In this document: in pieces, positions 1-64,000 of the stretch
Layout: every line of letters begins with the position of its first letter
Position numbering within the stretch: the first letter of the stretch is position 1
DNA from: Terriglobales bacterium
GTDB lineage: Bacteria > Acidobacteriota > Terriglobia > Terriglobales > Acidobacteriaceae
Direction: 5' to 3'
NCBI GenBank assembly: GCA_035937135.1
Contig: DASYVL010000055.1
Coordinates: 507 to 64,506, forward strand
DNA length: 64,000 bases
Program-made: the position numbers and the translations under genes
The notes under the pieces: generated by a model
What the model saw: only the letters and a program-made list of their open reading frames with translations
Databases searched by the model: none
What the model was told of the DNA's origin: nothing

Positions 1-519
1 GCGGGCGTTCTCGATGGCGATGGCGGCATAGTCGCACAGGGCCTGCAGCAGGAACAACTCGTGGTCGCCGAACTTTTCCATGTTGCAGTTGAGGAGCTGG
101 ATCACGCCCAGCACGCGCTGCTTGGAGCGCAGCGGCAGGCAGATGATGGAGCGGGTCTGCCACTTGGTCATTTCGTCGATGCGCTTGGCGAAGCGCGGGT
201 CGGTGTACACGTCGGGCACGATCAGCGGCTCGGCGTGCTTGGCCACCCATCCGGCGATACCTTCGCCCACCTTCAGCCGGATCTGCTTCAGGGTCTCGGC
301 CGCCGGGCCCACGGCGATGGCGAAGTACAGCTCGTCCTTCTGGTCGTCCACCATCAGCAGCGACCAGTTGTCCGGGCGGAAGAACTCCGCCATTTTTTCC
401 ATGATGGTCTGCAGGATGGAGTCCAGCTTCAGAGACGAGGTCAGCGCTTTGGCCACGTCATGGAAGATGGCGATTTCCGTCATCTGCCGCTTGCGCTCGT
501 CGGTTGGGGCGTCTGTCAT
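1..519 (-). CDS. GAF domain-containing protein, N-terminal 173 codons (gene continues past the left window edge)
   Basis: Absent from the ORF track because it has no stop inside the window. Reverse-complement translation from ATG 519-517 gives MTDAPTDERKRQMTEIAIFHDVAKALTSSLKLDSILQTIMEKMAEFFRPDNWSLLMVDDQKDELYFAIAVGPAAETLKQIRLKVGEGIAGWVAKHAEPLIVPDVYTDPRFAKRIDEMTKWQTRSIICLPLRSKQRVLGVIQLLNCNMEKFGDHELFLLQALCDYAAIAIENAR. This is a typical GAF-domain sequence and stays in frame to position 1. Confidence 0.75.
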   Translation of the reverse strand, partial: MTDAPTDERKRQMTEIAIFHDVAKALTSSLKLDSILQTIMEKMAEFFRPDNWSLLMVDDQKDELYFAIAVGPAAETLKQIRLKVGEGIAGWVAKHAEPLIVPDVYTDPRFAKRIDEMTKWQTRSIICLPLRSKQRVLGVIQLLNCNMEKFGDHELFLLQALCDYAAIAIENAR

Positions 520-743
520 GGAGAGCTTCTTCCACGGCAACCGCGGAAGGGTCCAGTTGAGCGCGTATTATATGCGGCGCGTTCCGCCTCAGCAACCTTG
601 AGTTTGTCCGGGCCGGGCAGGGCAAAGTCGTTGGAGAGGCAAGGGTTACGCTCCTTCCTCGATTGACACTGGGGAGCAGCGAACCTATGATGGCCGCATT
701 TCCGGCCTTTCGGCCGACTCAAGCCCGCTCCAGGGACTCTTCC

Positions 744-1541
744 ATGGGATCGTTCGGCGAACGTCTGCAACGCGAGCGCGAGATGCGCGGCATCACGCTC
801 GAAGAGATCGCCGATTCCACCAAGATCGGCACCCGCTCCCTGCGCGCCCTGGAGCAGGAAGACTTTGACAAGCTTCCCGGCGGCATCTTCAACAAGGGCT
901 TCGTCCGCGCCTACGCCCGCTACCTGGGCATCGACGAAGAGCAGGCGGTCACGGACTTCCTGGCCGCCGCCGGCGATCCTGAACAGCCTCTCCCGACCCC
1001 GTTCCCCAAGGTGAAACCGGCTGCCTCCGGCTCCGGAGGGCGGAGTTGGGCCGCGGTGCTGGCGCTCGCCGCCCTGGCTGCGGGCGGATTCGCCGCCTGG
1101 AAGTTCAAGCTGGGCCCCTTCGCCGGCCGCATCTCCCAGCCCGAATCGGTAAGCCCACCGCCCGTTGTTCAGCCGCCCACCACGACCGCAGCCGCGCCCG
1201 TTTCCTCGGATCAGGTGGCGAACCCGGCTTCCGGTCCTAGCTCCGAGCCCGGTGGCGGTTCCGCGGCGGCTCCCTCCTCCACCGCGGCCGAGGGCTTTGT
1301 GGTGCTGGTGCGGGCGAAGGAGGACTCCTGGGTCTCGATCAGCGTCGATGGCCGGGTGGTGATGGAGAGGACGCTGGCCGCTGCTGAAACCAAGGAAGTG
1401 CGCGCCAAGAAGAGTGTAGTGCTGAAGATGGGCAACGCCGCGGGGGTCGAGGTCTCCTACAACAACACGGTGATGCTTCCTTTAGGGCGCGTCAACGAAG
1501 CGAAGACTGTCGTCTTCACCCCCGAAGGAATGCAACCTTAA
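744..1541 (+). CDS. rodZ: RodZ-like protein: XRE-type HTH, one TM segment, Pro/Ser/Ala-rich linker, C-terminal DUF4115-like domain
   Basis: ORF 663..1541. MGSFGERLQREREMRGITLEEIADSTKIGTRSLRALEQEDFDKLPGGIFNKGFVRAYARYLGID matches the RodZ N-terminus. The TM segment is WAAVLALAALAAGGFAAW. The C-terminus FVVLVRAKEDSWVSISVDGRVV...VVLKMGNAAGVEVSYNN is DUF4115-like. I moved the start from TTG 663 to ATG 744. Confidence 0.75.
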   Translation: MGSFGERLQREREMRGITLEEIADSTKIGTRSLRALEQEDFDKLPGGIFNKGFVRAYARYLGIDEEQAVTDFLAAAGDPEQPLPTPFPKVKPAASGSGGRSWAAVLALAALAAGGFAAWKFKLGPFAGRISQPESVSPPPVVQPPTTTAAAPVSSDQVANPASGPSSEPGGGSAAAPSSTAAEGFVVLVRAKEDSWVSISVDGRVVMERTLAAAETKEVRAKKSVVLKMGNAAGVEVSYNNTVMLPLGRVNEAKTVVFTPEGMQP

Positions 1542-1556
1542 CGAGGAACGGTGCTC

Positions 1557-2708
1557 ATGCCACGAATGATTGAGCTCATCCGGCAGTCGGCGGTCCCCGC
1601 CAACATGATGCGCACCGCCGCCAAAGGCGCGCTGGCCGTCCCCGCCGACGAGATGATCGAGATCCTGGTGTTTTTGGCCAGCCACCCCATCTTCGGCGAG
1701 CAGGCGAAGATGACGCTGGCCAGTTGGGATGAGAAGTCCGCGATCGCGGTGGCCTCCAATCCGGCTACGCCATGGGAGGTGCTGGAGTACATGGTCGTGC
1801 CAGAGAACCGCCGGCCCAAGCTGGTGCCCGCGCTGCTGGAGAATCCCGCGGTGCGCGAGGTGCGTCTGCAGGACATGGCGCAGACGGCGTCGCGGGAGCT
1901 GGTGGACATGATGCTGGCCAGCGCGCGCGTGCGGAAGTCCAAGGACGTCCTGCACGCCCTGGGCACCAATCATCACCTCAACGAGCAGGAGATTGCCGAC
2001 CTCAAAGCCGCGCTCACCGCCCTGGGCGAGGACACGGCGGAGTTCGAGGCCTTCCAGGAACTGGCGGAGGGCGAGAAGTCGCAGTACGAGATCGAGCACG
2101 CCGCCGAGATCGCCGCCGAGGAAGGCAAGGCCTTCGAGCTGGTGGGCAGCCTCCTCGAGGACGACGAGCTCATCGCTGCCGCTACCGAGGCGGGCATAGC
2201 GCCAGCCGCGGTTGCTCCCGACGCGCCCATGTCGGAAGATGAAAAGAACACGAAAATGCGCGCGGCCGAGGCCAAAAGCCGCGAGCGTCAGTCCACCCTG
2301 CAGAAGATCTCCAAGCTGAAGGTGGGCGACCGCGTACAACTAGCCATGAAGGGCAACAAGGACGAGCGCTTCATCCTGATCCGCGACGGCTCCAAGGTGG
2401 TCTCCTCGGCCGTGCTGCAATCGCCCAAGCTCTCGGACGCTGAGGTCGAGAGCTTCGCCGGCATGAAGAACGTGCAGGAGAGCGTGCTGCGCGACATCGC
2501 GCGAAGCCGCAAGTTCATGAAGCAGTACTCCGTGATACGCGCCCTGGTGAACAATCCCCGCTGCCCGCTCGACATCGGCCTCACCTTCATGAACCACCTC
2601 CTGGCCAACGACCTCAAGGCCCTCTCCATGAATAAGAACGTCCCCGAGACCCTGCGCAAAATGGGGCTCAAGAAATTCAAGGAGAAATCGGCATCCCCCG
2701 GCAAGTAG
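1557..2708 (+). CDS. Conserved hypothetical protein, helical-repeat-like, acidic central region
   Basis: ORF 1551..2708 with GC-rich third codon positions. GAGGAA at 1543-1548 favours ATG 1557 over GTG 1551. I recognised no catalytic motif. Confidence 0.6.
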   Translation: MPRMIELIRQSAVPANMMRTAAKGALAVPADEMIEILVFLASHPIFGEQAKMTLASWDEKSAIAVASNPATPWEVLEYMVVPENRRPKLVPALLENPAVREVRLQDMAQTASRELVDMMLASARVRKSKDVLHALGTNHHLNEQEIADLKAALTALGEDTAEFEAFQELAEGEKSQYEIEHAAEIAAEEGKAFELVGSLLEDDELIAAATEAGIAPAAVAPDAPMSEDEKNTKMRAAEAKSRERQSTLQKISKLKVGDRVQLAMKGNKDERFILIRDGSKVVSSAVLQSPKLSDAEVESFAGMKNVQESVLRDIARSRKFMKQYSVIRALVNNPRCPLDIGLTFMNHLLANDLKALSMNKNVPETLRKMGLKKFKEKSASPGK

Positions 2709-2774
2709 AGCGACTAGGCGGATCCATGCGATGACTACCCCACCTAGCCCCGCCTCTCGTACAATGTCGAGGCA

Positions 2775-3197
2775 ATGAAGCCGGCCGCGGTCCCCGCCAA
2801 AACCGACGAAATCACAGAAGTGCTGAAGCGCGCCAAGACTATCGCCGTGGTGGGGCTTTCCTCCAGCCCGCTGCGTCCCAGCTACGGCGTGGCCGCCTAC
2901 CTGCAGACCCACGGCTACCGCATCATCCCGGTGAATCCCAACATCAAAGGCGCGCTGGGAGAGAAGGCGTACGCCTCGCTGGCTGACGTCCCGGAGAAAA
3001 TCGACATCGTGGACATCTTCCGCCGCGTGGAGTTCGTCCCCGAGCTGGTGGACCAGGCCATCGCCCTGAAAGTCCCCGCCATCTGGATGCAGGAGGACGT
3101 GGTCCACGAAGCCGCAGCCGCCATGGCGCGCAAGGCCGGAATCTTCGTCACCATGGACCGCTGCATCCTCAAGGAACACCGGGCGCGGTTTTTGTAA
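2775..3197 (+). CDS. CoA-binding domain protein (YccU/YneT-like)
   Basis: TIAVVGLSSSPLRPSYGVAAYLQTHGYRIIPVNPN...VPEKIDIVDIFRR...ALKVPAIWMQ is the typical single-domain CoA-binding layout. Confidence 0.8.
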   Translation: MKPAAVPAKTDEITEVLKRAKTIAVVGLSSSPLRPSYGVAAYLQTHGYRIIPVNPNIKGALGEKAYASLADVPEKIDIVDIFRRVEFVPELVDQAIALKVPAIWMQEDVVHEAAAAMARKAGIFVTMDRCILKEHRARFL

Positions 3198-3361
3198 ACC
3201 CACCCCGACCGCACGCCCCCCGCAGAAGCTTTCGCCGAAACAACCTCTTTTTCCCCGCATTTGGCGGGGGTGTGAGGCGGAAGTCGTTTGTTCTCAATGT
3301 GTCCCAGGGCGGGCGACAACCTCTGTCCTGCCCGCATCTAAGAAACACAGGAGGCAGGACC

Positions 3362-4459
3362 ATGAGAATACTCATAGGGATGACCAGCGCGGCAGTTCTC
3401 CTCCTACTTCTGGGGATTGCCGCTCCGAGCTACTCACAAAACAACGACGAGCAGCGGCAACAACAAGAGAAGCGGGACCAGCAGGCCAAGGACAAGAAGC
3501 AGGCGGATGCCGACCGGAAGGCGCAGGCGGAAAGCCAGCGCGCACGCGACCGGCAGGCGCAGCAGCAGCGCGCGGAGCAAGATCAGCGCGCGCGACAGCA
3601 GCAGCAAGCGGCCGACCAGCAGCGGCGTGAGCAGGACCGCGCGCAGCAGGACCAGAAGCGCCAGCAGCAGGATGCGGGGAAGCAGCAACGGGCGCAAGAC
3701 CGCGCCCAGCAGGACCGCGCACGCCAGCAGCAGCAAGCGGCGGACCAGCAGCGGCGCGAGCAGGACGGCGCACGCCAGCAGCAGGCCGATCAGCAGCGGC
3801 GCGACCAGGATCGCAATCAGCAGGTCAGGGTCGAGGAGCAGCAGCGCAACCAGGAGGCCCGCCAGCAGGATCACGGTTCGCCACAGGGTCAGCAGCAGTG
3901 GACTGAGGAGAATCGCCGGCGCCAGGAGCAGTTCCACCAGCAAGTGGATCAGCGGCAGCGCTTGCAGCAACAGCAGGCGTCGTTGCTGCAACAGCAGAGG
4001 CGCACCCAGCAGTACCGCTTCCAGCAGGAGTATTGGGCGCACCACCGCCAGTTGCAGGAGCAGGCCTGGCGCAATCGCAACGAGTATGTCTATGTGTACC
4101 CGGACTATCGCTACCAGCGTTCCGGCGTCTACTACCAGACGAACCAGTACGGCGTAAGCCTTCTGCAGTCGGCCTTGAACGACGGTTACGAGCAGGGCTT
4201 CCGCGCCGGACGGGCCGACCGGCTGGATAGCTGGGGTTACGACTACCGCAGCAGCTATGGGTATCAGGACGCCAACTACGGCTACTACGGCTACTACGTG
4301 GACCAGTCTGAGTACAACTATTACTTCCGCGAGGGCTTCCAGCGCGGTTATGAAGACGGCTACTACAGCCGGTATCAATACGGCCGCTATAACTCTGGCA
4401 GGTACAGCCTGCTGGATTCGGTCTTGTCAGTGATTTTCTCAGCGGCCCGTTACCGCTGA
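3362..4459 (+). CDS. Secreted low-complexity protein: signal peptide, Gln/Arg/Asp/Ala-rich repeat region, Tyr/Gly-rich C-terminal domain
   Basis: ORF 3272..4459. I moved the start to ATG 3362, which follows AGGAGG. The signal peptide is MRILIGMTSAAVLLLLLGIAAPSYSQ. A 129-bp internal duplication repeats ~3597-3645 at ~3726-3774. Confidence 0.7.
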   Translation: MRILIGMTSAAVLLLLLGIAAPSYSQNNDEQRQQQEKRDQQAKDKKQADADRKAQAESQRARDRQAQQQRAEQDQRARQQQQAADQQRREQDRAQQDQKRQQQDAGKQQRAQDRAQQDRARQQQQAADQQRREQDGARQQQADQQRRDQDRNQQVRVEEQQRNQEARQQDHGSPQGQQQWTEENRRRQEQFHQQVDQRQRLQQQQASLLQQQRRTQQYRFQQEYWAHHRQLQEQAWRNRNEYVYVYPDYRYQRSGVYYQTNQYGVSLLQSALNDGYEQGFRAGRADRLDSWGYDYRSSYGYQDANYGYYGYYVDQSEYNYYFREGFQRGYEDGYYSRYQYGRYNSGRYSLLDSVLSVIFSAARYR

Positions 4460-4474
4460 CAGACCTGAACCCGT

Positions 4475-4522
4475 GCCCGGCTCCCTGGACCAAACAGTCC
4501 GTAGAACCGGGCGCGTTTTTTT
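4475..4522 (+). terminator. Candidate intrinsic terminator after the Q-rich gene
   Basis: GCCCGG (4475-4480) pairs with CCGGGC (4507-4512). An inner GGAC/GTCC stem lies between them, and GCGCG TTTTTTT follows (T-run 4516-4522). Confidence 0.45.
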
Positions 4523-5864
4523 ACCCTTTCCCTTTCCTTTCCTTCAGCGCCCGGATTTCCTCCATCTTCCTCCGCAGCTCTTTTTCCAATCCTTCCGCCG
4601 TAGGCTGATAGTAGACACGGTCTCTGAGGTTGTCGGGCAGGCACTGCATGTCGGCGACCTTGCCTTCGAGGTCGTGGGCGTACTGGTAGCCCTGGCCGTA
4701 GCCGATGGCCTTCATCAGTCCGGTGGGCGCGTTGCGCAGGTGCAGCGGGACGGGCTGGGCGGCGGTCTGTTCTACGTCCTCGCGCGCGGCGCTGTAGGCG
4801 GTGTAGAGCGCATTGGACTTGGGCGCGAGCGCGAGATACACGGCTGCCTGGGCCAGCGCCAGGTTGCCCTCGGGCAGGCCGAGGAAGTCCACCGCCTCGC
4901 GGGCGGCGTTGGTGAGGGCCAGCGCCTGCGGATCGGCCAGGCCTACGTCCTCCACCGCCATGCGCACCAGGCGGCGCGCGATGTAGAGCGGGTCTTCGCC
5001 TGCCTCCAGCATGCGCGCCAGCCAGTAGAGCGCGGCGTCGGGATCGCTGTTGCGCACCGACTTGTGCAGCGCCGAGACCAGGTTGTAATGCTGCTCGCCC
5101 GCCTTGTCGTAGAGCAGCACGCGCTTCTGCAGCGCGTCACGGACGATCTCCATGGTGATCTCGGCGGCCGCACCCTCGCTCTGGCGCTCTGCGGCGACTC
5201 CGGCGGCGATCTCCAACACGTTGTAGGCGGCACGCGCGTCGCCGCTGGAGTAGTCGGCGATCTTCTCCAGGACGGCGTCCGGCGCCTCCAGCTTCATGGT
5301 TCCCAGCCCACGCGCGGAGTCCGCCAGAGCGCGCTTCAGCAAGGTCACCACCTGCGTTTCCGCCAGCGGGTTCAGCGTGTACACCCGGCAGCGGGAGAGC
5401 AGCGCGGAGATGATCTCAAACGACGGGTTCTCCGTGGTGGCGCCGATGAGCCGGATGTTGCCCTTCTCCACGTGAGGGAGAAACGCGTCCTGCTGCGCCT
5501 TGTTGAAGCGGTGGATCTCGTCGATGAAGACCAGGGTGCGGGTGCCGTACTGCCGGGCCTTCTCGGCGGCGGACATCACCCGCTTGATCTCCGCGATGCC
5601 GGAGAGTACGGCGGAGAACTCGATGAACTCCGCCTTGGTCATGCGCGCGATGATCTTGGCCAGCGTGGTCTTGCCCGAGCCCGGCGGGCCCCAGAAGATG
5701 AATGAGCCCATGTCGTCGCGCCCGATCTGCGTGCGCAGCGTCTTCTTCGGTCCCAGGATGTGCTCCTGCCCGACGAACTCCTCCAGCGTCTGCGGACGCA
5801 TGCGGTCGGCCAGCGGACGGCCCAGATGCGAGGCGCTCTCCGGGATGGGCTGGAACAGGCTCAA
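4521..5864 (-). CDS. rarA: Replication-associated recombination protein A (AAA+ ATPase)
   Basis: Walker A is GPPGSGKTT and Walker B region is VFIDEIHRFNKAQQD. TENPSFE and the MgsA C-terminal block LHKSVRNSDPDAALYWLARML are present. Confidence 0.9.
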   Translation of the reverse strand: MSLFQPIPESASHLGRPLADRMRPQTLEEFVGQEHILGPKKTLRTQIGRDDMGSFIFWGPPGSGKTTLAKIIARMTKAEFIEFSAVLSGIAEIKRVMSAAEKARQYGTRTLVFIDEIHRFNKAQQDAFLPHVEKGNIRLIGATTENPSFEIISALLSRCRVYTLNPLAETQVVTLLKRALADSARGLGTMKLEAPDAVLEKIADYSSGDARAAYNVLEIAAGVAAERQSEGAAAEITMEIVRDALQKRVLLYDKAGEQHYNLVSALHKSVRNSDPDAALYWLARMLEAGEDPLYIARRLVRMAVEDVGLADPQALALTNAAREAVDFLGLPEGNLALAQAAVYLALAPKSNALYTAYSAAREDVEQTAAQPVPLHLRNAPTGLMKAIGYGQGYQYAHDLEGKVADMQCLPDNLRDRVYYQPTAEGLEKELRRKMEEIRALKERKGKG

Positions 5865-6679
5865 GGCTTCGCCCCCCTTTGCCTCGCCGCCTCATACAGC
5901 AGGATGGAAGCCGCGATGCCCGCGTTCAGCGATTCCACTCGCGGCGAGTGCGGGATGGCGATGACTTCGTCGATCAGGTTCACCGCATCACGCGGCAGCC
6001 CCGCGCCTTCGCTGCCCAGAAAGATAGCCAGCGCTCCGGCGAGTTCGGCCTGGTCCACCGGCGTGCCTTGGTGGGACGAAGTTGCCACCAGCCGCAAGCC
6101 ATGCTCACGCAGTTTCGCCGCCGCCTCCGTGAGCTTCACCTCCACTACGGGAACGCGGAAGATGGACCCTGCCGAAGCCCGCACCGCCTTGGGATTGAAG
6201 CGGCCTGCGGTTTTTTCCGCCAGCAGCACGCCGTTCGCGCCAAAGGCTTCGGCGGAGCGCACCACCGTCCCCAGGTTTCCCGGGTCCTGGACGCCAGCCA
6301 GCACCACCAGCAGCGGCCGGGGAGCGCGCAAGACGTCGTCCAGATCGAAATCCTTGAACTTGACCAGGGCGGCCACGCCCTGCGGAGTCTCGGTGGCGGC
6401 GGCGCTCGAGAAGACATCGTCGGGCAGGATGAGGGTTTCCACCTCGGACGCGAGCTGCGGCAGCAGGCGGTCGGCCTGGGCCTCCGCCGACTGGCGGAAG
6501 AACACGGCGCGAAAGCGCAGCCCGCTGCGGATGGCTTCCTCCAGGATGCGCGGGCCTTCGATGGCCGCGAAGCCATCTTCGCCCGGCTGGCCGCTGCGAA
6601 AGCTGCGGCGCAGCGCCTTGACCAGCGCATTCTGCCGGCTCTCCACGCGGCGCAGGCGGTTGCGGACGGCGGTAGTCAC
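5861..6679 (-). CDS. TrmH/SpoU-family RNA 2'-O-methyltransferase
   Basis: SpoU motifs are VLAGVQDPGNLGTVVRSAEAFGA, IFLGSEGAGLP and IPHSPRVESLNAGIAASILLYE. There is a 4-nt overlap with the rarA start. Confidence 0.8.
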   Translation of the reverse strand: MTTAVRNRLRRVESRQNALVKALRRSFRSGQPGEDGFAAIEGPRILEEAIRSGLRFRAVFFRQSAEAQADRLLPQLASEVETLILPDDVFSSAAATETPQGVAALVKFKDFDLDDVLRAPRPLLVVLAGVQDPGNLGTVVRSAEAFGANGVLLAEKTAGRFNPKAVRASAGSIFRVPVVEVKLTEAAAKLREHGLRLVATSSHQGTPVDQAELAGALAIFLGSEGAGLPRDAVNLIDEVIAIPHSPRVESLNAGIAASILLYEAARQRGAKP

Positions 6680-6735
6680 CGCTCCATCTTAGCGGATTGC
6701 TGAAGCTTATCGCTGAAGCTCCCGCCTTCCCGGTT

Positions 6736-6846
6736 GTCATCCTGAGCGCAGCGAAGGATCTATGTATTTGCCTAGCCAGCGCATCTGCCGGTTATGCATG
6801 GATTCTTCCCCTTCGCCCGACACAGCGGGCTCAGGGTCAGAATGAC
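6736..6846. repeat. REP/MITE-like hairpin element. The left arm carries the 25-mer GTCATCCTGAGCGCAGCGAAGGATC.
   Basis: GTCAT+CCTGAGC (6736-6747) is complementary to GCTCAGG...ATGAC (6829-6846). The 25-mer recurs with 24/25 identity at 40179-40203. Confidence 0.6.
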
Positions 6847-6954
6847 GAGCGGAACGGAAGGGGCGGTTTGGGAGCGTGAAACGCGACCGTCCTTGCGGGG
6901 CGGAAACCGATGTGTTACTTTTCGCGCGGCGCAAGTCCGCAGAAGGGAACCGGT

Positions 6955-7602
6955 GTGCCCGCCGAGATCATCAGGATCAACAGCCAGAATCCGGAAGCCT
7001 CTCTGGTTTCGTACGTGGCCTCGCAGATCCGCGCCGGCCAGGTCCTGGGCATGCCCACCGACACCTTCTATGGTCTGGCCGCCGACCCCTTCAACCTGCG
7101 CGCCGTCCTGCACATCTACGAGATCAAGTCGCGCTCCCGGCACAAGCCCCTCTCGCTCCTGATCCAGGATGTGGACCAGGCGGAGGAGCTGGCGCTTTCC
7201 CTCCCCGGGACCTTTCACTCGCTGGCGCGCAAGTACTGGCCCGGCCCGCTGACCATGATCGTGAAGGCGGCCAAGCATCTGCCGCTGAAGGTGACGGCCA
7301 ACACCGGCAACGTGGCGCTGCGTGTGCCCGCCGCCGCCATTCCCATGGCCGTGATGCGGGCCGCGGGCGTGCCCCTGACCGCCACCTCCGCCAACGTGAG
7401 CGGAGCCAGCGAGTGCACCACCGCCGAAGGAGTCCGCGACCAGCTCGGCAACCGCCTGCCGGCCATCGTGGACGGCGGACCCTCGCCCCGCGACATCTTC
7501 TCCACCATCGTGCAGCTCACCGAAGAATCGGGGTGGCGCGTGATGCGCGAAGGCGCCATCTCCACCCAGGAAATCAGCGACTACCTGGCGCAGCAGGGAT
7601 AG
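6955..7602 (+). CDS. tsaC: L-threonylcarbamoyladenylate synthase (YrdC/TsaC type)
   Basis: ORF 6910..7602. PTDTFYGLAADP, KSRSRHKPLSLLI, YWPGPLTMI, VALRVP and LTATSANVSG are YrdC-domain hallmarks. I chose GTG 6955 as start, but ATG 6910 is possible. Confidence 0.8.
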   Translation: MPAEIIRINSQNPEASLVSYVASQIRAGQVLGMPTDTFYGLAADPFNLRAVLHIYEIKSRSRHKPLSLLIQDVDQAEELALSLPGTFHSLARKYWPGPLTMIVKAAKHLPLKVTANTGNVALRVPAAAIPMAVMRAAGVPLTATSANVSGASECTTAEGVRDQLGNRLPAIVDGGPSPRDIFSTIVQLTEESGWRVMREGAISTQEISDYLAQQG

Positions 7603-7678
7603 CTCTCTGCCTCCGGGTCCCCCACCTCCCAGGAAGCGACGGCTGTGGCGGCTTCTGCCTGTCTTATTTCTGCTGGCT

Positions 7679-8218
7679 GTGGCCTACGTCGTCTTCGTCT
7701 ATTCCCGCATCGAAGCGCAGTCGGCGCGCGACGAGTCCCAGTCCGCCGACGCCATCGTCGTGTTTGGCGCCGCCGAGTACGCCGGCCGGCCCTCTCCCGT
7801 CTTCCGCGCCCGCCTTGACCACGCCTACACCCTCTTCCAGCGCGGCCTCGCACCCCTCATCATCACCACCGGAGGCCACGGCGAGGATTCGCACTTCAGC
7901 GAGGGCGGCGTGGGCCGCGATTACCTGGCCGGCCGCGGCGTCCCGGAGAAAAACCTCATCGCTGAGACCCAGAGCGACGACACCGCGGATTCCGCCGAGC
8001 GCGTTGCCGTCATCCTCAAAGCGAACGGCAAGCGCAGCTGCCTGGCAGTGAGCGACGACTACCACATCTTCCGCATCAAGCAGATGCTGGAGGCGCAGGG
8101 GCTGGTGGTGTACGGCGCGCCGCGGCCGGAGGCGCGCCCGCGCTCGCGCTGGGACCGCGCGGTGGTGGTGCTGAAGGAAGTCTTGAGCTACACGCTGTGG
8201 CGGCTGCATCTGGGGTGA
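7679..8218 (+). CDS. YdcF/DUF218 (SanA/ElyC-like) family protein
   Basis: AIVVFGAAEY...PSPVFRARLDHAYTLFQRG...IITTGG...SVSDDYHIFR is the DUF218 pattern. The start is uncertain because the likely signal-anchor lies upstream of GTG 7679 (see findings). Confidence 0.7.
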   Translation: MAYVVFVYSRIEAQSARDESQSADAIVVFGAAEYAGRPSPVFRARLDHAYTLFQRGLAPLIITTGGHGEDSHFSEGGVGRDYLAGRGVPEKNLIAETQSDDTADSAERVAVILKANGKRSCLAVSDDYHIFRIKQMLEAQGLVVYGAPRPEARPRSRWDRAVVVLKEVLSYTLWRLHLG

Positions 8219-8240
8219 GGTCTCTGGTTGTGGGCTGGTT

Positions 8241-8302
8241 GTGTAGGCCCGGCTCTCTGAGCCGGGCGCGGAGAGGCACGGGTCGAAGACCCGTGCCTAC
8301 AC
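8241..8302. repeat. Compound palindromic element, a candidate bidirectional terminator
   Basis: The outer stem is GTGTAGG (8241-8247) / CCTACAC (8296-8302). It encloses hairpin GCCCGGC-TCTCTGA-GCCGGGC (8247-8267) and hairpin GGCACGGGTC-GAA-GACCCGTGCC (8275-8297). Confidence 0.5.
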
Positions 8303-8309
8303 AGTCTCC

Positions 8310-9098
8310 TCAGCGCACCAGCGCCAGGATACGAACCGGGCCGCCGGAGCCACCGGCGAGCTTGGCCGGCGCGGCCACCAGGATGGCGCCCGCCTCGGGC
8401 ACAGCGCTCAAATCCGCGACGTTTTCCAGGTGATAGACGTTGTGCTTGGCCGTGTACTGATGCACGGGGTAGGTGTCCGACGCCCCATAGTCCACGCTCA
8501 TGGTGTCGATGCCCAGACCGAAGATGTCGCGCGCTTCCACCAGGAACTTGGCGGTCTCCGGCAGGAAGCCGGGGAAGTGCTTGGCGCCTTTGTCGTCGGC
8601 ATTGCGATAGTCCTTCATGGAGGCCGCGCGCGCGGCCCAGCCGGTGCGCGCCAGCACGATGCTTCCCGGCGGGATCTGCCCGTGGGCGCGTTCCCAGCGC
8701 GCCACATCCTCGACCGTGATCTGGTAGTCGGCGTTCGCCTTCGACTGCGCGGTCACGTTCAGCACAACCAGCGGGCCGACGAGATGTTCGGGCGGGATCT
8801 GGTCCACGGTCCAGGCGCCGGCGGCGAAGTGCGCCGGGGCGTCCATGTGCGTAGCGAAGTGCTCGGGCAGAGAGATGGTGCGAGTGAAGTAACCGTCCTT
8901 CTCCATGCGCCCCAGAGGCTTGGCTTCGAAGGGTGACTTCTCCGTGCCCTCCCAGTTGGGAAACTTCTCGCTCAGCGGCTGGGTCAGGTCGATCACCGCG
9001 CGAAAGGTCGGCTGTGGAGTGGGCGCGTTGTGGCGCTGCGCGAACAACAAGGCCACTGCTGCCAGCGCAAGGAATATAACGAAGGTCTTGGCTTTCAT
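8310..9098 (-). CDS. Cyclase family protein (kynurenine formamidase-like), secreted
   Basis: A signal peptide is present. The HFATHMDAPAHF metal-binding motif is characteristic of the putative cyclase family. Confidence 0.8.
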   Translation of the reverse strand: MKAKTFVIFLALAAVALLFAQRHNAPTPQPTFRAVIDLTQPLSEKFPNWEGTEKSPFEAKPLGRMEKDGYFTRTISLPEHFATHMDAPAHFAAGAWTVDQIPPEHLVGPLVVLNVTAQSKANADYQITVEDVARWERAHGQIPPGSIVLARTGWAARAASMKDYRNADDKGAKHFPGFLPETAKFLVEARDIFGLGIDTMSVDYGASDTYPVHQYTAKHNVYHLENVADLSAVPEAGAILVAAPAKLAGGSGGPVRILALVR

Positions 9099-9182
9099 GA
9101 GGTTCTCAGAAGTCCCCTGGGTTCGGCTGGCGCTGCTGCTTCAGATGCAGAAACCCGCGCTTGGGGTGCCGGAAGGCGCGAA

Positions 9183-11168
9183 TCAATGATCAATGTTCGT
9201 CGCTGCTTCCAGGCGGTGCAGGGCGAAGCTGAACCAGAGCGAGTTGGAGCCGTTGTACCTCACCTCGCGCTCGGCTGGCGCGAATCCCGCGCGCTCTGCT
9301 TTGAGCGTGCAGGGGTCACACTCGGCCTCGCTTGCGATCTCGAAGCGGCCTTCCTTGCGCGTATCGAGCGTGCCCACCACCTCGCCGGACGCCCGGCTGA
9401 GCGTCACCTTGGTGCGAGGCAGCGGCCAGCCCTCTTCGTCGGTGATGACCCCCGCAATCTTGCCGCGCGGCGCCAGGCCTTCCGGAGCGTACTCGCGCGC
9501 GGCGTACCCCGGGCCGCGCAGCGGACGTCCGCCCAACTGCCCCGTGACTCGGCCGTGCTCGAGCGAGAGCACTCCGTTCACGAAGACGTACTCGATGCCC
9601 TGGGAGGGCCGGTTCGGGTCGTCGAAGGTGGCGACATCGCGTACCGCCTCCGGGTTGAAAATGGTGAGGTCGGCGAAATAATCCGGGCGAACCATCCCGC
9701 GGTGATCGAGTTTCACCTGCTGCGCCGCCAGCGAGGTCATCTTGCGGATGGCCTCTTCCAGCCGCAGGACATGCTCCTCACGCACGTACTTGCCCAGGAT
9801 GCGAGGGAAGCTGCCATAGGCCCGGGGATGGTCTTTCGACTCGCCCAGCGGTCCCACCGGATTCACCGCGCCGGCGTCGATGCCGACGCTGACCCAGGGC
9901 TTCTGCATGGCCAGTCGCATGTCGTCTTCGTCCATGAGGAAATAGGCGGCGCCGGTGTTGTTGCGATCGGCGGCCACCAGGTCCATGAGCGCGTCCATGG
10001 GGTCCTTCTTCTCCGCTGCGGCGACCTGAGCGATGTTCTTGCCCTCGTACTTCTTCAGTTCCGGGTTGAGGACGCTGAGCACCAGGATGCCTTCCGGCCT
10101 GCCGGCGAGCCGCCAGAAGTTTTCGAAGCTGCCGGAGGGGGTCAGCAGGTCGCGGCGGATGGCGGCGCGCTGGGCCGGATCCTTCAGCCGAGCCAGAAGA
10201 GCTTCGGTCCCGCCGTCGTGGTATTTGGGAGGGATGGTGGCGCCGAGCGAGGTGGCGCCCGCCAGGTAGGGATACTGGTTCGCGGTCACGTCCACCCCTG
10301 AGGCCCGCGCCCGCTCGATGGCATCCAGTACCGCGCCCATCTTTCCCCAGTTCTGCTTGCCGGAGAGCTTCAGGTGGAAGATCTCGACCGGGACGTTGGC
10401 TTCGCGCCCGATGCGGAAAGCCTCCTCCAGCGCAGCCAGTTCGGTGTCGCTCTCGTTGCGGATGTGCGAGGCGTACGTCCCGCCGTGCTTTCCTGCAACC
10501 TGGGCCAGCGCGATCAGCTCCTCGGTGCTGGCGTAGAAGGCCGGGGCGTAGATGAGCGAGCTGGAAACGCCCATGGCGCCGTCGAGCATGGCGTCGTCGA
10601 CCATCTCCTGCATGCGCTTGAGTTCCTCGGGCGTGGGCGGCCGGTCGGCGTCGCCCACCACCATGCGCCGCACCTGGGTGGCGCCCACGAACGTCCCCAG
10701 GTTGATGCCGGCGCCCTGCTTTTCCAGCCGCTGGAAGTACTCGTCGAGCGAGCGCCAGTCCACGGTGAGGTGGAAGTGCGTCAGAAAGTCCTTCTGATCC
10801 TCGATCAGGCGATCGTCGATGGGCGCGATGGACTCGCCTTCGCCGGTGATCTCGGTAGTGATGCCCTGGGTGAGCTTGGAGACTGCCTGCTTGTCGATGA
10901 GCAGGGTGGTCTCGGACTGGCCCAGCATGTCGATGAATCCGGGAGCAACGATCAGGCCCTTGGCGTCGATGGTTCGCTTGGCGGTGACCCGCGCGTCGGC
11001 GCGGCCCACGAAGGCGATGCGGTCGCCGACGATACCCACGTCGGCGTACACCCAGGGGTTGCCGCTGCCATCCACCACCCGGCCGTGGCGGATGAGGACG
11101 TCATACTGCTGCGCGAAGGCAGGCGCCGTCAGCAAAAGCGCGAGAACCGGCCACAGGATTTTTTTCAC
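9183..11168 (-). CDS. N-acyl-D-amino-acid deacylase (D-aminoacylase) family amidohydrolase with a C-terminal carboxypeptidase-regulatory-like domain
   Basis: The signal peptide is followed by YDVLIRHGRVVDGSG...GDRIAFVG...DAKGLIVAPGFIDMLGQSE. The C-terminal GKIAGVITDEEGWPLPRTKVTL... resembles a CarboxypepD_reg-like fold. Confidence 0.8.
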   Translation of the reverse strand: MKKILWPVLALLLTAPAFAQQYDVLIRHGRVVDGSGNPWVYADVGIVGDRIAFVGRADARVTAKRTIDAKGLIVAPGFIDMLGQSETTLLIDKQAVSKLTQGITTEITGEGESIAPIDDRLIEDQKDFLTHFHLTVDWRSLDEYFQRLEKQGAGINLGTFVGATQVRRMVVGDADRPPTPEELKRMQEMVDDAMLDGAMGVSSSLIYAPAFYASTEELIALAQVAGKHGGTYASHIRNESDTELAALEEAFRIGREANVPVEIFHLKLSGKQNWGKMGAVLDAIERARASGVDVTANQYPYLAGATSLGATIPPKYHDGGTEALLARLKDPAQRAAIRRDLLTPSGSFENFWRLAGRPEGILVLSVLNPELKKYEGKNIAQVAAAEKKDPMDALMDLVAADRNNTGAAYFLMDEDDMRLAMQKPWVSVGIDAGAVNPVGPLGESKDHPRAYGSFPRILGKYVREEHVLRLEEAIRKMTSLAAQQVKLDHRGMVRPDYFADLTIFNPEAVRDVATFDDPNRPSQGIEYVFVNGVLSLEHGRVTGQLGGRPLRGPGYAAREYAPEGLAPRGKIAGVITDEEGWPLPRTKVTLSRASGEVVGTLDTRKEGRFEIASEAECDPCTLKAERAGFAPAEREVRYNGSNSLWFSFALHRLEAATNIDH

Positions 11169-11411
11169 CAGCGCCTCCCTCCCTGCCGCGCACGCGAAGG
11201 ATGAGGATAGTCGAAGCGGCCGGGCCTGGGAAAGACCTTCTCCTGGGCGGACAGAGCGACCCGCCGCCGGGTGGCCGGCGCTGCACTTCTATATTAGGGA
11301 GCGGGGCCACGGCGGGAGTGCAAGGCCGGCACCGGTGGCGCGGAAGCTGGCTTCCCGTTACAATATTCAATTCTGCACCTTGCTGACCCGGGATTTGGGA
11401 GATCCGGACGA

Positions 11412-12584
11412 ATGAGGAAGACGGGAACTCGCCTGGCAGCCGCCGTAGTGGTCGCGCTGCTGGCTTTGATCTGGCTAAGTTGCGGCAACGAATTCCGTCC
11501 GGTGGCCACGCCCGTCTTCCCGGGCGGGCCCGACCCCCAGGGCCAGCGGCAGGCGGTCTCCGTCAACAACACTGGCGGCGCCATCGGCTCCACCACCAAC
11601 ATCAACGTTTCCGGCGACACCGTGGTGGCCAGTCATACGGTCGGCAAAGGACCGGTGCATGCCGGGACGACTCCCAGCGGCGCCCGCATCTTCGTTGTTA
11701 ATCTGGGCGACGACACCGTCAGCACCTACCTCACCCTGCTGGCCAGCTCCGCTCCGGTCACCATCAGCCTGCCGGCGGGGTCCGCTCCGGTCTTCGCCCA
11801 CTCCACGCAAAGCACCCGGATGTACGTCGCGAACTCCAGGACGGGGACCGTGGGCGTGATCGACGCCAACACGAGCGTGCTCACCGACCTCATCGCCGTC
11901 GGCAACAATCCGGTGGCGCTGGCAGAGCTGCCCAGCGGCGCCAAGCTCTACTGCGTGAATCAGAACGGCAACACAGTCTCCGTCATCTCCACCGTAGACA
12001 AAGTGGTGCTCACAACGATATCCGTCAACATCGGCAACATGCCGTCGTTCGCGGTCTCGAACGACACCGGCGCCTTCGTCTTCGTTGCCAACTCCGGCTC
12101 GAACACAGTCTCGGTCATCGACACCACCACCGACATAGTCACCGCCGTCCTGCCCGTGGGAGTCGCGCCCAACTTCCTGTTCTTCGACAACAGCCTGAAG
12201 CGCGTCTACGTGACCAACAGCGGCGATGGCACGGTTTCCATCATCCGCACCGACGTGAACCCCGCCGCGAACCCTCCGGTGACGGTCACCGTGGGCACGG
12301 CGCCGCTTTCGGTCACGGCGCTGGCCGACGGCTCGCGCGCCTACGTGGCCAACTCCGGCTCGGGCACCGTCTCGGTCATCACCACCAGCAACAACACCGT
12401 CTCCAGGACCATCACCGTGGGAACGAACCCGGTCTCCATCGCCTCCTCGTCGGACAGCTCCAAGGTTTACGTGGCCAACCGCGGCTCCAACACCATCTCG
12501 ATCATCCGCACCACGGACGACACAGTGGTCTCGAACGCTCCCCCCACCTCCACCCAGCCCGTTTGGGTGCTCACGGTCCCCTAA
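11412..12584 (+). CDS. YncE/YVTN-type beta-propeller repeat lipoprotein
   Basis: The lipobox is LIWLSCG. Repeats of the type VGxxPxxxAxSxDGxKxYVANSGSNTVSVID recur about every 40 aa. Confidence 0.75.
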   Translation: MRKTGTRLAAAVVVALLALIWLSCGNEFRPVATPVFPGGPDPQGQRQAVSVNNTGGAIGSTTNINVSGDTVVASHTVGKGPVHAGTTPSGARIFVVNLGDDTVSTYLTLLASSAPVTISLPAGSAPVFAHSTQSTRMYVANSRTGTVGVIDANTSVLTDLIAVGNNPVALAELPSGAKLYCVNQNGNTVSVISTVDKVVLTTISVNIGNMPSFAVSNDTGAFVFVANSGSNTVSVIDTTTDIVTAVLPVGVAPNFLFFDNSLKRVYVTNSGDGTVSIIRTDVNPAANPPVTVTVGTAPLSVTALADGSRAYVANSGSGTVSVITTSNNTVSRTITVGTNPVSIASSSDSSKVYVANRGSNTISIIRTTDDTVVSNAPPTSTQPVWVLTVP

Positions 12585-12755
12585 CGCGCGGCGCTTGGTC
12601 TCAGCCTGAGAACCCAACCCGAAGTGTGCCCGTGGAGTTTCCTTTGTTGTCACTGGCAGGGCTCGATTTCGCTTGACTCAAATTGAGATTGGGCGCTAAC
12701 TTGCTCCGACTGGGTGTTTTCGTCTCCCTTAGGACTCAGCTACAAAACCATCGCT

Positions 12756-15602
12756 ATGCTATTGGGAACAAACGGGCAATCTGAAACTGGCCAACCGGTT
12801 CGGGAGGGCTCACTCCAGGACTTGCTGCTGAACCTGTGCTCCGAGGAGTCTGGCAAAGGGGACCTCCCGGTGCTTGTCTCATCCTTGGCGGAGGGGGTTC
12901 GTCGGCTGTTCCAGGCCAGCTCAGTCGCCGTGTGGATCCAGGAGGGGGAACGCTTCCGCATGGCAGCGGTGGCGGCGGAGAGCCCGAAGCAGGCGGACGA
13001 ACTTCGCAGCCGCTACCTCAAGGCGGGATTCCCGGATGCCGAAGAGCTGGCCGCACGCGTGACCGCCTCGCGGCAGCCGACCTGCCTGCCGGGAAAAAAC
13101 GGCGGAGGGAATGGCGCCGCGGCCCCGGAGAGCGACGTCATCGCTGCGCCCTTCCGGACCTCGCGGGTCGCGGGAGCTTGGCTCATCTACTCCCAGCCGG
13201 AGATCCGGTTCGCTGCCGAGGACACTGCGCGCGCCGGGACTCTGGCCTCCTATGCCGGTCTGGCGCTGGAGGCCCGCGGGAACCTGCACCTGGCGGAACA
13301 GCATCGCAGCCGGGCCGAGCACCTTACCAACCTGGCACTGGAGTTGAGTTCCTCCTTCCGCCTGCCAGACTTCGCCAAGAATTTTGCCGTACGCGCGGCA
13401 AAGCTGATGGGGGCGCGCGCCGCAGCCCTGGCTCTGGGAGACGGCAAGCAAATGGAGGTCGTCAGCCTGCACGATCCTGCGGCCAACCTGGACGCTGCGG
13501 CCCTGCGCCGCCTGGGCGCGGCCCTCTCCGACTTCACCGCCGAGCACTCCCAGCCTGTCTATGTCGGACGCGCACAGGAGCTTCTGGGCGCGCGCGCCGC
13601 CTCCGGGCTGGGATGGCAGGATCTGACCGTGGCCCGCTTGAGTGGCGGCGCCGGCCAGGATCTGCTGGGCCTGCTGCTGCTCGCGGATCGCGGCTCCGAA
13701 CTCACGACCGCCGACCACAACCTACTGCAAGCGGTAGTGGGACACGCGTCGGTGGCGCTCGAAAACGCCCGGCTGTTCGAGCAGATCGCCCAGGCGCGCC
13801 GCCAGTGGGTGCAGATCTTCGACGCCATCAGCGACTTCATCGTGGTCCACGACGAGACCTTCCACGTGATGCGCGCCAACCGCCCCTTGGCCGAATTCAT
13901 CGGCGTGCAGCCCTCGGAGCTCATCGGGCTCAACATGCGCGCCCTGGTTTCCATCTGCGGCGAGGGCAACGGCCAGTCCTGTCCCTTCTGCCGTCCGGGA
14001 GCCCACGAAGGCGAAGAGCTGCTGCATCCGCTTCTGGAGCGCACCTACCTGGTCTCCACCTCGCGCACCCGGGAAGAAGCGGACGCGGGCGGCCAAACCA
14101 TCCACGTGCTCAAGGACATCACCGACCGCCGCGAGGCCGAACGCCGCTACCGTGAGCTGTTCGAGAACATCCAGGAGGGCCTCTTCTTCTCCACGCCGGA
14201 GGGCCGTTTCGTGGAGGTCAATGACGCCCTGGTGGCCATGCTGGGCTACTCCAGCCGCGAGGAGCTGTTGCAGGTGGACATCCCCAGCAAGCTCTACCTT
14301 TCTTCCGAGCAGCGCAATCGCTTTCAGGAGAAGGTGGAGAAAGAAGGAGCGGTGCGCAACTTCGAGCAGTCGGTGCGGCGCAAGGACGGCTCCATCCTGC
14401 ACACGCTGGAGAACTGCTTTGCCGTCCGCGACGCCCACGGACGCGTGGTGCAGTACCGCGGCACCATCCTCGACATTACCGGGCTCAAGACCTTCCAGGC
14501 GCAGCTGGTGCACGAGCGCGATTTCAACAGCAAGATCCTCGACCAGACCCAGAGTCTCATCCTGGTGGCGGATACCGCCGGCCTGGTCACCTACGCCAAT
14601 CGCCGCTGCTTTGAGGCCGGGAAGTACAAGGAATCCGAGCTGGTGGGGCACCGCTTGGTGGAGTTCGTGGCCCCGCCCCGGCAGGTCACCCTGGCGGAGG
14701 CGCTGCAGGCCATCCTGCAGGGGCAGCAGGTGGACAACCTGGAGCTGCCCATTGTGGGCGGCGACGGTAAGGTGAGCCAGTTCTCAGTGAACCTCAGCCC
14801 CATGCGCGACGAACAGAAGAACGTCACCAGCATCGTCGCCGTCATGACCGACATCACCGACGCCGCCATGCTTCAGGCCAAGCTCATGCACACGGAGAAA
14901 ATGGCGGCGGTAGGCCAGCTGGTCTCCGGCGTGGCCCATGAGGTCAACAACCCGCTCACCGCTATCCTGGGCTTCGCCGACCTGCTGGTGGATCACCCCG
15001 ACATCCCCGAGGTGGCCAAGAAGAACCTGCGGGTGATCGTGCAGGAGGCGCAGCGCACCAAGCTCATCGTGCAGAACCTGCTGAGCTTCGCCCGCCAGAC
15101 GCCGCCGCAGCGCCGCCCGGTGCAGCTGGCAAGCGTCCTGCGCCGAACGCTCCAACTCCGCTCCTACGATTTCAACAACCACGGAGTGGAGATCATCGAG
15201 AACCTCAACGACGACCTCCCGGAAGTGGTGGGCGACGCCCACCAGCTGCAGCAGGTGTTCCTCAACATCCTGAACAACGCCTACGACGCAGTGCGTTCCA
15301 CCTCGCACCGCGGCTCCATCGAGATTTCCACCGCCCACAGCAACGGCATGGTCGAGGTGGTCTTCTGCGATAACGGGCCCGGCATCGCCCATCCCGACCG
15401 CATCTTCGATCCCTTCTTTACCACCAAGGAGGTGGGCAAGGGCACCGGGCTGGGGCTGAGCATCTGCTACGGGATCGTGCACGAGCATGGCGGCGAGATC
15501 AGCTGCCGCAACCGCGAGGGACGGGAGGGCGCGGTTTTCAGCGTACGCCTGCCGATGGCCTCGCAGGCGGCCATGGTCGCCGCCGCCGAGGTGGAGGAGT
15601 GA
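12756..15602 (+). CDS. Sensor histidine kinase with N-terminal GAF-like regions, three PAS domains, HisKA and HATPase_c
   Basis: ORF 12714..15602. The H-box is VSGVAHEVNNPLTAI, the N-box is LNILNNAYDA, and the G-boxes are DNGPGI and GKGTGLGLSI. Three PAS-like segments precede them. The start is GTG 12714 or ATG 12756. Confidence 0.85.
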   Translation: MLLGTNGQSETGQPVREGSLQDLLLNLCSEESGKGDLPVLVSSLAEGVRRLFQASSVAVWIQEGERFRMAAVAAESPKQADELRSRYLKAGFPDAEELAARVTASRQPTCLPGKNGGGNGAAAPESDVIAAPFRTSRVAGAWLIYSQPEIRFAAEDTARAGTLASYAGLALEARGNLHLAEQHRSRAEHLTNLALELSSSFRLPDFAKNFAVRAAKLMGARAAALALGDGKQMEVVSLHDPAANLDAAALRRLGAALSDFTAEHSQPVYVGRAQELLGARAASGLGWQDLTVARLSGGAGQDLLGLLLLADRGSELTTADHNLLQAVVGHASVALENARLFEQIAQARRQWVQIFDAISDFIVVHDETFHVMRANRPLAEFIGVQPSELIGLNMRALVSICGEGNGQSCPFCRPGAHEGEELLHPLLERTYLVSTSRTREEADAGGQTIHVLKDITDRREAERRYRELFENIQEGLFFSTPEGRFVEVNDALVAMLGYSSREELLQVDIPSKLYLSSEQRNRFQEKVEKEGAVRNFEQSVRRKDGSILHTLENCFAVRDAHGRVVQYRGTILDITGLKTFQAQLVHERDFNSKILDQTQSLILVADTAGLVTYANRRCFEAGKYKESELVGHRLVEFVAPPRQVTLAEALQAILQGQQVDNLELPIVGGDGKVSQFSVNLSPMRDEQKNVTSIVAVMTDITDAAMLQAKLMHTEKMAAVGQLVSGVAHEVNNPLTAILGFADLLVDHPDIPEVAKKNLRVIVQEAQRTKLIVQNLLSFARQTPPQRRPVQLASVLRRTLQLRSYDFNNHGVEIIENLNDDLPEVVGDAHQLQQVFLNILNNAYDAVRSTSHRGSIEISTAHSNGMVEVVFCDNGPGIAHPDRIFDPFFTTKEVGKGTGLGLSICYGIVHEHGGEISCRNREGREGAVFSVRLPMASQAAMVAAAEVEE

Positions 15603-16000
15603 CCGCCGCCAAGGACAAAGCACTCCGCCTGCCTCTCCTGGTGATCGAGGATGAGCCTTCGGTAATGACCTTGCTGCGCTCGGCGTTGGAGCGCAGTGGC
15701 TACGCCATCGTGCCCGCGCCCTCCGGGGTCGAGGGTCTGCGCCTGCTGGCCGCCGGCGAGTACCTGGGCATCATCACCGACATGCGCATGCCCGGCGGCG
15801 TCACCGGCGCCGACGTTCACGCCTGGATCGTCGCCCACCGTCCCCAACTCGCCTCCCGCATCCTGTTCATCACCGGCGACCTGGTGAACGAGGAGACCGT
15901 CAGCCTGCTGCAGCGCACCGGCGCGCCCTGCGTGGAGAAGCCGTTCCGCGTTCAGCAGTTGCTCTCCAGCGTGGAAAAGACCTTCGGCAAGGCCCCATGA
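15599..16000 (+). CDS. Single-domain response regulator (receiver only)
   Basis: LLVIEDEP...GIITDMRMPGG...ILFITGD...EKPF is a receiver pattern. A GTGA overlap joins it to the kinase stop. Confidence 0.85.
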   Translation: MTAAKDKALRLPLLVIEDEPSVMTLLRSALERSGYAIVPAPSGVEGLRLLAAGEYLGIITDMRMPGGVTGADVHAWIVAHRPQLASRILFITGDLVNEETVSLLQRTGAPCVEKPFRVQQLLSSVEKTFGKAP

Positions 16001-16632
16001 GCGACGACTTCCAAATCCAGTTGCTGGTCGTGGACGACCAGCAGAACATCCGCAAGCTCTGCAGCACCATCGGCGCCTCCCTGGGCTTCTCCTGCACCGA
16101 GGCCGAGAGTGCCGAAGCCGCCCTCGCCCACCTGCAGACCGGGTCCCCCGACCTAGTCCTGGCCGACCTCAAGATGGAGAACATGACCGGCCTGGAGTTC
16201 CTGGCACAGGTCAAGAAGCTGCTGCCGCGCACCGAGATCGCCATCATGACCGGCTACGGCACCATCGAGAGCGCGGTCCAGGCCATGAAGCTAGGCGCTT
16301 ACGACTACATCACCAAGCCTTTCCGGGTGGAGGAGCTGAAGCTGGTGCTGCAGCGCATGGCGGAGAAGATCCGGCTGGTGGAGGAGAACCAGTTCCTGCG
16401 CGAGCGCGTGAACGCCTTGGCTGCCGCTCCGTCCGAGGTGCGCATGGACCCGCAGTCCTCTGACCTCGAGGAAATGGAGCGCACTACCATCCAGCGCGTC
16501 TTCGAAGAAGTGAAGGGCGACAAGGCCCTGGCCGGAAGAAAGCTGGGCATCAGCCGCGCTACCCTCTACCGCAAGCTCAAGCGCTACGGCATCCAAGGCC
16601 GGGCCTCGGGCGCCGTCCACAGCCAGACTTAG
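15997..16632 (+). CDS. Response regulator, receiver plus Fis-type HTH without an AAA+ module (ActR/RegA-like architecture)
   Basis: LLVVDDQ...LVLADLKMENMTG...IAIMTGYG...DYITKPF is the receiver. The C-terminal AGRKLGISRATLYRKLKRYG is a Fis-type HTH. An ATGA overlap joins it to the previous gene. Confidence 0.8.
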   Translation: MSDDFQIQLLVVDDQQNIRKLCSTIGASLGFSCTEAESAEAALAHLQTGSPDLVLADLKMENMTGLEFLAQVKKLLPRTEIAIMTGYGTIESAVQAMKLGAYDYITKPFRVEELKLVLQRMAEKIRLVEENQFLRERVNALAAAPSEVRMDPQSSDLEEMERTTIQRVFEEVKGDKALAGRKLGISRATLYRKLKRYGIQGRASGAVHSQT

Positions 16633-16807
16633 CCTCTACCCATGCAGCGCTTCTCCTTGTTGGAGAATGAGTTGCGCCTCTCTGAGAAAGGGTCTCATGG
16701 TGAGACGAGCGAAGTGGTGCCCACCAATGTCTCAAGTGTGTGAGATTCTTGTATGCTTGGCCCTCCCAATTCCCGCCCTCTGAGCTGGGATCGGGCATGG
16801 GTTCTGT

Positions 16808-16850
16808 GGGTTCCTGAGAACTGAGCGTGAGGAACCCCGAACCGGTTCCT
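16808..16850 (+). promoter_or_regulatory. Mutually exclusive hairpins in the MCP 5' leader, immediately 5' of the SD
   Basis: GGGTTCCT (16808-16815) and GGTTCCT (16844-16850) are both complementary to AGGAACCC (16830-16837). GGAGG (16851-16855) and ATG 16861 follow directly. Confidence 0.3.
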
Positions 16851-16860
16851 GGAGGCTGGC

Positions 16861-18321
16861 ATGAAAGGCCGGTTGAGTTCGACCATCTGGATCTTGGTTC
16901 TCGCCAATCTCGTGGCGATGGGCGCTGTGCTGTGGCTCGGCTATTCCGCCGGCGCTTGGGCGCGCGTACCGCTGATAGACGCCTTCGGCGCTTCGACGGA
17001 AGCCGGGTATCGGCTCCTGGGGGCATTACTCGTGGTCGTGGTGAGCGTCGGCACCCTTTTCCTCGTCTTGGGAAACAGGGTGGTCAAGCCAGTGAAGGAG
17101 TTCGCGGACTTTTCCGAGAAGGTGGTCAGCGGTGACTACCGCGCCCGCGCCGATGTGGATTCCGCCGACGACTTCGGCCTCATCGCCGAAAACTTCAACC
17201 GTTCCTCCGAGCAGGTCTCCAAGCTCGTGGTCAGCCAGGAAGCGCTGGAGGCGCTGCAATGCAGCGTCACCGAGTTCCTCACCCTCACCAGTCAGATCGC
17301 CCGCGGCGACCTCAGCTTGCGCGGCAAGGCCACCGGCGACGCCCTGGGCAATGTGGTGGACTCGGTCAACTGCATCCTCGACAACTTCACCCAAGTGCTG
17401 GAGCGCGCGCACAACGCCGCCATCGAGGTCTCCTCCAGCGCCAACCAGATCCTGGCCTCCTCCAGGCAGATGTCCTCTGGCGCTGTCCGGCAGGACCAGG
17501 AGATCACCAACACCTCCTCGGCCGTGAAGGAAATGGCGGTTTCGATGAAGCAGGTGTCGAACGACGCCGGGGCGTCGGCGGAAGCCGCGCGCCGGGCGCT
17601 GGACGCCGCCGAGCAGGGCCACCGCGCCGTGCGCGACACCCTGGAGGGCGTGCAAGGCGTCCGCGCTTCGGTGCAGGGGACCTTGGGGCGGATGCAGTCG
17701 TTACGGAGCCGCTCGCTGGGTATCGACGAGAAGTTCCGCGTGGTCCACGAGATCACGGAGCAGGCCAACATGCTGGCGCTCACCTCGGCCGTGGAAGCGG
17801 CGCGCGCGGGCGAGACCGGCCGTGGCTTCGCGGTAATTGCCGACGAACTGCGAAAGTTCGCCGAGCGCTCCCGCAGCGCCACCAATGAGATCGGCAGTTT
17901 CCTCCGAACCGTCCAGGCAGAGACCGGCGAAGCGGCGGCCGCCTTGGGAGAAGGAGGCAGGGAATTGGAGACTTGCGCCCAACTTGTGGACCAGGCGCGC
18001 CAGGCCCTGGAAAGTATCGCCGTGGTCGTGCGCCAGTCGGCCGAACTGGCGCAGGCCATCGCGCTGGCTTCCCAGCGGCAACAGGGGAACGCCGAGAGCG
18101 CCGCCCAGGCCGCAGAGGTCCTCTCCCTGATCACGCGCCAGACCCTACAGGGCACGCAGCAAAGCGCACAAATCGCGGAGCAGATGGTAAAGCTCTCCCA
18201 GCAACTCAACGAAGCGCTCTCGCAGTTCCGCACCAGCCCCGCACCGGCGCCAGCGCCCGTGCGCTCGGAGAAGGCTGCGTCCCTCCGCCTGGTTGCCGGG
18301 CAGGGAGGCGCGCGGAGCTAA
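16861..18321 (+). CDS. Methyl-accepting chemotaxis protein (two TM segments, HAMP, MCP signalling domain)
   Basis: The signalling hairpin tip EQANMLALTSAVEAARAGETGRGFAVIADELRKFAERS is highly conserved. A HAMP-like PVKEFADFSEKVVSGDY follows TM2. Confidence 0.85.
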   Translation: MKGRLSSTIWILVLANLVAMGAVLWLGYSAGAWARVPLIDAFGASTEAGYRLLGALLVVVVSVGTLFLVLGNRVVKPVKEFADFSEKVVSGDYRARADVDSADDFGLIAENFNRSSEQVSKLVVSQEALEALQCSVTEFLTLTSQIARGDLSLRGKATGDALGNVVDSVNCILDNFTQVLERAHNAAIEVSSSANQILASSRQMSSGAVRQDQEITNTSSAVKEMAVSMKQVSNDAGASAEAARRALDAAEQGHRAVRDTLEGVQGVRASVQGTLGRMQSLRSRSLGIDEKFRVVHEITEQANMLALTSAVEAARAGETGRGFAVIADELRKFAERSRSATNEIGSFLRTVQAETGEAAAALGEGGRELETCAQLVDQARQALESIAVVVRQSAELAQAIALASQRQQGNAESAAQAAEVLSLITRQTLQGTQQSAQIAEQMVKLSQQLNEALSQFRTSPAPAPAPVRSEKAASLRLVAGQGGARS

Positions 18322-18322
18322 G

Positions 18323-18442
18323 ATGACCGCCGCCGCCGGCCAACTCGCCAAGATCCTGCTGATTGAGGGCAACCTTTCCTTCGCCAAGGGGCTGGGAGAG
18401 GGACTCAAGCAGGAAGGCTTTGAGGGTCGAACTCGAGGCTGA
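18323..18442 (+). pseudogene. 39-codon remnant resembling the N-terminus of a response-regulator receiver domain
   Basis: MTAAAGQLAKILLIEGNLSFAKGLGEGLKQEGFEGRTRG* starts 1 nt after the MCP stop. It ends 12 nt before the uvrB stop on the other strand. KILLIEG...L..L...GFE mimics beta1-alpha1-beta2 of a receiver. Confidence 0.4.
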
Positions 18443-18454
18443 GCGTGAGTGCGG

Positions 18455-20446
<1,992 letters not shown>

Positions 20447-20462
20447 GTAACCGGACACCCAC

Positions 20463-20496
20463 CACAGAGGCACAGAGACACAGAGGTCTCACAGAG
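20463..20496. repeat. Tandem octamer repeat CACAGAGG-CACAGAGA-CACAGAGG-TCTCACAGAG (dispersed family, copy A)
   Basis: Read directly from the sequence. Related copies lie at 23638-23702 and 26693-26726, with a GC-shifted variant at 38615-38641. Confidence 0.7.
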
Positions 20497-20525
20497 CCGA
20501 AAACCGGAGGGTGAGTATCTCTTGA

Positions 20526-21995
20526 TTATACGGGCTGGACTGCGGCAGCTTGGGCGGCGGGCGCGGCTTCCCAGAGGCCGGTAGTGAGGTAGTTGTGGAT
20601 GGAGGCGGCCGCCTTGCGGCCGGCGCCCATGGCGAGGATCACCGTCGCGGCGCCGGTGACGATGTCGCCGCCGGCGAAGACGCCCTGGCGCGAGGTGCGC
20701 AGCGTCGCCGGGTTGGCTTCGATGTAATTCCGCTTGTTGGTCTTCAAGCCGGGCGTGGTGGCCTGCACCAGCGGGTTGGCGCTGGTCCCGATGGCGACGA
20801 TCACGACACTGGCGGGAATCTCAAACTCCGAGCCGGGGATGGGGATGGGGGGGCGGCGTCCGGACGAGTCGGGCTCGCCCAGCTCCATGCGGATGGCGCG
20901 CACGGCCTGGACGCGCTCCTCGCCCAGGTAGGCGACCGGGTTGGTGAGCGTGACGATCTGGATGCCCTCATCCTTGGCGTGGTGGATCTCTTCGGCGCGC
21001 CCCGGCATCTCCTTCTCGCTGCGGCGGTAGATGAGGTTCACGCGCTTGGCGCCCAGGCGGAGCGCCGTGCGGGCGGCGTCGAGGGCAGTGTTGCCGCCGC
21101 CGATGACCGCCACCTCCTGCCCCTTGCAGTCATAGACCGGCTGGTCGTACTCGGGAAAGCGGTAGGCGCGCATCAGGTTCACGCGGGTGAGGAACTCGTT
21201 GGCCGAGTACACGCCGTTCAGGTTCTCGCCGGGGACCTTCATGAACTGGGGCGCGCCCGCGCCGGTGGCGATGAAGACGGCGTGGTAGCCCTCTTCGCCG
21301 AAGAGCTCGTCGATGGTGACGGTGCGGCCGACGACCACGTTGGTCTCAAACTCCACCCCCATCTTCCGCAGGTTCTCGATCTCCTGCTTGAGGATGGTGC
21401 GCGGCAGGCGGAACTCGGGGATGCCGTAGGCGAGGACGCCGCCCAAGTCGTGCAGCGCCTCGAAGACACGGACCTCGTGGCCGCGCTGCACCAGGCCGCC
21501 GGCGCAGCTTAGGCCGGCGGGGCCGGAGCCGACGATGGCAACTTTCTTTCCCGTGGCTGGTGCGCGCGGCGGCAGGCCGACCTTCCCGATGCGCTGCTCG
21601 TAATCGGCCACGAAGCGCTCCAGGTGCCCGATGCCGACGGGCAGCATCTTGCGTCCGACCACGCAGCCGCTCTCGCACTGGTCTTCCTGCGGGCAGACGC
21701 GGCCCGTGATGGCGGGCAGGACGTCGTCTTCGCGGATCTTGGCCGCGGCGCCCAAGTAGTCGCCGGCGAGGATGAGGTCGATGAAGTCCTTCACCTTCAC
21801 GCCCACCGGGCAGGAGGTGACGCAGGTGGGCTTCTGGCAGGCCAGGCAGCGCAGCGCCTCGGTGCGCGCCAGATCCGGGTCATAGCCGACGTTCACTTCG
21901 GTGAAGGATTTCGCGCGTTCTTCCGGAGCGCGTTCCGGCATGGGCTGGCGGGGCAGCTTCATCCGCTCCTTGTTGGGCAGGGGATTGTGACTCAT
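20526..21995 (-). CDS. NADPH-dependent glutamate synthase small-subunit homologue (NfnB/SudA-type FAD/NAD(P) oxidoreductase with N-terminal Fe-S motifs)
   Basis: Cys clusters are CLACQKPTCVTSCP and GRVCPQEDQCESGC. Dinucleotide folds are VAIVGSGPAGLSCA and VAVIGGGNTALDAA. The C-terminal VFAGGD is present. Confidence 0.85.
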   Translation of the reverse strand: MSHNPLPNKERMKLPRQPMPERAPEERAKSFTEVNVGYDPDLARTEALRCLACQKPTCVTSCPVGVKVKDFIDLILAGDYLGAAAKIREDDVLPAITGRVCPQEDQCESGCVVGRKMLPVGIGHLERFVADYEQRIGKVGLPPRAPATGKKVAIVGSGPAGLSCAGGLVQRGHEVRVFEALHDLGGVLAYGIPEFRLPRTILKQEIENLRKMGVEFETNVVVGRTVTIDELFGEEGYHAVFIATGAGAPQFMKVPGENLNGVYSANEFLTRVNLMRAYRFPEYDQPVYDCKGQEVAVIGGGNTALDAARTALRLGAKRVNLIYRRSEKEMPGRAEEIHHAKDEGIQIVTLTNPVAYLGEERVQAVRAIRMELGEPDSSGRRPPIPIPGSEFEIPASVVIVAIGTSANPLVQATTPGLKTNKRNYIEANPATLRTSRQGVFAGGDIVTGAATVILAMGAGRKAAASIHNYLTTGLWEAAPAAQAAAVQPV

Positions 21996-22909
21996 CGCGC
22001 TATGCTCCGAAGCCGGGCCGGGATGAACTCCAGGTCGCCGCCGCCCAGTTGCCCGGCGGCGCGCATGAGTTCCAGATCGGCGAGCGGGTTGTCCTGGAAG
22101 TCCGCCATGGAGCTGACTTCCAACTCGCGGTACTGGCGGTTGCGGCGGGCGAGCAGGTCAAAATCCACTTTGTGCGCGTCGAACTCAGGGCCGTCCACGC
22201 AGGCAAACTGGCTGCCGTCATCCACGCCCACGCGGCAGCCGCCGCACATCCCGGTGCCGTCCACCATGATGGAGTTCAGGCTGACCATGGTGGGGATGGC
22301 CGGGCCGCGCGTGACGTTCGCCACTGCCTTCATCATGGGGACGGGGCCGATGGCCAGGACGTAGTCCACCTTGCGGCCCGCGGCGAGCATTTGCTTGAGC
22401 GGGTCGGTGACCAGCCCCTTCTGGCCGCAGGAGCCGTCGTCGGTCATGACCAGCAGCTCGTCGCTCGCGGCGCGGACCTCGTCTTCCAGGATGAGCAGCT
22501 CGCGGTTGCGCGCACCCAGGATGAAGATGACGTGGTTGCCGGCCTGCTTCAGCGCCTTGGGGGTGGGGTAGGCGATGGCCGTTCCCACGCCGCCTCCGAT
22601 GACTACTGCCGTGCCGTAATTCGCAATCTCCGAGGGCTTGCCCAGGGGGCCGACCACATCTAGCAGGCAATCGCCGGCGCGCAGCAGGTTGATCAGCGAG
22701 GTGGTCTTGCCTACCGCCTGCACGATGACGGTGATGCGCCCCTGCTCCCGGTCGGCGGCGGCGATGGTCAGCGGAATGCGCTCGCCGCGCTCGTGCACCC
22801 GCACGATGACGAACTGCCCGGGCTGAGTCCGCCGCGCGATGCGCGGAGCGAAGAGGGTGAACTGCCTGATCTCCGGCGCCAGCAGCTTCGCTTCCACGAT
22901 GAGAAACAT
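21992..22909 (-). CDS. Sulfide/dihydroorotate dehydrogenase-like FAD/NAD-binding subunit (NfnA/SudB-type)
   Basis: The FNR-like fold shows GQFVIVRV...ERIPLTI and GGGVGTA. The C-terminal cluster motif is GTGMCGGCRV...FACVDGPEF. There is a 4-nt overlap with the downstream partner. Confidence 0.85.
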   Translation of the reverse strand: MFLIVEAKLLAPEIRQFTLFAPRIARRTQPGQFVIVRVHERGERIPLTIAAADREQGRITVIVQAVGKTTSLINLLRAGDCLLDVVGPLGKPSEIANYGTAVVIGGGVGTAIAYPTPKALKQAGNHVIFILGARNRELLILEDEVRAASDELLVMTDDGSCGQKGLVTDPLKQMLAAGRKVDYVLAIGPVPMMKAVANVTRGPAIPTMVSLNSIMVDGTGMCGGCRVGVDDGSQFACVDGPEFDAHKVDFDLLARRNRQYRELEVSSMADFQDNPLADLELMRAAGQLGGGDLEFIPARLRSIAR

Positions 22910-23004
22910 CGTTCCTCCCGCTCCATTTGATTCTGATGGAGGGCGATGCGGGCGGCTGTGACGGGGGTCACAGGGCGATGTTCATGGGTATGCGCCGAAG
23001 GTGC

Positions 23005-23622
23005 CTACTTCCAACTATGTCCTGTCAATTCAGCACGATAGAGGCGCTGGTCCGCGGGGCTTAGGCGGCGTGCCATCCACGGCTTCAGCAGGCGCGTGTG
23101 GGGGATGTCGCAGAGATATTCGGCGATGAACCAGACGTCCTTTTCGGTGGTCATCCAGTTCCGTTTGTCGAAGCGGGCGAGGTGGACCGGACGGGAGTAG
23201 GTGCGCAGGCTGCGCTGGCGGCGCAGGTTGAAGTAGGTGTCGAAATAGCTGATGGCCAGCTCGCGCAGGGTGCGGTGGACGGGCTCGCGCCCGCGGCATC
23301 CGGCGAAGTTGGACTTGGCCACCGAACCCCAGTGTCCGTTGACCTTGTAGAGGGCCACCACGTGATCGGTGTCGAGGTGCGCCTCGAAGTCGAGGAGGAG
23401 CGGCGGGTAGCCCAGGGCGCGCAAGGCCGCTGCGGCGAAGATCGAGCCCTCCAGGCAGTGCGCCGTTTCTTCCTCAAGGACGCGTCGCGGCGACCACGAA
23501 GTCCCCGCCAGGTGGTAGGGCATGGAGTCGAGGAAGCGCTGCACGCCGGCGGGCGTCTTGAGCGCGCGCAGCTTGCGCAACTCGCGCGGGGTGAACTCGT
23601 CCAGGGCGCGGTGGGATGACAT
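23005..23622 (-). CDS. Hypothetical protein, possibly with a transglutaminase/papain-like Cys-His fold
   Basis: Codon usage looks coding. [14 protein letters not shown] (Cys) and [16 protein letters not shown] (His) are spaced as in transglutaminase-like folds. This is inference only. Confidence 0.55.
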
Positions 23623-23637
23623 GGCGCGTTATTTCAC

Positions 23638-23702
23638 CACGGAGACACAGAGTCACGGAGAAATTCTTGACCTGGCTTGCTCAGTGTCTCCGTGCCTCCG
23701 TG
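23638..23702. repeat. Imperfect inverted pair of the octamer-repeat family (copy B)
   Basis: CACGGAGACACAGAGTCACGGAG (23638-23660) and CTCAGTGTCTCCGTGCCTCCGTG (23680-23702) match 19/23 as complements. A 19-nt spacer separates them. Confidence 0.65.
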
Positions 23703-24403
23703 ATGAGCCCAAAAAGCTCAGCCAACTCGGCGGGCGAATCCACCAGCACATCCGGCGGGGCGGATTCCAGCGTATGCGGCGCGAACCCATAGCTGACGCC
23801 GCAGGTCCACAGGCCCGCGTTGCGGCCGGTGAGCACGTCAATGTCAGAGTCACCGATGATCATGGCCTCTTCGGGCTCGACTCCCGCCTCCTCCAACAGG
23901 GTGCGCGCGCCCAGCGGGTCGGGCTTCTTGGTGGGGAAGCTGTTGCCGCCGTAGACCTGGACGAAGAACTCCGCCAGGCCCAGCGCCTGCACGATAGCGC
24001 GCGAGGGATGCACGGGCTTGTTGGAAAGTACGGCAAAGGTGCGCTCCAGCGCCCGTCCGCCGTTGCGCGAGAAGCGGATGGCGGTGAGCGACTCTTTCAC
24101 CCCGTCATAGACCGTGGTGTGGTCCAGTTTGTGCTCGCGGTAGTAGGCGAGGAAGAAGGCGAGGGCGTCGTTCATCAGCCGGGTGTCGTCGGGATCTCCC
24201 AGCGCCAGGCGCACCAGCATGGGCGCGCCGTCGCCGATGTAGCTGGCGATGACGTCGCAGGGCAGCTCCGGGCGCTCAAAGTGCCGCAGCATGGCGTTGA
24301 CCGAGTTGGCCAGGTCGAGGCGCGAGTCCACCAGCGTGCCGTCCAGATCGAAGATCAGCAGGCGGATGTGCTCAGCCGGGATTTTGCGGTTGGTCCGAAG
24401 CAT
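23681..24403 (-). CDS. HAD-superfamily hydrolase, phosphoglycolate phosphatase-like
   Basis: Motif I is [13 protein letters not shown], motif II is AVLSNKP, and motif III/IV is KKPDP...[17 protein letters not shown]. Confidence 0.8.
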
Positions 24404-24484
24404 GGCCTTCGACTTCAGTATATCCGCCGGCGCAAAGCCGATTTACAATACGCAGAGCCTGAACCCTCGCACAGAGGATCCTGG

Positions 24485-26680
24485 ATGGCCACAACCAAGT
24501 CCGCACCTGGCAAGACAGCGGCGGTAGAAGAGCGTCCCAAGGCGGAGAAGACCTACCAGGGCCTGACGCGCAAGCAGACGGTCGAGATCTACCGCCTGAT
24601 GTTCCTCTCGCGGCGGATCGACGACCGCGAGATCCTGCTCAAGCGCCAGCAGAAGATTTTCTTCCAGATCTCGGGCGCGGGACACGAAGCGCTGCTGGTA
24701 GCCGCCGCCTTCGCACTGAAGCCGGGCTACGACTGGTTCTATCCCTACTACCGCGACCGCGCGCTCTGCCTGACGCTGGGCATGACGCCCTACGACATGC
24801 TGCTGCAGGCGCTGGGAGCGGCCGACGATCCCAGCTCGGGCGGCCGCCAGATGCCCTCGCACTGGAGCTCCCCGAAGCTGAACATCGTGACCCAGTCCTC
24901 GCCCACGGGGACGCAGTTCCTCCAGGCCGTGGGCTGCGCCGAGGCCGGGCGCTACTTCACCGGCCGCCCCGAGGCGGCGAAAAAGGCCGCCAGCGACTAC
25001 CGCCAGTTCAAGGACGTCACCTTCCACGGCGACGAAGTCGTTTATTGCTCGGCGGGCGATGGCACAACCAGCGAAGGCGAGTTCTGGGAGGCCATCAACA
25101 CCGCCTCCATCCGCAAGCTGCCCGTGCTCTTCCTGATCGAAGACAACGAGTACGCCATCTCCGTGCCGGTGGAGGCGCAGACGGCGGGCGGGAACATCTC
25201 CAAGCTGCTGGCGAACTTTCCCAACTTCCATTTGGCCGAGTGCGACGGCACCGACCCGGTCGCCAGCTATGCGGCGCTGACCCAGGCAGTGGCGCACTGC
25301 CGCGCCGGCAACGGCCCGGCGCTGGTGCACGGCCACGTCATCCGGCCGTACTCGCATTCGCTTTCCGACGATGAGCGGCTCTACCGTCCCGAATCCGAGC
25401 GCCAGAAGGACGCGGCGCGCGACCCTATCGCGCGCATGCAGATGCTGCTCATCCGCGAGAATATCCTGGACGAGAAGGCGATCGACAAGTTGGAGAAGGA
25501 GGTGGACGAGGAGGTCCAGGCGGCCACCGATCGCGCGCTGGAAGCCGCGCCTCCGGCGAAGGAGAGCATCCTGCTGCAAGTCTATTCGCCCAACCTGGAC
25601 CCGGCGTCGGCGGCCTTCGACGCGTCGCCCATCGCTGCCGCCGAAAAGGGCGAGAAGACCATGGCCGGCCTCATCAACGCCTGCCTGAAGGACGAGATGC
25701 GGCGCGATGAGCGAATCGTCGTTTTTGGCGAGGACGTGGCCGACTGCACTCGCGAGCAGTACCTGCAGCAGAAGCTCATCAAGGGCAAGGGCGGAGTCTT
25801 CAAGATCACCGCTGGGTTGCAGATGGAGTTCGGCTCGGAGCGCGTCTTCAACTCGCCGCTGGCCGAGGCCAATATCGTCGGGCGCGCCGTCGGCATGGCG
25901 ACCCGCGGGATGAAGCCGGTGGTCGAGATCCAGTTCTTCGACTACATCTGGCCGGCCATGCAGCAACTGCGCAACGAGCTGCCGCTCATCCGCTGGCGAT
26001 CGAACGGAGGCTTCTGCTGTCCCGTGGTGGTGCGGGTGGCCATCGGCGGATACCTCACCGGCGGCGCCATCTATCACTCGCAGTGCGGCGAGGTCCTATT
26101 CACGCACACCCCGGGCGTGCGCGTGGTTTTCCCCTCGAATGCGCTGGACGCCAACGGCCTGCTGCGCACCGCCATCCGCTGCGACGACCCGGTGCTGTTC
26201 CTCGAGCACAAGCGGCTCTACCGCGAGTTCTTCGGCCGCGCACCTTATCCCGGCGCCGACCATATGATCCCCTTCGGCAAGGCGCGCGTCTGGAAAGAGG
26301 GAACCGACTTGAGCGTGATCACCTATGGCGCGGTGGTGCCGCGGGCGCTGCAGGCTGCGCAGAAGCTGGAGCGCGAGCAGGGAATCTCGGTCGAGTTGGT
26401 GGACCTGCGCACGCTCAGTCCCTACGACTGGGAAGCGGTGGCGAATTCCGTGCGCAAGACCAGCCGCGTGATTGTCGCGCACGAGGACACCCTGAGCTGG
26501 GGTTACGGCGCAGAGATTGCGGCGCGCATCGCCGACGAACTCTTCGAGGACCTCGATGCCCCGGTCAAGCGCGTGGCCGCCATGGACACCTTCGTCGCCT
26601 ACCAGCCGCTGCTCGAGGACGAGATCCTGCCCCAGGCCGAGCGCCTCTACCACGCCATGCTGGAGCTGGCGCGGTTCTAG
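24485..26680 (+). CDS. Fused 2-oxoacid (branched-chain/pyruvate-type) dehydrogenase E1 component, alpha and beta subunits in one polypeptide
   Basis: This is the last 731 codons of ORF 23522..26680. The alpha part is [14 protein letters not shown]...[15 protein letters not shown] (TPP motif). The beta part starts at [28 protein letters not shown] set the start at ATG 24485. Confidence 0.85.
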
Positions 26681-26692
26681 GGAAAGGCCCAC

Positions 26693-26726
26693 CACAGAGA
26701 CACAGAGGCACAGAGGAACACAGAAG
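26693..26726. repeat. Tandem octamer repeat CACAGAGA-CACAGAGG-CACAGAGG-AACACAGAAG (copy C)
   Basis: Read directly from the sequence. It begins 13 nt after the E1 stop codon. Confidence 0.7.
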
Positions 26727-26762
26727 CGAAACCCTTCCTACTTATTCGGGCCCTTCTGCGCG

Positions 26763-27977
26763 TCATGCTTTTCCCTGGAACGGCGGCGTCGCTGTCTTGC
26801 GCGGTGGATTGAAGAAGGGAAGCTTGACCACGGTTGCGGGCACGGTGTTGCGCTCGGCTTCGACCGTCAGCTCCATGGCCAGGCGCGTGCCCAGGGCGGC
26901 GCACGGGGAAGCGACGCTGGCGAGCGCGATCATCTTCTTGAGCACCGGCGACCAGGTGGTGGAGGTGGCCTTGCCCACCTGCCCGCCATCGCGATAGACG
27001 GGCACGTGGATGCGCGAGGCCTGGGCCGGCGCTTGCGGCGCCAGGCCGGCGGCTTCGTAGAGCTTCTCCACCGCGATCCAATCCACTTCCAGGCCCACGA
27101 GTTGACGCGCCGGTCCGCGCTTATTCTCTTCGACGAGCGCCGCCTTGCCGATGAAGTGCTCTTTCTCCAGGTGCACCATCTTCCCCAGTCCGATCTCGTA
27201 GGGCGAAAACTTCTGCGCCTCGATGAGCGCCTTCTTGCTGGAGATGTAGTCCACCTCGATGAGCAGCAGGCCGGCCTCGATGCGGGCCACGTCGAGCGCC
27301 AGCATGCCGGCGGCGTGGACGTCGAACTCGCGCCCGGTCTCCATGATCGCGTCCCAGACGTTGACCGCCTGCTTCCATGGCATCCAGATCTCGTAGCCCA
27401 GGTCGCCGGTGTAACCGGTGCGCGAGATGTCCACGGGCACGCCCGCAATCTTCTGCTGCTGCGCCACGCGGAAGTACTTGAGCTTCTCGATCGCGCCGCC
27501 GGTGAGCTTCTGGAGCAGCCGGCCGGAGGTCGGGCCTTGCAGCGCGAGCGAGGCCACCTGCTCGGAGATGTCGTCGATCTGGACGTCCATTCCCAGGGCG
27601 TTCTGAGTGAACCAGCGCAGGTTGGGGTCGGCGGCGGTCCAGCGGTATGTGTTCTCGGCCAGGCGGGTGAGGGTGCCGTCGTCCACCACCTTGCCGTGCT
27701 CGTCGCACCAGCAGGCGTAGATGACCTGGCCCACGGCGACCTTATTGATGTCGCGGGTGATCACGCGGTTCACCAGGCGGGTGGCGTCGCGGCCGCTGAC
27801 TATGTACTTGTAGAGCGGAGTGATGTCGATGAGCGCGGCGGCGTTGCGGATGGCGTTGTACTCGTGCTCGTGGTGGGGCTCGTAGGCGCTGACCGCGTAG
27901 TAGCCCGCCCACTCGCGATAGTTCAGGCTCTCGCACAGCGCGAGGGTTCGTTCGTGGACGGCGCTTCCGATGGGCAC
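26763..27977 (-). CDS. Aminomethyltransferase (GcvT) family protein
   Basis: HHEHEYNAIRNAAALIDITPLYKYIVSG.DA, LALQGP, ISRTGYTGDLGYEIW and the C-terminal barrel are typical of the glycine-cleavage T-protein fold. The start is GTG 27977, preceded by GGGGAGA. Confidence 0.8.
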   Translation of the reverse strand: MPIGSAVHERTLALCESLNYREWAGYYAVSAYEPHHEHEYNAIRNAAALIDITPLYKYIVSGRDATRLVNRVITRDINKVAVGQVIYACWCDEHGKVVDDGTLTRLAENTYRWTAADPNLRWFTQNALGMDVQIDDISEQVASLALQGPTSGRLLQKLTGGAIEKLKYFRVAQQQKIAGVPVDISRTGYTGDLGYEIWMPWKQAVNVWDAIMETGREFDVHAAGMLALDVARIEAGLLLIEVDYISSKKALIEAQKFSPYEIGLGKMVHLEKEHFIGKAALVEENKRGPARQLVGLEVDWIAVEKLYEAAGLAPQAPAQASRIHVPVYRDGGQVGKATSTTWSPVLKKMIALASVASPCAALGTRLAMELTVEAERNTVPATVVKLPFFNPPRKTATPPFQGKA

Positions 27978-28008
27978 GGCGTTCTCCCCGCAGATGAGTC
28001 GAAGGCGG

Positions 28009-28038
28009 ATTATATCGGCCGGAAGCGGCTGCCGTCAT
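28009..28038 (-). promoter_or_regulatory. Candidate sigma70-type promoter for the GcvT-family gene
   Basis: On the minus strand, ATGACG-N18-TATAAT is present. TATAAT is the complement of 28009-28014 and lies about 32 nt upstream of the GTG start. It is weak at -35. Confidence 0.25.
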
Positions 28039-28105
28039 CCATGCTGGCTGTGAGCCCGAGCCGATGCCCTAGAATGGAGCCCGCACAACACCCGGGAGCG
28101 GACAG

Positions 28106-28801
28106 ATGAAGACCATAGGAATCATTGGCGGGGTCGGGCCGGAGTCGACCATTGACTACTATCGCCGGGTGGTCGCGGGCTACCGCGAGCAGGTGCGAGA
28201 CGGAAGCTATCCCCCGATCCTCATCAACAGCATCGACTTGAACAGGTGCGTGCATCTGATCTCGGCCGGCCAACTTGCTGAGTTGACCGACTATCTGGTC
28301 AGCGAGGTGCATAAGCTCGCTAAAGCGGGCGCGGAGGTCGGGCTGATTGCGGCCAACACCGCGCACATTGTCTTCAAGGAAGTTCGCCGCCAGTCTCCTA
28401 TCCCGCTGGTGAGCATTGTGGAGGCGACCTGCCAGGCGGCCAAAGCGCGAGGGCTGAAGAAACTCGGGCTGCTCGGCACGCGCTTCACCATGCAAGGCCG
28501 GTTCTATCCGGAGGTGTTCACGCCGGGAGGGATCGCGCTGGTGACGCCCCAGCCGGCGGAGCAGGACTATGTTCACGACAAGTACATGGGCGAGCTGGTG
28601 CCGGGGATTTTCCTGCCCGAGACGCGGGAGCGCCTGCTGGCAATCGTGGATGGAATGAAGGAACGGGAAGCCATTCAGGGTGTGATTCTGGCGGGCACGG
28701 AGCTGCCGCTGCTCCTGCGGGACGCCAGCCACAAAGACATCCCGTTTCTGGATACGGCCAAGATCCACGTGGACGCGATCCTGGCCCAGGCTTTGGCTTG
28801 A
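28106..28801 (+). CDS. Aspartate/glutamate racemase family protein
   Basis: IGIIGGVGPESTIDYY, IAANTAH and ILAGTELPLL contain both catalytic-region motifs of the Asp/Glu racemase family. Confidence 0.85.
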   Translation: MKTIGIIGGVGPESTIDYYRRVVAGYREQVRDGSYPPILINSIDLNRCVHLISAGQLAELTDYLVSEVHKLAKAGAEVGLIAANTAHIVFKEVRRQSPIPLVSIVEATCQAAKARGLKKLGLLGTRFTMQGRFYPEVFTPGGIALVTPQPAEQDYVHDKYMGELVPGIFLPETRERLLAIVDGMKEREAIQGVILAGTELPLLLRDASHKDIPFLDTAKIHVDAILAQALA

Positions 28802-28850
28802 AGCGCAGCCCGTCCGAACCTAAAATACTGCGGCTCCCGGAGGCTCAACC

Positions 28851-29300
28851 ATGCGGCGCGTGACCGGGTTCGGAGGGATCTTCTTCCAGGCGCGAGATCC
28901 GAAGAAGCTCTACCGATGGTATGAGCGGCACCTGGGTCTGAAGCGCGACGCGAGCGGGACCTCCGTCTGCTTCTTCTGGCGCGAGGCGCGCGGCCGCGGC
29001 AAGGGGATGACGGTGTGGTCGCTGTTCCCGCACAACACGCGCTACTTCCGGCCGGGCCGCGCCCGCTTCATGCTGAACTATCGGGTGAAGGACCTGGACG
29101 CCCTGCTCAAAGCGTTGCACCGCGAAGGCGTGTGGATCGATCCCAAGCGCGAAGACTATGAGTACGGGCGTTTCGCCTGGATTCAAGACCCGGAGGGCAA
29201 CCGCATCGAGCTGTGGCAGCCGCCGGCGGAGAAGCGCGCCGCACGCCGCCCCAAGCCAGCGAAGAAAAGCAGGCAGACAAGACGCGCGCGCGCCCGATAG
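28851..29300 (+). CDS. VOC (glyoxalase/bleomycin-resistance fold) family protein with a basic C-terminal tail
   Basis: FGGIFFQARDPKKLYRWYERHLGL...FAWIQDPEGNRIELWQP is a VOC beta-alpha-beta-beta-beta pattern. The tail is RAARRPKPAKKSRQTRRARAR. Confidence 0.75.
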   Translation: MRRVTGFGGIFFQARDPKKLYRWYERHLGLKRDASGTSVCFFWREARGRGKGMTVWSLFPHNTRYFRPGRARFMLNYRVKDLDALLKALHREGVWIDPKREDYEYGRFAWIQDPEGNRIELWQPPAEKRAARRPKPAKKSRQTRRARAR

Positions 29301-29330
29301 AATAGCTGGCTCTCGCATCAAATCCCGACC

Positions 29331-30914
29331 ATGTCCACGAAATACGACGCCATCATCATCGGTGGGGGCCACAACGGCCTGGTGACTGCCGCCTACCTGG
29401 CGCGCACCGGGAAGAAAGTCCTGGTGCTGGAGCGGCGGCACGTGCTGGGTGGTGCCGCCGTCACCGAAGAAATCTTCCCCGGATTCAAGTTCTCCGTCTG
29501 CTCCTACGTCGTGTCTCTGCTGCGGCCGGAGATCATCCGCGACCTCGACCTGCCGCGCCACGGGATGGAGATCCTGCCGCTCGATGGGACGTTCACTCCC
29601 ATGCCCTCGGGCGATTACCTGTGGCGGGTGAACGACCACGGGAAGACGCGCCGCGAGATCGCGCGCCACTCCCGGCTCGACGCCGAAGCCTACGAAGAGT
29701 TCGGCAAGGCGATGCTGGAGATGTGCAAGTTCGTGAAGCCCATCCTCAGCATGACGCCGCCCAATCCCACCAAGCTCTCGCCCAGCATGCTGAAGAAGCT
29801 GGCGTTCCTGGGCCGGCGCTTCCAGGGGCTGAGCGCCGAGGACAAGTACCGCCAGGTACAGCTCATGACCATGAGCGCGGTGGACTTTCTCGACCAGTGG
29901 TTCGAGACCGACGTGCTCAAGGCCACCATGTCCGCCTCCGGCATCATCGGGACCTTCCTGGGCGTGCGCTCGCCCGGCACCGCCTACGTGCTGCTGCACC
30001 ACTACATGGGAGAGATCGACGGCGCCTTCCGCTCCTGGGGATTCTCGCGGGGCGGAACTGGCGCCATCTCCAACGCCATCGCCGACGCCGCGCGCGAGGC
30101 GGGCGCGGAGATTCGCACCCAGGCCGGCATCGGGCGCATCCTGGTAAAAAACGGGCGCGCCGTGGGCGTGGCGCTGGAGAATGGCGACGAGTTGTTCGCC
30201 GACGTCGTTTCCTCGAGCGTGGATCCCCGGCTGACCTTCCAGCGCATGATCGAGCCTGAACACCTGCCGCCGGATTTCCTGGAAGAGGTGCGCCGCTACA
30301 AGTTCCGTGGCTCGTCGGGCAAGGTGAACCTGGCGCTCGACGCGCTGCCCGACTTCAAGTGTCTGCCCGGCCCCGGGGCGCACTTGCGCGGCGCCATCTC
30401 CATCTCGCCCAGCGTGGAGTACATGGAGCGCGCCTACGACGACGCCAAGTACGGCAACTACTCGCGCCATCCCTACATTGACGTGGTCATTCCCAGCCTG
30501 ACCGATCCCTCGGTGGCACCGCCGGGCAAGCACGTGATGTCCTGCTTCGTGCAGTACGCTCCCTACAAGCTGGCGGAGGGGAACTGGGACGAGAAGCGTG
30601 AAGCCTTCGGTGACAACGTCATCAACACCGTGGCCGAGTTTGCGCCCAACCTGAAGAACATCATTATTGGACGCCAGGTGCTGACCCCGCTCGACATGGA
30701 GCGCGACTTCGGGCTGAGCGAGGGCAACATCTTCCAGGGTGAGCTTTCGCTCGAGCAGCTTTTCTTCCTGCGCCCGGTGCCGGGATGGGCGCAGTACCGC
30801 ACGCCCATCAAGAACCTTTATATGTGCGGCTCGGCGACGCATCCGGGCGGCGGCATCATGGGCGCGCCGGGAAGGCTGGCAGCGCTCGAGATCCTCAAGG
30901 ACTGGGGCGGGTAG
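29331..30914 (+). CDS. NAD(P)/FAD-dependent oxidoreductase, phytoene-desaturase (CrtI)-like / PYROXD2-like, paralogue 1
   Basis: The dinucleotide fold is YDAIIIGGGHNGLVTAAYLARTGKKVLVLERRHVLGGAA. The C-terminal motif is LYMCGSATHPGGGIMGAPG. Confidence 0.8.
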   Translation: MSTKYDAIIIGGGHNGLVTAAYLARTGKKVLVLERRHVLGGAAVTEEIFPGFKFSVCSYVVSLLRPEIIRDLDLPRHGMEILPLDGTFTPMPSGDYLWRVNDHGKTRREIARHSRLDAEAYEEFGKAMLEMCKFVKPILSMTPPNPTKLSPSMLKKLAFLGRRFQGLSAEDKYRQVQLMTMSAVDFLDQWFETDVLKATMSASGIIGTFLGVRSPGTAYVLLHHYMGEIDGAFRSWGFSRGGTGAISNAIADAAREAGAEIRTQAGIGRILVKNGRAVGVALENGDELFADVVSSSVDPRLTFQRMIEPEHLPPDFLEEVRRYKFRGSSGKVNLALDALPDFKCLPGPGAHLRGAISISPSVEYMERAYDDAKYGNYSRHPYIDVVIPSLTDPSVAPPGKHVMSCFVQYAPYKLAEGNWDEKREAFGDNVINTVAEFAPNLKNIIIGRQVLTPLDMERDFGLSEGNIFQGELSLEQLFFLRPVPGWAQYRTPIKNLYMCGSATHPGGGIMGAPGRLAALEILKDWGG

Positions 30915-30923
30915 GCGGCCGCC

Positions 30924-32498
30924 ATGCGCGACATCGTCATCATCGGCGGAGGGCACAACGCGCTGGTCGCCGCCTTCTACTTGGCGCGCGCGGGACAGAA
31001 GCCGCTGGTGCTGGAGCGGCGCTCGGTCGCGGGCGGCGCCGCCGTCACCGAAGAGTTCCACCCGGGCTTCCGCTGCTCGGCGTTGGCGCACGCTGCCGGG
31101 CCGGTGGACGCGCGCATCCTGCGCGATATGGGTCTCGACGCCGTGGCCATGGTCCGCCCCGACCCGCGCCTGGCGGGGCTTCCCTCCCCGCCCGACGGCC
31201 GCGCCGTCGTCTTCTATGAAGACGATGCGCGCACGGCTGCGAGCATTGCCAGAGTCTCGGCGCACGACGCCAAGAGCTATCCCGAGTTCCACCGCACACT
31301 GAAGGGCCTGGCCGCAGTCGTGGCGCAGGTGTGTGCCACTACGCCGCCGGACATCGACCATCCCTCGGCGGGCGATCTTTGGGCGATGCTCAAGGCCGGG
31401 AAGGGTTTCCGCAAGCTGGGCGAGAAGGGGATGTTCCGCCTGCTGCGCTGGGGACCGATGGCGGTGGCCGACCTGGTGGCGGAGTTCTTCGAGAACGAGC
31501 TGGTGCGCGCCGCCATCGCCGCCCGCGGAATCTTTGGGACGAACTTCGGGCCGTGGTCGGCGGGCTCGAGCGCGGTGCTGCTGTTGCGCGCCGCCGCGGA
31601 TTCGCATCCCGCGGGCTCCTCGATTTTCCCCCGCGGCGGCATGGGCGCGCTCACCCAGGCCATGGCTGCGGCGGCGACGAACGCGGGCGCGGAGATCCGC
31701 ACAGGCGCCGAGGTCGCGCAGATTGCCGTGAAAGATGGCGTCGCGACCGGCGTCGTTCTGAAAAGCGGCGGAGAGATTGCGGCGAAGGCGGTCATCTCCG
31801 GCGCCGACCCCCGGCGAACCTTCCTCGGCCTGCTCGACCCGGCGCACCTTACGCCCGACTTCCTGGGGAAGATGCAGAACTACCGCGTCCACGGGACGAT
31901 GGCCAAGGTCAACCTGGCGCTTTCGGCCCTGCCGGATTTCCCGGCGCTTGCCGAAGCGGGCGCGCAGGCACTGACCGGGCGCATCCACATCGGTCCGGAG
32001 ATCGATTACCTGGAGCGCGCCTTCGACGACTCGAAGTACGGCGATTTCTCGCGCCAGCCCTATCTCGATGTGATGATTCCCAGCGTTTCGGATTCATCGC
32101 TCGCGCCCGCAGGGTCGCACGTGATGTCCGTGTGCGTGCAGTTCGCGCCCTACAAGCTGAAAAACGGCGATTGGAAGAGCCGGCACGACGAGTTGGGCGA
32201 CGTCGCGGTGAAAACCCTCGCTGCTTATGCGCCCAAACTTCCGCAGCAGATTGTAGCGCGACAGATCATCACGCCTTTGGACCTGGAAGAAAGTTACGGG
32301 CTGACCGGTGGGCACATCTTTCACGGCGAGCTGGCGCTCGACCAGCTCTTCACCATGCGTCCGCTGCTGGGCTGGGCGCGGTACGCCACGCCGATCGAGA
32401 GCCTCTATCTGTGCAGCTCCGGTACGCATCCCGGCACGGGGCTGACGGGGATTTCCGGCGCGAACGCCGCGCGGGAGATTCTGAAGCGCCTGCGGTAG
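30924..32498 (+). CDS. NAD(P)/FAD-dependent oxidoreductase, CrtI-like / PYROXD2-like, paralogue 2
   Basis: IVIIGGGHNALVAAFYLARAGQKPLVLERRSVAGGAA and the C-terminal LYLCSSGTHPGTGLTGISG are collinear with the upstream gene. Confidence 0.8.
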   Translation: MRDIVIIGGGHNALVAAFYLARAGQKPLVLERRSVAGGAAVTEEFHPGFRCSALAHAAGPVDARILRDMGLDAVAMVRPDPRLAGLPSPPDGRAVVFYEDDARTAASIARVSAHDAKSYPEFHRTLKGLAAVVAQVCATTPPDIDHPSAGDLWAMLKAGKGFRKLGEKGMFRLLRWGPMAVADLVAEFFENELVRAAIAARGIFGTNFGPWSAGSSAVLLLRAAADSHPAGSSIFPRGGMGALTQAMAAAATNAGAEIRTGAEVAQIAVKDGVATGVVLKSGGEIAAKAVISGADPRRTFLGLLDPAHLTPDFLGKMQNYRVHGTMAKVNLALSALPDFPALAEAGAQALTGRIHIGPEIDYLERAFDDSKYGDFSRQPYLDVMIPSVSDSSLAPAGSHVMSVCVQFAPYKLKNGDWKSRHDELGDVAVKTLAAYAPKLPQQIVARQIITPLDLEESYGLTGGHIFHGELALDQLFTMRPLLGWARYATPIESLYLCSSGTHPGTGLTGISGANAAREILKRLR

Positions 32499-32538
32499 CG
32501 CCGACCTCCCGCGCTACCATCGGCGGCAAGGAGACCTG

Positions 32539-33126
32539 ATGGCAATGGAAGTGAGGGTGGGCGGTCCGGCCCCCGAGTTTGTCTACATCACTGCTTCCGG
32601 CGAGCAGAAGCGTCTCTCCGCTCTCTGGGCGGGGCGGCCGGCACTGGTGCTGTGGCTGCGGCACTTCGGTTGACAGTTCTACGCCGAGATACTCGCGCAG
32701 TTGCGCGAGAAGCAAAGCGAGTTCGAGAAGCGGCGAGTCGCCCTGGCCTGCGTGGTGCAGGGCACGGCGGCGGAAGCAGCGGTCTTCTGCGGCCGGCATG
32801 GGGTGGAGGCGCTCTGCATCCCTGATCCCGAGCGCGAGAGCTACCGCGCCTTGGGCCTGGGCCGCGCCTCGTGGCGGGAGATCCTGTTCGCCTCCGCGGA
32901 CCTGAAGCGTCGCCGCGCCGAAGCCAAGCAGGCCGGATGCAGCAACAAGCTCGAGGGCGCGCGCCAGAAGCACAGCGACATCCTGCAGCTCTCCGGCGCG
33001 GCGCTGGTGGCGGCGGGTGGCACCGTCCTATGGCTGCACCGCTCGCGCCACACCGGCGACTTGCCGTCGGCGGAGGAGCTTCTGGGGATTGTTGGGAAGT
33101 TTCTACCCTCGGCGCCGGTTGCCTAA
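32539..33126 (+). CDS. Peroxiredoxin-like (AhpC/TSA_2, PRXL2-type) thioredoxin-fold protein with in-frame TGA at 32671-32673. This is a candidate selenoprotein (195 aa with U45).
   Basis: AAGGAG lies 5 nt before ATG 32539. Forty-four sense codons, MAMEVRVGGPAPEFVYITASGEQKRLSALWAGRPALVLWLRHFG, are followed by TGA. The same frame then continues as QFYAEILAQLREKQSEF... into track ORF 32701..33126. The TGA aligns with the redox Cys of the R-x-x-G-C-x-x-C motif. Confidence 0.6.
32692..32709 (+). promoter_or_regulatory. Candidate bacterial SECIS hairpin
   Basis: CUCGCGC-AGUU-GCGCGAG is a perfect 7-bp stem with a 4-nt loop containing G. It starts 18 nt after UGA 32671-32673. Confidence 0.5.
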
Positions 33127-34226
33127 AGGGCCGCTTTCAGGTCCGCCGCCAGCAGGCGGTGGAACAAGTGCTCGCCGGCTTCGCGGCGCACGGAGAGGCG
33201 GCCTGCGTTATAGGCGCGGGAGGCCAAGCCGCGCTGCACGCTCTCGCAGATGTTGTGGTCCTCATTCTGCACGCGCCCGCTCACGTCCATGCTCTGACGG
33301 TTGTAGGCGGCGGCCTCCTCACTCACGTCGGCGAAATAGAAATCGAAGATCACGCGCATTCGGTCGAGAGCGAGCGGCAGCACCAGGTTGGTCTCCAGAA
33401 AGCCTTCGTACCAGTTGAGCATCAGGTTGGGATACTGCCAGTAGTAGTAGGCGCGGCCCTTGCGCACGTCCGCCATCCACTGGTCGCCGTTGCCGGACTC
33501 CACCGGGCTGGTCTGCAAGCAAAAGCGGTCCTGGTTCTCGATGGTGTACTCGGTGTAGTTCAGGATGCTGTCCAGGCCCTTGTGCAGGTGAGGGACGTGA
33601 TAGCCGCCGTCGAGGTAGTTGTCCAGGAAGACCTTCCAGTTGCAGTTGAGATCGAAGACGCGGCGCTCGCAAAAGCGCAGCGACGAGAAGCCCAGCGGGC
33701 GGACGCGCTCCACCAGGCTACCGAGAAAATCGGCGAGCGCGAGAGCCTTTGCGTCGAGGTTAACGAAGACAAAGCTCTCCCAGGTTTCCACCCGGATGGG
33801 CGCCAGGCCGTTGGCGGCGCGGTCGAAGTTGCAGACGTCGGTGAACTCCGGCGTACCTCTAAGCGCGCCTTCGAGCGAGTAAGTCCATCCGTGATAGGGG
33901 CAGCGCAGGTTCTGCGCCAGGCCCGTGGGCTCGGTCATGACCGCGGCGGCGTGGTGGCGGCAGACGTTGAAGAAGGCGCGCAGCACTTTGTCGCTGCCGC
34001 GCACCACGACGATGGGCTCGCCCGCGACCTCGCCGGTCACGTACTGGCCGGGCTCGGCGACCTGGTCCACGCGTCCCACCATCTGCCAGGTGCGGCCGAA
34101 GACCGCCTGCCGCTCCAGCTCCGCGATGCGCTCGTCCGTGTACCAGGAGGCGGGAATGGTCGAGGCCTCGGCCAGGGGCAGGGAGGGGTCGTATGCGGAA
34201 ATCAATTCCTTGAGCGGCGGCAGCAT
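33123..34226 (-). CDS. Rieske [2Fe-2S] aromatic-ring-hydroxylating oxygenase alpha subunit (choline-monooxygenase-like)
   Basis: This is the last 368 codons of ORF 33123..34556, starting at ATG 34226. The Rieske motif is CRHHAAAV...CPYHGW. The mononuclear iron region is NWKVFLDNYLDGGYHVPHLH. Confidence 0.85.
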   Translation of the reverse strand: MLPPLKELISAYDPSLPLAEASTIPASWYTDERIAELERQAVFGRTWQMVGRVDQVAEPGQYVTGEVAGEPIVVVRGSDKVLRAFFNVCRHHAAAVMTEPTGLAQNLRCPYHGWTYSLEGALRGTPEFTDVCNFDRAANGLAPIRVETWESFVFVNLDAKALALADFLGSLVERVRPLGFSSLRFCERRVFDLNCNWKVFLDNYLDGGYHVPHLHKGLDSILNYTEYTIENQDRFCLQTSPVESGNGDQWMADVRKGRAYYYWQYPNLMLNWYEGFLETNLVLPLALDRMRVIFDFYFADVSEEAAAYNRQSMDVSGRVQNEDHNICESVQRGLASRAYNAGRLSVRREAGEHLFHRLLAADLKAAL

Positions 34227-34280
34227 TTCGGCTCCAAGAGCGCGATTTGGCCCTACGATGTTACAGGAGGAGACGACCCC

Positions 34281-34631
34281 ATGAGCATCCTTCGCATGTC
34301 GCGCCTGCTGGACGAACAAAAAGAGGCCGGGCGCCCCTACCTGGAGTTCCTGCACACCGGGAACATGAGCGCCGGCATCTATGTGCTGCCCGCGGGCGCC
34401 GCCGACCTGCAAAAGCCGCACGCGGAAGAGGAGATCTACTACGTCATCCGCGGGCGCGCCTTCTTCTGGCGCATGACCGCGGCGGGGCCGGAGGAGGAGG
34501 CCGTCGAAGCGGGCACGGTGCTCTACGTGGCCGCCGGCAAGGAGCACCGCTTCCACTCCGTCGCCGAGGAGCTGGTGCTGCTGGTGTGCTTCGCGCCGCC
34601 CGAGGCCGCCTCGACAGGCAGCGGAAATTAG
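34281..34631 (+). CDS. Cupin domain protein
   Basis: AGGAGGA lies 8 nt upstream of ATG 34281. HAEEEIYYVIRGRA...VEAGTVLYVAAGKEHRFH are cupin motifs 1 and 2. It forms the C-terminal part of the spurious long ORF 32871..34631. Confidence 0.75.
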   Translation: MSILRMSRLLDEQKEAGRPYLEFLHTGNMSAGIYVLPAGAADLQKPHAEEEIYYVIRGRAFFWRMTAAGPEEEAVEAGTVLYVAAGKEHRFHSVAEELVLLVCFAPPEAASTGSGN

Positions 34632-34663
34632 CCTGTAGTAGCATCGCCGGGCTCGGAGGTGCG

Positions 34664-36298
34664 ATGAAAGCCGGCATGATGGATTATCCCCTCACGCTCC
34701 CGCACCTGCTGGAGCGCGCCGGTAAACTCTTCCCCCAGGTGGAGATCGTCTCCCGGCGGCCTGACCGCTCGCTCCACCGTTATACCTACGCCGACTTCCA
34801 CCGCCGGGCGCGCCGGCTGGCCGCGGCCCTCGAAAAAGCCGGGCTCCAGCCGGGTGAACGCGTGGCCACGCTGATGTGGAACCACTCCACCCACCTGGAA
34901 TGCTACTTTGGCATCCCCGCCGCCGCCGGCGTGGTGCACACGCTGAACCTGCGGCTGCACCCCTCGGAGCTGGCCTACATCGTCAATCACGCCGAGGACC
35001 GGTTCCTCATCGTGGACGACGTGCTGCTGCCGCTGTTTGAGAGCTTCCGCGACCAGGTGAAGCCGGAGCGCGTGCTGGTAGCGCCCACCACCGGCCAGTC
35101 GGTCGCGGCGCAGTATGAGAGCTACGAGGACTTCCTCGCGCGGGGAGACGACAGCTTCTCCTATCCCGCGCTCGATGAGAACGATGCCGCGGCCATGTGC
35201 TACACCTCGGGCACCACCGGCAAGCCCAAGGGAGTGCTCTACTCCCACCGCGCGCTGGCGCTGCACTCCTTCGCCTTCGCACTGCCGGACGCCATGGCCA
35301 TCTCGCAGCACGACTCCATCCTCATCACCCAGCCCATGTTCCACGCCAACGCTTGGGGCGTACCCTTTTCCGCCATCCTGTGCGGCAGCAAGCTGGTGTT
35401 CCCCGGACCGTATCTGGACGCCGCCAGCCTGATCGAGCTGCTGGAGAAGGAGCGCGTCACCTTCACCGGCGGCGTGCCTACGGTGTGGCTGCGCGTCCTA
35501 GAGGCGCTCGACGCCGACCCGGCGCTGTGGAAGCCGCCGGCGGGCATGCGCATCATCGTGGCGGGCTCGGCCGCGCCCGAATCCATACTGCGCCGCTTCG
35601 ACCAGATGGGCGTGCGCATGATCCACTTCTGGGGCATGACGGAGATCACGCCCGCGGGCACCGTCTCCCGTCTGAAGAAGCACATGATGGAGTGGCCGGA
35701 GGCCAAGCAGTACGAGACGCGCCTCAAGCAGGGCATGGCGCTGCCTTTCGTGGATGTCCGGGTGATGACCCCTGACGGCGAGGCGCCCTGGGACGGCGAG
35801 ACGCTGGGCGAGTTGCAGGTGCGCGGCCCGTGGGTGGCCGCCAGCTATTTTCGCCAACCCGAGGAGAGCGACAAGTGGACCGCCGACGGCTGGTTCCGCA
35901 CCGGCGACGTGGTCTCGATCGACGCCGAGGGCTACGTGCGCATCGCCGACCGCAGCAAGGACCTGATCAAATCCGGCGGCGAGTGGATCAGCTCGGTGGA
36001 CTTGGAGAACGCGCTGGTGGGCCACGCGGCGGTGGCCGAAGCCGCGGTCGTCGCCGTGCCGCATCCCACATGGCAGGAGCGCCCGCTGGCGGCAGTGGTG
36101 CTCAAGCCGGGCGCTGCGGCTACCGCTGACGAGCTGCGCGACTTCCTTGCGGCGCGCTTTGCCAAGTGGCAGCTCCCGGAGGCCATCGTCTTCGTCAACG
36201 AGCTTCCCCACACCTCGACCGGGAAGCTGCTGAAGTCGCGCCTGCGCGAGCAGTACCGCGGCTGGGAGTGGAAGCGCCCGGCGGAATCCGGCCGCTGA
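34664..36298 (+). CDS. AMP-dependent acyl-CoA synthetase/ligase (long-chain fatty-acid-CoA ligase-like)
   Basis: The AMP-binding motif is MCYTSGTTGKPKGV, followed by FHANAWG, WGMTE, GWFRTGD and SGGEWISS. The C-terminal PHTSTGKLLK is present. The start is ATG 34664, after GGAGG. Confidence 0.85.
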   Translation: MKAGMMDYPLTLPHLLERAGKLFPQVEIVSRRPDRSLHRYTYADFHRRARRLAAALEKAGLQPGERVATLMWNHSTHLECYFGIPAAAGVVHTLNLRLHPSELAYIVNHAEDRFLIVDDVLLPLFESFRDQVKPERVLVAPTTGQSVAAQYESYEDFLARGDDSFSYPALDENDAAAMCYTSGTTGKPKGVLYSHRALALHSFAFALPDAMAISQHDSILITQPMFHANAWGVPFSAILCGSKLVFPGPYLDAASLIELLEKERVTFTGGVPTVWLRVLEALDADPALWKPPAGMRIIVAGSAAPESILRRFDQMGVRMIHFWGMTEITPAGTVSRLKKHMMEWPEAKQYETRLKQGMALPFVDVRVMTPDGEAPWDGETLGELQVRGPWVAASYFRQPEESDKWTADGWFRTGDVVSIDAEGYVRIADRSKDLIKSGGEWISSVDLENALVGHAAVAEAAVVAVPHPTWQERPLAAVVLKPGAAATADELRDFLAARFAKWQLPEAIVFVNELPHTSTGKLLKSRLREQYRGWEWKRPAESGR

Positions 36299-36299
36299 A

Positions 36300-37691
36300 T
36301 CAGGCGGCGCGGGATTTCCTGAAAAACTTGAAGGCCAGATAGAGCGGGTAGCTCAGGGCGAGCACTCCCACGGCGTAGAGGCTGTTTTTCCGGTCGCCGG
36401 CGATGGCGCCTGCCAGAAACGCCAGCGAGAGGAAGAGGGCCAGGCCGGTGGTCCACGGGTATCCCCAGGCGCGGTAGGGACGCTCGGTGGCGGGCTCGCG
36501 GCGGCGCAAGATGAAGACCGCGGTGTAGGCCATGGCGTAGTCGGCGACGAAAAAGAACGCGAGCACGGAGGCCACGAGGTTGAACGAGCCGCTGAGGATG
36601 AAGGCCACCGCCACCACCGTGCTCAGGAAGAGCGCGACCGTCGGCGTCCCGCCCTTGTTGGCGACCGCTACCTGGGGGAAGAACAGCCGGTCGCGCGACA
36701 TGGTGTAAACGATGCGGCTGGCCATCAAGTGGTAGGCGTTGATACCGCTGAGCATGGAGAGGATGGCCAGCGCCAGGATGATGGTCATGCCGTGCGAACC
36801 GAAGACAGCGTTGGCCGCCGTGCCCACCGCCAGCTTCTGTCCGCTGAGCTCTGTGAGCGGCAGCGCATACACCAGCGCGAGGTTCACCAGGACGTAGATC
36901 CCCATGATGGAGAGCACGCCGCCGATCATGGCGCGCGGGATGTCGCGGCCGGGGTTCTTCACCTCTTCGCCGAAGTAGATGACCCCGTACCAGCCGTCGT
37001 AGGTGTAGATGACCGCTTGCAGCGCCAGCAGCAGCGCGACCAGGAATGACAATCCCCCGGCGAGCTCCGGCGGATGAGGCGGGCCGGGCGTGGGATGGGC
37101 CAGGAAGAAGATGCCGGAGACCAGCGCGATGAATCCCAGCGCCTTGAGCGAGCTGGTGAGGTTCTGGACGAAGCTGCCCCAGGCAATGCCGCGCCACTGC
37201 AAGAGCGCCACGCCCACGGTGACGCCGACGGCGATGTCCACCGTGTAGCCGTTCCAGCGGGGAAAGAGTTCGCCGGCGTATTCGCCGATGACGATGGCGA
37301 CGGCGGCGGTGGTGCCGCATTGCGCCATCCAGTCCGTCCAGCCGATGGCGAAGCCGGCAAAGTCGCCCAGAGCGCGGCGCGCGAAGACGTAGTAGCCGCC
37401 CGAGCGCGGCACCATCGCTCCCAGCTCCGAGATCTGGTAGGCGCCGAGCAGCGCGTAGAGACCGCCGAGGATCCAGACGCCGATGAACATCCAGACGCGC
37501 GGCAGCTCGCCGGCGATCTCCCCCGGGGTGCGCAGGATGCCGGCGCCGATGGTGTTGCCGATGATGACCGCCAGGCCGAATCCCACGCCCAGCACGCGCA
37601 GCAGAGAGCCGCGACCGCGGACAGGGACGAGCGTGGGAGAGTCCGAAGCTGGAGGCGGCTGAGGCGCGGTGGACATGGGACCGTCCGTCAT
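36300..37691 (-). CDS. APC-family amino acid permease
   Basis: About 12 hydrophobic segments are present. VIIGNTIGAGILRTPGEIA and MVPRSGGYYVFARRA are typical APC signatures. Confidence 0.85.
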   Translation of the reverse strand: MTDGPMSTAPQPPPASDSPTLVPVRGRGSLLRVLGVGFGLAVIIGNTIGAGILRTPGEIAGELPRVWMFIGVWILGGLYALLGAYQISELGAMVPRSGGYYVFARRALGDFAGFAIGWTDWMAQCGTTAAVAIVIGEYAGELFPRWNGYTVDIAVGVTVGVALLQWRGIAWGSFVQNLTSSLKALGFIALVSGIFFLAHPTPGPPHPPELAGGLSFLVALLLALQAVIYTYDGWYGVIYFGEEVKNPGRDIPRAMIGGVLSIMGIYVLVNLALVYALPLTELSGQKLAVGTAANAVFGSHGMTIILALAILSMLSGINAYHLMASRIVYTMSRDRLFFPQVAVANKGGTPTVALFLSTVVAVAFILSGSFNLVASVLAFFFVADYAMAYTAVFILRRREPATERPYRAWGYPWTTGLALFLSLAFLAGAIAGDRKNSLYAVGVLALSYPLYLAFKFFRKSRAA

Positions 37692-37843
37692 CCGATGCCC
37701 AGCTCGTCGGGAGATTCGAGAGGCGAGCCGCAGACGCGGCAGATCACCGCCGAGCAGTCGCCGCAGGTGAGCGGGTCAGTGACCTCGCTGGCGCACTTGG
37801 GACAGTAGAGGAGCGCGTCACCCGGCGGCGGCGTTTGAGGCAT
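37688..37843 (-). CDS. 51-aa zinc-ribbon mini-protein, translationally coupled to the permease
   Basis: MPQTPPPGDALLYCPKCASEVTDPLTCGDCSAVICRVCGSPLESPDELGIG has three CxxC pairs and GC-rich third positions. Its stop overlaps the permease ATG by 4 nt. It is the C-terminal part of track ORF 37688..38275. Confidence 0.5.
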   Translation of the reverse strand: MPQTPPPGDALLYCPKCASEVTDPLTCGDCSAVICRVCGSPLESPDELGIG

Positions 37844-37873
37844 AAGGCGTTGGAACTGTAGCATAAAGAAGTA

Positions 37874-38608
37874 ATGACTCCCGACGAGATCCTGCAACAG
37901 GAATTCAACCGCTGGGCCGAAGAGGGCCGCGGCGAGGAGATGGAGAAGCACCATCTCAACATCACCGAGCAGACTCTGCGGCGGATGGAGCTGCGGCCGG
38001 GCGAGCGCGTGCTCGACCTGGGCTGCGGCGCGGGTTGGGCCTCCCGCATCCTGGCGCGCCTGGTGGGCGATGGGCCGGAGGGCCACGGGCAAGTGGTGGG
38101 CGTGGACATCTCCGACGAGATGATCCGGCGGGCGCGCGCCGGCTCGCGCGATTTCGACAACCTCATGTTCGTGTGGGGCTCGGCGCAGCAGATTCCCTGG
38201 GAAGAAAACTTCTTCGACAAAGTACTGTCGGTCGAGTCCTTCTATTACTACGCCGACCAGGAGCGCGCCCTGCATGAACTCTTCCGCGTGATGGCGCCGC
38301 GCGGGCGGCTGTTCATCCTCATCAACCTATATAAGGACAATCCTTACTCGCTGCGCTGGGTGGAGGAGCTGAAAGTCCAGGTGCACGCACGCTCCGCGGC
38401 CGAGTACGTCGAGCTGCTGAAGGCTCACGCGTTCGAAGATGTGGAGGCGCAGCGCGTCCCGGACGAATCGCCGACACCGGAGGAGTACAGCGGCAAATGG
38501 TTCAAGAACGCGGCCGAGCTGCGGGAATTCAAGAAAATCGGCGCGCTGCTGCTGGTGGCGAGCAAGCCCAACCTGCGTAACCCGGCGCCGCCCTACACAA
38601 TCTACTGA
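37874..38608 (+). CDS. Class I SAM-dependent methyltransferase
   Basis: Motif I is VLDLGCGAGW. The post-I segment is VGVDISDEMI, followed by FDKVLSVESFYY and PRGRLFI. Confidence 0.8.
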   Translation: MTPDEILQQEFNRWAEEGRGEEMEKHHLNITEQTLRRMELRPGERVLDLGCGAGWASRILARLVGDGPEGHGQVVGVDISDEMIRRARAGSRDFDNLMFVWGSAQQIPWEENFFDKVLSVESFYYYADQERALHELFRVMAPRGRLFILINLYKDNPYSLRWVEELKVQVHARSAAEYVELLKAHAFEDVEAQRVPDESPTPEEYSGKWFKNAAELREFKKIGALLLVASKPNLRNPAPPYTIY

Positions 38609-38614
38609 TTAGTC

Positions 38615-38641
38615 TCTCCGCGCAGGCGCGGAGACGCGGAG
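38615..38641. repeat. GC hairpin TCTCCGCG-CAGG-CGCGGAGA followed by CGCGGAG, a variant of the octamer-repeat family and a possible terminator
   Basis: The 8-bp perfect stem spans 38615-38634. CGCGGAGA-CGCGGAG mimics the CACGGAGA-CACAGAG units. It lies between convergent genes. Confidence 0.4.
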
Positions 38642-38676
38642 TTCTCTTGCAAGAATCCAGAACCGCGAGAGGGAAC

Positions 38677-39423
38677 TCACTTCCCGGCCTGCTGCCGGAG
38701 CTTGTCCAGCGCCTGCTGCATCTCTGGGGTGATCTTGACCTCGCGCTGCTCGCCCCCCATCTGCCGCGCCGACCACTCGATGGCCCAGTTGCTGCCTCGC
38801 GCGTCGAAGCTTGCTGCGTACGGACCGGCCGGCCGCTTCTCAACCTTGCCGGAGCCGTTGAACGGGCTGAAGGGCTTCATGGGAATCTTGATGACGTCGC
38901 CGCCACTCACGCCCGCGGCGCCGCCGGGCACGGTGATTGAGCCCGATCCTAGGCCGAATCCCGCGCTCACGCCCGGGTCCGCGCGGATGGTGAACTCGAT
39001 CGACGGACGCTCCGCTTCCGGGGTCGCAATCTCCAGGGTGAGTTGGCCGTCTTTCAGGACGCCTACCAGCGGGAACTTTCTCTTGGGATTCAAGTCGGTC
39101 ACCTTGCCGCCGACCTTGGGACTGAAAGACATGCTCCCCAGGGACACCGACGGCAGATTTTCGACCGTCAGCTCCGAGTTGTAGTTCAGCTCGATCTCGC
39201 CGGTTGCGTTGCCCTCCTTGTCCAACACGAACCAAAACTCGAAGTCCGCGCTACGCGTCAACTGGCGGAAGCGGTCCTTCATCGGGACCTCGCTGGCCTT
39301 GCCCTTCCCCTCCCAGTAGCCTGCGGTGGTGGTACGACCGCAGCCCATCAGCAGGGCCAGAAGCAACATGGCAGCAGCAGCCCGCGCATAAACGCCGAAC
39401 ACGGGCCGGATGTGTGTCGTCAT
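38677..39423 (-). CDS. Hypothetical lipoprotein
   Basis: The lipobox is LLALLMGCG. Codon usage looks coding. I recognised no domain. Confidence 0.65.
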   Translation of the reverse strand: MTTHIRPVFGVYARAAAAMLLLALLMGCGRTTTAGYWEGKGKASEVPMKDRFRQLTRSADFEFWFVLDKEGNATGEIELNYNSELTVENLPSVSLGSMSFSPKVGGKVTDLNPKRKFPLVGVLKDGQLTLEIATPEAERPSIEFTIRADPGVSAGFGLGSGSITVPGGAAGVSGGDVIKIPMKPFSPFNGSGKVEKRPAGPYAASFDARGSNWAIEWSARQMGGEQREVKITPEMQQALDKLRQQAGK

Positions 39424-39518
39424 CGTGCCTCCTCAGAAGTCTAATCGCGTCCGCAAGAAAACTCGAAGAGATGCGATTGTCCATCAACTCAGGAGCTGGT
39501 GCAAGCAGGGAACGCCGG

Positions 39519-39548
39519 TTGACAGGCCTTTGCCACAATCCCTAGACT
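39519..39548 (+). promoter_or_regulatory. Candidate promoter upstream of nuoB
   Basis: A perfect TTGACA (39519-24) is followed by an 18-nt spacer and TAGACT (39543-48). The -10 abuts the SD GAGGAG and lies only 10 nt from the ATG, so its geometry is doubtful. Confidence 0.2.
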
Positions 39549-39558
39549 GAGGAGCGAG

Positions 39559-40119
39559 ATGGCCTGGCTGCAGAACAAATTCGAGAAGAACTTCATGATC
39601 AGCACCGTGGACTACGTCTTCAACTGGGCGCGGAAGTCCGCGGTGTGGCCCATGACCTTCGGCCTGGCTTGCTGCGCCATCGAGATGATCGCCTCCTCCA
39701 CGGCGCGCTTCGACATCGCGCGCTTCGGCTCGGAGGTTTTTCGTCCCAGCCCGCGGCAGAGCGACCTGATGATCGTCGCCGGCACGGTCACGCTGAAGAT
39801 GGCGCCGGTGCTCAAGCGCATCTACGACCAGATGCCTGAGCCCAAGTGGGTGATCTCCATGGGCGCGTGTTCTTCCGTCGGCGGGCCGTTCAATACCTAC
39901 GCCGTGCTGCAGGGCGTGGACCGCATCGTGCCCACCGACGTGTACGTCATCGGATGCCCGCCGCGCCCAGAAAACCTCTTCTACGCGCTTTTGAAGCTGC
40001 AGGACAAGATCGATCTGATGTCGCTAGCCAAGAAGCCCACGGAAGTCCGGCTGACCGAGGACATGGCGGAGAATTTCAAGCGCCAGGTGATGATCGCGCA
40101 AACCCTGCAGCCCAAGTGA
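39559..40119 (+). CDS. nuoB: NADH-quinone oxidoreductase subunit B (N2 cluster subunit; NuoB/Nqo6 family)
   Basis: [34 protein letters not shown] and [11 protein letters not shown] contain all four N2-cluster cysteines. Confidence 0.9.
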
Positions 40120-40178
40120 GGGCGCTTGCGCGGCCCTTCGGCTATTGCCTCAGGCAGGCTAACAACGAGCCGCGCGCC

Positions 40179-40203
40179 GTCATCCTGAGCGAAGCGAAGG
40201 ATC
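40179..40203. repeat. Second copy of the 25-mer GTCATCCTGAGCGAAGCGAAGGATC
   Basis: It is 24/25 identical to 6736-6760. Its AAGGA (40197-40201) lies 5 nt before ATG 40207 of the Rieske gene. Confidence 0.6.
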
Positions 40204-40206
40204 CCG

Positions 40207-40515
40207 ATGCCTGATTTCATTAGAATCGCTGCCAAGGCGGACCTGCCCGGCGACGGCGAGGCCAAAGAGTTCACGGTAGGCGAGAAGATCGTCTGCGTGG
40301 CCAACGTCGAAGGCCGGCTGTGCGCGCTGGACAACGTCTGTCTGCATCGCGGCGGGCCGCTCGGACAGGGCGTGATCATGGACGGAACCGTCATCTGTCC
40401 CTGGCATGGCTGGCAGTACAACCCGCAGAGCGGCGAGGCGGCGCAGAACCCCTCCCTCAAGGTCGCCGTCTATCCCATCAAGATCGAGGGCGACGATGTA
40501 CTGATTGAGATTTGA
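40207..40515 (+). CDS. Small Rieske [2Fe-2S] protein (NirD / oxygenase-ferredoxin-like)
   Basis: CLHRGGPL...CPWHGWQY is the Rieske motif. The 102-aa single-domain protein ends in VYPIKIEGDDVLIEI. Confidence 0.8.
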   Translation: MPDFIRIAAKADLPGDGEAKEFTVGEKIVCVANVEGRLCALDNVCLHRGGPLGQGVIMDGTVICPWHGWQYNPQSGEAAQNPSLKVAVYPIKIEGDDVLIEI

Positions 40516-40554
40516 GATGGCTCGATCCCCCGATCTCCCGATCGTGCGATTCGC

Positions 40555-41127
40555 ATGAGTCCCGTCACCCACTTCCTGTTCGGCTGGATGGTAGCCAACA
40601 CCACCGAGTTCAGCCGCCGCGAGCGAGCCATAGTCGCAATCGCCGGCGTGATTCCGGACGCGGACGGGCTGGGCATCATCCCCGAGATATTGACCCGCGG
40701 CAGCGCGCATCCACTGCCCTGGTTCACGCTCTACCACCACACCCTGCACAACCTGACCTTTGCCGTCTTCTCTGCGCTGCTGGGCTTTGCGCTGGCCAAG
40801 CGACGATGGAAGACGGCGGCGCTGGTTTTCCTGAGTTTTCACCTGCATCTGCTATGCGATCTGGCGGGGGCGCGCGGGCCGGACGGCTACCCGTGGCCCA
40901 TCCCGTACCTGCTGCCCTGGTCGCGCGCCTGGGAGCTGAGCTGGTCGGGACAATGGGCGCTCAACGCCTGGCCCAACTTCGTCATCACCGGAGCGCTGCT
41001 GGTGGCCACCTTCTACCTGGCGTGGCGGCGGGGATTCTCGCCGCTGGAGATGCTCTCGTTGAAAATCGACCAGGCCTTTGTGGCCGCCTTGCGCTCCCGC
41101 TTTCCCCGCCGGATTCCGGTAGAATAG
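40555..41127 (+). CDS. Membrane-bound metal-dependent hydrolase (YdjM/DUF457 family)
   Basis: The N-terminal VTHFLFGW, GVIPDADG and HHTLHN...HLHLLCD histidine motifs are present, with several hydrophobic segments. Confidence 0.7.
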   Translation: MSPVTHFLFGWMVANTTEFSRRERAIVAIAGVIPDADGLGIIPEILTRGSAHPLPWFTLYHHTLHNLTFAVFSALLGFALAKRRWKTAALVFLSFHLHLLCDLAGARGPDGYPWPIPYLLPWSRAWELSWSGQWALNAWPNFVITGALLVATFYLAWRRGFSPLEMLSLKIDQAFVAALRSRFPRRIPVE

Positions 41128-41151
41128 CCCCCTCTTCCTGAGGAGGTTCCG

Positions 41152-42459
41152 ATGAATCGTCGTTCCCGTTATTTCTCTTTTCTGATCGTGCTGGTGGCGC
41201 TGGCGGTCGCGGCCCCGGCCGACGTGAAGGTCAAGACCAAGAACATCGCCGCCGGGCACAGCGCGGAGAGCACGGTGTACATCAAAGGAGCGCGCCAGCG
41301 CGATGAGAACCCGCAAATGCCCTTTGCGACCATCCTGCAGTGCGACCAGAAGCGCATGCTTCAGGTGAACGACAAGTGCAAGGTGTACATGGTCACGCCC
41401 ATGGCGGCGGACGATGAAGCCGCGGCGCCGTCCAAGGGCAAGTCGCAGCCGGCGGTGCAGCCGGCGAAATCCACCAAGGGCGGCGTGGTGACCTACACCA
41501 CCACCATGACGGACACGAAAGAGCGCAAGACCATGCTGGGCTTCCCGGCGCGGCACATCAAGAGCGCGATGACGGCCGAGTCCAGCCCCGACGCCTGCAC
41601 CAAGACCTCGATGAAATCGGAGACCGATGGTTGGTACGCCGACCTCTCCGTGGGACTCACCTGCTCGCGAGCCTCGGCCCGCCCCCAGAACCCCATGGCC
41701 ATGGAAAAGCCCGAGTGCCAGGACGAATACCGCATGAAGCGCGTCGGCATGGCGCGCATGGGATATCCCCTGCAGCAGACCGCTACCGTCACCACCGAGA
41801 ACGGGCAGTTCTCCAGTTCCACGGAGGCGCTGGAGATCTCCAAGGACCCGCTCGATGCCGCGCTTTTCGACGTCCCGGCCGACTACAAGGAAGTCACCAA
41901 CTACCAGGAGCTGATGTGCATGCCCTCGCGCGAGCCCATGACCGCGCAGGTGCCTTCCGCGGCGCCCTCGAAGCACAAGCGCGCCGGGGTGCTGCTGATC
42001 GGAGTGGTGGGCTTCGACAACCCGAGCGGCCACGAGATCTCGCTGGAGAACATGCGCCAGCGCCTGATGGGACACTTGACCGAGATAAATGTGGATACCG
42101 TCCCGCTGGATAAGACCACGGACGCGGAGATCCACGACGAAGCCACGGAAAAGCACTGCGACTACGTGCTCTACACCAACCTGACCTCCATCGCGCAGTC
42201 GGCGCAGGCCAAGGTGGGCGGCTTCTTCGGGAAGGCGACGGGCGCGGGCAGCGGGCGCGGCGGCAAGTTCGAGTCCAAGGTGGACTTCCGCCTCTATCCC
42301 GTGGCCGACCACCCGGACAAGGCAAGCCTGGTCTCCAACACTTCCGTGAAGGAGGACAAGGACGCCGAAGAGACCACCTCCGACGCTCTGCAGAAGGAAT
42401 CCCAGGCGGTGATGGAGCAGGTTGGCAAGGACGCCGCCAAGCGGGGAGGACCCAAATGA
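41152..42459 (+). CDS. Secreted hypothetical protein
   Basis: The signal peptide is YFSFLIVLVALAVAAPA. Codon usage looks coding. I recognised no domain with confidence. Confidence 0.65.
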   Translation: MNRRSRYFSFLIVLVALAVAAPADVKVKTKNIAAGHSAESTVYIKGARQRDENPQMPFATILQCDQKRMLQVNDKCKVYMVTPMAADDEAAAPSKGKSQPAVQPAKSTKGGVVTYTTTMTDTKERKTMLGFPARHIKSAMTAESSPDACTKTSMKSETDGWYADLSVGLTCSRASARPQNPMAMEKPECQDEYRMKRVGMARMGYPLQQTATVTTENGQFSSSTEALEISKDPLDAALFDVPADYKEVTNYQELMCMPSREPMTAQVPSAAPSKHKRAGVLLIGVVGFDNPSGHEISLENMRQRLMGHLTEINVDTVPLDKTTDAEIHDEATEKHCDYVLYTNLTSIAQSAQAKVGGFFGKATGAGSGRGGKFESKVDFRLYPVADHPDKASLVSNTSVKEDKDAEETTSDALQKESQAVMEQVGKDAAKRGGPK

Positions 42460-42962
42460 AGGAGACGGTGGAGCAATACGTCCGCCGCATCCGCGGCTAC
42501 GTGGGCGGCAAGGACCCGCTGCGCGTGCAGGCGGCGACGCCGGGCCACATCCGCAAGCTGGTCCGCGGGCTCCCGTCGCGCAAGCTGAAGCGCCGGCCGG
42601 TGCCGGGGAAGTGGTCCATCACGGAGATCCTGGCGCACCTGGCGGAGGTCGAGCTGGTGGGAGGCTACCGCATCCGCATGATCCTGGGTGCGCCGGGAAC
42701 GCCCATCCAGGCTTTCGATCAGGACGTGTGGGCCAAGGTCGCGCGCTACCGGGAGCTGGACGCGCGCAAGTCGCTGGAGATGTTCTGCGTTCTACGGGAG
42801 AGCAACCTCGCGCTGCTGCGCTCGCTCAAGCCCCGGCAGTGGCGGCAGTACGGCATGCACGAGGAGCGTGGAAGGGAAACCGTCGCCCGCATCGTCGAGA
42901 TGTTCGCCGGCCACGACCTCAACCATTTGAAGCAGATCGAGAGGCTGGCGAAGGGGGAGTAA
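42456..42962 (+). CDS. DinB family protein
   Basis: WSITEILAHLAEVE...FAGHDLNHLKQI gives the DinB-type His triad spacing. An ATGA overlap joins it to the upstream gene. Confidence 0.8.
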   Translation: MKETVEQYVRRIRGYVGGKDPLRVQAATPGHIRKLVRGLPSRKLKRRPVPGKWSITEILAHLAEVELVGGYRIRMILGAPGTPIQAFDQDVWAKVARYRELDARKSLEMFCVLRESNLALLRSLKPRQWRQYGMHEERGRETVARIVEMFAGHDLNHLKQIERLAKGE

Positions 42963-43015
42963 GAAGGGCGAAGGGCGAAGGGCAAAGGGCAAAGGGCAAA
43001 GGGCAAAGGGCAAAG
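42963..43015. repeat. Heptanucleotide microsatellite: 3 x GAAGGGC + 4 x AAAGGGC + AAAG
   Basis: It starts the nucleotide after the DinB stop codon. A partial inverted copy, CCTTTTCCCTTTGCCCTTTTT, at 43059-43079 could pair with it. Confidence 0.85.
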
Positions 43016-43084
43016 AAAGAACTGAGCCTCACGCTCCCCTCTGGTTTCTCCTCTCTACCTTTTCCCTTTGCCCTTTTTAGCTCC

Positions 43085-44347
43085 TCACCCCAACAGTCCC
43101 AGGAACTTCTGCGGCGAGTTCTCGAAGCCGGGGAAGACCGTGTCCAGGTCCTTGTTGCCGTAGTGGCGGGCGACGGCTTCGCCCAGCACGCGGCGGAAGT
43201 CGGTGGTGAGCGCCAGGTCGCGGCCTTCGTAGAGCTGCGAGGAATCCAGTCCCGGCCAGCGGCCGTACACCTTGCCGCCCTTCACCGGCCCGCCCAGCAC
43301 GAACATGACGTTGGCGTGGCCGTGGTCGGTGCCGCGGTTGCCGTTCTCGCGCGCCGTGCGCCCGAACTCGGACATGGTGACCAGCACGGTGTCCGCGCCC
43401 AGATCGCCCAGGTCGGTCCAGAAGGCGGAGATGGATTGCGAGAACTGGCGCAGCAGGTTCGAGAGCTGTCCCTGGCTGCCGCCCTCGTTCACGTGATTGT
43501 CCCAGCCGCCGATGTCGGTGAAAACCACCTCCACGCCCAAATCAGCTTTCATTAGTTGCGCCACCTGGCGTAGGCCCTGGCCGAGCTGTCCGTTGGGATA
43601 GTTGGCGCCGCGCGCCGGAGTGTAGCGCGCCGGGTCAGCGGACTTGAGCATCTTCACCGCCTCGAAAGTCTCATGGCCGGTGCCGTGCAGCACGGTGTCC
43701 ACCGACTGCGAGTACATGGCTTCGAAGGTGGAGGCGATGGGAGCGGGCGCGCCCACGCGTCCGCCGATGCCGAATTCGTTGATGTTGTTGAGCGCTACCG
43801 CCGGCTGGGTTCCCGCCAGCGCCCGCGGCAGCGACGTTCCCAGCGCCACGGCGCGGAAGGGGCTGGGCGCCTTGGCTGCGTCGGCACCCGATGGGGCCTT
43901 CAGGGCGCGGTTCAGCCAGCCGTCCTCGGTGGCCTTCACTCCCGGCGTGCCCGACTCCATGTAGTCCTGCGCGTCAAAGTGCGAGCGCGTGGTGTCGGGC
44001 GAGCCGGCGGCGTGAACGATGGCCAGATGCTTTTGCTCCCAGAGCGGCTTCAGCGAAGACATCGAGGGATGCAGTCCGAAGAAGCCGTCGAGATCGAGGG
44101 CGGATTCGTTCCCGCCGGGCCGCGGGATGGCGATGGAGGGACGCATGGCGTAGTACGCCGACTCGCCGTGCGGGACGACGATGTTCAGGCCGTCGGCCGC
44201 GCCGCGCTGGAAGAGCACCACCAGCCGCTTCTTGCCGGCCGCTGTTTCCGCCGCGAAGGCCGCCCGCCGCAAGAATCCGGGCACTGCCGTGGTGGCCACG
44301 ATGGCTAATGCGCCGTTCTTCAGAAATATTCTGCGCGTGATGCTCAT
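43085..44347 (-). CDS. DUF1501 domain protein (Tat-exported, sulfatase/phosphatase-like fold)
   Basis: The twin-arginine signal is TRRIFLKNGALAIVATTAVPGFL. LVVLFQRGAADGLN, SHFDAQDYMESG, SEFGRTARENGNRGTDHGHAN are DUF1501 hallmarks. Confidence 0.85.
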   Translation of the reverse strand: MSITRRIFLKNGALAIVATTAVPGFLRRAAFAAETAAGKKRLVVLFQRGAADGLNIVVPHGESAYYAMRPSIAIPRPGGNESALDLDGFFGLHPSMSSLKPLWEQKHLAIVHAAGSPDTTRSHFDAQDYMESGTPGVKATEDGWLNRALKAPSGADAAKAPSPFRAVALGTSLPRALAGTQPAVALNNINEFGIGGRVGAPAPIASTFEAMYSQSVDTVLHGTGHETFEAVKMLKSADPARYTPARGANYPNGQLGQGLRQVAQLMKADLGVEVVFTDIGGWDNHVNEGGSQGQLSNLLRQFSQSISAFWTDLGDLGADTVLVTMSEFGRTARENGNRGTDHGHANVMFVLGGPVKGGKVYGRWPGLDSSQLYEGRDLALTTDFRRVLGEAVARHYGNKDLDTVFPGFENSPQKFLGLLG

Positions 44348-44398
44348 AAGCTTCTAGCTCCTAGCTGCGCGGGCGAGTCGCCCGCTTCCACACAAGCG

Positions 44399-46606
44399 TT
44401 ATCTTCTCTGAAACTCCGGTGATCCCAGGATCAAGCCCGCGATCATGCCCAGGTTGGGGGCGCGCTGGGGATCATCCAGCAGGCGTCCGGTGACTTGGGG
44501 GTTGTCCAACTGCTTCTTGATGATGTCGTGCGTTTGCTTGGAGAGGTCGCCGGAGAGCAGCGCGTCCTCCAGCAGGGCGAGCGCTGCGTCCGACTTCTCG
44601 GGCGGAGGCGCGCCGCGCAGCACGGTTTGCGGGTCGAACTTCACTCCCGGCATCCGGCCGCCGCCCAGCGCCAGCGCGAAGTTCATGCGGCTGAGCAGCG
44701 CATTGGAATTCACCCAGGCCTCCGCCTTCATGGAGTACCCGGTGGGCGGCTGCATCCCGTAAGGCGGCATGCCCATGCGGTTGAGCGCCTGGACCAACGG
44801 CGCGGCATTCTGGACGTCCACGCCGGTGGCGCGCACCGCCGAGGCCACGAACTCGAGCGGCGTTTTTACTTTGGCGCGGAAGGCCTCGGGCGCCCAGAAC
44901 TCGGGCGACTTGAACATCGTGCGCAGCACCTCGCGGATGTCGCCATCGGTCTTGAGGAAGGTTTGCGCCATGCGCTCCACCAGCGCCGGCGGCGGCGCGT
45001 CAGAGACGAAGCGCTGCGCCAACTTGGTGGATATGAACTTTGCGGTCGCGGGGTTGCGCGCCAGCATCTCCAACACCTTCCTGCCTTCGCCCTCGCCGCC
45101 ATCGTGGATGGTCTGGCCCAGGACGACCTTGTCGCCAGGCTCGTGCATGCGGCCTTCGTAATCGAAGCCGCCGCCCTGGCGCGGCTGCTTGATGGTCCAG
45201 CCGGTGAAGACGCGCGCCACCTCGGTGACGTCTTTCTGGGTATAGCCGCCGTTGACGCCCAGGGTCTGCAGCTCCATCAGCTCGCGGGCGTAGTTCTCAT
45301 TCAGGCCGCTGCGGCGGTTCTGCTGCTGCTGCTGGCGGCGCTGCTGCCCCATCTGGTCCTGCTGGCCGCCGGCGGGCGGCATACCCGTCCCGGATGGAGG
45401 CTGGCCCATGCCGGGATAACGGTTGCGGCCCATCTGTCCGCGCCCGAAGCCGCCCTGGTTCATGCGGCGATTGCGCCCGGCTCCGGCCTGCTGATTGCCG
45501 CGGCGCTCGGGGCCGTTCTTGGTGAACTCGGAGTTCGGCCCGACGCTCTGCCAGTTGTCGAGGTAAAAGAGCATGGCCGGGCTCTTGGCGGTGGAGAAGA
45601 GCAGGTCTTTGAATTTGCCCATGGAGTTGGGCCGGATGACGTCGCGCTCGTAGGCAGTCACCAGGTAGCGGTCGGGCCCTTTGTTGATGAAGACGTTGAA
45701 GTGGTTGAACCAGAAGTCGGTCATCACCTCTTCGAGCTGGCGGTCGCTGTAAGCGGCGCGCAGGAGTTTGGCCTGCTGCACCTCGCCCACCACCACCTGC
45801 TGCGGATTGATGAGGGCCAGCACCGTCTCGCGCTGCTGGGGCGAGAACTCGCTGAAGACCTTTTCGCGCTCCTCGGGACTGAAGCCGCGGGCCAGCGCCC
45901 GGCGCTCGTCGTTTGACATCTTCATGATCTCCGCCGTGCGCTGCTCGGGAGTCATGTCCAGCAGCTCCTCGGACTTAAGCTCGGCATACATGCGGGCTTC
46001 GCGGCGCTGGGCGCGCTCGGCGGGGTTCATGTCCTTCCGGTCGCCTTCGCCGCCCTTGGCGTCCTCGCCGGCGGCGCTGGCGTTGTTGTTGCCCGAGGCA
46101 GCTTCCTTCTGCTGCTGCTCGCGGCGCCTCTTGTAGCGCTCGATCTGGGCCTCATAGACGGCGCGGCGCTGCGGGTCGGAGGGCAGGGACATCCGTCCCT
46201 CGGCGATGGCGCGGATCACCTGGGGCGGCGGGAACTCCTCCATCATCTCGCGCGTGCTCATGTGCAGGGTGCGCAGCGGGGCGAGGCGGGCTTCCAGAGC
46301 GGCGTTGTCCCCCTTGGACGGATTCAGCTGCTGCTCGATCCACTTGTCCACGCCCATGGCACGAACTTTTTCGACGTCGCCGGGACGCGGCCCAAAGCTC
46401 AGCCGATTCAAGGCATGCAGCGCGCGCTTTTCCTCCTCCATGCGCCCGGCGGCGGCGCTCTTGCTCTTGGCTTTGTCTACGGCGATCAGGGAGGCGGAGG
46501 CGCACAGGGCCAGCGCCAGCAGCAGGAGAGTGGTCTTGCGGGAAGCGGATCTCATGCGGGAGTTCCTCCAGGCCCGCGGCCGCGGGTCCTTAAGGATACT
46601 CAACAC
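44399..46606 (-). CDS. DUF1800 domain protein with a Gln/Gly/Arg/Met-rich insertion
   Basis: LNRLSFGPRPGD, FWFNHFNV, LDNWQS and ENYARELMELQTLGV are DUF1800-type blocks. It sits immediately upstream of its usual DUF1501 partner. The start may be the internal MRSASRKTTLLLL (46555). Confidence 0.8.
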   Translation of the reverse strand: MLSILKDPRPRAWRNSRMRSASRKTTLLLLALALCASASLIAVDKAKSKSAAAGRMEEEKRALHALNRLSFGPRPGDVEKVRAMGVDKWIEQQLNPSKGDNAALEARLAPLRTLHMSTREMMEEFPPPQVIRAIAEGRMSLPSDPQRRAVYEAQIERYKRRREQQQKEAASGNNNASAAGEDAKGGEGDRKDMNPAERAQRREARMYAELKSEELLDMTPEQRTAEIMKMSNDERRALARGFSPEEREKVFSEFSPQQRETVLALINPQQVVVGEVQQAKLLRAAYSDRQLEEVMTDFWFNHFNVFINKGPDRYLVTAYERDVIRPNSMGKFKDLLFSTAKSPAMLFYLDNWQSVGPNSEFTKNGPERRGNQQAGAGRNRRMNQGGFGRGQMGRNRYPGMGQPPSGTGMPPAGGQQDQMGQQRRQQQQQNRRSGLNENYARELMELQTLGVNGGYTQKDVTEVARVFTGWTIKQPRQGGGFDYEGRMHEPGDKVVLGQTIHDGGEGEGRKVLEMLARNPATAKFISTKLAQRFVSDAPPPALVERMAQTFLKTDGDIREVLRTMFKSPEFWAPEAFRAKVKTPLEFVASAVRATGVDVQNAAPLVQALNRMGMPPYGMQPPTGYSMKAEAWVNSNALLSRMNFALALGGGRMPGVKFDPQTVLRGAPPPEKSDAALALLEDALLSGDLSKQTHDIIKKQLDNPQVTGRLLDDPQRAPNLGMIAGLILGSPEFQRR

Positions 46607-46636
46607 CAGCGGGAGAAAAAGTTGCGGGGAGAAGCG

Positions 46637-47890
46637 TCAGGCGGAATAGACGCGGCCGTGATTGACCTTGTGGCTGAGCGCCGCGGCCATCTGGTCAATG
46701 TCGGCCGGGGCGATGGTGCAGAGGCCCGCGTCCTCGAGGAAGTTGGGCTTGCCGCGGCCGACGGCGTCCCGCCGCATCTGCACCAGCATGGCCTGGACCA
46801 CGTTGGGGTCGTACAGTTTGGGGCTCAGCTTGACGATCTCATTCAGCGTCGCGCCCAGCGACATGGACTGCCGGTAAGAACGCTCGCTGGTCATGGCGTC
46901 GAAGGTATCCGCCAGGGCCACGATGCGGACCGGCTCGGAAACTTCGTCATGGGAGAGGTGGTCGGGATAGCCGGAGCCGTCGGAGCGCTCGTGGTGCCAG
47001 CGCACCACCTCGGCGATGCCCTTCCACGGGAACTGCACTCCGGAGACGATCTGGTGTCCGATGATGGTGTGGTCGGCCATCTCCCGGAACTCCTCCGGGC
47101 GCAGGGCCGCGGGCTTGTTGAAGAGGGCCTTGTCCACGATGACCTTGCCGATGTCGTGCAGGTAGCCGGCGGCGCGCAAGCCCGAGACCTGGGTCTCATC
47201 CAGGCCGAGGCCGGCGCCGATGGCCGCGGCGTAGCGTCCGACGCGTAGCGAGTGTCCGCGGGTGTGAGTGTCCTTCACGTCAATGGCGGTGGCGAAGGCT
47301 TCCAGCGTCTGGTCGTAGAAGTTGTGCAGCGAAGCCAGAAGCCGCAGGTTCTCAGAAACCCGCTGCTGCAAGGAATACGAAAGCGTGTGATTGTGCACCG
47401 CCAGGGCCACGTAGTGGGAGAGCAGGTGCAGGGCCTCGAACTCCTCTTCGGCGTAGAGCGCATCGCCCTCGCGGCGGCCGAGCGTGATCGCTCCCACCAG
47501 GCGTGAACCCACCTTGAGCGGGGCCACGCACTTGAAGAGCTCCGGCGCCACGTTGCCGTTCGAGCTGAACAGGGTCTCGCAGCTCTTGGCGTTCACCGCC
47601 TGCGGCATTCGTGCGCTGGAGAGGGTGTGCACGTGCTTGGGCAGAAGCGGGATCACCGCCGGCTCCGCGAACAGGGCGAAGCCGTGCGCCGCCACCGAGG
47701 AGAGCATGGCGGGCTTGTCGGTGAAGGTGAAGAGGGCAGCCTCCTGCGCGGCCACGGCCTCCATCAGCAGGGCGAGCATGGAGCGCGCCCGCTGCGGGAA
47801 GTCGCGGTCGGCGGTCATCTCCGGACCGAGATCGGCCAGCGCCTGGAAGGTTTGCAGCAGGCGCCGAATGTTGTTGGACCTCACGGCCAC
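46637..47890 (-). CDS. HD-GYP domain phosphodiesterase with an N-terminal GAF-like sensor
   Basis: HSLRVGRYA, YLHDIGK and RWHHERSDGSGYP are the HD and GYP signatures. The start is GTG. Confidence 0.85.
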   Translation of the reverse strand: MAVRSNNIRRLLQTFQALADLGPEMTADRDFPQRARSMLALLMEAVAAQEAALFTFTDKPAMLSSVAAHGFALFAEPAVIPLLPKHVHTLSSARMPQAVNAKSCETLFSSNGNVAPELFKCVAPLKVGSRLVGAITLGRREGDALYAEEEFEALHLLSHYVALAVHNHTLSYSLQQRVSENLRLLASLHNFYDQTLEAFATAIDVKDTHTRGHSLRVGRYAAAIGAGLGLDETQVSGLRAAGYLHDIGKVIVDKALFNKPAALRPEEFREMADHTIIGHQIVSGVQFPWKGIAEVVRWHHERSDGSGYPDHLSHDEVSEPVRIVALADTFDAMTSERSYRQSMSLGATLNEIVKLSPKLYDPNVVQAMLVQMRRDAVGRGKPNFLEDAGLCTIAPADIDQMAAALSHKVNHGRVYSA

Positions 47891-48042
47891 ACGGGTGGCG
47901 CGAGAGAAACGCAGAGCACTGCAAGAGTAACATCCGCGGCCGCGCCTTCCGGCGCACCGGCCCCATCCTGGTTAACACTAACCTTGATGCATTACTGAAG
48001 TGCGCGGGCGCGGTTACCGCTGGAATGGGCGCCGTGGGCGGG

Positions 48043-48804
48043 TCAGAAGTGCTCGCGCAGCTCGGTGAAGCGCTCCAGAACCAGCAGGTGCGGCGGCTGG
48101 GCCTGGGGAGGGCACAGGTGCTCGTGCTCCAGCACCCAGGTCATGTCGTGGGGGACGAAGACGGCGTTCAGCCCGGCGGCCAGCGCCGGGTTGACGTCCG
48201 ATTTCGGGCTGTTGCCGATCATCCAAGTGGAGAGGGGCGCAAGCTTGTGGCGCGCCAGCGTGTCGCGGTAGGCGTCCGCGTCCTTCTCCGGGACGATCTC
48301 CATGGCGGAGAAGTGGTGGCGCAGGCCGGAGCGATCGAGCTTCGCCGATTGCTCCCCCGGGTCGCCCTTGGACATCAGGATCAGCGAGTGGCGCGCGGCC
48401 AGATAGGAGAGCGTTTCCGGGACGCCGGGCAGGAGCTCCATGGGATGCTGGTTCACCGAGCGCGCCAGCGCCCGCACCTCCGCTTCGCGCGCGGGCCCGG
48501 GGAGCGAACCGCTCAGCTGCTCCCAGGTCCGCACCAGCGCGTGCTCGAAGGCTGCCAGGCCGTAGCCGTGGCTGAGGACGATCTCGCGCTCCACGTCGTC
48601 CAGGGTCTGGCGGAGAGCTTCGGGGGCGTGTCCGGAAAAGTCCTCAAAGAAGCGGGCAATCACCCGCTCGAAGTAGATGTTGTTCTCCCACAGCGTGTCG
48701 TCGGCGTCGATGAGCAGCGTGAAGGCTCCGTTATGGGTGGGCGAGGGCATCGGGCGTACGCATGTCATCATAGCGTTCCCGAATGCGGAAACCCAAGCCC
48801 GCAT
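48043..48804 (-). CDS. HAD-superfamily hydrolase
   Basis: LLIDADDTLWE (motif I), LILMSKGD and MIGNSPKSDVNPALAAG (motif III/IV) are present. The true start is probably one of the internal Met codons (48771 or 48750). Confidence 0.7.
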   Translation of the reverse strand: MRAWVSAFGNAMMTCVRPMPSPTHNGAFTLLIDADDTLWENNIYFERVIARFFEDFSGHAPEALRQTLDDVEREIVLSHGYGLAAFEHALVRTWEQLSGSLPGPAREAEVRALARSVNQHPMELLPGVPETLSYLAARHSLILMSKGDPGEQSAKLDRSGLRHHFSAMEIVPEKDADAYRDTLARHKLAPLSTWMIGNSPKSDVNPALAAGLNAVFVPHDMTWVLEHEHLCPPQAQPPHLLVLERFTELREHF

Positions 48805-48857
48805 TCTCCCTGGACTTGCGCCGCTGGCCGCTGCGAGGCTCTGGTAGAATCCGCGGC

Positions 48858-49229
48858 ATGACTGGGAAGAAAAGCGAGGCGGGCAAGGCCGAGGACTTCC
48901 GCGAGCGGCGGCGCCACCAGCGCGTGAACGTGGCCCCCGGATCCAAGGTGTACGTCACCGACGCCAAGGGCGCGCGCCTGGGCAAGCTGCGCATGATCGC
49001 GCGCGGCGGGTTGTTGATGGTTTCCTCGCAGAAGTTCCCCAAGGGCAAAGAACTCTCTTTGCACATCGTGGATGACGCTGAGGGGATTCACTGCGCGGTG
49101 CGTGCCCAGGTGCGCTATTCCGGCTCCGAGGGCGCCGGCTTCCAGTTCGTGGATCTTGACCCCGGGGCCGCGGTCGAGGTCGAAATCCTCATCGGGAAGT
49201 ATTACGCGAAGGACACCGGCCTCGCCTAG
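48858..49229 (+). CDS. PilZ-like single-domain protein, paralogue 1 (degenerate second motif)
   Basis: ORF 48783..49229, with the start moved to ATG 48858. RERRRHQR gives RxxxR, but MIARGG replaces the D/NxSxxG motif. Confidence 0.6.
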   Translation: MTGKKSEAGKAEDFRERRRHQRVNVAPGSKVYVTDAKGARLGKLRMIARGGLLMVSSQKFPKGKELSLHIVDDAEGIHCAVRAQVRYSGSEGAGFQFVDLDPGAAVEVEILIGKYYAKDTGLA

Positions 49230-49240
49230 AGAGGTGCACC

Positions 49241-49567
49241 ATGGATAAGGACCGGCGCAAGTACGAGCGAGTGATGATCCCCGAGTCCGCCGGCATCTAC
49301 GCTACCGATGACCAGGGCAAGCGCATCGGCGCGGTGCGCGACCTGGGCCTGGGCGGCATGCTGGTGGACACCACGGTGGGCTGCCACGAGGGCGATATGC
49401 TCAGCCTGGTCCTGGTAGATGAGAGCGAAGGCATCCACCGCCCTGTGAAGACGATCTCCTGCTACAAAGCCCCTGGCGGTGTGGGATTCCATTTCCATAC
49501 GCTCGAGCCACAGGCCGCGATCGAGGTCGGCGTCATCATCGGCAAGCACCAATCCGCCAAGCCGTAG
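49241..49567 (+). CDS. PilZ-like single-domain protein, paralogue 2
   Basis: DRRKYERV gives RxxxR, and VRDLGLGGMLV gives DxGxxG in place of DxSxxG. It is collinear with the upstream paralogue, for example in EGIH..V and GFxFxxL.P.AAxEVxxxIGK. Confidence 0.65.
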   Translation: MDKDRRKYERVMIPESAGIYATDDQGKRIGAVRDLGLGGMLVDTTVGCHEGDMLSLVLVDESEGIHRPVKTISCYKAPGGVGFHFHTLEPQAAIEVGVIIGKHQSAKP

Positions 49568-49591
49568 CGCCGGCGTCCCGCCGGCAACGAT
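49565..49591. repeat. 26-nt REP-like element TAGCGCCGGCGTCCCGCCGGCAACGA containing hairpin GCCGGCG-TCC-CGCCGGC
   Basis: The 7-bp stem spans 49569-49585 between convergent genes. A 24/26 identical copy lies at 55951-55976. Confidence 0.6.
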
Positions 49592-49595
49592 ACAG

Positions 49596-50504
49596 CTAGC
49601 CGACGAACTCCACCTTGGCCGGGTATGGGATGATTCCGGCGCGGAAGCCCATGTCCAGTAGGCGCCGCACCGCCTCGCGACCCTCCTCGCCGTAATCCAG
49701 CGTGCGCTCGTTGACGTACATGCTCACGAACTTGTTGGCCAGTTGCGGGTCGAGGTCGCGGGCGAACTGCATGGCGTAGTCCAGCGCTTCCTCGCGGTGG
49801 TCGAGGGCGTACTGGATGCTGGCTTTCAGCGCGGTTGAGACCTGCGCCACGGTCTCCGCCCCCAGATCGCGCCGGATGGCGTTGCCGCCCAGCGGCAGCG
49901 GCAGGCCGGTGGTGTCCCGCCACCACTTGCCCAGGTCCACCAGCTTGTGCAGCCCGAACTTGTCGAAGTTCACCTGGCCCTCGTGGATGATGAGCCCAGC
50001 CTCGAATTTTCCCTCCAGCACCTGCGGGATGATCTGGTCGAAAGGGACGACCTCGGTCTCGCTGTGGGGCGCGAAGAGCTGCAGCACCAGATACGCGGTG
50101 GTCAGCTTGCCCGGGATCGCGATCTTCTTGTCCCGAACTTCCTCCATGGTGTGCACGCGCGCTCCCACGATCATGGGACCGTAGCCGTCGCCCACGCTGC
50201 CGCCGCTCGAGAGCAGCGCGTACTTTTCCTGCAGGTAGGGGTAGGCGTGGAAGCTGATGGCGGTTACGTCGTACATGCCCTTGCGGGCCTGCTGGTTCAG
50301 GGTCTCGATGTCGCACAGCGTGTGTTTGAAGGTCAGGCCGGGGAAGCGCAGCTTGTTGGTGGCCAGAGCGTAGAACATGAATGCATCGTCGGCGTCCGGG
50401 CTGTGGGCCACGGAGATCTCCTGCGCGCCGGCAGCGCCCGCGGGGGGCGCTGCGAGCTCTTCGTGGCGAGCGCTCTTCTTGGGCCGTTTGGTAGGGGGAG
50501 ACAT
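49596..50504 (-). CDS. mqnD: MqnA/MqnD-fold menaquinone biosynthesis protein, most like 1,4-dihydroxy-6-naphthoate synthase
   Basis: ISVAHSPDADDAFMFYAL...DIETLN...DVTAISFHAYP...GPMIV matches the periplasmic-binding-protein-like MqnD pattern. The assignment within the family is tentative. Confidence 0.6.
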   Translation of the reverse strand: MSPPTKRPKKSARHEELAAPPAGAAGAQEISVAHSPDADDAFMFYALATNKLRFPGLTFKHTLCDIETLNQQARKGMYDVTAISFHAYPYLQEKYALLSSGGSVGDGYGPMIVGARVHTMEEVRDKKIAIPGKLTTAYLVLQLFAPHSETEVVPFDQIIPQVLEGKFEAGLIIHEGQVNFDKFGLHKLVDLGKWWRDTTGLPLPLGGNAIRRDLGAETVAQVSTALKASIQYALDHREEALDYAMQFARDLDPQLANKFVSMYVNERTLDYGEEGREAVRRLLDMGFRAGIIPYPAKVEFVG

Positions 50505-50513
50505 GGGCGGAAT

Positions 50514-50954
50514 CTAGTGCACCGTCTCGCTGGGAGGCACATAGCCGGGCAGGGCCAGGGGCGAAGCGTGATGCAGCACCATCCTCCACTCGCCCTCGCG
50601 CCGAAGAAAAAGATTGGTGGCCTGCACCAGCACCGTCTCGCTGCGATCGGTGCGCTTTGCGGTCACGCGCTCGGTGCACGTCACCCAGCCCACGCTGCCT
50701 TCGATGTGCAGCGAAAGGTCGCGGGTGCTCACCAGCATGGATTCGGTGTTGCGGAAGATCTCCTCCCAGCTCTCGCGCACCGACTCCCACCCCGCCAGCA
50801 TCGGCCATCCGGGATGCACGCAGCGCACCAGGTCGTGGTGCAGCCACACGCTCTCCATGGCTTCCACGTCCAGCGACTCCAGGGCTTGGTAGAACTTCTG
50901 GTTGATCTCGCGGACTTCGGCTTCCGCGGTGGCGGTCTGGGCCTCTGGGCTCAT
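50514..50954 (-). CDS. SnoaL-like / NTF2-fold protein (DUF4440-like)
   Basis: INQKFYQALESLDVEAMESVWLH...RCVHPGW...ATNLFLRREGEWRMVLHHAS is a typical NTF2-like pattern. Confidence 0.7.
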   Translation of the reverse strand: MSPEAQTATAEAEVREINQKFYQALESLDVEAMESVWLHHDLVRCVHPGWPMLAGWESVRESWEEIFRNTESMLVSTRDLSLHIEGSVGWVTCTERVTAKRTDRSETVLVQATNLFLRREGEWRMVLHHASPLALPGYVPPSETVH

Positions 50955-51547
50955 GCCCGGGCCTGGCGCGCAAATGGCCGCCGGCTCGCGATGCCCGCCG
51001 CCAGCAGCACCTTCATCACTTCCGCGAAGAAGAAAGGATAGAGGCCAAACTGCGCTGCCCGGACGAGCGGAACGTGGAAGAAGACCATCAGCCAGTTTAC
51101 GCCGGCGATGAACAGAAAAATCTCAGCGGCCGTGGCTGCCAAGGCGCTGCGGGCGAAGCTTGAGCGGTCGCGCTCGGCGATCCAGCCCGCGAGATACGCC
51201 ACCACCGGATACGCCATCAGGTACCCGCCGGTCGGGCCAAGCAATTGCGCGATTCCCCCCAGCCCCACTGGAGTGAACACCGGCAATCCGGTGGCGCCTT
51301 CGGCGAGGTAGAGCACCAGCGCGGCAAAACCGGCGCGGCGCCCCAGCAGCAATCCCACCAGCAGCACGGCAAAGTTCTGCAGCGTGAGCGGGACGGGCGT
51401 GAAGGGCAGCGGCAGCGAGATCCGCGCCGCCAGCGCCACCAGCAGGCTGCCGGAGATCACCAGCATGACCTGATAGGGCAGCGCCAAGCTGGGCGCCTGG
51501 ACCCTGACGACTGCCGCGACGGATTCTGATCGGTTCGTCATCCTCAT
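50951..51547 (-). CDS. bioY: Biotin transporter BioY
   Basis: PVPLTLQNFAVLLVGLLLG and GPTGGYLMAYP are BioY signatures. Five or six TM segments are present. Confidence 0.8.
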   Translation of the reverse strand: MRMTNRSESVAAVVRVQAPSLALPYQVMLVISGSLLVALAARISLPLPFTPVPLTLQNFAVLLVGLLLGRRAGFAALVLYLAEGATGLPVFTPVGLGGIAQLLGPTGGYLMAYPVVAYLAGWIAERDRSSFARSALAATAAEIFLFIAGVNWLMVFFHVPLVRAAQFGLYPFFFAEVMKVLLAAGIASRRPFARQARA

Positions 51548-51711
51548 TGGCCGATGGTGGTAGGGCGGTGCTCCTCTTCCACTTCCTTCAGGGCCTGGCG
51601 CAGGGCGGTGTCAGAGGCGCGCAAATGCCGTCGCACCCGCAGATACAGCACTCCCGCCGTGCCCAGAACCGCCAGCACCGACAGTAACAGAATCAGGTAC
51701 AGAGTGACCAT
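51544..51711 (-). CDS. Small single-pass membrane protein
   Basis: MVTLYLILLLSVLAVLGTAGVLYLRVRRHLR... overlaps the bioY start by 4 nt. Track ORF 51544..51798 is shortened to ATG 51711. It is supported only by context. Confidence 0.4.
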   Translation of the reverse strand: MVTLYLILLLSVLAVLGTAGVLYLRVRRHLRASDTALRQALKEVEEEHRPTTIGQ

Positions 51712-51822
51712 AAACGTAGCCGATAGGATACCAAAACGGGACAGTCGGGGTGCTAGAACAGCAGGTTCCTCGCGGCTGAAAGCCGCTCGGAGTGACAACT
51801 CGGGGGTTCCGGAAGCGGAGTG

Positions 51823-53166
51823 CTAGCGCCCTGCGGCCATCTCCTTTTCGACGTCCGCGGCGGTGTGGGGGAGCTTCTCCGTCAGGTTGATGAGTTTGCC
51901 GCCCGCGTCCACATAGAAGATGTCCTCGATGCGCACGCCCAGCTTCTCCTCGGGGATGTAGATGCCGGGCTCGATGGTGAAGACCGCGCCCAGGCCGAGC
52001 GGAGCGCGGCCGTCGCCGACGTCGTGCACGTTCAGCCCCACGTAGTGGCTGAGGCCGTGGATGAAGTAACGGCCCAGCGGCCGGCCGGCGCGGTCCTTGC
52101 CGTGGGTGTCGATGTAGTCGTAGGCGACCTTGTAGAGGGAATCGGGCGACGAGCGGCCGATGGTGGATTTGCCCGCCTGGAACGCGGCGATGGCCGCCTG
52201 CTGCGCTCCCAGCACGATGTCGTAGATCTCGCGCTGCCGGGCGGCGAACTTGCCGTTGGCGGGAAGCGTGCGCGTGATGTCAGAGGCGTACATGGAGTAC
52301 TCGCCGGCTACGTCCATCACCACCACGTCGCCGTTCTCGATGGGGCCGGAGTCCTCGGAGTAGTGCAGCACGGTCGAGTTCAGCCCCGAGCCGACGATAG
52401 GGGCGTACGCTGCGCGCTCGCAGCCGCGCCGCAGGAACTCGTATTGCATGACCGCTGAGATCTCGCGCTCCGTCATCCCCGGCTTCATAGTGTGCATGGC
52501 CGCGAGATGCGCGGCGATAGAGGCATCTGTGGCTTTGCGAATGCGCTCCAGCTCGCCCGCATCTTTTTTCACGCGCAACTCGGCCAGCTGCGGCTTCACG
52601 TCCAGGAAAGAGACGTAGTTGGGGAAAGCATTGCTGCGGCGCAGCCAGTCGAGCGGGCCGGGCGCGGGCGAAGTCTCCCCATACGCCGGCAGGTCGGAAT
52701 AGACCGTCGCGCGCGGCTTGGACACCAGGCGCTCCAGCTCGTCGCGCATCTTGTCCAGCGGTTCCACCCGATCGAAGCCGGTGATGCGCGTCGCGTCCTC
52801 GTTTTCCGGGCCGAGCTTGGGGCCGGTCCAGCGCTCCTGCGTGTTGTTGCGCGAGGGGAGGAAGAGGATCTCGATGTAGGGATGCAGCGGCGCTACCGGG
52901 CTCACCGCTCCCGCGGGCGCGATCACGATGGCCGCGCCGGGCTCCTTCCAGCCCGTCAGATAGAAAAAGTTGTCGTCCTGGCGGAAGCCGTAGAGCGCGT
53001 TCGGGCCCTCGGCCTCGGTGGCGGCAAAGAGCACCACCACGCCGCCCTTGGTTTTTTCCGCCAGCGCCTGGCGGCGGGCGCGATAGTCGGCGTTGGGCTG
53101 GCGGTCGAGCGCCGCTGCCGGCAGGCTCAGGAGCAGGAAAGCAAAAAGAAGTTTGCGCACGGGCAT
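51823..53166 (-). CDS. pepP: Xaa-Pro aminopeptidase (M24B), secreted
   Basis: A signal peptide is present. The N-terminal domain shows FRQDDNFFYLTG. The metal ligands are VVMDVAGEYSMYASDITRT, HGLSHYVGLNVHD, FTIEPG and IEDI. Confidence 0.85.
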   Translation of the reverse strand: MPVRKLLFAFLLLSLPAAALDRQPNADYRARRQALAEKTKGGVVVLFAATEAEGPNALYGFRQDDNFFYLTGWKEPGAAIVIAPAGAVSPVAPLHPYIEILFLPSRNNTQERWTGPKLGPENEDATRITGFDRVEPLDKMRDELERLVSKPRATVYSDLPAYGETSPAPGPLDWLRRSNAFPNYVSFLDVKPQLAELRVKKDAGELERIRKATDASIAAHLAAMHTMKPGMTEREISAVMQYEFLRRGCERAAYAPIVGSGLNSTVLHYSEDSGPIENGDVVVMDVAGEYSMYASDITRTLPANGKFAARQREIYDIVLGAQQAAIAAFQAGKSTIGRSSPDSLYKVAYDYIDTHGKDRAGRPLGRYFIHGLSHYVGLNVHDVGDGRAPLGLGAVFTIEPGIYIPEEKLGVRIEDIFYVDAGGKLINLTEKLPHTAADVEKEMAAGR

Positions 53167-53215
53167 CCTCTGGGTCCTCTAAAAATCCTGCGAAGCCCGC
53201 GATTCTAGCACGCGC

Positions 53216-53668
53216 CTATTGCAGCGCTTTATCCAGGATGGCGGAGATCTTCGATTCCTCTACTTCGCTGGCCAGGCTGTAGCGGGTCTTGCCGTTCTTG
53301 TCCAGCACCACCACGTGGGGGATGAAGCCTTCGTAGTACTTCTCGACCAGCTTCTGCTGGTCCTTGGAGCGCTTCTTGTCCAGGTCGATGATGACGAACT
53401 GCACCCGGCCTTTGTACTTCTCGTACAAGCTGACGGAGCGGCGAGCCTGCCGCTTGGAGTTGAATCAACCCTCGCCCACCATGAGGATGTAGTTGGGCTT
53501 GCCGGCCACAGGGCCGTCCTCCATCTGGTCGCCGGTGATGAGCGGGCCGTCCTCGCTGTCGCTCGAGTAATCGAGCTTGGGATTGAGCTTCAGGTTCTCG
53601 GCGGCGTTACTTCTTGCCGCAAGCGCCAGGCTCGCGAGCGCCAGCGCCAGCATGAGATTTCTCTTCAC
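53216..53668 (-). CDS. Exported thioredoxin-like protein with in-frame TGA (53467-53465) at the first Cys of the CxxC position. This is a candidate selenoprotein (150 aa with U68).
   Basis: AAGGAGGAG lies 6 nt before GTG 53668. The signal peptide is MKRNLMLALALASLALAARSNA. ...KPNYILMVGEG is followed by TGA, and the same frame continues as FNSKRQARRSVSLYEKYKGRVQFVIIDLDKK... This joins track ORFs 53465..53668 and 53216..53428. The layout matches the thioredoxin pattern hydrophobic strand-W-C-x-x-C-K ... KV.FV.VDVD ... IP..V.LD..G. Confidence 0.6.
53437..53454 (-). promoter_or_regulatory. Candidate bacterial SECIS hairpin
   Basis: On the minus strand, UGA-UUCAACUCCA-AGCGGC-AGGCUC-GCCGCU is present. 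The 6-bp stem and 6-nt loop with GG start 10 nt after the UGA. Confidence 0.5.
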
Positions 53669-54287
53669 CGAACTCCTCCTTCAGCTTGAGATCGAATCCG
53701 TCCTGCTCGACCTGCGCCCGCTCCGTGCGATAGAGGCCGGCAGCCTGCTTCAGCGTCTCCGCGAAACCGGGCTTGTCGCCGGTCGCCTTCTCCGGGAAGT
53801 AGGTGCCTCCAAGATACAGCTTGCCGCAGGGCGTGAGGAAGCCGGTCAGCGGGATGCCGGCGGGAAAATTCTTCAGCGCGTGCGCCCGCTCCAGCTTCGC
53901 CGTCAGCCGGGGCCGCGCGTCGTAGTCGAGCTTGACCGCCACGAAGTTGGCGTTGATGTAGTCGGCGATCTCCGGTCGGGTATAGCTTTCGCGGTCCATG
54001 CGGTCGCAGGTCGGGCACCAGGTCGCGCCCACGTCCAGCAGGATGGGCCGGTCGAGTTGCCGAGCCCGGCGAAAGGCCTCCGCGCCCCACGGATACCAAT
54101 CCACCGGCTGACTCGCCGCCCGCTTCAGGTACGGCGAACTCTGCCCGCGCAGATGATTTCCCGGCTGCGACGACCCGGCAAACACCAGCGCCGACGCCAG
54201 CAACAGCCCTCCGAGAATCCCCAGCCGCCGGCCGCGCACACCACTCTCCCCGCCATGAGATGGACGAAGAAGGAAAAAGTTACGCAT
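53607..54287 (-). CDS. Thioredoxin-domain protein of the DUF255 (YyaL N-terminal / SPATA20-like) type
   Basis: SSPYLKRAASQPVDWYPWGAEAFRRARQLDRPILLDVGATWCPTCDRMDRESY...NANFVAVKLDYDARP matches the family. Its 3' end overlaps the next gene by about 60 nt. The start is uncertain. Confidence 0.75.
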   Translation of the reverse strand: MRNFFLLRPSHGGESGVRGRRLGILGGLLLASALVFAGSSQPGNHLRGQSSPYLKRAASQPVDWYPWGAEAFRRARQLDRPILLDVGATWCPTCDRMDRESYTRPEIADYINANFVAVKLDYDARPRLTAKLERAHALKNFPAGIPLTGFLTPCGKLYLGGTYFPEKATGDKPGFAETLKQAAGLYRTERAQVEQDGFDLKLKEEFGEEKSHAGAGAREPGACGKK

Positions 54288-54301
54288 GGGGCGCAGCGGC
54301 C

Positions 54302-55930
54302 TCAGACGCCCACAGGGAAGGGTTTGCTGTGGGCCTCGGCCGGGAGCGCCAGGCGCTCGAAGCGGCCTTGCAGCAGCGACATCAGCCCGGTGTACCAGTA
54401 GCCCAGCACGAACAGCAGCAGGAAGGGCACGGTCATGTAATTCTCGTTGTCAATGGCATAGTAGACCGTGGCCGCGAAGTAGGCGCCGATCAAAAGCTCG
54501 ATCCACGGCACCCAGCCCAGCCGCCGGCGGTATTTCGCGGCATTTGCCCTGTCCGCGCGGGTCTCCACCTTGTACTTTGGTGTCCGTTTGAACGACGACT
54601 GGATGCCCGCCAGCGCCTCCAGCACCGCGCGCGTGTTGGTGATGGTCAAGCCGATGCCCAGCGCCATCAGGAAGGGAAGATACAGGAAGGTCCGCGGCCA
54701 GGTCCGCGGATACAGCTCCTTCTGCGAGACCAGATAAAAAGACGAGATGGAGAAGGTGGAGGCCAGGAACAGCGGCAGATCGATGTAGAGCATCTGAAAC
54801 CAACCCTGGTAGAAGCGGACGATCATCGCCGGCAGCAAGAGCGTGGAGAGCACGATCATCAGCGGATAGCTCAAGTTGGCGGTCAGGTGGTACCAGGCTT
54901 CGATCTTCACCTTGCGCGGGACGTCGCTGCGCATCACCTGCGGCAGGATCTTTTTCGACACCTGGATCAGCCCCTTCGCCCAACGCGCCTGCTGCGTCTT
55001 GAAGGCGGTCATTTCGATGGGCAGCTCCGCCGGGCACTCCACGTCCTGCAGGTAGACGAACTTCCATCCCATGAGCTGGGCGCGATAGGAGAGGTCGGTG
55101 TCCTCGGTGAGGGTGTCGTGCTGCCAGCCACCCGCCTCCTCGATAGCCTGCCGCCGCCACATCCCTGCCGTGCCGTTGAAGTTGAAGAACACTCCGGTGC
55201 GCGAGCGCCCGCCGTGCTCCAGGATGAAGTGGCCGTCCAGCAGGATGGCCTCGACCTCGGTGAGGAAGGAATAGTTGCGATTGATGTGCGTCCAGCGCGT
55301 TTGCACCATGCCGGTCTGCGGGCCGGTGAAGTGGTGGATGACGCGCAGCAGGAAGTCCTCGGGCGGGACGAAGTCGGCGTCGAAGATGGCGATGAACTCG
55401 CCCTGCGCCGTCTTCATGCCCTCCCGCAAGGCCCCGGCCTTGAAGCCCTCGCGGTTATCCCGGTGGTGATAGCTGATGGGCTGGCCCAGCTCGGCATAGT
55501 GCTCCACTACGGCGCGGGCGACGGCCACGGTTTCGTCGGTCGAATCGTCGAGCACCTGGATGTCCAGCCGGTCCCGGGGATAGTCCAGCCGGCAGATGGA
55601 CTCCACCAGCCGCTCCACCACGAATTGCTCGTTGAAGATCGGCAACTGCACCGTCACCCGTGGCAGCTCCGCGAAGTGCCCGGGCGGCTCCGTGACCCGA
55701 TTCTTCCGATTCTTGTAATAGAGGAAGACCAGCACGTAGCGGTGCATCCCGTAGGAGGCCAGGATGATGAGCACCGCAAAGTAGGGGATCAGCAGGGCCA
55801 GGTCGAAGGCGTTGAGCTGGTAGAGCCCCTTGAAGGTGGTGTCGCGGACGTTGGCCTGCCACCACTCGGCCAGCCCGCGCTGGCGGGCCAAGAAGAGCGC
55901 AACTAACTGGATGGCGGCTAGGCAGGGCAA
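54302..55930 (-). CDS. Family-2 processive glycosyltransferase (cellulose-synthase/CslA-like) with multiple TM segments
   Basis: VTVQLPIFNE, DSTDET, FDADFVP, TEDTDLS and the QxxRW motif KTQQARWAKG are present. N- and C-terminal TM bundles flank them. Confidence 0.85.
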   Translation of the reverse strand: MPCLAAIQLVALFLARQRGLAEWWQANVRDTTFKGLYQLNAFDLALLIPYFAVLIILASYGMHRYVLVFLYYKNRKNRVTEPPGHFAELPRVTVQLPIFNEQFVVERLVESICRLDYPRDRLDIQVLDDSTDETVAVARAVVEHYAELGQPISYHHRDNREGFKAGALREGMKTAQGEFIAIFDADFVPPEDFLLRVIHHFTGPQTGMVQTRWTHINRNYSFLTEVEAILLDGHFILEHGGRSRTGVFFNFNGTAGMWRRQAIEEAGGWQHDTLTEDTDLSYRAQLMGWKFVYLQDVECPAELPIEMTAFKTQQARWAKGLIQVSKKILPQVMRSDVPRKVKIEAWYHLTANLSYPLMIVLSTLLLPAMIVRFYQGWFQMLYIDLPLFLASTFSISSFYLVSQKELYPRTWPRTFLYLPFLMALGIGLTITNTRAVLEALAGIQSSFKRTPKYKVETRADRANAAKYRRRLGWVPWIELLIGAYFAATVYYAIDNENYMTVPFLLLFVLGYWYTGLMSLLQGRFERLALPAEAHSKPFPVGV

Positions 55931-55950
55931 GGGACGATTGTAACGTAGGG

Positions 55951-55976
55951 TAGCGCCGCCGTCTCGCCGGCAACGA
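55951..55976. repeat. Second copy of the 26-nt REP-like element (TAGCGCCGCCGTCTCGCCGGCAACGA)
   Basis: It is 24/26 identical to 49565-49590. It lies in the 5' region of the glycosyltransferase operon. Confidence 0.6.
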
Positions 55977-55994
55977 CGACGCTTGCAGTGTACC

Positions 55995-56068
55995 CTGTCA
56001 AGACAGACATAACTCAGTTAGTTATGTTAGATAAGAAGCTTGCAAGTGAATGACATAAAGTGTTATGT
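55995..56068. promoter_or_regulatory. AT-rich divergent control region with operator-like palindromes
   Basis: Three palindromes are present: CTGTC-AA-GACAG (55995-56006), ACATAACT-N5-AGTTATGT (56007-56027) and ACATAA-AGTG-TTATGT (56053-56068). There are also direct repeats GCTTGCAGTG (55981-90) and GCTTGCAAGTG (56038-48). Confidence 0.35.
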
Positions 56069-56077
56069 AATGCACGC

Positions 56078-56770
56078 ATGACTCCTGACCTTCTCCACTC
56101 CGCCCGCCGCTCCCGCGGCTGGACGCAGAAGCGCGCGGCCCGCCAACTAGGGGTCACGCAGGCCTACCTTTCTATGCTGGAGCGTGGGCGCAGAGTCCCG
56201 CCTCCGGCGCTGGCGACGCGCCTGGCCGAGGTTTATTCCCTCTCCCCGGCCTCGCTTCCCCTGCCCGCCGGAGACTGGCAACCGCCGCCTGCGGGAGACC
56301 GGAAAGTCGCTGCGGAGTTAGGGCGGCTGGGCTATCCCGGCTTGGCCGCGCGGCGTCGCGGCGAGCAGAAGAATCCCGCCGAAGTCCTGCTGGCGGCCCT
56401 GGCGCTCGGGGACGTCAACCGGCGGCTGCTCCAGGCGCTGCCCTGGCTGTTGCTTCACTACCCGGAGATGGACACGGCCTGGCTCCTCGACCGCGCCAAG
56501 CGCCTCGACCTGCAAAACCGCATGGGCTTCATTGTGACCCTGGCGCGCGAGGTTCGCGAGGCCCGAGGCGAGGTGGTCCCGTCCAACCTCGCCGGCCTGG
56601 AGGCGGCGCTTGACCGCAGCAGGCTGGCGCGCTTCGGAACACTCTGCCAGTCTTCGATGTCTGAGGAAGAAGGCCGCACCCTGTACCAGGAGCGGTCGGA
56701 GACGGCCCGCCGCTGGAACCTGCTGACTGACCTCAAAGCGGAAGAGCTGCCCTACGCGGCTGGTGGCTAG
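56078..56770 (+). CDS. XRE-family helix-turn-helix regulator with an uncharacterised C-terminal domain
   Basis: ARRSRGWTQKRAARQLGVTQAYLSMLERGRRVP is a classic HTH_3. The start is ATG 56078, or GTG 56060 as in the track. Confidence 0.7.
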   Translation: MTPDLLHSARRSRGWTQKRAARQLGVTQAYLSMLERGRRVPPPALATRLAEVYSLSPASLPLPAGDWQPPPAGDRKVAAELGRLGYPGLAARRRGEQKNPAEVLLAALALGDVNRRLLQALPWLLLHYPEMDTAWLLDRAKRLDLQNRMGFIVTLAREVREARGEVVPSNLAGLEAALDRSRLARFGTLCQSSMSEEEGRTLYQERSETARRWNLLTDLKAEELPYAAGG

Positions 56771-57813
56771 TTGAGGAAGAAGCGGCGGTAGAGGGTATCG
56801 CGCTGGGCGGGGCGGAAGCCGGCGTCGCGGATGATGCGCCGCAGCTCCTCTTCGGTGGTGCAGTTGGAAGTGCCGGCGGCCTTGACCACGTTCTCCTCCA
56901 GCATCACCGAGCCCACGTCGTTGCCGCCGAAGCGCAGGCCGAGCTGGCAGACCTTCAGCCCCTGGGTGACCCAGCTCGACTGCACGTTCTCGATGTTGGT
57001 GAGGAAGAGGCGCGAGATGGCGAGGTTCTTCAGGTACTCGACCGAGGTGGCCTCCTCCCAGCCGCGCCCGCCCAGCGCCGTGTTCCCGGGCTGGAAGGTC
57101 CAGGGGATGAAGGCGGTGAAGCCGCCCGTTTCCTCCTGCAGGTCGTAGACGTACTGGAAGTGGTTCACGCGGTGGCGCAGCTCCTCGCCGCATCCGAACA
57201 TCATGGTGGCGGTGGTGCGCATGCCGAGCTTGTGCGCGGTGCGGTGGACGTTCAGCCAGTCTTCGGTGAGGCACTTGAGGCGGGCCACCTTGTAGCGCAC
57301 CTCGTCGTCCAGGATCTCGGCGCCGCCGCCGGGGATGGAATCCAGGCCGGCGTCGCGCAGGCGCACGATGGTGTCGCGGATGGAGATGCCCTCGAGGCCG
57401 GCGAAGTGAATGATCTCCGAGGCCGAGAAGCAGTGCAGGTGCACCTGGGGGAAGCGCTGCTTGATGCCCCGCAGCAGGTCTTCATACCACTTGAACGGCA
57501 GGTCGGGATTCAACCCGCCCTGCATCAGGATCCCCGTTCCGCCCAGCTCCACCGTCTCGCGGACCTTGTCGTAGATGGTCTCGAAGTTAAGCACGTACCC
57601 GGCAGCGCGGCCCGGGCCCTTCACTGGCGCGTAGAAGGCGCAGAAGGTGCAGTACTCGGTGCATAGGTTGGTGTAGTTGATGTTGCGGTCGATGATGTAG
57701 GTGACCACGCCCTCCGGATGCAGCCGCTTGCGGACGGCGTCGGCTTCCATCCCGATGCCGACGAGGTCATCGGAGTGGTAGAGGTCGAGGGCCTGGGCTT
57801 TGGTCAGGGACAT
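56767..57813 (-). CDS. mqnC: Radical-SAM futalosine-pathway enzyme of the MqnC/MqnE family, most likely cyclic dehypoxanthinyl futalosine synthase
   Basis: DRNINYTNLCTEYCTFCAF contains the CxxxCxxC motif. GGTGILMQGGLNP, DSIPGGGAEIL and MMFGCGEE...ETGGFTAFIPWTFQPGNT are present. The choice of MqnC over MqnE is not certain. Confidence 0.7.
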   Translation of the reverse strand: MSLTKAQALDLYHSDDLVGIGMEADAVRKRLHPEGVVTYIIDRNINYTNLCTEYCTFCAFYAPVKGPGRAAGYVLNFETIYDKVRETVELGGTGILMQGGLNPDLPFKWYEDLLRGIKQRFPQVHLHCFSASEIIHFAGLEGISIRDTIVRLRDAGLDSIPGGGAEILDDEVRYKVARLKCLTEDWLNVHRTAHKLGMRTTATMMFGCGEELRHRVNHFQYVYDLQEETGGFTAFIPWTFQPGNTALGGRGWEEATSVEYLKNLAISRLFLTNIENVQSSWVTQGLKVCQLGLRFGGNDVGSVMLEENVVKAAGTSNCTTEEELRRIIRDAGFRPAQRDTLYRRFFLN

Positions 57814-57828
57814 GAAGAGATTCTCATT

Positions 57829-58686
57829 CTAAACGGAAACCTGCGGTTCTTGTCCTCTCGTCCCGGCTCCTGCCCGGGCTGCAAGAAATTCCACCGGCCG
57901 GGACTGCGGAAGCAGCTCTGCCTCGGCCGCATAGCGGAAGAACAGCTCCATGCCGGCAAGGTTTTCGGCGTCCAGCGAATAGTCAATGTTCTGGGTCAGG
58001 TAACTGACCACCTTGACTTCGCTGAGGCTGACGCGCGGCGCCCACTCGCGGCCGAGCTGCTGAAGGTTCGCGGGCTGGAGGCCATGGTCGCGCGACTGCT
58101 GGAAGGTGCGCGCCAGATCCAGCGGCGCCTGCGCCAGCGCCTCGCGCCGCACCGCCCAGAAGGCGAAGACAAAAGGTTTTGCCGTCAGCCGGTGCCACTC
58201 CTCCGCCAGGTCGTAAATCAGGTACTGGGAGCGGCTGATGGTGAGCGCCGGGTCGCCGATGAGCAGCGCCGCGTCGCACCGGGCGAGCATCGTGCCGAGG
58301 TCGGGCGCCATGGGGAGGAACTCGCGGTCGCCGCCGTGCCACTTGCGGAAGAGCAGCCGCGCCAGCAGCACGGACGTCCGCGAAGAGGTGTCGGCGGCCA
58401 CGGTGCGGATCTCTTCCATGGGGACCTTGCTCACCAGCACGATGGAGCGCACGGTGCGCTTGGTGGCGATGGCTACCTCGGGGATGATGACCAGGTCGGG
58501 AATGGCGTGATAGGCGGCCACGGGGATGATTCCCACGTCTGCCGCGCCGGCGCGCAACTGCTCGGCGCAGGCCGAGGGCACCGTATACTCCAGGCGGAAC
58601 TCGGGCCGCGGCGCGCCGTGTTCGAAGTCCCAGAGCAGGGGCGCGGTGTTGAGGAACGAGATGGCGGAAACACGGACGGGCCGCAT
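57829..58686 (-). CDS. mqnA: Chorismate dehydratase (futalosine pathway)
   Basis: VRVSAISFLNTAPLLWDF...EYTVPSACAEQLRAGAADVGIIPVAAY...ALLIGDPAL is the typical MqnA pattern. Confidence 0.8.
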   Translation of the reverse strand: MRPVRVSAISFLNTAPLLWDFEHGAPRPEFRLEYTVPSACAEQLRAGAADVGIIPVAAYHAIPDLVIIPEVAIATKRTVRSIVLVSKVPMEEIRTVAADTSSRTSVLLARLLFRKWHGGDREFLPMAPDLGTMLARCDAALLIGDPALTISRSQYLIYDLAEEWHRLTAKPFVFAFWAVRREALAQAPLDLARTFQQSRDHGLQPANLQQLGREWAPRVSLSEVKVVSYLTQNIDYSLDAENLAGMELFFRYAAEAELLPQSRPVEFLAARAGAGTRGQEPQVSV

Positions 58687-58833
58687 GGTGTTGCCAACGC
58701 GATTCTAACAAACGACGGGCGCGGCTCAACTTGACAGCAATTCTTTCCCCTCTGCACAGTCCGCGCAGTTTTTCCCTTTCGAAAGGACCGAACGGTTCCC
58801 GCTGACCCGAAACCGGCAAGGGATCCTGGCCAC

Positions 58834-59954
58834 CTGCAGTGGCTGGCGCTGGCGCTCACGCCGCGCCTGGGGCTGGCGCGCGCCCGGTTGCTGGTGGAGC
58901 ACTTCGGCGGCGTAGAGAGCGTCTTCCGCGCATCCCTGACCGAGCTGGAAGCCGCTGGTCTGGAAGTGGCGTCGGCGCAATCGCTGGCCACGGGCAAGCC
59001 AATGGAACTGGCGGAAAGGGAAGCAATCAGCGCCGCGGCTGCCGGCGCAGAGTTGCTCACGCTCGACGACCCCGGCTATCCCGCCCGCCTGCGACAGATC
59101 TACGACCCGCCAGTGGCGCTCTACGTCCGGGGTGACGCCGCGGCGCTCACCCGGCCGTCGCTGGCTATAGTGGGCACGCGGCATCCCACGCCCTACGGGC
59201 TGGGAATGGCGCAGCGGCTCTCCTGCGACCTGGCCAACCGCGGTCTGGTGATCGTCAGCGGGCTGGCCCGAGGCATCGATGCCGCCGCCCACCGCGGCGC
59301 AATCACCGCCAAAGGATGCACGGTCGCCATCTTCGGCACCGGCATTGACGTGATGTATCCCCGCGAGAACAAGAAGATCGCCGAGAGCATGCTCAGGCTG
59401 GGCGGGCATGGGTGACCGAGTTCCCGGTGGGGGCGTTCCCGGCGCCGCAGAATTTTCTCATCCGCAACCGCATCATCAGCGGGCTGGCGGTGGGAGTGCT
59501 GGTGATCGAGGCGGGCGAGTACAGCGGCACGCGCATCACCGCGCGCTGCGCCCTGGAGCAGAACCGCGAAGTCTTCGCCGTCCCCGGCAACGTCACCTCC
59601 AAGGGCTCCTGGGGGCCAAACACGCTGATCAAGCAGGGAGTCAAGCTGGTCGCGACCTGGGAAGACGTCTTCGAAGACCTGCCCGCGGACGCGCGTCTCA
59701 CGCTCGCGCTCGCGGGAGCTTCTGCAACCGAATCCGGGGTGACTGCATCTCTATTCGACGAGGAGGCGCTTCCTCCGCACGAGCGCCGGCTCTTTGCCCT
59801 GCTCAAGCCCGACGAGTCCACGCACATCGACGAACTGGTAGAGCACCTGGAGCCGGAGATTTCCGCGTCTGAAATCTTCGCCGCGCTCTTCGAGCTCGAG
59901 CTGGCGGGGAAGATCCGCCAGCTCCCAGGCAAGAATTTTGTCAGGAGTTTCTAG
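58834..59954 (+). pseudogene. dprA: DNA-processing protein DprA, split by a 1-nt frameshift near 59404-59408 and lacking a canonical start
   Basis: Track ORFs 58888..59415 (...IVGTRHPTPYG...VSGLARGIDAAAHRGA...VMYPRENKKIAESMLRLGGHG*) and 59412..59954 (VTEFPVGAFPAPQNFLIRNRIISGL...EVFAVPGN...) are consecutive halves of DprA in different frames. The conserved N-terminus HLQWLALALTPRLGLARARLL lies upstream of TTG 58888. Confidence 0.65.
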
Positions 59955-60034
59955 GCGCTTTTGTGCGGGACGGAAACACCCCAAAGCTGACAGTTTCATT
60001 CATTCCGTGCTAGTGTCGAAATAAGAGAACAACA

Positions 60035-62566
60035 TTGCCCAAAGCCCTCGTCATCGTCGAATCGCCCGCCAAGGCGAAGACCATCAACAAATATCTCGGC
60101 AAGGACTACGAGGTCGAAGCCTCGCTCGGCCACGTCAAAGACCTGCCCAAGAGCGGGCTGGGAGTGGACGTGGAGAACGACTTCGCGACCGAGCTGGTGA
60201 TCATTCCAGGCAAAGAAAAAGTGGTCGCGATGCTGAAGAAGAAGGCGCTGAAGGCGGCGGCGGTGTACCTGGCGCCCGATCCGGACCGCGAAGGCGAAGC
60301 CATCGCCGCGCACCTGGCGGAGGAGTTCGGGGTCACCCGCGACAGCCCGCAGGCCAAAGTGCCGGTGTATCGGGTGAGCTTCAACGAGATCACGCAGCGC
60401 GCGGTGAAGGAGGCCTTCGAGCATCCTCGGGGCTTGGATTGGAACCTGGTGGACGCGCAGCAGGCCCGCCGTGTGCTCGACCGCCTGGTGGGATACAAGA
60501 TCTCTCCCCTGCTTTGGGACAAGGTGAAGCGCGGCCTCTCGGCGGGCCGGGTGCAGACGGTGGCGCTGCGCTTCATCGCGGAGCGGGAGATCGAGATCCG
60601 CGCCTTTCGGAAGCAGGAGTACTGGACCATCGACGCCGTCCTGGAAGGGGCGGTCCCGCCGAACTTCGAGGCGCGCTTCACCGGCAGGAACGGCGAGCGC
60701 TACGACAAGATGCAGATCGGCGACGAGGCGCAGGCGCAATCCCTGGTGCAGCCGCTGCAAAAGGCGGAGTGGACCGTGGCCAGCGTGGAGCGGCGCGAGC
60801 AACAGCGCCGGCCGCTGGCGCCCTTTACCACCAGCAAGTTCCAGCAGGACGCCTCACGCAAGCTGGGACTTCCGGTGCGGGTGGCCATGGGCATCGCGCA
60901 GAAGCTCTACATGGGCGTGGATCTGGGGGACGAAGGTTCGGTGGGCCTGATCACCTACATGCGCACAGATTCGGTGCGGGTGGCGAATGAAGCCATCCAC
61001 GAAGCGCGCGACTACATCACCCGCGAGTTCGGCCGGCAGAACCTGCCCGAGGCGCCCAACATCTATCGCTCGAAGAAAGGCGGCGCCACCCAGGATGCGC
61101 ACGAAGCCATCCGGCCGACGTCGGTGGAGCGCACGCCCGAGATGGCGCGGCGGTATCTGCAGCCCAACGAGTTCCGCGTGTACAACCTGGTGTGGCAGCG
61201 CTTCGTGGCCTCGCAGATGACGCCCGCGATGTACGACCGCACGATGGTGGAGATCGAGGCCAAGGCGGGCGGCGAGACCGCCAACTTCCGCGTGACCGGT
61301 TCGGTGCTGAAGTCGCCCGGCTTCCTGGCGGTGTACGAGGCGGCCAAGGAAGGCAAGGACGAAGCCGACGAAGAACTTGAGCACAGCCTTCCGCCGCTGG
61401 AGGCAGGCCAGCGGCTCCAGCTGCAAGGGCTGAAGCCGGAGCAGCACTTCACCGAACCGCCGCCGCGCTACAACGAGGCCTCGCTGGTCAAGGAGTTGGA
61501 GGAGCGCGGCGTGGGCCGCCCCTCGACCTACGCGCAGATCATCAGCAGCATCCAGGACCGCGGGTACGTGATCAAGCACGAACGGCGCTTCGCGCCCACC
61601 GAAACCGGCGAGGTGGTGTCCGAGCTGCTGGTGAAGAACTTCGGAGACATCTTCGATCCCAACTATACCGCTCGCCTGGAGGAGGAACTGGACGACATCG
61701 AAGAGGGCCGCGAGAAATGGACCGTGGCCATGGGGGACTTCTACAGCAAGCTGGAGAAGGACATCCGCATCGCCGAGAAGAAGATGGAAAACATCAAGAC
61801 CATGAAGAAGCCGACCAGCGAGAAGTGCGAACGCTGCGGCTCGCCCATGGTGGAGCGCTGGGGACGCCACGGCTGGTTCTTGGCCTGCAGCACGTACGAC
61901 CGGAAAAAGAAGGGAAGCTGCGACTTCACCCGCGAGAAGCCGGACAAGGAACTCACGGTGGACGCCGACACCGAAGAGGAGATTTGCGAGGAATGCGGGC
62001 AGCCCATGGTGCTGCGCCGCGGGCGCTTCGGGCAGTTCCTGGCCTGCACGTCGTATCCCAAGTGCCGCACCACCCGGCGGCTCGACCAGGGCAAGCGCGT
62101 GCCGGACATCCCCCTGGACGAGAAGTGCCCGCAGTGCGGCCGCAACATGGTGATGCGTCACGGGCGCTTCGGGGAGTTCACCTCCTGCTCCGGCTACCCG
62201 GAGTGCAAGTACATCAAGCAGAACTTCATCGGGATGAAGTGCCCGGAGTGCAAGCAGGGCGAGCTGGTGGAGAAGAAGGCGCGGCAACGCGGCAACCTCT
62301 TCTATGGTTGCGGGCGCTACCCGGAGTGCAAGTTCACCTCCAACTGGAAGCCGGTGGCGGAGAAGTGTCCGCAGTGCGGCAGCGAGTATCTGGTGGAGAA
62401 GATGCTGAAAGCGGGCCCGGTGCTGGCCTGTCCCAACGCTCGCCGTTCGGAGTCGGAAGAGGACGAGCCCCGGCCGCGCGCTCGCAAGGGCAAGGCCGCC
62501 GGCAAGGAAGCCGCCGTCAAATGTGACTACTCCCGGCCGCTGCCGGCGCCGGTGGCGGCGGTCTGA
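60035..62566 (+). CDS. topA: DNA topoisomerase I with four C-terminal zinc-ribbon repeats
   Basis: The TOPRIM region is LVIVESPAKAKTI...LAPDPDREGEAIA. ITYMRTDS carries the active-site Tyr. There are four CxxC...CxxC zinc fingers. The start is TTG. Confidence 0.95.
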   Translation: MPKALVIVESPAKAKTINKYLGKDYEVEASLGHVKDLPKSGLGVDVENDFATELVIIPGKEKVVAMLKKKALKAAAVYLAPDPDREGEAIAAHLAEEFGVTRDSPQAKVPVYRVSFNEITQRAVKEAFEHPRGLDWNLVDAQQARRVLDRLVGYKISPLLWDKVKRGLSAGRVQTVALRFIAEREIEIRAFRKQEYWTIDAVLEGAVPPNFEARFTGRNGERYDKMQIGDEAQAQSLVQPLQKAEWTVASVERREQQRRPLAPFTTSKFQQDASRKLGLPVRVAMGIAQKLYMGVDLGDEGSVGLITYMRTDSVRVANEAIHEARDYITREFGRQNLPEAPNIYRSKKGGATQDAHEAIRPTSVERTPEMARRYLQPNEFRVYNLVWQRFVASQMTPAMYDRTMVEIEAKAGGETANFRVTGSVLKSPGFLAVYEAAKEGKDEADEELEHSLPPLEAGQRLQLQGLKPEQHFTEPPPRYNEASLVKELEERGVGRPSTYAQIISSIQDRGYVIKHERRFAPTETGEVVSELLVKNFGDIFDPNYTARLEEELDDIEEGREKWTVAMGDFYSKLEKDIRIAEKKMENIKTMKKPTSEKCERCGSPMVERWGRHGWFLACSTYDRKKKGSCDFTREKPDKELTVDADTEEEICEECGQPMVLRRGRFGQFLACTSYPKCRTTRRLDQGKRVPDIPLDEKCPQCGRNMVMRHGRFGEFTSCSGYPECKYIKQNFIGMKCPECKQGELVEKKARQRGNLFYGCGRYPECKFTSNWKPVAEKCPQCGSEYLVEKMLKAGPVLACPNARRSESEEDEPRPRARKGKAAGKEAAVKCDYSRPLPAPVAAV

Positions 62567-62624
62567 GCGCCTGTAATAAGATATCTGGCTGCAATCCAAT
62601 CCTACCGAAGAAGGAATCCAGCCC

Positions 62625-63110
62625 ATGGCCAAGCAGAGAAAATCAAAAGCAACCGCAAAGGACGCGAAGTTGATCCTTCAACTCTACGACCTCCGCCGCG
62701 AGGCGGAGATGCGCAAGGCGCGCAACTTCTACGGGATCCAGTTCAACCCGCAGTCCACGGAAGACGCGATGAAAGTGATGACTGCCTTCGGCTCCGATGA
62801 GAACCGCTGGCTGCGGCAAGTGGTCTCCTACTGGGAGATGGCGGCTTCGCTCGTCCTGCGGGGAACGATCAACGAGGAACTGTTCCTCGACTCCAACGGC
62901 GAGATGTTCTTCGTCTATGGAAAGATCAAGCCCTTCCTCCCCGGCCTGCGCAAGGCGATGAATTCGCCCGAGTTCCTGGGCCACATGGAGAAGCTGATCC
63001 ATCGTTCCGCAGAGGGCCGCAAGAGGCTCAAGGACATGGAGCAGCGCCTGGCGCAATTCGCCAAGATGCGCGCCGCCTCGGCCACGGAGAAGCGCGAGTA
63101 CGGGACTTAG
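62625..63110 (+). CDS. Conserved hypothetical protein
   Basis: Codon usage looks coding, and GAAGGA lies upstream of the ATG. I recognised no domain. Confidence 0.6.
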   Translation: MAKQRKSKATAKDAKLILQLYDLRREAEMRKARNFYGIQFNPQSTEDAMKVMTAFGSDENRWLRQVVSYWEMAASLVLRGTINEELFLDSNGEMFFVYGKIKPFLPGLRKAMNSPEFLGHMEKLIHRSAEGRKRLKDMEQRLAQFAKMRAASATEKREYGT

Positions 63111-63113
63111 CCG

Positions 63114-63962
63114 CTAGGCGATGTACTCGTGGATGTACTCGTCGGGGGACGAGGCGAGTTCCCGCGAGGCGCCGTCGAAGATCACCTTCCCCTCGCGCAG
63201 CACCAGAAACGTGGTGTGCACGTCGGTGCGGGAAGCTTGGGCCAAGGGGCGCATCTCGTTGGCCGCCGTGTCGAAGTAGTGGGACGCCATCATGAAGCCG
63301 TCCTGCAGGCGATGGCTCACCAGCAGCGCGCTGGTCTTGTAGACGTCCCGCTGCTTCACGATCAGCTCGATGATGGTAGTGGAAGTGATGGGGTCCAGGC
63401 CGCCGGTGGGCGAATCATAGAGCAGGAGCTCCGGTTCGCTCGCCATGGCGCGCGCGATGGCCACCCGCCGCCGCATCCCGCCGGAGAGCGCCGAAGGCAT
63501 CATGGCCAGCGTGTGCTCCAGCTCCACGAAGCGCAGCACCTCCACCACGCGGCGGTGAATCTCCTCCTCGGGTAGCTTGCCCTCCTCCAGCAGGCGGAAG
63601 GCGACGTTCTCTTCCACGGTGAGCGAGTCGAACAGCGCGCTCTCCTGGAAGACCATGCCGATGCGCTGCCGCAGGTCGAACAACTCTTCTTCGGGCATGG
63701 CGCTGACCTCCTGCCCCAGCACGGTGATGCGGCCGCGGTCCGGCCGGATGAGTCCCAGCACCAGCTTGAGGATGGTGGTCTTGCCGGCCCCAGCGACGCC
63801 CAGCAGGCACTTGGTCTCGCCCTGCGGCAGCTCGAAGGAGACGCCGTCCAGCACCGGCTTCTCCTCGAATTCGATGGCCACGTCCTCAAAGACGATGATG
63901 GCGCCGCGCTGTTCCGCGGCGGGTGCGCCGGCGCTGCGGGGCGGTGAGAGCGTGGTGGACAT
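63114..63962 (-). CDS. ABC transporter ATP-binding protein (MlaF-like) with a non-canonical Walker B (YDSPT)
   Basis: Walker A is GVAGAGKTT, the Q-loop is VFQESALF, the signature is LSGGMRRRVAIARA, Walker B is LLLYDSPTGGLD, and the H-loop is LLVSHRL. Confidence 0.85.
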   Translation of the reverse strand: MSTTLSPPRSAGAPAAEQRGAIIVFEDVAIEFEEKPVLDGVSFELPQGETKCLLGVAGAGKTTILKLVLGLIRPDRGRITVLGQEVSAMPEEELFDLRQRIGMVFQESALFDSLTVEENVAFRLLEEGKLPEEEIHRRVVEVLRFVELEHTLAMMPSALSGGMRRRVAIARAMASEPELLLYDSPTGGLDPITSTTIIELIVKQRDVYKTSALLVSHRLQDGFMMASHYFDTAANEMRPLAQASRTDVHTTFLVLREGKVIFDGASRELASSPDEYIHEYIA

Positions 63963-63974
63963 GGCGTTGCGCGC

Positions 63975-64000
63975 TTACGTGAACCAGGCGATCAGCAGCT
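63975..64000 (-). CDS. 3' end of an upstream gene, possibly the ABC permease partner (partial, runs off the right edge)
   Basis: The minus-strand frame reads ...LLIAWFT* with stop TAA at 63977-63975, 13 nt before the ATPase start. Only 8 codons are visible. Confidence 0.3.

Follow-up and report, generated by a model that had tools for sequence, protein, structure and literature searches.

The 'AhpC/TSA family protein' (PF13911 / cd02970) is a predicted selenoprotein that was first recognized from the delta-symbionts of Olavius algarvensis (Zhang & Gladyshev 2007, PMC1976440), and the family is also listed in PMC9312934 and PMC13188914. An example, WP_276571921.1, is included in the deep-Sep supplement (PMC12013277). 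Selenoprotein L (SelL) from eukaryotes and marine bacteria is a Prx-like protein (PMC2398784). It has a thioredoxin fold of the Prx-like2 type. In general, aerobes are considered to retain selenoproteins only rarely (PMC13188914).

A gene similar to these systems was recognized in the window, a 64-kb stretch of DNA from a Terriglobales bacterium. Comparison with related sequences indicates that this selenocysteine-containing peroxiredoxin-like gene is very probably real, with a UGA and a recoding hairpin conserved across many soil Acidobacteria. It is highly likely that the region 32539–33126 on the forward strand encodes one Sec-containing protein of the PRX_like2 / AhpC-TSA_2 group, in which the hairpin acts as a bacterial SECIS. 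The ATG at 32539, with a Shine–Dalgarno-like AAGGAG at 32528–32533, 5 nt ahead of it, opens 44 sense codons (MAMEVRVGGPAPEFVYITASGEQKRLSALWAGRPALVLWLRHFG), which are followed by TGA at 32671–32673. After the TGA, another 150 sense codons follow in the same frame, and the frame ends with TAA at 33124–33126. The start, the Shine–Dalgarno-like sequence and the position of the TGA had been proposed in the first-pass annotation, and direct reading of the sequence and its translation confirmed them. The TGA is the only interruption of the frame, and the predicted coding sequence consists of 195 codons including Sec45, plus the stop codon. A mechanical ORF list includes two separate entries, 32539..32673 (44 aa) and 32701..33126 (TTG start, 141 aa), in one common frame.

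The joined product matches the Pfam family AhpC-TSA_2 (PF13911), in line with the first-pass assignment, with 52.9 bits against a cut-off of 27 (e-value 5.7e-14). The match covers residues 54–171 and profile positions 1–114 of 114. A further match, to AhpC-TSA (PF00578; 31.5 bits, cut-off 26), extends across the UGA (residues 7–110). The best and only NCBIfam match is NF040769 'SelL-related redox protein', with 111.1 bits when U is treated as C, covering 170 of the 173 profile positions. This falls short of the curated threshold (120 bits), and it is regarded as a near miss because WP_276571921.1, an accepted Sec-containing member, likewise reaches only 119.1 bits with U handled as C. The AlphaFold2 model is unbroken across residue 45 (pLDDT 92.7, pTM 0.89). 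Residue 45 is placed between the strand 35–39 and the helix 47–64, and this N-terminal end of helix 1 is the canonical redox-active position. The best explanation for the product is a cytoplasmic thioredoxin-fold oxidoreductase of 195 residues, belonging to the PRX_like2 / AhpC-TSA_2 ('SelL-related') group.

WP_276571921.1 and the window protein share the Pfam domain and the Sec at the R-H-F-G-U site after the beta-1 strand, and they are aligned by BLASTP with the Sec columns matched (E = 4e-19, 29% identity over 161 residues). The window protein differs from the 'AhpC/TSA family protein' in having U-Q-F-Y, with neither Cys nor Ser at position +3, VVQG instead of IGNG, and an invariant extra Cys71. 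The UxxS/UxxC motif, which is used in reviews to define the AhpC/TSA subfamily, is not found in it. Within the AhpC-TSA_2 selenoprotein family, which had been predicted before, the window protein represents a divergent subfamily of Terriglobia (U-Q-F-Y). Among solved structures, human PRXL2B (prostamide/prostaglandin F synthase, PDB 9us9/9usa; E = 1.9e-7) is the closest by profile comparison, and the first Cys in its CxxC falls at the UGA column. PRXL2B is also at rank 1 in the Foldseek search, with 24% identity and TM-scores of 0.62/0.73. PRXL2B, however, relies on Cys (CxxC) and reduces prostaglandins in eukaryotes, and a similarity in substrate is unsupported for the window protein. Most entries at Foldseek ranks 2–50 are Prx, Bcp or ResA proteins. 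The overall fold is shared with the canonical peroxiredoxins (Prx, Bcp/PrxQ) and with the Prx from Eubacterium acidaminophilum that contains Sec. Membership in the canonical peroxiredoxins was rejected because the PxxxT/SxxC peroxidatic motif is absent; in L38-W-L-R-H42-F-G-U45, position −7 is Leu38 instead of Pro, and position −3 is His42 instead of Thr or Ser. SelL proper is said to have a UxxU diselenide motif, attributed to Shchedrina et al. in 2007, whereas the window protein has a single Sec.

The first-pass annotation placed the TGA at the nucleophilic Cys of an RxxGCxxC motif. The Cys at this column was supported, as each of the 17 aligned full-length homologues has the Cys of a WLRHFG-C motif at the UGA. 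The second half of the motif was not, as the nearest relatives have RHFG-[U/C]-x-F-Y and the window protein has Tyr, not a second Cys, at +3 from Sec45. In total, 47 distinct TGA-form sequences were found, with the frame open on both sides, and they are divided into 36 clade-A and 11 clade-B sequences. Clade A, to which the window gene belongs, is a separate clade with TGA exclusively, and it is so far found only from Acidobacteriota/Terriglobia. Within clade A, U-P-F-C is observed only in one subclade (L069, L097, L100 and L146). Clade B (WLRHFG-U-MFC...IGNG) corresponds to the known 'AhpC/TSA family protein' selenoproteins and shares the hairpin position with the window gene. The codon is TGA in 7 of 7 Acidobacteriota species genomes carrying the gene, and TGC in each of the 11 loci with homologues that were examined in other phyla. 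Carriers of the clade-A gene include GCA_050746285.1, GCA_973788965.1 and the 1.25-Mb contig CBDCKA010000001.1. A metagenome scan was performed with selection solely on the upstream WLRHFG motif and any TRR codon; every true homologue had TGA, and TAA, TAG or TGG was present in none. No TAA, TAG or frameshift was seen at this site among the homologues recovered, nor was any Cys form seen above ~50% identity. Sec appears to be fixed in a large Terriglobia clade.

The perfect 7-bp hairpin CUCGCGC-AGUU-GCGCGAG, described in the first-pass annotation, was verified at 32692–32709 (stem 32692–32698 / 32703–32709, loop AGUU 32699–32702), 18 nt past the UGA. The published bSECIS criteria are a loop of 3–9 nt and an upper stem of 4–16 bp, a G in the first two loop positions, a UGA-to-loop distance of 16–37 nt, and an MFE of −7.5 kcal/mol or lower (PMC13188914). 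The hairpin has a 4-nt AGUU loop in which G is second and U third, a 7-bp stem, a spacing of 25 nt and an energy of −12.0 kcal/mol. It agrees with all four criteria, in line with the bacterial-SECIS geometry suggested in the first-pass annotation. The energy of the isolated hairpin was equalled by 1 of 200 shuffles. As for the chance rate, ~1.9% of the TGA triplets in the window (65.6% GC) are followed, at the same distance, by a perfect hairpin with 7 bp or more. The wider 71-nt segment around the hairpin folds no better than shuffles (z = 0.10) and is uninformative; the hairpin stands out only when folded in isolation. The hairpin from the single sequence alone is only suggestive.

It is the comparative data, not the single-sequence fold, that place the hairpin far beyond chance. 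In the alignment, 97.8% of cells are paired and both-side changes are observed in 5 of the 7 pairs; the observed score was reached by none of 500 shuffles, and controls slid along the alignment were 16–68% paired. In the relative L014, two amino acids are altered (LMQLHE) and both base pairs are kept. Part of the conservation is at the protein level, because the hairpin is inside the conserved peptide LAQLRE. Synonymous variation is absent at 4 of the 6 hairpin codons, with frozen sites at codons +8 to +12. Among the 36 clade-A sequences, Leu is always UUG, Gln always CAG and Glu always GAG, and Arg is encoded only by CGY, whereas position 3 varies freely at invariant residues outside the hairpin. 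With its strict covariation and its frozen UUG, a rare codon, this hairpin is a clean natural case of RNA-level constraint in a coding sequence.

Of the 47 TGA forms, 42 have a hairpin whose stem runs unbroken for 6 bp or more and whose loop contains G, and the other five have a single stem mismatch; among the 11 TGC forms, 4 have such an unbroken hairpin. The mean folding energy is −15.2 kcal/mol for the TGA forms versus −10.4 kcal/mol for the TGC forms (p = 3e-4). The comparison of orthologues proposed in the first-pass annotation thus revealed a TGA kept together with a covarying hairpin, and TGC without a consistent hairpin in homologues from other phyla. The clade-B hairpin has another sequence at the same position, with a G-containing loop, and three clade-B sequences (L039, L080 and L130) have the AGUU loop. 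The GC-AGGUC-GC loops of some clade-B relatives resemble the loop of E. coli fdhF. The window hairpin is similar to the SECIS elements of the E. coli fdhF / Moorella type and to the bSECISearch consensus in being a stem-loop within the coding sequence just 3' of the UGA, and in having a small apical loop with G then U. It differs from the fdhF / Moorella type in having no evident bulged U or long lower stem. The search against Rfam revealed no SECIS and no credible match, either from the whole window at the gathering threshold or from both hairpin regions at E ≤ 10. Rfam covers bacterial SECIS elements poorly, and a negative result is therefore expected.

In the proposed mechanism, the 7-bp hairpin, whose invariant A-G-U-U loop is 25 nt past the UGA, would act as the bacterial SECIS and tether the SelB-GTP-Sec-tRNA(Sec) complex to the approaching ribosome. 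Codon 45 would then be translated as selenocysteine through SelB-dependent insertion, in place of termination by release factor 2. Sec45 is presumably the attacking selenolate, which may reduce a peroxide, a disulfide or a similar oxidised substrate.

Sec decoding by this genome is suggested indirectly by a second gene with a conserved UGA and a hairpin in the same window, described below. Occallatibacter riparius, a cultured species of Terriglobales, is a documented Sec user (PMC12013277). No matches to selA, selB and selD were found by tblastn with approximate E. coli SelA, SelB and SelD queries in the window and ~146 related loci, and no tRNA was found by ARAGORN in the 64-kb window and 12 related loci. 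The tblastn result is uninformative for the genome as a whole. The lack of these genes in the window would fit readthrough without Sec, in which the UGA is read as Trp, Cys or Gly by near-cognate or suppressor decoding, or as Cys via tRNA(Sec), and the hairpin serves as a read-through stimulator. One gene caller also gave W for the analogous TGA in the second family (P0106). UGA is, however, the commonest stop in the window, ending 27 of 56 putative genes, which indicates the standard code and argues against reassignment. The site is that of the catalytic Cys, and Sec/Cys exchange is a known pattern of selenoproteins (PMC1794560, PMC13188914). The loop also has the G-U expected by the bSECIS model, and the known selenoprotein of the same family has Sec at the same site. 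Readthrough without Sec is very unlikely compared with Sec insertion.

True termination at the UGA is likewise very unlikely. In such a split gene, the 44-aa peptide and/or the 141-aa protein from TTG 32701 would be real products, and the hairpin would have a role in mRNA stability, coupling or attenuation. The mechanical ORFs do exist, and because the TTG is inside the hairpin, control of re-initiation by the structure is conceivable in principle. However, the 141-aa fragment is without strands 1–3 and the active-site loop, and the AlphaFold2 model is a single domain across the junction. In other phyla, each homologue is one full-length protein, and it has Cys where the window gene has UGA. 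The loop and the spacing of the hairpin match the SECIS consensus, and the hairpin of the related clade B keeps its position and the G in the loop even though its sequence differs.

Ahead of the UGA, where 33 codons were examined, the substitution frequencies at the three codon positions are 0.30, 0.21 and 0.56; downstream of it they are 0.24, 0.20 and 0.48. This pattern indicates that both sides evolve as coding sequence. A nonsense allele of a decaying gene, or a sequencing error, at a Cys codon (TGC/TGT) would need only a single-base change from TGC to TGA and would agree with the C-terminal fragments found as the only database entries, but it is extremely improbable given this purifying, codon-position-dependent substitution, the lack of any other stop or frameshift among the homologues, and the sharing of the TGA by 47 distinct sequences from two clades, with amino-acid identity falling to ~62% in clade A. 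The divergence of these sequences and their different contexts exclude one clonal contaminant.

The one Sec-containing protein thus remains the preferred reading, and its gene is shortened by gene callers, as the first-pass annotation had anticipated. Some 70 of the nearest database clusters are C-terminal fragments of 124–149 aa, and an example at NCBI is a 142-aa entry named 'AhpC/TSA family protein'. At least ~70 public protein clusters, including NCBI-annotated MAG proteins, are fragments without the active site. A specific profile together with the conserved SECIS (stem, AGUU loop and stem, 18 nt past the UGA) could let annotation pipelines repair them.

Most clade-A members have U-x-F-Y without Cys or Ser at +3, and therefore a different resolving partner would be required if they form a '1-Sec' branch. 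In this case, the clade-invariant Cys71 or Cys84, or a low-molecular-weight thiol, may be the partner. It is only tentatively proposed that the Terriglobia clade is such a mechanistically distinct '1-Sec' PRX_like2 branch and that, together with the second gene, which has UxxS, it represents a sizeable missed selenoproteome in largely aerobic soil Acidobacteria. If true, such a selenoproteome, missed systematically by annotation, would contradict the general view on aerobes.

Two genes of the FAD amine-oxidase family (Pfam Amino_oxidase, DAO and NAD_binding_8) are found upstream on the forward strand, at 29331–30914 and 30924–32498. They probably constitute one operon with the predicted selenoprotein gene, because the second amine-oxidase gene is on the same strand and ends 40 nt ahead of the selenoprotein start. 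The arrangement of amine-oxidase and Prx-like genes is seen only in close relatives (L002, L006, L007, L008, L122, L133 and L140). Clearance of H2O2 from the upstream amine oxidases by the Prx-like protein is a speculation, and it stays so because the synteny is restricted to these close relatives and does not extend across clade A.

The second candidate selenoprotein gene is on the reverse strand at 53668–53216, and encodes a putative secreted thioredoxin-like protein. It has a GTG start at 53668, a TGA at 53467–53465 (GEG-U-FNS) and a TAG at 53218–53216, and shows weak matches to Thioredoxin_8 and Thioredoxin_2 across the UGA. A SECIS-like hairpin (AGCGGC-AGGCUC-GCCGCU, −10.2 kcal/mol) is at 53437..53454 on the same strand, with a UGA-to-loop distance of 16 nt. 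Of the 13 homologues aligned, 12 have the conserved CxxS Cys at the UGA column, and the 13th, P0106 from the locus L147, is itself a TGA form and the closest homologue (73% identity). L147 shares the hairpin letter for letter, and L149, a homologue with TGC, lacks it. The gene at 32539–33126 would extend the AhpC-TSA_2 selenoprotein family into a large Terriglobia clade, and, considering both candidates of the window, selenium use in soil Acidobacteria is suggested to be under-counted.

Screening of the window for other in-frame TGA junctions gave 18 candidates, of which only that at 53467 on the reverse strand survived. The junction at 40513(+) follows a complete Rieske ferredoxin and precedes a separate YdjM membrane protein, and that at 46639(−) is between two adjacent genes in the same frame. 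The TGA at 38606(+) is the stop of a methyltransferase; the sequence beyond it is not protein-like, and a probable terminator hairpin lies there between convergent genes. The other candidates were short, without a hairpin, or antisense to called genes.

The reading frame at 32539-33126 (+) had been interpreted in the first-pass annotation as a candidate selenoprotein gene, with an in-frame UGA (codon 45 of 195) in a peroxiredoxin-like protein and a SECIS-like hairpin. This interpretation is supported, as the UGA occupies the Cys column of the family, TGA is conserved, and the hairpin covaries; we consider it highly probable that the locus is a genuine selenoprotein gene. Re-reading of the window reproduced the described features exactly. 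A Shine-Dalgarno-like AAGGAG (32528-32533, +) precedes an ATG at 32539 (+), which opens 44 sense codons ending with WLRHFG. TGA follows at 32671-32673; a further 150 codons in the same frame then lead to TAA at 33124-33126. In the mechanical ORF list this frame is in two pieces, 32539..32673 (44 aa) and 32701..33126 (TTG start, 141 aa). The hairpin, CUCGCGC-AGUU-GCGCGAG, is located at 32692-32709 (+), 18 nt 3' of the TGA. The isolated 18-mer folds with -12.0 kcal/mol, matched by 1 of 200 shuffles. The 71 nt surrounding it fold ordinarily (z = 0.10), and 1.9% of all TGA triplets in the window (65.6% GC) have a perfectly paired hairpin of 7 bp or more at a comparable distance downstream. Taken alone, the hairpin in this single sequence is only suggestive, so that comparison with relatives has to carry the case.

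For protein searches, Cys was put in place of the UGA in the joined 195-aa product. This product matched Pfam AhpC-TSA_2 (PF13911) with 52.9 bits (cut-off 27) and, over residues 7-110, a span including the UGA, AhpC-TSA (PF00578), as anticipated for an AhpC/TSA_2-type peroxiredoxin-like protein. The sole NCBIfam match was NF040769 "SelL-related redox protein", whose 120-bit cut-off the product narrowly missed with 111.1 bits. A single solved structure was hit by the family profile, that of human PRXL2B (9us9, prostamide/prostaglandin F synthase; E = 1.9e-7), in which the first Cys of CxxC aligns with the window UGA. A confident AlphaFold2 model generated from the alignment (pLDDT 92.7, pTM 0.89) is a single continuous thioredoxin-fold domain. 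Residue 45 is placed in the loop joining strand 35-39 to helix 47-64, which in the predicted structure is the canonical redox-active position. In Foldseek, PRXL2B was the top-ranked structure for this model, with Bcp, Prx, and ResA proteins next. A canonical peroxiredoxin identity is ruled out, because Leu38 and His42 occupy positions -7 and -3 and the PxxxT/SxxC motif is thus missing.

A search of 5.8 billion proteins found 105 homologues. The closest, about 70 proteins of roughly 50-91% identity, were all called as C-terminal fragments of 124-149 aa, among them an NCBI entry of a Terriglobales MAG named "AhpC/TSA family protein"; the truncation of this gene by gene callers had been foreseen. 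Homologues at greater distance have 170-205 aa, and every one aligned has the Cys of WLRHFG-C at the UGA column, the position originally assigned to the UGA. The in-frame TGA is also present in the DNA of relatives called as "truncated" proteins. Among species-representative genomes, all seven Acidobacteriota/Terriglobia carriers have TGA, while TGC is the codon in each of the 11 loci with homologues that were studied in Spirochaetota, Bacteroidota, Ignavibacteriota, Vulcanimicrobiota, and Dormibacterota. Metagenome contigs were scanned with a pattern consisting solely of the upstream peptide x-W-[L/F]-R-H-F-G and any TRR codon, so decay to TAA or TAG would show. The codon was always TGA in true homologues; TAA, TAG, or TGG was seen in none of them, and all 47 such scan matches were chance matches without homologous continuation. 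Among 36 distinct sequences of the Terriglobia-type TGA homologues including the window protein (clade A), mean pairwise differences at the three codon positions were 0.30/0.21/0.56 5' of the UGA and 0.24/0.20/0.48 3' of it. The upstream pattern indicates that the N-terminal segment evolves as protein-coding in this frame.

The consensus of bacterial SECIS elements includes an apical loop of 3-9 nt on a stem of 4-16 bp, G within the first two nucleotides of the loop, most often with G or U after it, a UGA-to-loop distance of 16-37 nt, and a minimum free energy of -7.5 kcal/mol or lower (PMC13188914). The window hairpin agrees with all four (loop A-G-U-U of 4 nt, 7-bp stem, 25-nt spacing, -12.0 kcal/mol). 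Covariation was analyzed in an ungapped alignment of 39 TGA-form sequences picked without regard to the hairpin. In these sequences 97.8% of the cells are paired, and at five of the seven pairs both partners have changed. No shuffle out of 500 attained the observed covariation, and pairing falls to 16-68% when the partner is slid along the alignment. In CUCACGC/GCGUGAG, a G-C pair is replaced by A-U through an Ala-to-Thr change coupled to a synonymous Arg change. CUCAUGC/GCAUGAG (L014) preserves both pairs while the peptide LAQLRE becomes LMQLHE. In three sequences of a second, metagenomic TGA clade (clade B), the outer pairs are swapped (G-C, C-G) around the unchanged AGUU loop.

In the 36 clade-A sequences, suppression of synonymous variation is specific to the hairpin codons. 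Leu(+10), counted from the UGA, is UUG, an elsewhere rare codon, in all 36, as are CAG for Gln(+9), GAG for Glu(+12), and G at the third base of codon +8; Arg(+11) is either CGC or CGU. Unlike these codons, other invariant residues (G-1, R-4, L-5, G+30, G+40) show third-position entropy of 1.1-1.6 bits. Of 47 TGA forms, 42 can form an unbroken hairpin of 6 bp or more, with a loop containing G, at a consistent position; in the remaining five a single mismatch interrupts this hairpin. Among 11 TGC forms a comparable hairpin occurs in only 4, at scattered positions. Mean local folding energy is -15.2 kcal/mol for TGA forms versus -10.4 for TGC forms (p = 3e-4). Judged from this sequence pattern, the hairpin behaves as a SECIS element. 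No Rfam model matches it; the lack of an Rfam model for bacterial SECIS elements has been remarked by others too (bioRxiv 10.64898/2026.04.03.716425).

Read-through of the UGA without Sec is disfavoured: the UGA is at a Sec/Cys site, the hairpin loop is of the SECIS type, and UGA is used as a normal stop in the window. It is the commonest ordinary stop there (27 of 56 putative genes), and the genetic code is therefore standard. Genuine termination at the UGA, yielding split products, conflicts with the single-domain fold of the AlphaFold2 model and with the full length of the Cys homologues. A pseudogene or a sequencing error at the TGA is excluded by the conservation.

A predicted selenoprotein, "AhpC/TSA family protein, pfam13911 / cd02970, UxxS", was first described from Olavius algarvensis symbionts (PMC1976440), and the family is tabulated in PMC9312934 and PMC13188914. 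An example in the deep-Sep supplement, WP_276571921.1 (VFVRHFG-U-LICRQQ...VVIGNGAP; PMC12013277), is 29% identical to the window protein (E = 4e-19) with the Sec columns aligned together. By its sequence (WLRHFG-U-MFCREQ...IGNG), clade B clearly corresponds to this catalogued family. It was found at the metagenome loci L032, L034, L038, L039, L043, L080, L082, L101, L102, L123, and L130, with the motif WLRHFG-U-[MIL]-F-C...IGNG (UxxC). Its hairpins are in the same place as in clade A and are of several types (AGUU loop; GUU loop on an 8-bp stem; GC-AGGUC(A)-GC); the last is one that we take to resemble the E. coli fdhF loop.

The window protein is a member of a clade sister to the catalogued family. 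This clade is distinguished by U-[QPT]-F-[YCF], the hairpin-encoding peptide LAQLRE, VVQG in place of IGNG, and invariant Cys71 and Cys84; all members found to date come from Acidobacteriota and have TGA. The window gene is therefore a new member, or subfamily, of a selenoprotein family that had already been predicted, at present wrongly annotated, and not a new kind of system. Because the pfam13911 family is known, the novelty is modest; the practical value is in the repair of annotation, and the findings reasonably hint at an under-counting of selenoproteins in soil Acidobacteria. A clade-A subclade (L069, L097, L100, and L146) has U-P-F-C (UxxC) instead of U-x-F-Y. The +3 Cys was thus gained or lost inside clade A, which bears on the resolution of the selenenyl intermediate.

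Two FAD amine-oxidase-family genes (29331-30914 and 30924-32498, +) are upstream on the same strand, the second 40 nt from the selenoprotein gene, and a glyoxalase-fold gene is farther upstream. Downstream, TAA 33124-33126 overlaps the stop (33123-33125, -) of a convergent Rieske ring-hydroxylating oxygenase alpha-subunit gene, with no intergenic terminator in between. This arrangement is common to close relatives only (L002, L006, L007, L008, L122, L133, and L140) and is absent from the rest of clade A; the neighbourhood is of little use as a guide to function. One TGA-form homologue (P0065 at L003; GCA_035515715.1, DATJAZ010000032.1) is labelled at NCBI as the archaeon "Candidatus Nitrosotalea sp.". 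The genes around it (PadR, MacB/FtsX, RND adaptor, DUF2089) correspond nearly one-to-one to those of the bacterial locus L005, and the contig is therefore probably mis-binned.

No tRNA gene was found within the 64-kb window, and no SelA, SelB, or SelD homologue was detected in the window or in about 146 related loci. Three selenoprotein families were reported from the phylum Acidobacteria (PMC1794560), and Occallatibacter riparius (Terriglobales) has AhpD-like, deiodinase-like, and FdhA selenoproteins (PMC12013277). This recorded Sec use and a second gene with UGA and a hairpin indirectly support Sec decoding by this organism.

The second gene, a probable selenoprotein gene for a secreted thioredoxin-like protein (53668-53216, -; TGA 53467-53465), was found by screening the window for other in-frame TGA junctions. 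The product has a signal-peptide-like N-terminus followed by NYILMVGEG-U-FNSK (UxxS), and weak thioredoxin-like Pfam matches extend across the UGA. A SECIS-like hairpin, AGCGGC-AGGCUC-GCCGCU (53437-53454, -; -10.2 kcal/mol), has its loop 16 nt from the UGA. Homologues number more than 3000, many of them with an Acidobacteria or Terriglobales label; among these, the 120 top-listed ones are all full-length. The UGA column is a conserved Cys (CxxS; GEG-C-[FY]-N-S) in 12 of 13 homologues aligned. In P0106, at 73% identity the closest homologue, the gene call has "W" at this column; the locus of P0106, L147, has TGA, an intact frame, and a hairpin identical to that of the window gene. The P0106 protein, on JGI contig Ga0672924_0410447, is not obtainable by table 11 translation. 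Evidently the gene caller used a code reading UGA as sense on this short contig, masking a likely Sec codon. A TGT form at L148 (position 3187) keeps the exact hairpin found with TGA at L147 (position 820) and in the window. The codon may have switched recently from Sec to Cys (or from Cys to Sec), the hairpin being a "fossil" SECIS element. A more distant TGC form, at L149, is without the hairpin. Just upstream of the second gene is a DsbH/DUF255 thioredoxin-like gene (53607-54287), whose end it overlaps by about 60 nt.

Another hairpin, within 38606-38650 (+), with an 8-bp stem (tctccgcg-CAGG-cgcggaga), is probably a bidirectional terminator and not a SECIS element, as the in-frame continuation is not protein-like. 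A class-I methyltransferase gene (37874-38608) ends in TGA 17 nt before this hairpin, and on the far side is a convergent ORF (38677-39423) with no Pfam match.

Follow-up and report, generated by a model that had tools for sequence, protein, structure and literature searches.

Among the described selenoproteins, the one nearest to the protein studied here is the thiol-disulfide isomerase-like selenoprotein (Thioredoxin_8/cd02966), a UxxC protein predicted from marine metagenomes (PMC9312934, PMC13188914). The gene studied here is located on the minus strand at 53216..53668 of a 64-kb stretch of Terriglobales DNA, which as a whole is referred to as the window. Its predicted product has the same exported TlpA/ResA-type fold, the U and C columns of the two proteins align at the first position of the CxxC motif, and in both genes an in-frame UGA is followed by a downstream hairpin. 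Nevertheless, the two are only distantly related (hhalign probability 74%, 20% identity). The marine protein is of the UxxC type, whereas the window protein has a UxxS motif without a resolving cysteine, carries a conserved N-terminal extension (ENLRLN..DYSSDS.DGPLITGD) and comes from soil Terriglobia. Comparison by hhalign with two other listed families, the thiol:disulfide interchange protein (Thioredoxin_2; 2%) and the redoxin family protein (0.1%), indicates no membership. The Pfam scores for Thioredoxin_8 (PF13905, 22.6 bits) and Thioredoxin_2 (16.9 bits) are below the gathering score of 27.

A further system for comparison is present in the window itself. The plus-strand gene at 32539..33126 has an in-frame TGA at 32671-32673 (RHFG-U-QFY) and is related to the AhpC-TSA_2/SelL family (NF040769 SelL_rel_redox, 111 bits; PF13911, 5.7e-14), whose listed selenoprotein representative likewise reads ...RHFGU... 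Its 7-bp hairpin has the loop AGUU and a UGA-to-loop distance of 25 nt. The original prediction had named this locus as another gene combining a TGA with a hairpin; we found both, and the family of the gene is a known selenoprotein family. Both proteins are single-Sec redox proteins of the thioredoxin superfamily with a residue other than Cys (Ser or another) at the resolving position and a bSECIS-type hairpin in the gene. The AhpC-TSA_2 gene differs in encoding a peroxiredoxin-like fold (PF13911) with no evident signal peptide, and its family is already listed among the selenoproteins.

TlpA, ResA, TrxP and DsbH share with the window family the fold, the export route and the place of the active residue, which is the N-terminus of helix 1. 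Unlike them, the window family has no resolving cysteine, and in a third of its species Sec takes the place of Cys. Without a resolving cysteine, an intramolecular dithiol-disulfide cycle of the usual kind cannot take place. The CxxS thioredoxin-fold proteins ERp44 and yeast Eug1 of the eukaryotic endoplasmic reticulum act via mixed disulfides. They likewise combine a single nucleophile with a serine at the resolving position, a likeness that implies covalent mixed intermediates; to our knowledge, they have no detectable sequence relationship to the window family and no Sec forms. The best match among the NCBIfam models is NF038096 (thylak_slr1796, the cyanobacterial photosystem I accumulation factor), which covers residues 66-148 including the active-site column. 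Membership in this family was rejected, as the score is 35.1 bits against a cutoff of 140 and the organism is not photosynthetic.

For the question of novelty the family was compared with the deep-Sep reference set and with the tables of the 2022 and 2026 reviews, which were used in place of the 111 families of BSepDB. It was not found in the 2022 and 2026 selenoprotein inventories or among the NCBIfam models.

The interrupted gene and its homologues

The minus-strand reading frame runs from GTG (53668-53666) to TAG (53218-53216) and comprises 150 codons. Its sole interruption is the TGA at codon 68 (53467-53465). As the original prediction had it, the two mechanically derived open reading frames 53465..53668 (67 aa, ending in MVGEG) and 53216..53428 (TTG start) lie in this one frame, with nothing but the TGA and the 12 codons FNSKRQARRSVS between them. 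Upstream of the start codon we found the predicted strong Shine–Dalgarno sequence, AAGGAGGAG, at 53673..53681 on the minus strand; the GGAGG core of this putative ribosome binding site ends 6 nt 5' of GTG 53668. The first codons (53603..53668) encode the predicted signal peptide MKRNLMLALALASLALAARSNA, whose n-region is basic, whose core is hydrophobic and whose residues at -3 and -1 are small. Cleavage is predicted before AENL, and every homologue of the UxxS protein has an equivalent N-terminus followed by a conserved (A/G)(E/D)NL.

The putative Sec codon (53465..53467) is the first of the active-site motif U-F-N-S (53456..53467), in which a serine stands where a CxxC motif has its resolving Cys. 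The family motif is U/C-F/Y-N-S with an invariant Ser; N70 and S71 of the window protein are invariant across the family, and the mature protein contains no other Cys. Further downstream, Pro117 (53318..53320) of the invariant I-P-H is found at the position of the cis-Pro loop of the thioredoxin fold. I116 and P117 are invariant in the alignment of the homologues, P117 aligns with the LPH of the TlpA-like selenoprotein, and Pro117 is probably the cis proline.

The thioredoxin-like layout proposed originally is borne out by the AF2 model of a Cys homologue with 67% identity and by a fold search. The model has a thioredoxin fold with a pLDDT of 88 and low confidence for residues 1-20. Helix 1 (66-82) begins right after Cys65 of this homologue, and IPH is situated just before the strand 115-119. 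The fold search returned thioredoxins and ResA with E values of about 1e-6. These matches are generic thioredoxins only, and none of them is a more specialised relative from which a function could be read. The protein has the fold of a thioredoxin, but the dithiol active site CxxC is absent (UxxS, with the Ser invariant).

Full-length homologues of about 150 aa form a large family in the Terriglobia with the motif GEG-C-FNS. The column of the TGA is occupied by Cys in at least 90% of the homologues (116 of 120 among the matches listed). The remaining four of the 120 show a W at this position, and both of those examined (P0001 and P0079) have TGA in the DNA, the W coming from a code 4 call. In known structures (PDB 5um7 and ResA, 4nmu), the counterpart of this near-invariant Cys is the first Cys of WCxxC. 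The active-site Cys of the Cys homologues thus coincides exactly with the TGA, in agreement with the proposal that the TGA replaces the nucleophilic Cys.

Codon 68 is TGA in 25 of 76 GTDB species-representative loci and TGT or TGC in the other 51. The nearest of the genome loci to the window gene, L003, is 78% identical. In a metagenome sample of at least 120 contigs, obtained by a degenerate scan that is neutral to the hairpin, at least 118 contigs have the TGA at codon 68. Unrelated lesions, which would have pointed to decay, were not found in the orthologues; instead, the same TGA is present at the same codon in these genomes and contigs.

The hairpin downstream of the UGA

The original prediction had placed a hairpin 10 nt after the UGA. 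We found it at 53437..53454 on the minus strand, consisting of AGCGGC (53454-53449), the loop AGGCUC (53448-53443) and GCCGCU (53442-53437). It comprises 18 nt with a 6-bp stem and a 6-nt loop, starts 10 nt past the UGA and has a UGA-to-loop distance of 16 nt. The hairpin is the minimum-free-energy structure of the segment (-10.8 to -11.8 kcal/mol). The published criteria for a bSECIS are a stem of 4–16 bp, a loop of 3–9 nt with G in the first two loop positions, a UGA-to-loop distance of 16–37 nt and a minimum free energy of at most -7.5 kcal/mol; the hairpin lies within all four of these constraints. Its loop, with G at positions 2-3, also fits the pattern N1-G-[G|U]-N-N2 of the bSECISearch model, with a spacing at the very bottom of the allowed range. 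The minimal SECIS of E. coli fdhF has a spacing of 11 nt between UGA and stem and contains a bulged U. The window hairpin is close to it in its spacing of 10 nt but differs in the bulge. Without a bulged nucleotide and without a lower stem it is among the smallest possible bSECIS elements, and SelB binding is putative.

On its own, the hairpin does not stand out from chance. Compared with shuffled sequences, the 60-nt segment has a z of only -1.35, and the invariant K-R-Q-A-R-R in GC-rich codons yields three to five of the six pairs in most Cys homologues as well (two in one of them). It is the comparison between sequences that makes the hairpin significant. The complete set of six pairs is present in 27 of the 28 TGA forms from genomes and in none of the 51 Cys forms; the local minimum free energy is -10.8 kcal/mol in the TGA forms versus -4.7 kcal/mol in the Cys forms (Mann–Whitney comparison, in which the sequences were treated without regard to phylogeny). 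Across the 28 TGA forms 99.4% of the cells are paired, whereas slid controls fall to 17–65%. The loop is invariant in the TGA forms, and the full hairpin is present in 114 of the 118 metagenome TGA forms among the matches listed. Two stem pairs are kept by compensatory synonymous double changes, each in one of the 28 genome sequences, and both variants recur in metagenomes (at least three times for the one, at least three to four times for the other). The covariation is thin because the element is nearly invariant.

The closing pair of the stem coincides with a difference in the encoded protein. The U of the Ser78 codon UCC (53435..53437) pairs with A 53454, and the Cys forms have Thr (ACN) instead. 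At this position, +10 from the TGA, Ser is found in 27 of 28 TGA forms versus Thr in 49 of 51 Cys forms. The agreement with the bSECIS criteria, the restriction of the complete hairpin to TGA forms and the two compensatory changes support the assignment of 53437..53454 as a probable SECIS element.

Rfam at the gathering score gave no match across the 64-kb window. A permissive scan of 53350-53520 gave snoRNA-like matches at chance level only, with no bacterial SECIS family among them. Among the nested Cys clades, L023, L025, L034 and L048 have kept the loop AGGCTC but form only four of the six pairs. This is suggestive of a 'fossil SECIS', which is not claimed here because the pattern is inseparable from the codon bias on K-R-Q-A-R-R.

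The part of the gene beyond the TGA is under selection as a protein. The reading frames downstream of the TGA are intact in the TGA-form orthologues; dN/dS in the TGA forms is 0.13 upstream and 0.160 downstream of the TGA, and the downstream value of the Cys forms is 0.157. As the downstream dN/dS of 0.16 is the same as in the Cys forms, the part beyond the TGA is translated. Superimposed on this is a constraint on synonymous sites. Over the codons +1..+10 dS is 0.24 in the TGA forms versus 0.99 in the Cys forms, with flanks at 1.3–1.7. The third-position entropy over +5..+32 is 0–0.75 bits in the TGA forms (0–0.22 bits over the hairpin, +14..+32) versus 0.67–1.6 bits in the Cys forms, and the flanks are equal. 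Synonymous divergence is thus lowered over the hairpin only, and in the TGA forms only. As far as a comparison of sequences reaches, these data show the pairing of Sec with Cys, translation downstream of the TGA and a constraint at the RNA level that is confined to the hairpin of the TGA forms.

Readings of the in-frame UGA

In our view it is highly probable that the whole of 53216..53668 is a single intact gene, encoding an exported selenoprotein of the thioredoxin fold with a mature part of about 128 residues. Its in-frame TGA is almost certainly a selenocysteine codon that is served by the small conserved hairpin. Four other readings were considered.

First, the UGA could be recoded independently of SelB: a near-cognate or a suppressor tRNA would insert Trp, Cys, Gly or Arg, and the hairpin would only stimulate read-through. 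The very small size of the hairpin would agree with this, and so would our searches for the Sec machinery. A tRNA-Sec was found neither within the 64-kb window nor in 1.47 Mb of related loci. Motif searches of the window for the SelB G1 box and the SelD and SelA signatures gave nothing, and tblastn with approximate probes for E. coli SelA, SelB and SelD gave no matches in the window or the related loci. NCBIfam models assigned ten large open reading frames of the window to UvrB, an acyl-CoA ligase, a RarA-like ATPase, a GcvT-like protein, an MCP and others, with no sel genes among them. However, the residue paired with the UGA is specifically a redox-active Cys, which is the classic signature of selenoproteins, and the hairpin fits a bSECIS of the SelB type in its N1-G-G-N-N2 loop and its 16-nt spacing. 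Moreover, TGA is the ordinary stop codon of many window genes with full-length family matches, and 6 of the 28 TGA-form genes themselves end in a genuine TGA stop at the normal C-terminus. A genome-wide reassignment of TGA was rejected on account of the same stop codons. Finally, the window contains a selenoprotein gene of a known family, and Terriglobia are documented Sec users; Sec use has been documented in Acidobacteria including Occallatibacter riparius, a cultured member of the Acidobacteriaceae. Recoding without SelB is very unlikely.

Second, the UGA could mostly act as a stop that releases a secreted peptide of 67 residues, the full-length protein being made only with selenium, as in a sensing switch. 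In well-studied bacteria Sec insertion competes with termination, and the 45 N-terminal residues of the mature protein, which include the extension given above, are highly conserved. The N-terminal part is, however, equally conserved in the Cys forms, which cannot truncate, and purifying selection acts in full on the downstream part of the TGA forms. We regard regulated truncation as very unlikely. It is compatible with the main explanation, to which it would stand as a side effect of Sec recoding and not as an alternative.

Third, a single base change turns a Cys codon (TGT or TGC) into TGA, and the gene could be a decaying pseudogene. Two of the 118 listed metagenome TGA forms, which may have arisen in this way by accident, resemble the Cys forms downstream and lack the full hairpin. 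For the family this reading is highly improbable: the 25 species genomes and the contigs, at least 118 in number, that share this TGA are saturated at synonymous sites (dS 1.3–1.7), the frame is intact with a downstream dN/dS equal to that of the Cys forms, and the RNA constraint is specific to the TGA forms. Fourth, a sequencing or assembly error with TGC, TGT or TGG as the true codon, a concern raised with the original prediction, has a negligible probability and is ruled out by the recurrence of the identical codon in genomes and metagenome contigs independently assembled by many projects, always together with the hairpin variant and the Ser codon that the Cys forms lack.

Function and meaning of the UxxS family

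If the UGA is read as selenocysteine, translation would begin at GTG 53668, and at codon 68 UGA would be decoded as Sec instead of serving as a stop. The 18-nt hairpin would act as a bacterial SECIS and bring SelB-GTP-Sec-tRNA(Sec) to the ribosome, which would then continue past the UGA to the TAG at 53216. The signal peptide would direct the protein to the periplasm. Here, Sec would be placed at the N-terminus of helix 1 instead of the nucleophilic Cys of CxxC, and the catalytic cycle would proceed via a selenenylsulfide (or selenenic acid) intermediate. As the UxxS protein has no other Cys in its mature part, this intermediate would have to be resolved by an external thiol. SelB dependence, export and the biochemical role are what we infer from the gene and its relatives.

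A candidate for the redox partner is encoded next to the gene. The original prediction had noted a Cys-type DUF255 gene directly upstream, and the minus-strand gene at 53607..54287 indeed encodes a DUF255/Thioredox_DsbH-like thioredoxin with the motif WCPTC (PF03190, E 6.5e-44). Its product is membrane-anchored or exported and has a weak DsbH match in NCBIfam. Such a gene is found directly upstream in 20 of the 76 loci (8 Sec, 12 Cys forms), and the DsbH-like WCxxC protein could be the redox partner of the UxxS protein. In some loci the UxxS gene and its DsbH-like neighbour are found under an ECF sigma/anti-sigma pair. Our best guess for the role of the UxxS protein is thiol and oxidative-stress defence in the envelope. 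This proposal comes from the fold, the motif and partial synteny (20–25 of 76 loci).

On balance we favour, with some reserve, the view that these proteins form an uncatalogued family of exported, single-nucleophile UxxS thioredoxin-fold proteins with Sec in about a third of those Terriglobia species in which the family is present, repeated switches between Sec and Cys and a near-minimal SECIS that dictates an amino acid. The family reveals no new mechanism. It bears, however, on annotation: gene callers split the UxxS gene into two open reading frames, or the TGA appears as Trp, as in some JGI metagenome records. Hundreds of entries in the databases are therefore cut short or have an incorrect residue at the catalytic position. 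With 28 genome and 118 listed metagenome sequences and matched Cys controls, the family is a clean natural experiment on the requirements of a minimal bacterial SECIS, on the constraint that it places on the encoded peptide and on the interconversion of Sec and Cys forms. If our view is correct, the constraint of the SECIS dictates the amino acid, with Ser (UCC) in the Sec forms versus Thr in the Cys forms.

The family would join the approximately 119 known prokaryotic selenoprotein families as a common periplasmic member from a dominant soil phylum. Such a member would bear on the dependence of soil bacteria on selenium. Common soil Acidobacteria would use selenium routinely in their envelope, possibly in an oxidative-stress module controlled by an ECF sigma factor, and this would conflict with the generalisation that selenoproteins are rarely retained by aerobic bacteria.

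The reading frame and its family

The two open reading frames 53465..53668 and 53216..53428 on the minus strand had been proposed to form a single gene, and they indeed share one frame that runs from the GTG at 53668 to the TAG at 53218-53216 and is broken solely by the TGA at 53467-53465. A ribosome-binding site, AAGGAGGAG, can be read 5' of the GTG on the same strand. The N-terminus resembles a signal peptide, as in all homologues, which would direct the product out of the cytoplasm, and the mature protein has no Cys besides the column of the TGA. Directly upstream lies the predicted thioredoxin gene (53607-54287, minus strand), which by family match encodes a DUF255/Thioredox_DsbH protein with a WCPTC motif. 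Should translation indeed begin at GTG 53668, the two genes would overlap by 62 nt (53607-53668, minus strand), and the tail of the DUF255 protein (…GEEKSHAGAGAREPGACGKK) may be a non-conserved read-on.

With the joined protein as query 3075 homologues were retrieved; those among the matches listed are about 150 aa long and stem from metagenomes of soil and peat and from MAGs of Acidobacteria. The TGA column is occupied by Cys in at least 90% of the aligned sequences, within the motif G-E-G-C-F/Y-N-S-K-R-Q. Among the 120 matches listed (of 3075), 116 have Cys and four have Trp at this column. The DNA of two of these four, the JGI metagenome calls P0001 (L001 742-1212) and P0079 (L002 463-1095), carries TGA at that codon; both were called under genetic code 4, which rendered the Sec-TGA as Trp, and both database proteins are incorrect at the catalytic residue. 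P0049 and P0100 probably share this miscall. The call on L002 also runs past the genuine TGA stop and has a spurious 60-residue tail.

In the family profile alignment the TGA column corresponds to the first Cys, and an invariant Ser to the second Cys, of the WCxxC motif in PDB 5um7 and ResA 4nmu, in agreement with the UxxS assignment of the original prediction. The thioredoxin fold is likewise supported by the confident AlphaFold model of a Cys homologue with 67% identity (pLDDT 88, pTM 0.81), in which helix 1 begins at the Cys and an invariant I-P-H stands just before strand 3. Foldseek matched this model to thioredoxins, TrxP and ResA (E ~1e-6) and found no closer specialised structural relative. 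The Pfam matches to Thioredoxin_8 and Thioredoxin_2 are sub-threshold and the best NCBIfam match, thylak_slr1796, scores 35 bits where the cutoff is 140; the product therefore belongs to a distinct family within the thioredoxin fold.

Recurrence of the TGA and translation beyond it

One genome per GTDB species was scanned, yielding 80 loci, nearly all titled Terriglobia or Acidobacteriota MAGs, and the motif could be placed in 76. The codon in question is TGA in 25, TGT in 28 and TGC in 23. One TGA form, L070 (DATMNZ010000198.1), is labelled 'Candidatus Saccharimonadales bacterium' while all other loci are from Acidobacteriota, and is probably a mis-binned contig. Metagenomes were searched with the fully degenerate back-translation of G-E-[G/A]-TGA-[F/Y]-N-S-K-R-Q, a pattern that permits every synonymous codon in the 5' hairpin arm and places no condition on the loop or the 3' arm. 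At least 120 matches were obtained.

Downstream of the TGA, dN/dS is 0.160 in the TGA forms and 0.157 in the Cys forms (dS ~1.7, saturated), which shows that this part is translated and that selection on it is the same in both. Together with the recurrence of the TGA this rules out decay, as had been anticipated, and sequencing error alike. Two of 118 metagenome TGA forms (within L083-L202) have downstream codons like those of the Cys forms, a loop AGGCGC or AAGCGC, a Thr codon and no hairpin; they may be Cys forms altered by a true nonsense mutation or by a read error, and they give a rough background of ~2% for an accidental TGA at the Sec codon. Genome-wide reassignment of TGA is contradicted by the TGA stops of many genes in the window that match their families over the full length, and by six of the 28 TGA-form genes, which themselves end in TGA at the normal C-terminal position with no conserved read-on. 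Judged from these sequences, UGA is context-dependent and not reassigned.

The hairpin downstream of the TGA

The predicted hairpin AGCGGC-AGGCUC-GCCGCU is found at 53454-53437 on the minus strand and starts 10 nt past the TGA. Folding of the segment gives it as the minimum-free-energy structure, although the single-sequence fold is not significant alone (z -1.35). Bacterial SECIS elements (bSECIS) are modelled with a loop of 3-9 nt, a stem of 4-16 bp, a G in the first two loop positions, 16-37 nt between UGA and loop and an MFE of at most -7.5 kcal/mol, the loop typically being N1-G-[G|U]-N-N2 with N1 pairing with N2 (PMC13188914). The hairpin lies within all of these published limits (stem 6 bp, spacing 16 nt, MFE about -11 kcal/mol), and the loop A-G-G-C-U-C fits the pattern with N1=A and N2=U.

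The stretch AAGCGGCAGGCUCGCCGCUCC is nearly invariant across the 28 TGA forms. Third-codon-position entropy over +5..+32 is 0-0.75 bits in the TGA forms versus 0.67-1.6 bits in the Cys forms and falls to 0-0.22 bits over the hairpin (+14..+32) in the former; beyond this region both sets are similar at most positions (about 0.2-1.8 bits). Over codons +1..+10 dS is 0.24 in the TGA forms versus 0.99 in the Cys forms. Recent common ancestry cannot account for the frozen stretch, as these sequences are saturated in their flanks.

All six pairs are formed in 27 of the 28 TGA forms versus none of the 51 Cys forms, and the local MFE is -10.8 versus -4.7 kcal/mol, a comparison that ignores phylogeny. 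Synonymous double changes have replaced G-C by A-U (L017) and G-C by C-G (L041) at two pairs, and one-sided changes within the stem are absent from the 28 TGA forms. Paired cells amount to 99.4% of the stem versus 17-65% when the partner is slid. In the metagenome set the full hairpin is present in 114 of 118 TGA forms (at least 118 exist), and both compensatory variants turn up again, one of them 3 times and the other 3-4 times.

The U of the closing A-U pair belongs to the Ser codon UCC (53435-53437, position +10). This position is Ser in 27 of 28 TGA forms versus Thr in 49 of 51 Cys forms, and it appears that the RNA element dictates an amino acid here. The single Sec form with Thr, L056, has lost the closing pair. 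The case is real and cleanly documented, and it is of use in annotation and in the definition of a minimal SECIS.

Taken together, the Sec/Cys pairing, the downstream dN/dS and the hairpin specific to the TGA forms make it very probable that the TGA is a Sec codon served by a SECIS hairpin, and support the reading as a thioredoxin-like selenoprotein, presumably exported.

Relation to known selenoproteins, evolution and possible role

The proposed recoding mechanism is the standard bacterial Sec system. The weak point of the case is the Sec machinery: tRNA-Sec, selA, selB and selD were found neither in the 64-kb window nor in 1.47 Mb of related loci. Published data give indirect support: four selenoproteins were counted in Acidobacteria (Zhang et al. 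2006), and in deep-Sep Occallatibacter riparius counts among the Sec users, its selenoproteins being AhpD-like, deiodinase-like and FdhA. Equally indirect is the support from the second predicted gene with TGA and hairpin (32539-33126, plus strand, TGA 32671-32673), which was also recovered and probably belongs to a known selenoprotein family. It matches Pfam AhpC-TSA_2 and NCBIfam SelL_rel_redox (111 bits, cutoff 120), its context LWLRHFG-U-QFYAEIL resembles the ...RHFGU... of the published selenoprotein representative, and its bSECIS-type hairpin has a 7-bp stem and a loop AGUU at a distance of 25 nt from the UGA; Tyr stands at the UxxS/C motif position of the family.

In the 2022 and 2026 inventories (the latter with 119 families) TlpA-like and Trx-like selenoproteins occur only with UxxC, UGC, CxU or similar motifs, and UxxS is listed for rhodanese, ArsC and AhpC-TSA_2. 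The deep-Sep reference set, which covers known families, contains none of the peptides UFNSK, UYNSK and NSKRQARR, the product matches none of the selenoprotein models in NCBIfam, and homologues are named 'hypothetical protein' or 'thioredoxin family protein'. Thioredoxin_8 (UxxC), the closest of the listed families, is only a remote relative (hhalign probability 74%, 20% identity, U/C columns aligned); two further listed families are unrelated at the hhalign level. The family was not found in the two inventories and the deep-Sep set, the sources compared, and may be an uncatalogued selenoprotein family that uses a known mechanism.

In a neighbour-joining tree the TGA forms make up a broad paraphyletic region with several nested Cys clades and a large all-Cys clade adjacent. 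The nesting shows that Sec and Cys were exchanged several times in the history of the family. The Cys forms L023, L025, L034 and L048, sister to the Sec form L056, retain the exact loop AGGCTC, the 3'-arm core GCCGC and four of six pairs, which may be a decaying 'fossil' SECIS after replacement of Sec by Cys. Two paralogous copies occur in the MAGs DASZAI01 (L007, L011; both with TGA and full hairpin) and CAWINY01 (L057, L064; both Cys).

The genomic context is variable among the 76 loci. Menaquinone biosynthesis genes, of VitK2_biosynth/MqnA type and radical-SAM CofH/MqnC type, flank the window locus at 49596-50504 and 56767-57813 (both minus strand) with BioY and SnoaL-like genes in between; this order is kept in the closest relatives L003, L041 and L047. 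In 20 of the 76 loci (8 Sec, 12 Cys) the next gene upstream codes for a DUF255/DsbH-like WCxxC protein. A pair of ECF sigma and zf-HC2 anti-sigma genes precedes the DUF255/DsbH-like gene in about 25 loci, and a gene with a molybdopterin oxidoreductase domain (a domain family including MsrP/YedY) is located about 3 kb upstream in about 15. The order cytochrome b561, ECF sigma-70/zf-HC2 anti-sigma, DUF255/DsbH-like and family gene recurs in L037 (3130-6390) and about 25 other loci; in the window locus the sigma/anti-sigma pair is absent and a GT2 glycosyltransferase gene lies upstream instead. With one nucleophile and Ser in the resolving position, catalysis would have to proceed via an intermolecular selenenylsulfide or a selenenic acid intermediate, and the DsbH-like protein is the likely reductant. 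The recurrent ECF-sigma arrangement suggests a stress-regulated envelope redox module. We infer that the gene, one more thioredoxin-fold selenoprotein made by a known mechanism, is part of an envelope thiol/oxidative-stress module.
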